Assembly: GCA_016839745.1 (NCBI GenBank) | Contig: JAEOTS010000108.1 | Span: 1 to 11,179, forward strand | Source of the DNA: Promethearchaeota archaeon | GTDB taxonomy: Archaea > Asgardarchaeota > Lokiarchaeia > Sigyniarchaeales > SOKP01 | Reading direction: 5' to 3' | Length of the DNA: 11,179 nucleotides | In this document: one piece after another, positions 1 through 11,179 of the stretch | Layout: every line of letters begins with the position of its first letter | How positions within the stretch are numbered: the stretch's first letter is position 1 | Made by a program: the position numbers and the translations under genes | Notes under the pieces: model-generated | The model's input: the letters and a program-made list of their open reading frames with translations, nothing else | Told to the model about the DNA's origin: nothing | Database searches by the model: none

Positions 1-81
1 ACTAAAGAGAAAATGAATGCAATAAAAGAATCTAAGAGTAAAAGAGATTTGAATGGAGTATCTTTAAACAATGATTTTTAA
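1..81 (+). CDS. 3' end of an upstream CDS (partial, product unknown)
   Basis: Frame 1 is open from the window edge (TKEKMNAIKESKSKRDLNGVSLNNDF) to TAA at 79-81, with purine-rich coding-like composition. Too short to identify. Confidence 0.45.
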   Translation, partial: TKEKMNAIKESKSKRDLNGVSLNNDF

Positions 82-157
82 TTGAATATATACAAAAATA
101 ATAGATGAGTATATCTTTAAAAATCAACTACGATTGAATAATATCAGTGATTAAGTG

Positions 158-1180
158 ATGGAACAAATAATCTCGCGTTGTGGAAACATCTGTTCTGAAT
201 GTCCTTGGTCTATGTTCGTGCGAAAAAAAATCGCTAAAGAAGATTGGGAGGAATATTCTCAGCAGATTAAAACCTACACTGGATATAAACCAGTTAAATT
301 CGAATGGGAGGGTTGTGTAGGATGTCACACCCCTAATGATGAATTACCGAGTCATCCTTTTTTTAACTTCTTGAAGAAATGTCGGACGAGAAAATGTGGG
401 CAGTATAATGAAATTCCGAATTGCGCTTACTGCGGACGATTCCCATGTGCAAATACAGTAGCAAGCGATAAGTTTACAAAAGAAAAAGTTTCAGAAAAAT
501 TAGGAAAAGAAGTTAGCGATGAAGAGTACGAACGATATATCAAAATGTTTGATTCAATGACAAATCTAAACGATATACGGAGTCGGCTGAAAGATACTCA
601 AATAAAGAATCCAAAGCTTGTAACCCATAAAAGGGAAATACCTGAGTTAATGGGAACATTTAAGAACGCTAGTTTCAAGTTTGTCTATGATGTACTACTC
701 GCAATTGCTAACTCAAATTTGGGGATTAAGGGTATTGATACTGTTTCCGGTCTCGAATTATATAAAGAAAGGGAGGAATTCTTTTGGAGGTTTCTTTGGC
801 TTATTGGAATATTTGGCAATGTTAATAAACACGAATTGAACCTCGATAGCGGTACTCTATACGATAATAGAAAACCTATATCTCTCCCAAACAACGAAGA
901 AGGATGGAACATTATTTTTGATATTCTCTCAAAATTTGGAATAGATACGGAGTTAGAGATTAAGACTGACAAGTTATACACGCCTGGTGGTTATATGAGA
1001 GCAAAAATACCCAAAACTAACGAGCCTGCGTATCTCCTAAAAATGAAAACCGACCCAAAACTCCAGAAATACCCCTTTTTTAAGGGATTGAATGAAATGC
1101 TCTTAGAATTACAGAAAAATAGCGAAAAACGAGCATTTTCAAATTTTAAGAAGTTAAATTTTACTTCAATTCTCGAGTAA
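158..1180 (+). CDS. DUF3795-domain Cys-rich (putative metal/Fe-S binding) protein with a long C-terminal extension
   Basis: N-terminal CGNICSECP, CVGC, CRTRKC and CAYCGRFPC motifs match the DUF3795 pattern. ATG at 158 (alternative GTG at 155), TAA at 1178-1180. Confidence 0.75.
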   Translation: MEQIISRCGNICSECPWSMFVRKKIAKEDWEEYSQQIKTYTGYKPVKFEWEGCVGCHTPNDELPSHPFFNFLKKCRTRKCGQYNEIPNCAYCGRFPCANTVASDKFTKEKVSEKLGKEVSDEEYERYIKMFDSMTNLNDIRSRLKDTQIKNPKLVTHKREIPELMGTFKNASFKFVYDVLLAIANSNLGIKGIDTVSGLELYKEREEFFWRFLWLIGIFGNVNKHELNLDSGTLYDNRKPISLPNNEEGWNIIFDILSKFGIDTELEIKTDKLYTPGGYMRAKIPKTNEPAYLLKMKTDPKLQKYPFFKGLNEMLLELQKNSEKRAFSNFKKLNFTSILE

Positions 1181-1226
1181 AAAAAAAGAGTATTTATTGT
1201 AGGTTTAATCCTACAATTAAATTTTT
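1179..1226. terminator. Probable bidirectional terminator between convergent DUF3795 and AOR genes
   Basis: Perfect 8-bp inverted repeat ATTGTAGG (1196-1203) / CCTACAAT (1210-1217). It is followed by a T9 tract on the minus strand (A run 1179-1187) and TTTTT (1222-1226) on the plus strand. Confidence 0.7.
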
Positions 1227-3144
1227 ATTCTATTAAGCGTCCTGCGTTAGCTAATTTTTCAGCTACATCTTTTAACCCTAACTTTTCTAAGGTTTCACGA
1301 GTTTGCCATCCAGTTTCTTTGTCCCAACCATGAAGCTCATAAAATTTATCCAGCATTGCGTTATACTTATTCATATCTAATTTCTCACCTTTATGTGGTC
1401 CTGATTGGATTGGATCTTCGAAAAATCTTCGATGTGGCAAATCATCTTTACGCGTAAATCCCACATGTAGCGTATTAAACGCTTTTTCTAAATTATACGA
1501 TTTCTGACCAAGTAACATGAATTCTTCTTCGTTTAGATTGGTTCCAAGCGCTAAATTGGTTAAATCAACGTAATCAGAGGGTTCAAGCGCATACACACCT
1601 GACCAAGTCCCAACATACACGCATATTCCTATAATATCTTCGATTTCTTTTGAGCGTAATTCCCAGAACACCATTGGAGGTTGGTCTTCGTAGGAAAACG
1701 GATTAAATTTAGCTCCTTTAGGACCAAACGCAATAGGTAAATTGAGGCTACCTCTCATATGGCGTCCTGCTATAGGAGATGTCGCACATGCAAGTGACCA
1801 GCCTTTTGCGAGTCTGTAAGGGTCAAGCGTATCTTGATTTTTTTGGTGGATAGCAAATCGTTCTGATCCTTTTCCAAGTTTCTTTGCTGCCTCGACTACC
1901 CCATCTGCGAGAAAATCTCCAAACCCTTTACGATGAGCGATTTTTTCTTGTAATTCCATCATTGCTTCCGTATTTCCCCAGGTTAATTCGAGTCCATCAG
2001 TATCGTCTTTCGTTAAAAGTCCTTTTTCGTACGCCTCGAACGCCCAAGACATCACGACAGAAGAGTTATCTCCATCCAAACCTAACTGGTTGGCACGAAG
2101 GTGGTATTTTAACGAAGCATCTGGTTCAGTAACATCCATTTTACCTGACCACATTACGGAATTTATCCAATATCCTAGACCCTTAGCACCTTTGTATTTT
2201 CCTTCCCCTATCTCTGAATATGGTTGACACCCGACTGGACAAACATAGCACGCTTGTATTTTTTTGAAGAACCTACCAACGCCATTCTTACCCATCATTT
2301 TGGTTCTTTTTTCGCGAGACCAATGTACATCTTGGGAATTTCTCACGGTGTGCATCATTTCCCAGAGTTCGTCGAATTGTTCAGAATCGTTGTATACAAG
2401 CCCTCCAAGGGTTTTCTTCCTAAAAATCTTAGCTGTAGGGCGTTTCATGATTTTCTGATAAGCCTCATATGCCCGTTCAACAAATTCCTCAGGGAAAGCA
2501 ACCTTTACCTCCTTATGTCCCCGAACAACGATTGCTTTTATTTTCTTGTCTCCCATTATACATCCAACACCTGATCCTCCAGCTGCTCGACCGCAATCTA
2601 CGATGATACCGGATCCATGGACAAGATTTTCACCAGCGGGTCCTATGGAAGCAACCTCGATTTTATTATCGTTATGTTCTTTTTTAAGGAGTTCTTCCGT
2701 TTCAAATGTAGTTTTACCCCATAGATGACTGGCATCCCGGATTTCAGCTTTTCCGTCTTCTATAAAGAGATATAGTGGTTTTTGTGCTTTTCCACTAATT
2801 ACAATTTGATCAAAGCCCGCAAATTTCAATTCAGGACTAAAATGACCCCCACAATTGGAGGATCCTTTGCCATTATTGAAGACATTCAAAGTATCGATAT
2901 TCGTCCGGTTTGAAGCGGGAAGAATCGTTCCAACGAGAGCCCCAGCACCAAAAATAAGATAGTTTTCTGGATCAGACCATTTTGTATTGGTTTCTAACTC
3001 GTTTAAAAGAATCCAACTACTTATAGCTCTTCCTCCTATCCATCTTTCAGCATATTTATTATCTTCTACTTTAACTGTATCGTCGCTTAAGTTTATTCTA
3101 AGTATCTTTCCGGTGATTCCACCACGGATATTAAAGTTGCTCAT
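1225..3144 (-). CDS. aor: Tungsten-dependent aldehyde:ferredoxin oxidoreductase (AOR/WOR) family protein, divergent active site
   Basis: Motifs GKILRINLS, SNCGGHFSPELKFAGFD, SIGPAGENLV, GCIMGDKKIKAI, CYVCPVGC [4Fe-4S], QLGLD, GICVY and FYELHGWD. Start is placed at ATG 3144 (MSNFNIRGG), 1 nt after the upstream stop and preceded by GGAAGGTGA (SD-like). Confidence 0.92.
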   Translation of the reverse strand: MSNFNIRGGITGKILRINLSDDTVKVEDNKYAERWIGGRAISSWILLNELETNTKWSDPENYLIFGAGALVGTILPASNRTNIDTLNVFNNGKGSSNCGGHFSPELKFAGFDQIVISGKAQKPLYLFIEDGKAEIRDASHLWGKTTFETEELLKKEHNDNKIEVASIGPAGENLVHGSGIIVDCGRAAGGSGVGCIMGDKKIKAIVVRGHKEVKVAFPEEFVERAYEAYQKIMKRPTAKIFRKKTLGGLVYNDSEQFDELWEMMHTVRNSQDVHWSREKRTKMMGKNGVGRFFKKIQACYVCPVGCQPYSEIGEGKYKGAKGLGYWINSVMWSGKMDVTEPDASLKYHLRANQLGLDGDNSSVVMSWAFEAYEKGLLTKDDTDGLELTWGNTEAMMELQEKIAHRKGFGDFLADGVVEAAKKLGKGSERFAIHQKNQDTLDPYRLAKGWSLACATSPIAGRHMRGSLNLPIAFGPKGAKFNPFSYEDQPPMVFWELRSKEIEDIIGICVYVGTWSGVYALEPSDYVDLTNLALGTNLNEEEFMLLGQKSYNLEKAFNTLHVGFTRKDDLPHRRFFEDPIQSGPHKGEKLDMNKYNAMLDKFYELHGWDKETGWQTRETLEKLGLKDVAEKLANAGRLIE

Positions 3145-3145
3145 T

Positions 3146-3409
3146 TTAATCTTCACCTTCCTCAATAGTAATTGCATTGTAAAAACAAAACTTCACACAA
3201 AGCGGTTGCTCTTCTCCTTCACATTTATCGCAGGTATTGTTCAAACTCCAACTCCAAATACCGTTTATGTGATCTCTTTCAACAGAAATACTCGAAATTG
3301 ATGGTTGAAACGCTTTTTTATGATGATAAGAGCATATTAGCTCACAAGTTTTACACGCATAACACTTTTCGGGATAATGCTTAATTTTAATATTATTCAT
3401 ATTTTCCAT
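3146..3409 (-). CDS. Small 4Fe-4S dicluster protein, probable electron-transfer partner of the AOR
   Basis: CYACKTCELIC and CDKC-x7-CVKFC motifs plus an FQPSISSISV segment typical of AOR-associated Fe-S subunits. Its stop abuts the AOR start. Alternative ATG at 3400. Confidence 0.85.
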   Translation of the reverse strand: MENMNNIKIKHYPEKCYACKTCELICSYHHKKAFQPSISSISVERDHINGIWSWSLNNTCDKCEGEEQPLCVKFCFYNAITIEEGED

Positions 3410-3470
3410 CCTAATTAGTTTAACCTTATTTCTTCTTTAAAACAAAATATTTTCTTTTTTTTTACAAATT

Positions 3471-4232
3471 TTATATTGCTGTAGTAGATCTCAATAACTT
3501 CTTATTTTCATCTAAATGATGTGAGATCTCTACAATTTTTCTTACTCTACTAATTTCTAAAACGCCATTTTTCCTATCAGATTCACTACAAACGGCACCT
3601 CTGAATCCAGTCACATCAGCCCCTAAATCATTAAGTATGTTTATATCCTCTGGTTTGAGAGACCCGGCTAGAGCAGCTAACAAGTTATATTCGTGAGCTT
3701 TATTCACAAATTTCTTTAATTGTTCAGTATCTATGAAATCGAACAATTTTCGACCATCCTTTGAAAGGGTATCTAACATTGCTACATCGGCTCCAGCTGA
3801 ATTACATATTGCTGGAATATCCATTGCATCAATACCGTTAAACGATTTGAAATCTGCGTAACCCGCTCCAACAACTAAAATGTCTTGGTTAACATCTTTA
3901 GTTGCTTTTACTACACTTTCTAATAATTTTACTCCCTCTTCGAAAGAGCTAGGGCCATAGAGTCCTACTTTTACTATGTCAGCACCGTAAGCTGCCGTAC
4001 CAGAAGCAGCAAGGGCAGCGGTCCCAGGTAAATTTGGCATGTCCCCAATAGCAACGCTCAAAGTAAAATCGTTACCATAATTTCTAATTTTCTTTATCAA
4101 CCAGGGAAAAGAAGCCCCAAGTGAACCTTCACTAGGATTTTTCAGATCGATTATATCAGCTCCTCCTTCAATAGCAGGTATTAATTCCTCAAAGGAACGG
4201 ATACTGATCAAAACTTTCAATTCATACACCAA
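3471..4232 (-). CDS. mfnB: (5-formylfuran-3-yl)methyl phosphate synthase (4-HFC-P synthase, MfnB/DUF556)
   Basis: Family signatures GGADIIDLKNPSEGSLGA, SVAIGDMP, VKVGL, AMLDT, ALAGSL and GFRGAVC, with both Schiff-base lysine positions present. The true start may be TTG at 4220 (MKVLISIRS), which has GGTG upstream. Confidence 0.9.
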   Translation of the reverse strand: MVYELKVLISIRSFEELIPAIEGGADIIDLKNPSEGSLGASFPWLIKKIRNYGNDFTLSVAIGDMPNLPGTAALAASGTAAYGADIVKVGLYGPSSFEEGVKLLESVVKATKDVNQDILVVGAGYADFKSFNGIDAMDIPAICNSAGADVAMLDTLSKDGRKLFDFIDTEQLKKFVNKAHEYNLLAALAGSLKPEDINILNDLGADVTGFRGAVCSESDRKNGVLEISRVRKIVEISHHLDENKKLLRSTTAI

Positions 4233-4262
4233 TGTTTATAAAAAAAAAATAATTTAAAAAAT

Positions 4263-5327
4263 TTAATGAACAGGCACACCTATTCCAGCGCCACCTATAG
4301 GTAGATCTTCTCCAAGGGCTTTTTGCACTAGCATAACTATATAATAAGGTGTCATTTCCATATTTTTAGCTGTATTCCTCATTACGGCGGTACAGATCGG
4401 ACAAAAAGTTATGTAAGCTTCAGCTCCAGCATCCTTAGCATCCTGAAGATTCATTTTTACATAACCCATAGCTCTACTCTTCTGAGTTGGAAAAATACCA
4501 GAACTACAGCACATAGAGTTCTCCTTCTGATATTTTCGATCTACAAGCTCGCAACCAAGTAATTCAAAAGACTGTTCCACCCAATCATAAAAGTTTTCTT
4601 TAAGCTCTCCATGGGGATTATATCTTGAAGTACAAGGTCGTTGATAAGCAATTTTCATATTCAGCGGAGTAATAAGATCTTTATTATCACGGAGCCAATT
4701 TCTAATATATTCCATTATGTGTATAGGTTTAAAAGGAACTTCAATCATCAATGCTAACGCCTCCGAGGTTACAAACCCATAACATGCGTCGTGGTAGAAA
4801 ATTATCTCTTTATAACCTGTGTCAGTAAGGTTTTTAATCATTAAAGGTAGATTATCTAAACATGAATTCGCATCACACATATGAGTTTCAGGTGCTCGAC
4901 AAGCGTAGGATCCCCCCATTATTAAGGAGAGTCCCTCAAATAACTTTCCCTTAAACACTTTATCATATGGAAGTGCATCAGCAAAACCTCCTATAGACAG
5001 TGCAGGTTTACCAGGATCGCCTTTAATAATTTTATCCTCTTTTTTCGCCCACCCTAATGCAGTTTTCTTAGCCTCTTCTGGATAAATATAGAGCCCTGTT
5101 TTTTCTTGCATTTGATTAATCAAATCCCATGGATTTGCTCCTCGTGGACAAAATTCATTACACGCATAGCATGTTACACATTTAGCAAGTATATCCGCGG
5201 GTTGTTGATGAATTAATTTTGCCATATCTGCTTTAGCTTGTTTTTCATCGTAATCAACGAACAAACACCTTGCGAGACATTCTCCATTACATTTTGAGAA
5301 ATCACATCTTCTTAAATCAAATACCAT
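4263..5327 (-). CDS. HdrD/GlpC-like (Fe-S)-binding protein: N-terminal ferredoxin domain plus CCG domains
   Basis: N-terminal CDFSKCNGECLARC and CVTCYACNEFCP. C-terminal CCG domain YQRPC...MCCSSG...FCPIC. The first CCG domain is degenerate (YACR...HDACY). GAGG lies upstream of the ATG. Confidence 0.85.
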   Translation of the reverse strand: MVFDLRRCDFSKCNGECLARCLFVDYDEKQAKADMAKLIHQQPADILAKCVTCYACNEFCPRGANPWDLINQMQEKTGLYIYPEEAKKTALGWAKKEDKIIKGDPGKPALSIGGFADALPYDKVFKGKLFEGLSLIMGGSYACRAPETHMCDANSCLDNLPLMIKNLTDTGYKEIIFYHDACYGFVTSEALALMIEVPFKPIHIMEYIRNWLRDNKDLITPLNMKIAYQRPCTSRYNPHGELKENFYDWVEQSFELLGCELVDRKYQKENSMCCSSGIFPTQKSRAMGYVKMNLQDAKDAGAEAYITFCPICTAVMRNTAKNMEMTPYYIVMLVQKALGEDLPIGGAGIGVPVH

Positions 5328-5378
5328 TTTTCATTTCCTCTTTTATTTTTATTTTAAAATATATTTCTTTTACTAAAT

Positions 5379-5696
5379 TTATTGGAACGGTTTTTTAGTT
5401 TTATACCTTTCAATAGCTTTTTCCACATATGCAGTCATTTGAACAGCTGAGCTTTGACACGCGTCCGCACATTTAGCACATCCAATACAATACTCCGGAG
5501 CAACTAGCCAAGCAGATGGAACTTTTCTGTCAAGACCTAATAATACAATGCCGCCCTGTGGACATGCTTCAACGCAATCACCACACCCATCACACATAAA
5601 GGGCATAAACCACGGCATTTGTTTAGGAGGTTTTTTTGGTTTCTTCTTAGCTTTTACTTTGACTTCCTTTCCTTCTTCAGCTTTAATATCAGTCAT
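5379..5696 (-). CDS. 2x[4Fe-4S] ferredoxin with Lys/Pro-rich N-terminal extension
   Basis: CDGCGDCVEACP and CIGCAKCADAC motifs. Confidence 0.88.
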   Translation of the reverse strand: MTDIKAEEGKEVKVKAKKKPKKPPKQMPWFMPFMCDGCGDCVEACPQGGIVLLGLDRKVPSAWLVAPEYCIGCAKCADACQSSAVQMTAYVEKAIERYKTKKPFQ

Positions 5697-5789
5697 TTTA
5701 TTTGTATTATCTTTTAAATTATATTATCCAATAAAATTTCAATTGTAACTTAAATTCAAAAAAAAAAATATGTTTTATTAATTAGTTTA

Positions 5790-6206
5790 TTATTTTGGTA
5801 CATCGGTCCAGAGACCGTGTTCCCATTCTTCACATTCTTGAGTAGGTTTAACATCAAGTCTTTGTCCCGCATAGCATCCCGGTTTGGTGCAATAAAATTC
5901 AGAGATTTTTACTTTTAAATTGTAAATATCGCCTTCTTTGTGTACGCTACCTTTGCCTTTGAATTGATAACATGCCCGGATACCTCCTGCTCGAGATACT
6001 CCGAATGCTACCCAAGGATTTTCAGATAAAGCCGATTCAATAACGGAATATTCGTCTTGAGACAAAGCAAAGACAGCTTCATCATCAGAAACAGATTTTA
6101 CATTTCTTGACACAGTGACAAATGGGATTCCAGTTTTACTTGCCACGTTTAAATGACAACCAATTTTAACCCAAGCTTTCATTCTATCAGTTAGTTTTAT
6201 AGCCAT
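5790..6206 (-). CDS. Pyridoxamine 5'-phosphate oxidase-like (split beta-barrel, FMN/F420-binding) protein, paralog 2
   Basis: KLTDRMK start, VASKTGIP, LSENPWVAF, YQFKGKG and C-terminal YCTKPGCYAG, all typical of this family. SD GGAGG overlaps the upstream stop. Confidence 0.78.
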   Translation of the reverse strand: MAIKLTDRMKAWVKIGCHLNVASKTGIPFVTVSRNVKSVSDDEAVFALSQDEYSVIESALSENPWVAFGVSRAGGIRACYQFKGKGSVHKEGDIYNLKVKISEFYCTKPGCYAGQRLDVKPTQECEEWEHGLWTDVPK

Positions 6207-6218
6207 TTTATTCCCCTC

Positions 6219-6704
6219 CTATTGTATTTTCTCTCCTACTTTTCCTGTTTCAATAGAATAAATTTCTTCCACATGTAAAACTACGACTCCACGTTGTGCT
6301 GGTTTGGAATAAACGACATCTGGAGGAACTTCGTCTGGAGGTTCTTTATTGTGCCATTCACCCCAACCATCTAAGATTTCTTTGGCTGAAACTCCGTACC
6401 AATCGAAATCTGGAGGAAAACCGTATTCGATATCAACAGCTTTACCTTTAAAGATCCAGTCTCTTCCAGAATCCATTGGATGGCATATTGCTATGCTGCA
6501 TTCGGGATTCTCTTTAATATTCGCTTTAGTTTTAAGTAAGAACATATCTGCAACCAGAAGTTTGTCATCTTTTACTGTATCGATATAACGCATTGCCGCT
6601 ATATTTGGTTTACCATCTAGTGATGATGTTGCCAAATAAATCAAACTGCCTCCTTTACCCGGAACAACTAAACCTTCCTTCATTTCCTTTGTTAGTTTTA
6701 CCAT
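6219..6704 (-). CDS. Pyridoxamine 5'-phosphate oxidase-like (split beta-barrel, FMN/F420-binding) protein, paralog 1
   Basis: LATSSLDGKPN, ADMFLLKTKANIKENP, FKGKA and VEEIYS motifs. Start is placed at ATG 6704 (MVKLTKEMK) with AGGAG upstream. Confidence 0.82.
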   Translation of the reverse strand: MVKLTKEMKEGLVVPGKGGSLIYLATSSLDGKPNIAAMRYIDTVKDDKLLVADMFLLKTKANIKENPECSIAICHPMDSGRDWIFKGKAVDIEYGFPPDFDWYGVSAKEILDGWGEWHNKEPPDEVPPDVVYSKPAQRGVVVLHVEEIYSIETGKVGEKIQ

Positions 6705-6801
6705 TTTTTCTCTCCTATTTTTATAATTAAATATATTTTGAAACAAAAAAAATTAAATATTAATTCAAAATTTTTTGTATGAGATTATCTACATTTTTTC
6801 T

Positions 6802-6817
6802 TTTATAAATTTTACTG
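6802..6817 (-). promoter_or_regulatory. Archaeal-type BRE + TATA promoter for the minus-strand redox cluster
   Basis: The minus strand reads CAGTAAAA-TTTATAAA (purine-rich BRE-like element directly upstream of a TATA box), about 100 nt before ATG 6704. The region is very AT-rich, so a chance match is possible. Confidence 0.5.
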
Positions 6818-7047
6818 TATATATAAAGATTTTAAACTGATAATTTAAATAGGATGATATATAAATTTTTCTCAATCCATATCCAAAAGATTTAATTTAA
6901 AACATTTTTTTAATATTATTAAAAGGCTTGGATGTATCTAATATAAACAGATATTTTTTTAATGAAAATTCTAATAATTTAATTAAAGAGTTTCTACAGA
7001 GTGTTAATGTTAATAAAAAAAAGAAAATTAAGTGTAGTGCATGAAAT

Positions 7048-9339
7048 TTGAGTGAAAAATGTGATATATTATTCATTTCTGATTCTAAAGATGAAGAATC
7101 TCCAATATTACAAAAGTTAAAAGTAAATAACCTCAATGTGCAATTGGAATCCTCTGAAAATTATATCAATTTATGTTCAGTGTTATCCAAAAGAAGATCG
7201 GATATTATATTATCCGATTATAAAGCATGGAAACTACGTGGAATAGAAATATTAAGAATTATTAAAGAAAAAGAAATAATGGTCCCCTATATTGTTATTG
7301 GCAAAGAAATAGATGAAAAAGCAATGATTTCCTTGATAGAAACTGGAATAAATGATTATATCGAAGAAGATAGTCTACACCGCTTAATTCCTACTATTAA
7401 ACGAGAGATAAAAAATACAAATTCCGTAAAAAAACTAAAAAACTTTAATTTTTCTCAATGTTTAACTGAAGAGAAATTTCAAACATTACTTAAAATTTCT
7501 GAATTTATGATTTATACATTAGATCTAAACACTAATTTACTTGATGTTAATAATGCTTTTAATGATTTTCTAGGATATAATAAAGGAGAAACCCTTGATT
7601 CATCAAACATTTATAAATTAATTCATCCTAATGATAAAATGATTCTTACTAATGGAATTCAAAAAGTATTGGAAGGAACATTTGTTAAAAATGTTGAATA
7701 TCGATTAAAAAAAAAGAACGGAACCTATATACAACTTTTATCAAATCAAGCACCAATTTTTAATATTCAAAATCAAATTATCGGAATTCTCTGTGTTTCC
7801 CAAGATTTAACGAAAAGCAGAAAAATTGAACAGTCAATTGAAGATCATATCCATAGACAAGCTTTGATTGCCAAATTTGGTTTGGAAACTATTACTGAAA
7901 AAAAAATTGATAATTTATTTAAAAAAGCAACATCTTTGCTAGCAAAAATATTGGATGTAGAGTATACGAAGGTACTTGAAATTCTTCCTAATAAGAAATT
8001 TTTGAAATTACGGGCAGGAGTTGGTTGGCATAAGGGTTTAGTTGGAAATGCAACTGTTGAAAATAATAAAAATTCGCAAGCGGGGTTTACATTACTAACA
8101 ACTGCTCCAGTAATTGTGGAAAACTTGAAAACTGAAACTAGATTTTGTGCCCCTAAACTTCTAGCGGATCATGAAGTTATTAGCGGAATGAGTGTTATTA
8201 TTCAAGGAAAAAACACCCCATTTGGTATTTTAGGAATTCATACAAAAGAACATCGGATATTTTCAAAAGACGATATTAATTTTTTACAATCTATAGCGAA
8301 TGTTCTTGCAGGTGTTATTGTTCGTGATTCTACTGAGAAAGAGTTAAGAGAAAGTGAAGAAAAATATCGAATGCTAACAGAACAATCCTTGTTGGGCACA
8401 TTAATCCTTGCTAATGGACAAATAATTTTTGCAAACAAGGGTATATCTAATATTTTAGGATTTTCAATAAATGAACTGTTATCTTGGAATCTAAATACCA
8501 TAGGCCACCATATTCATTCTGAAGATATACAAATGACAATTGAAAATTATAATAAAATTTTAAACGAGGATATATCCTCTTTTCAATCCGAAATTCGAAT
8601 GAGAAAAAAAAACAATGAGTATTTGTATATTCAGCAGTATTCAAAAAGGATTCAATTTCGAGGAAGTTCTGCTTTATTCATAAATATAATCGATATAACT
8701 GAACAGAAAAAGAATGAAATCTTGCTGGAATCTTCCCTAGCGGAAAAAGAAATACTCCTGAAAGAAATTCATCATAGAGTTAAGAACAATTTACAAATAA
8801 TTTCAAGTTTAATAGTACTGCAAGAACAATATGTAAAAGATGAAAGAATTCTCTATATTTTTAAGGATTTCCAAAGTCGTATTAAAGTTATGGCGCTAAT
8901 ACACCAAACATTATACAACTCCGAAAACTTGAATAAGATACATCTTTCAAATTACATAAAAAACCTTGTTAATAATCTATTTAAAGCTTATTCAGCAAAT
9001 TCCAAACAGATTAAACTAGAATTGAATATTGAAGATATTGATTTCAGTCTAGACAACGCTAATGCTTGTGGTTTAATTATAAATGAACTTGTATCTAACT
9101 CATTAAAACATGCTTTTTCTAATAATAACGATGGAAAAATTATTGTTACACTGAAAAAAACCATAAACAATAGAATATTATTAGATGTCTATGATAATGG
9201 AATAGGTTTTCCCAAAGATGTAGATTATAAAAATTCAGATTCATTAGGGTTAAAACTTATATCCACTATAACCAAACAAATGGATGGAAAGATTTCTATT
9301 GAAAGAAATAATGGAACCCATGTTAAAATCACCTGGTAA
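7048..9339 (+). CDS. Cytoplasmic sensor histidine kinase: degenerate REC - PAS - GAF - PAS - HisKA_2 - HATPase
   Basis: REC-like DIILSDY; PAS segments IHPND...EYRLKKKNG and IHSED...; GAF segment LRAGVGW...SQAGFTL...DDINFLQSIAN; H-box LLKEIHHRVKNNLQ; N-box NELVSNSLKHAF; G1 DNGIGF; SLGLKLI. No transmembrane segment is apparent. The TTG start is uncertain. Confidence 0.93.
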   Translation: MSEKCDILFISDSKDEESPILQKLKVNNLNVQLESSENYINLCSVLSKRRSDIILSDYKAWKLRGIEILRIIKEKEIMVPYIVIGKEIDEKAMISLIETGINDYIEEDSLHRLIPTIKREIKNTNSVKKLKNFNFSQCLTEEKFQTLLKISEFMIYTLDLNTNLLDVNNAFNDFLGYNKGETLDSSNIYKLIHPNDKMILTNGIQKVLEGTFVKNVEYRLKKKNGTYIQLLSNQAPIFNIQNQIIGILCVSQDLTKSRKIEQSIEDHIHRQALIAKFGLETITEKKIDNLFKKATSLLAKILDVEYTKVLEILPNKKFLKLRAGVGWHKGLVGNATVENNKNSQAGFTLLTTAPVIVENLKTETRFCAPKLLADHEVISGMSVIIQGKNTPFGILGIHTKEHRIFSKDDINFLQSIANVLAGVIVRDSTEKELRESEEKYRMLTEQSLLGTLILANGQIIFANKGISNILGFSINELLSWNLNTIGHHIHSEDIQMTIENYNKILNEDISSFQSEIRMRKKNNEYLYIQQYSKRIQFRGSSALFINIIDITEQKKNEILLESSLAEKEILLKEIHHRVKNNLQIISSLIVLQEQYVKDERILYIFKDFQSRIKVMALIHQTLYNSENLNKIHLSNYIKNLVNNLFKAYSANSKQIKLELNIEDIDFSLDNANACGLIINELVSNSLKHAFSNNNDGKIIVTLKKTINNRILLDVYDNGIGFPKDVDYKNSDSLGLKLISTITKQMDGKISIERNNGTHVKITW

Positions 9340-9368
9340 TCTTAAAAATTATAATAAGAAAAAGTAAT

Positions 9369-10193
9369 ATGACACAAATAAAAGTAATGATCGTTGAAGA
9401 CGAATTAATTACCGCTGAAGCAATATCGATTCTTTTAAAAAAATTAAACTATGATCCTATTGCTATAGTTCCTTCTGGAGAAGAAGCAATTTCCAAAATC
9501 AGGAATTTAAATCTTGATTTGATATTAATGGATATAATTCTAGCAGGAACTATGGATGGAATTGAAACAGCGCAATTTATTAATACAAACTATAATATTC
9601 CCATTATATTTATAACCGCATATGGAGATAAAAAAACCTTAGATAGAGCCAAATTATCGGAACCTTACGGATATATAGTAAAACCTATCACGAATGAAGA
9701 TGACTTGCTACCTACAATAGAACTCGCAATGTATAATCATGAAGTAAAAAACAAGCTTAAGAAAGATCATGAAAAATTTGAACAGATTAAGCAATTATTT
9801 CAACCAGATAAATTGATTTTACCTTCCCAGGTTAAAAAACCCTTAGAAAAAAGAAATTATCTTGAACAAGCAAAGGAAGATTTAGATCCTATGCTTGAAA
9901 TAGAAACTCTTGGTGAAAAAATCAATTTAGTTGAATGGTTGAAATCGTTCTCAAATCCTGACAGATTTTTAATATTGGAATTATTAAAATCTCAGTCTCT
10001 AAAATTGGATGAGATCCAGATGTTAATCGGTAAATCTCAATCTACCTCTTCACACCATATTAAGAAATTAGAAAAAACGGGATTCATTAAAGGATGGAAA
10101 AATGGAAAATATATTTATTACTCGTTAAATAAGCCTAAATTAATGGAATTTGTGTATTTATGGGAGAATTGGATTAAAAATCTCTCGTCTTAA
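9369..10193 (+). CDS. Response regulator: intact REC domain plus C-terminal ArsR/SmtB-type winged HTH
   Basis: REC residues IVEDE, LILMD (phosphoacceptor), ITAY and YIVKP. C-terminal SNPDRFLILELL...SQSTSSHHIKKLEKTGFI...GKYIYYSL. Confidence 0.9.
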   Translation: MTQIKVMIVEDELITAEAISILLKKLNYDPIAIVPSGEEAISKIRNLNLDLILMDIILAGTMDGIETAQFINTNYNIPIIFITAYGDKKTLDRAKLSEPYGYIVKPITNEDDLLPTIELAMYNHEVKNKLKKDHEKFEQIKQLFQPDKLILPSQVKKPLEKRNYLEQAKEDLDPMLEIETLGEKINLVEWLKSFSNPDRFLILELLKSQSLKLDEIQMLIGKSQSTSSHHIKKLEKTGFIKGWKNGKYIYYSLNKPKLMEFVYLWENWIKNLSS

Positions 10194-10235
10194 TTATTTA
10201 AAAGATAATATAAAGAAGAAAATAGGAAGAAAATC

Positions 10236-10568
10236 ATGGAAGAATTGACAAAGAATAAACTTAAAACAATAAAAAAAAAACACGAGAATAATGCCTCCTA
10301 TACATTCTTACGAGAAAGTATGGAAATCATAGGCAATGAAGACAGATTTTTAATTTTAAATCTTTTAAATAATAAACCATGTTTACTCTCTGATATTGAG
10401 AAAAATTTGAACAGAAATCAACCTTCTATCTCCCATCATGTTAGAATTTTGGAGGAACATAATTTTATTCATAGTTCAAAGAAAGGTAAATTCAAGGAAT
10501 ATTCAATTTCCAAAGAAAAGTTTGTAAAACTGTTAAATATTTGGAATCAATGGTTTCATGTAATTTGA
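10236..10568 (+). CDS. ArsR/SmtB-family transcriptional regulator
   Basis: GNEDRFLILNLL...NQPSISHHVRILEEHNFI...GKFKEYSI winged-HTH signature. AGGA lies upstream of the ATG. Confidence 0.88.
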   Translation: MEELTKNKLKTIKKKHENNASYTFLRESMEIIGNEDRFLILNLLNNKPCLLSDIEKNLNRNQPSISHHVRILEEHNFIHSSKKGKFKEYSISKEKFVKLLNIWNQWFHVI

Positions 10569-10622
10569 TCCAAGAATTATTGATTTAAAAGAATGCTAGT
10601 AATATGGAAAGGGAAAGTATTA

Positions 10623-10704
10623 ATATTTTCATGAGTCCTTAGGAAAATATAAAGGGGCATTAACAATTCATTTGTTAGTTTTACCATTTTTGTTTACCTT
10701 TTTT
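10623..10704. terminator. Inverted repeats and T-tracts between convergent arsR and fkbM genes (possible terminator region)
   Basis: ATATTTTC (10623-10630) / GAAAATAT (10643-10650) and TAACAA (10661-10666) / TTGTTA (10672-10677), followed by several T runs on the plus strand. Confidence 0.4.
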
Positions 10705-10783
10705 GATATAAATAAAATTAGCAACTTATGACGATTTGGTCCAAAATTTCTTTTTTTAATAAATTGGGTGAAACAATTAAAAG

Positions 10784-11179
10784 TTACCATACGATTAAGT
10801 AAGCTTCCGCTATTGGTCTTATATCACTGAGGATTTTAAATTTAAAGTTGTAGTCTGGCTTCATTTCTTGTACAAATTGCTTCGCTTCGAAAAATTCCTT
10901 TGGGTTATGATAGATTCCTAATAGCAATACGGGCTTCTGTTCTACAATCGTTTTCTTAGCTCCCTCTAAGACCTCCATCTCATAACCCTCAATATCAATT
11001 TTAATAACACCAACATCAAGCTTTCTTTCGGCAACAAATTCGTCAACTGTTATCATTTGCACTACGCTCTTTCCATCTCCTTCTGGGACATAGGAACAAG
11101 GTCCCCAATTATAGAAGTTTACTTCGCCACTTTTTTCCCCAAGACATTTCCTAATTGGAATCACATTTTTTAAGTCGTG
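10784..11179 (-). CDS. FkbM-family SAM-dependent methyltransferase (5'-partial, runs off the window)
   Basis: ITVDEFV...VIKIDIEGYEMEVLEGAKKTI...KPVLLLGIYH. The frame stays open to the edge (HDLKNVIP...), so the GTG at 11164 is probably internal. Confidence 0.88.
   Translation of the reverse strand, partial: HDLKNVIPIRKCLGEKSGEVNFYNWGPCSYVPEGDGKSVVQMITVDEFVAERKLDVGVIKIDIEGYEMEVLEGAKKTIVEQKPVLLLGIYHNPKEFFEAKQFVQEMKPDYNFKFKILSDIRPIAEAYLIVW

Follow-up and report, generated by a model that had tools for sequence, protein, structure and literature searches.

The seven-gene operon described here belongs to a regulated, horizontally mobile accessory locus of one Lokiarchaeial family, and our preferred, though tentative, reading is that it adds an inducible, accessory branch to methanofuran/H4MPT one-carbon (C1) chemistry. 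The DNA comes from a Lokiarchaeial ('Promethearchaeota') MAG, and the window, the whole stretch of DNA that was analysed, is 11,179 nucleotides long. On the minus strand, a run of seven genes in the same orientation extends from 6704 to 1225. Their products are, in order, a pair of split-barrel flavoproteins, a ferredoxin, an HdrD-like CCG protein, MfnB, a small Fe-S protein and an AOR-family enzyme. These genes and their gaps of 1-93 nt, reported in a preliminary description of this DNA, were all confirmed; with the likely starts, the gaps in operon order are 12, 93, 51, 30-42, 61 and 1 nt. Purifying selection acts on every one of the seven genes. Just past the AOR stop codon a terminator-like hairpin can be read from the sequence (1179..1216, minus strand; 7-bp stem followed by a T9 run), and at the other end an AT-rich intergenic region (6705..7047, ~24% GC), presumed to serve both the operon and the regulator genes as promoter/operator, separates the operon from a divergently transcribed two-component system; no repeat could be distinguished there from the AT-rich background. 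We found no published description of the cluster, in line with the earlier impression that the gene combination is not a described system.

The methanofuran/H4MPT route is complete elsewhere in this genome. Other contigs carry a second mfnB (clade A), mfnA, an mfnF-like gene, fwdA-like, fwdB and fwdC genes, two copies of ftr, mch and mtd, and the island thus comes on top of this pathway without belonging to it. The window itself holds no mfnA/C/D/E/F, fwd or ftr genes, as had been claimed. Thus the mfnB of the operon, which had been called an orphan, is one within the window and not genome-wide: the second copy that the preliminary description had proposed to look for exists, in a housekeeping context, and the MfnB phylogeny it had also proposed places the two copies in different clades.

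The operon copy, MfnB2 (3471..4232, minus strand; PF04476, 249 bits), has its likely start at a TTG at 4220, which gives 249 aa, with an alternative start at 4232. MfnB condenses two molecules of glyceraldehyde-3-phosphate to 4-HFC-P, the committed step of methanofuran synthesis. MfnB2 resembles the M. jannaschii enzyme MJ1099 (PDB 4RC1/4U9P) in its full-length PF04476 match, its score (234 bits against 4RC1) and the conservation of the same six residues, Asp25, Lys27, Lys85, Asp151, Lys155 and Arg217. Every catalytic residue is retained across 21 clade-B sequences, and for this reason MfnB2 is most likely a normal 4-HFC-P synthase, in a host that uses methanofuran (fwd and ftr are present). 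Unlike MJ1099, it is a second copy in an Asgard-only clade (clade B), scores 279 against the NCBIfam MfnB equivalog cut-off of 341, and is encoded in a two-component-controlled redox operon and not among housekeeping or mfn genes. It shares 46% identity with the clade-A copy of the same genome.

The last two genes of the operon encode a putative pterin enzyme and its small partner. The AOR-family W/Mo-pterin enzyme (1225..3144, minus strand, ATG at 3144; 639 aa; AFOR_N 224 bits, AFOR_C 279 bits) belongs to what we call the Asn-type clade, which comprises ~27-44 clusters at 50% identity, none with a solved or characterised member. Its best PDB match is the P. furiosus AOR (1AOR, 336 bits), and the features of the AOR/WOR family are recognisable in it: both AFOR domains, the four [4Fe-4S] cluster cysteines, His448 and the pterin-binding motifs. 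The active site is nonetheless remodelled. Where canonical AORs read GPEYES this enzyme reads GLGYWINS, and in P. furiosus numbering Glu313 is replaced by Asn, Tyr312 by Ile, Arg182 by Gly and Tyr452 by Ser; Thr243 and Tyr427 have no counterpart at the aligned positions, in loops whose alignment is uncertain. The Glu313/Tyr312 pair is conserved in known AORs (PMC12096430). Nine AOR paralogues of the same genome, aligned from its 12 AFOR_N matches, all keep Glu313, Arg182 and His448. The earlier assignment to the AOR family stands, but with these four residues replaced and only His448 and the cluster cysteines kept, the enzyme is not a canonical aldehyde oxidiser. Another difference from the P. 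furiosus enzyme is an obligatory gene for a small 8-Cys subunit of the 2x[4Fe-4S] type (3146..3409, minus strand; a weak Fer4_9 match and a pair of Cys motifs in the translation). The stop codon of this gene is 1 nt ahead of the AOR ATG, and the two are probably translationally coupled. An equivalent small gene abuts or overlaps the AOR start in every near AOR relative, and tblastn finds the small protein at 32-50% identity in loci L128, L130 and L131.

Upstream of mfnB2, four genes form what we propose to be a ferredoxin-linked core module. The first product is a PNPOx-like FMN split-barrel protein (6219..6704, minus strand; 161 aa; PF01243, 31.3 bits), whose ATG at 6704 is preceded by a GGAGAG ribosome site and whose predicted model (pLDDT 81) matches structures of HupZ, a putative PNPOx, an F420 FDOR and an FMN-binding protein. 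The second is a divergent split-barrel protein (5790..6206, minus strand; 138 aa) with no match in Pfam or NCBIfam searches, recognised by hhalign to the first (E 3.7e-4) and by its AlphaFold model (pLDDT 90.7), which matches FMN split-barrel structures. The two genes are always paired, and the pair is kept in Loki, methanogen-like and Firmicutes contigs; the ferredoxin gene (5379..5696, minus strand; 105 aa, 2x[4Fe-4S]; Fer4_9 and Fer4_7, ~47 bits) accompanies it in other lineages. The fourth product, an HdrD/GlcF-like Fe-S protein (4263..5327, minus strand; 354 aa; PF02754, 30.5 bits; best PDB match HdrB, E 3e-5), has the CCG domain and N-terminal Fe-S motif of HdrD/GlcF/LutA-type proteins, but only a single CCG motif is clearly recognisable, and its partner is the split-barrel pair and not a GlcD-type FAD enzyme, although distant homologues (36-40% identity) do adjoin GlcD-like FAD dehydrogenases. 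Orthologues of the core occur on Methanomicrobiales-assigned contigs, with 77% identity for the first split-barrel protein and 47% for the CCG protein.

At least 20 species-level genomes, along with several metagenome contigs, contain this same block, so the arrangement is not due to chance. Its ten genes, those of the operon and the three divergent regulator genes (7048-10568), form a fixed unit, while the flanks vary. Of 121 genomes sampled in the order, 16 carry the island, and all 16 belong to a single family, about 15% of whose species have it; the AOR orthologue occurs in 17 of 111 family genomes, nearly the same set. Synteny within the family is partly inherited, and these island counts are accordingly not independent. 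The mfnB-AOR linkage is conserved in relatives, and nearly all islands have mfnB directly ahead of the small Fe-S/AOR pair. Variants also exist. In the G104 island the CCG gene is followed directly by the small Fe-S and AOR genes and mfnB is absent; L167 reads CCG-MfnB2-Ftr-Mch without the AOR, and L171 reads CCG-Ftr-Mch. In these last two, metagenome contigs that alone provide the Ftr-Mch variants, Ftr and Mch are co-directional with the core, and the L167 pair scores above the NCBIfam equivalog cut-offs. Mch of the L167 type is a second copy that occurs rarely: its sole carrier in the 111 family genomes is G007, which also bears the island and has the copy beside a matching Ftr.

The conserved position of mfnB is what a substrate-product relation would predict likewise, and this counts against the C1-branch reading. 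The preliminary description had suggested such a relation as a route to a new furan metabolite or cofactor, in which the small Fe-S/AOR pair would act directly on 4-HFC-P made by MfnB2, oxidising it to the furan-2-carboxylate or making another two-electron change to the formyl-furan, with the flavoproteins, ferredoxin and CCG protein carrying electrons or tailoring further. We consider this somewhat unlikely but still a serious rival. In its favour, MfnB2 is a spare copy in a separate clade, and even in the rearranged island of G007 the AOR pair sits right behind an mfnB gene. 4-HFC-P and pyridoxal phosphate are both heteroaromatic aldehydes that carry a phosphomethyl group, which makes binding of the former by PNPOx-like proteins plausible, and the remodelled AOR pocket could accommodate a phosphorylated furan. 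On the other hand, G104 and L167 uncouple the AOR pair from the island mfnB while each keeps the core, the AOR lacks the catalytic Glu used in aldehyde oxidation, and no phosphatase, ligase, transaminase or transporter is encoded in the island to convert a furan acid to a product. For the G007 layout there is also a neutral explanation, namely inversion between two copies of mfnB, and a transposase-like ORF lies between the island halves. The linkage held up, and the interpretation built on it was supported in part.

Alternatively, mfnB2 could be a passenger, a duplicated housekeeping gene caught in an unrelated redox operon, its position inherited without functional coupling. The restriction of the island to one family, where synteny may reflect descent and block transfer, would fit, as would the absence of mfnB from the G104 island. 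MfnB2 is, moreover, the least conserved operon protein in most comparisons, and in the tree island copies are interleaved with clade-B copies from outside the island, suggesting exchange with other mfnB copies. We nevertheless regard this as improbable, since the gene sits mid-operon with short gaps, is under purifying selection (omega = 0.13-0.19), is retained across islands despite divergence down to 57-62% identity, and belongs to the same pathway as Ftr and Mch, with which the same core is independently associated.

The core is found with three different methanofuran/H4MPT enzymes, which are Ftr, Mch and, in most Loki islands, MfnB2; a one-carbon-carrier role is therefore favoured over the turnover of free furan aldehydes. 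In the methanogen-like loci with enough flank, a convergent Mch lies beside the core in 22 of 22 (418 bits against a cut-off of 229, a canonical-like score); being convergent, it is not co-transcribed with the core, which weighs against the C1-branch reading. So does the fact that neither Ftr nor Mch is a redox enzyme: what ties them to the core may be regulation or simply inherited synteny. In favour of that reading, one of the clade-B mfnB copies outside the island, in G007, adjoins an MfnA-like decarboxylase gene. In the C1-branch reading, the core would receive as add-ons MfnB2 and either the Asn-type pterin enzyme with its small subunit or a spare Ftr-Mch. MfnB2 would run its normal reaction and boost methanofuran supply, and the pterin enzyme, linked to ferredoxin, would move two electrons to or from a group at the formyl or aldehyde level that is not a canonical free aldehyde, with electrons passed on or consumed by the flavoprotein pair, the ferredoxin and the CCG protein. 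The gene content, synteny, variants, residue conservation, purifying selection and canonical pathway elsewhere in the genome are observed; every substrate, the way the electrons run and the signal that induces the operon are inferred.

Two further roles had been suggested, and neither found specific support. For MfnB2 as a phosphate-eliminating enzyme in triose-phosphate, methylglyoxal or reactive-aldehyde handling, with the AOR oxidising the 2-oxoaldehyde, one can point to the methylglyoxal-like, enzyme-bound intermediate of the MfnB mechanism, to the frequent partnership of CCG proteins with 2-hydroxyacid dehydrogenases and to two-component control, compatible with a stress response. It is nevertheless very improbable, as MfnB2 keeps all residues for the full, biosynthetic condensation and is close to M. 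jannaschii MfnB, the island has no glyoxalase or lactate dehydrogenase gene, the AOR lacks the aldehyde-oxidising Glu, and the Ftr/Mch variants would be left unexplained. Anaerobic catabolism of furfural/HMF-type furan aldehydes by a repurposed MfnB draws on general chemistry only, a gene for a furan-aldehyde enzyme beside an AOR-family gene, and we give it hardly any credence: the synthase reaction of MfnB, in which phosphate and water are lost and the ring becomes aromatic, is effectively irreversible, the biosynthetic residues of MfnB2 are kept, the island holds no transporter, CoA ligase, UbiD-type decarboxylase, ring-cleavage or other furan-catabolic gene, and the Ftr/Mch variants do not fit.

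Two known systems resemble the island in part. Methylotroph C1 clusters hold an mfnB homologue among fhc/mch/mtd and H4MPT genes, and Methylophilaceae and other mfnB homologues were among our matches. The likeness to these bacterial, 'archaeal-like' clusters is mfnB with C1-carrier enzymes and without other mfn genes; here, in contrast, an Asgard archaeon is the host and has a complete canonical pathway to which the cluster is accessory, and the partners of mfnB are the flavoprotein/CCG/ferredoxin core and the Asn-type AOR, with Ftr-Mch in variants only. The BamBCDEFGHI class II benzoyl-CoA reductase, with AOR-family BamB, Fe-S BamC and HdrD-like BamD, likewise joins AOR-family, small Fe-S and HdrD-like CCG genes, and BamB too has a non-canonical active site. 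However, BamB is a weaker match to our AOR than the P. furiosus enzyme (237 versus 336 bits, over residues 20-445 only), and the island has no HdrA-like, NuoEFG-like or CoA-ester genes. Near AOR relatives on bacteria-like contigs lie in amidohydrolase/racemase/DHO-dehydrogenase clusters without methanofuran genes, an observation that runs against the C1-branch reading.

The regulator genes, all on the plus strand, travel with the operon and would provide for its induction, through the PAS/GAF kinase and the REC-ArsR regulator. The hybrid sensor kinase (7048..9339; REC-PAS-GAF-PAS-HisKA_2-HATPase by Pfam) is syntenic, at 68-86% identity, in island loci long enough to span the regulator side. 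The response regulator with an ArsR-type HTH output domain (9369..10193; Response_reg 70.8 bits plus HTH_5) is syntenic in island loci reaching that far, and a stand-alone ArsR-family gene (10236..10568; HTH_5, 37.3 bits) in most of them. The stand-alone protein cross-matches residues 187-274 of the response regulator and is thus paralogous to its output domain.

We found the gene layout proposed in the preliminary description, seven co-oriented genes with gaps of 1-93 nt, borne out by ORF listing, profile searches and a reading of the junctions. All on the minus strand, these genes encode a PNPOx-like split-barrel protein (6704-6219), a second split-barrel protein of 138 aa without a Pfam match (6206-5790), a 2x[4Fe-4S] ferredoxin (5696-5379), a CCG-domain protein resembling HdrD (5327-4263), the MfnB protein of the island, here MfnB2 (4232 or 4220 to 3471; PF04476, 249 bits), a small Fe-S protein of 87 aa with eight cysteines (3409-3146), and an AOR-family protein with AFOR_N and AFOR_C domains. 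Judged from the junctions, MfnB2 most likely starts at the TTG at 4220, and the AOR most likely at the ATG at 3144, 1 nt past the small Fe-S gene's stop codon. Downstream of the AOR stop lie a 7-bp hairpin and a T9 run. Divergent from this operon lie genes for a REC-PAS-GAF-PAS-HisKA_2 kinase, a REC-ArsR regulator and a stand-alone ArsR protein. The last two occupy 9369-10568, the response regulator with its ArsR-type HTH output domain coming first; its stand-alone paralogue cross-matches regulator residues 187-274, and the pair is conserved along with the island. When the region between the divergent genes was searched for operator-like repeats, none stood above the AT-rich background. Convergent to the AOR, a gene at 155-1180 encodes a protein of 341 aa whose N-terminal domain is DUF3795; orthologues of this protein (81-84% identity) lie just beyond the AOR in two relatives, G014 and G012 (loci L049 and L051); this gene falls outside the conserved island unit. 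At the contig end we noted a partial FkbM-type methyltransferase gene (PF05050; 10784-11179, minus strand).

The linkage of mfnB to the AOR gene holds in relatives, since the block recurs with varied flanks in five further species of its genus, and also in about 14 loci of the species-genome collection and several metagenome contigs. Its order is constant, with ArsR, response regulator and kinase on one side, and the flavoprotein pair, ferredoxin, CCG protein, MfnB2, small Fe-S protein and AOR on the other. Probing with the first flavoprotein, we detected the island in 16 of the 121 order genomes sampled, all from one family and spread over four genera, and AOR orthologues occurred in nearly the same set (17/111 family genomes); given this distribution, the island is a patchy, accessory element. 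Pairwise dN/dS against four orthologous islands was 0.05-0.19 for all seven genes, with the exception of one ferredoxin comparison (0.43). For MfnB2 the values were 0.13-0.19, and that mfnB2 is carried in the island as a passenger gene we consider distinctly unlikely.

A second mfnB, for which the preliminary description had called for a search, is present in the host genome (3.5 Mb, 192 contigs, 89% complete), on another contig amid proC, hisA and RPA genes, and is 46% identical to the island copy. Other contigs encode MfnA and a protein of MfnF type, each scoring above its NCBIfam cut-off, and carry fwdB (two copies), fwdC, a fwdA-like gene, ftr (two copies), mch and mtd; mcrA was sought in the genome and not found. 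As the canonical methanofuran/H4MPT route is complete elsewhere in the genome, the island MfnB is a spare copy. We also rejected the AOR as a substitute for an absent Fwd, since canonical fwd genes are present, and the core (flavoprotein pair, ferredoxin and CCG protein) as a substitute for an absent Mtd, since mtd is present. In two genomes of the same genus that are 98-99% complete, G018 and G024, the query used gave no mfnB match, and mch was found in G018; these organisms either do without methanofuran synthesis or use something else. An apparently pseudogenised housekeeping mfnB in a further relative, G002, proved to be intact, its two TAA stops lying beyond the true stop.

MfnB2 matches PF04476 over its full length (profile positions 1-227 of 228) with 249.4 bits against a cut-off of 22.4, and M. 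jannaschii MfnB (4RC1) with 234 bits. It falls under the NCBIfam equivalog cut-off (NF002573; 278.8 against 341 bits) and that of a second model (262.2 against 304), a scoring applied to MfnB2 alone. Asp25, Lys27, Lys85, Asp151, Lys155 and Arg217 (MJ1099 numbering) are all retained, as they are in all complete clade-B sequences, two copies cut by contig ends being left out of this statement. Asp25, Lys27 (which forms the Schiff base), Lys85 and Asp151 we take, from mechanistic work of 2015, to be catalytic residues. The catalytic Lys155 and the capping-loop Arg217 of MfnB are named in PMC11365854. In a maximum-likelihood tree, MfnB sequences fall into two separate clades: clade A mirrors genus taxonomy and includes the genome's other copy, and clade B, which is Asgard-only (SH-aLRT 97), includes MfnB2, with island copies interleaved with copies from other contexts. 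The relative G007 has no clade-A mfnB; one of its clade-B copies lies between a gene for an MfnA-like decarboxylase (Pyridoxal_deC) and the AOR pair, that is, the small Fe-S protein and the AOR, and the remaining island, including a second mfnB, is convergent to it, with a weak DDE-transposase-like ORF separating the halves. Seen on its contig (L064, contig C22, 7977-18088), the G007 island consists of two convergent halves, each with a terminal mfnB, a layout consistent with inversion between the two copies. Taken together, the match to MJ1099, the kept residues, the clades and the G007 arrangement speak for MfnB2 as a 4-HFC-P synthase of the ordinary kind. They do not point to a repurposed MfnB, as in the earlier idea. 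Among the roles considered, methylglyoxal handling appears very improbable, and furfural catabolism scarcely credible.

The neighbours of non-island clade-B copies (ABC-2 transporter, GNAT, aconitase and URO-D genes) proved uninformative as a functional clue. A URO-D-family gene (MtaA-like methyltransferase or decarboxylase family) lies directly upstream of such copies at L055:788-1948, L056:347-1507 and L258:8392-9567, and the gene ahead of the spare Ftr-Mch pair of G007 is of the same family; it may be another C1 link.

The AOR matches AFOR_N with 223.9 and AFOR_C with 279.2 bits, and it keeps the four [4Fe-4S] cysteines in a C-x2-C-x3-C motif and a later D-x-x-G-x-C motif. A review of 2025 gives Glu313, His448 and Tyr427 as universally conserved in known AORs, with Tyr312, Tyr452 and Thr243 as further conserved second-shell residues (PMC12096430). 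In the island enzyme GLGYWINS replaces the canonical GPEYES, so that Glu313 becomes Asn and Tyr312 becomes Ile; Arg182 is replaced by Gly and Tyr452 by Ser, His448 is the only second-shell catalytic residue retained, and Thr243 and Tyr427 are absent from the aligned positions, where the loops are uncertain. The genome has 12 AFOR_N matches, and the nine aligned paralogues retain Glu313, Arg182 and His448. The enzyme also stays below NCBIfam equivalog cut-offs (246.9 against 868 bits for PRK09849; 22.4 against 1300 for GAPOR); it has the domains and cluster cysteines of an AOR sensu stricto, and lacks the full set of second-shell residues and the equivalog score. A tree built from the 150 nearest 50%-identity representatives places it in a supported clade, 34 of whose 44 members carry Asn at the Glu313 site; a search for solved structures in this clade returned none.

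The closest solved relative is P. furiosus AOR (336 bits), ahead of BamB, the class II benzoyl-CoA reductase (237 bits). The BamB system has HdrA-like and NuoEFG-like partner genes, none of which occurs in the window or the conserved island, and on these two grounds we rejected a BamB-like assignment. The island enzyme also differs from Fwd/Fmd, in which a DMSO-reductase-family FwdB works with FwdA/C/D. For each of the nearest non-orthologous Asn-type AORs (40-51% identity), a small gene abuts or overlaps the start of the AOR gene, and the small genes compared (L128, L130, L131) are homologous to that for the small Fe-S protein of the window. The three contexts with enough flank contain amidohydrolase, Asp/Glu-racemase, DHO-dehydrogenase-like and carbamoylase-type genes. 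The clusters of L128, L130 and L131, with amidohydrolase, Asp/Glu-racemase and DHO-dehydrogenase-like genes, also hold CN_hydrolase and TRAP or ABC transporter genes, which hints at a role in the metabolism of cyclic-amide or N-carbamoyl/N-formyl compounds. On a short archaeal-looking contig of 41% GC (L206:340-5528), a flavoprotein pair is transcribed divergently from an Asn-type AOR (63% identity) and the small Fe-S gene that goes with it. DUF2119 and ATP-grasp genes lie downstream, and the contig has no mfnB; the ATP-grasp gene was rejected as MfnD, being without specific NCBIfam support.

Both split-barrel proteins have the FMN-binding split-barrel fold of the PNP/PMP oxidase family (PF01243), their predicted models matching split-barrel structures in Foldseek with a probability of 1.00. 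The first scores 31.3 bits to PF01243 (cut-off 28.1), and its top structural matches are HupZ, uncharacterised PNPOx-like proteins and F420-dependent FDORs, with true PNPOx structures ranking lower (TM about 0.45-0.49); its cofactor may be FMN, F420 or haem. The second, 138-aa protein is related to it as a divergent paralogue (hhalign E 3.7e-4; model pLDDT 90.7, matching FMN split-barrel structures). Four of its cysteines are invariant among Loki sequences; an Fe-S cluster as a family feature was dropped, because three of the four are gone in methanogen-like and Firmicutes homologues. HdrD/HdrB-type proteins bind non-cubane Fe-S clusters through their CCG domains and have a ferredoxin-like domain at the N-terminus. 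The CCG protein of the island has a single PF02754 stretch (30.5 bits; cut-off 20.6) with one complete C-Xn-CC-Xm-C-x2-C pattern visible in the translation, and its match to Fer4_10, the N-terminal ferredoxin-like domain, is under the cut-off (16.4 bits). Two alleles of the CCG gene exist, 72-74% identical to the window's in one set and 94-96% in the other (L051, L052, L053 against L049, L054, L071), independently of AOR identity (85-94%); against L052, dS is 2.76 for the CCG gene and 0.62-0.66 for the AOR, MfnB2 and ferredoxin genes, which suggests recombination within the island.

We scanned metagenomes with an alignment of the flavoprotein and obtained 65 loci. The closest CCG homologues outside Lokiarchaeia (47% identity) are on contigs assigned to Methanomicrobiales, where the order is CCG, PNPOx-like protein (77% identical to the window's), 154-aa partner and ferredoxin, and a convergent mch directly follows the ferredoxin in 22 of 22 methanogen-type loci with enough flank. 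Three natural variants of the Lokiarchaeial island differ in their parts: in L167, the regulators, core and MfnB2 are followed by Ftr-Mch in place of the AOR pair; in L171, Ftr-Mch comes directly after the core; and in G104, the AOR pair does so, without mfnB, the one mfnB of that genome being elsewhere. Ftr and Mch of L167 are above NCBIfam equivalog cut-offs, and its type of Mch is a rare second copy, found in 1 of 111 family genomes (G007), beside the matching Ftr and after the URO-D-family gene. The flavoprotein/ferredoxin/CCG core is the constant element, to which MfnB, Ftr-Mch and the Asn-type AOR are added interchangeably.

Of the four enzymes that join the core, three are methanofuran/H4MPT enzymes, and we therefore favour, tentatively, a reading in which the island would be an inducible side branch, accessory to C1-carrier chemistry, with putative substrates and with MfnB2 doing its normal job. 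The preliminary description had instead proposed that 4-HFC-P, the furan aldehyde that MfnB makes from two molecules of glyceraldehyde-3-phosphate, is passed to the AOR. The adjacency of the two genes stands, as the commonest arrangement; their coupling is weakened by the variants that part mfnB from the AOR and by the loss of the aldehyde-oxidising Glu, and we regard this proposal as rather doubtful. Both proposals rank above the passenger, methylglyoxal and furfural explanations. It is also conceivable, if unlikely, that the core and the Asn-type pterin enzyme form a novel ferredoxin-dependent enzyme system for methanofuran-related substrates. One possibility would be a tungsten enzyme oxidising or forming a formamide-type formyl group, as in formyl-methanofuran, and another an enzyme turning 4-HFC-P into a new furan cofactor. 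If such a system exists, it would be an undescribed C1-carrier branch for Asgard archaea and some methanogens, and action of the pterin enzyme on 4-HFC-P or a methanofuran-bound group would be new AOR-family chemistry. Under the favoured reading of an accessory C1-carrier branch, the island would give the Lokiarchaeial methanofuran/H4MPT pathway an inducible, mobile extension.

Full-text literature searches (MfnB with AOR; Lokiarchaeia with AOR and methanofuran) found no account of the cluster, in keeping with the earlier remark that the combination was not recognised as a described system. The island brings out a large AOR clade with Asn for the catalytic Glu, and a split-barrel/CCG/ferredoxin module, both of no known function. 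As the PNPOx-like protein is recorded at 73% identity in a cultured methanogen, Methanoculleus bourgensis MS2, the module is open to genetics and biochemistry beyond uncultured Lokiarchaeia. Firmicutes-like loci carry the flavoprotein pair alone, with or without ferredoxin; in two of them (L150 and L151, 8001-16483) about 4 kb separate the pair from LarC/LarE/LarB-like genes (Ni_insertion, Asn_synthase-like, AIRC), a nearness that is probably coincidence.
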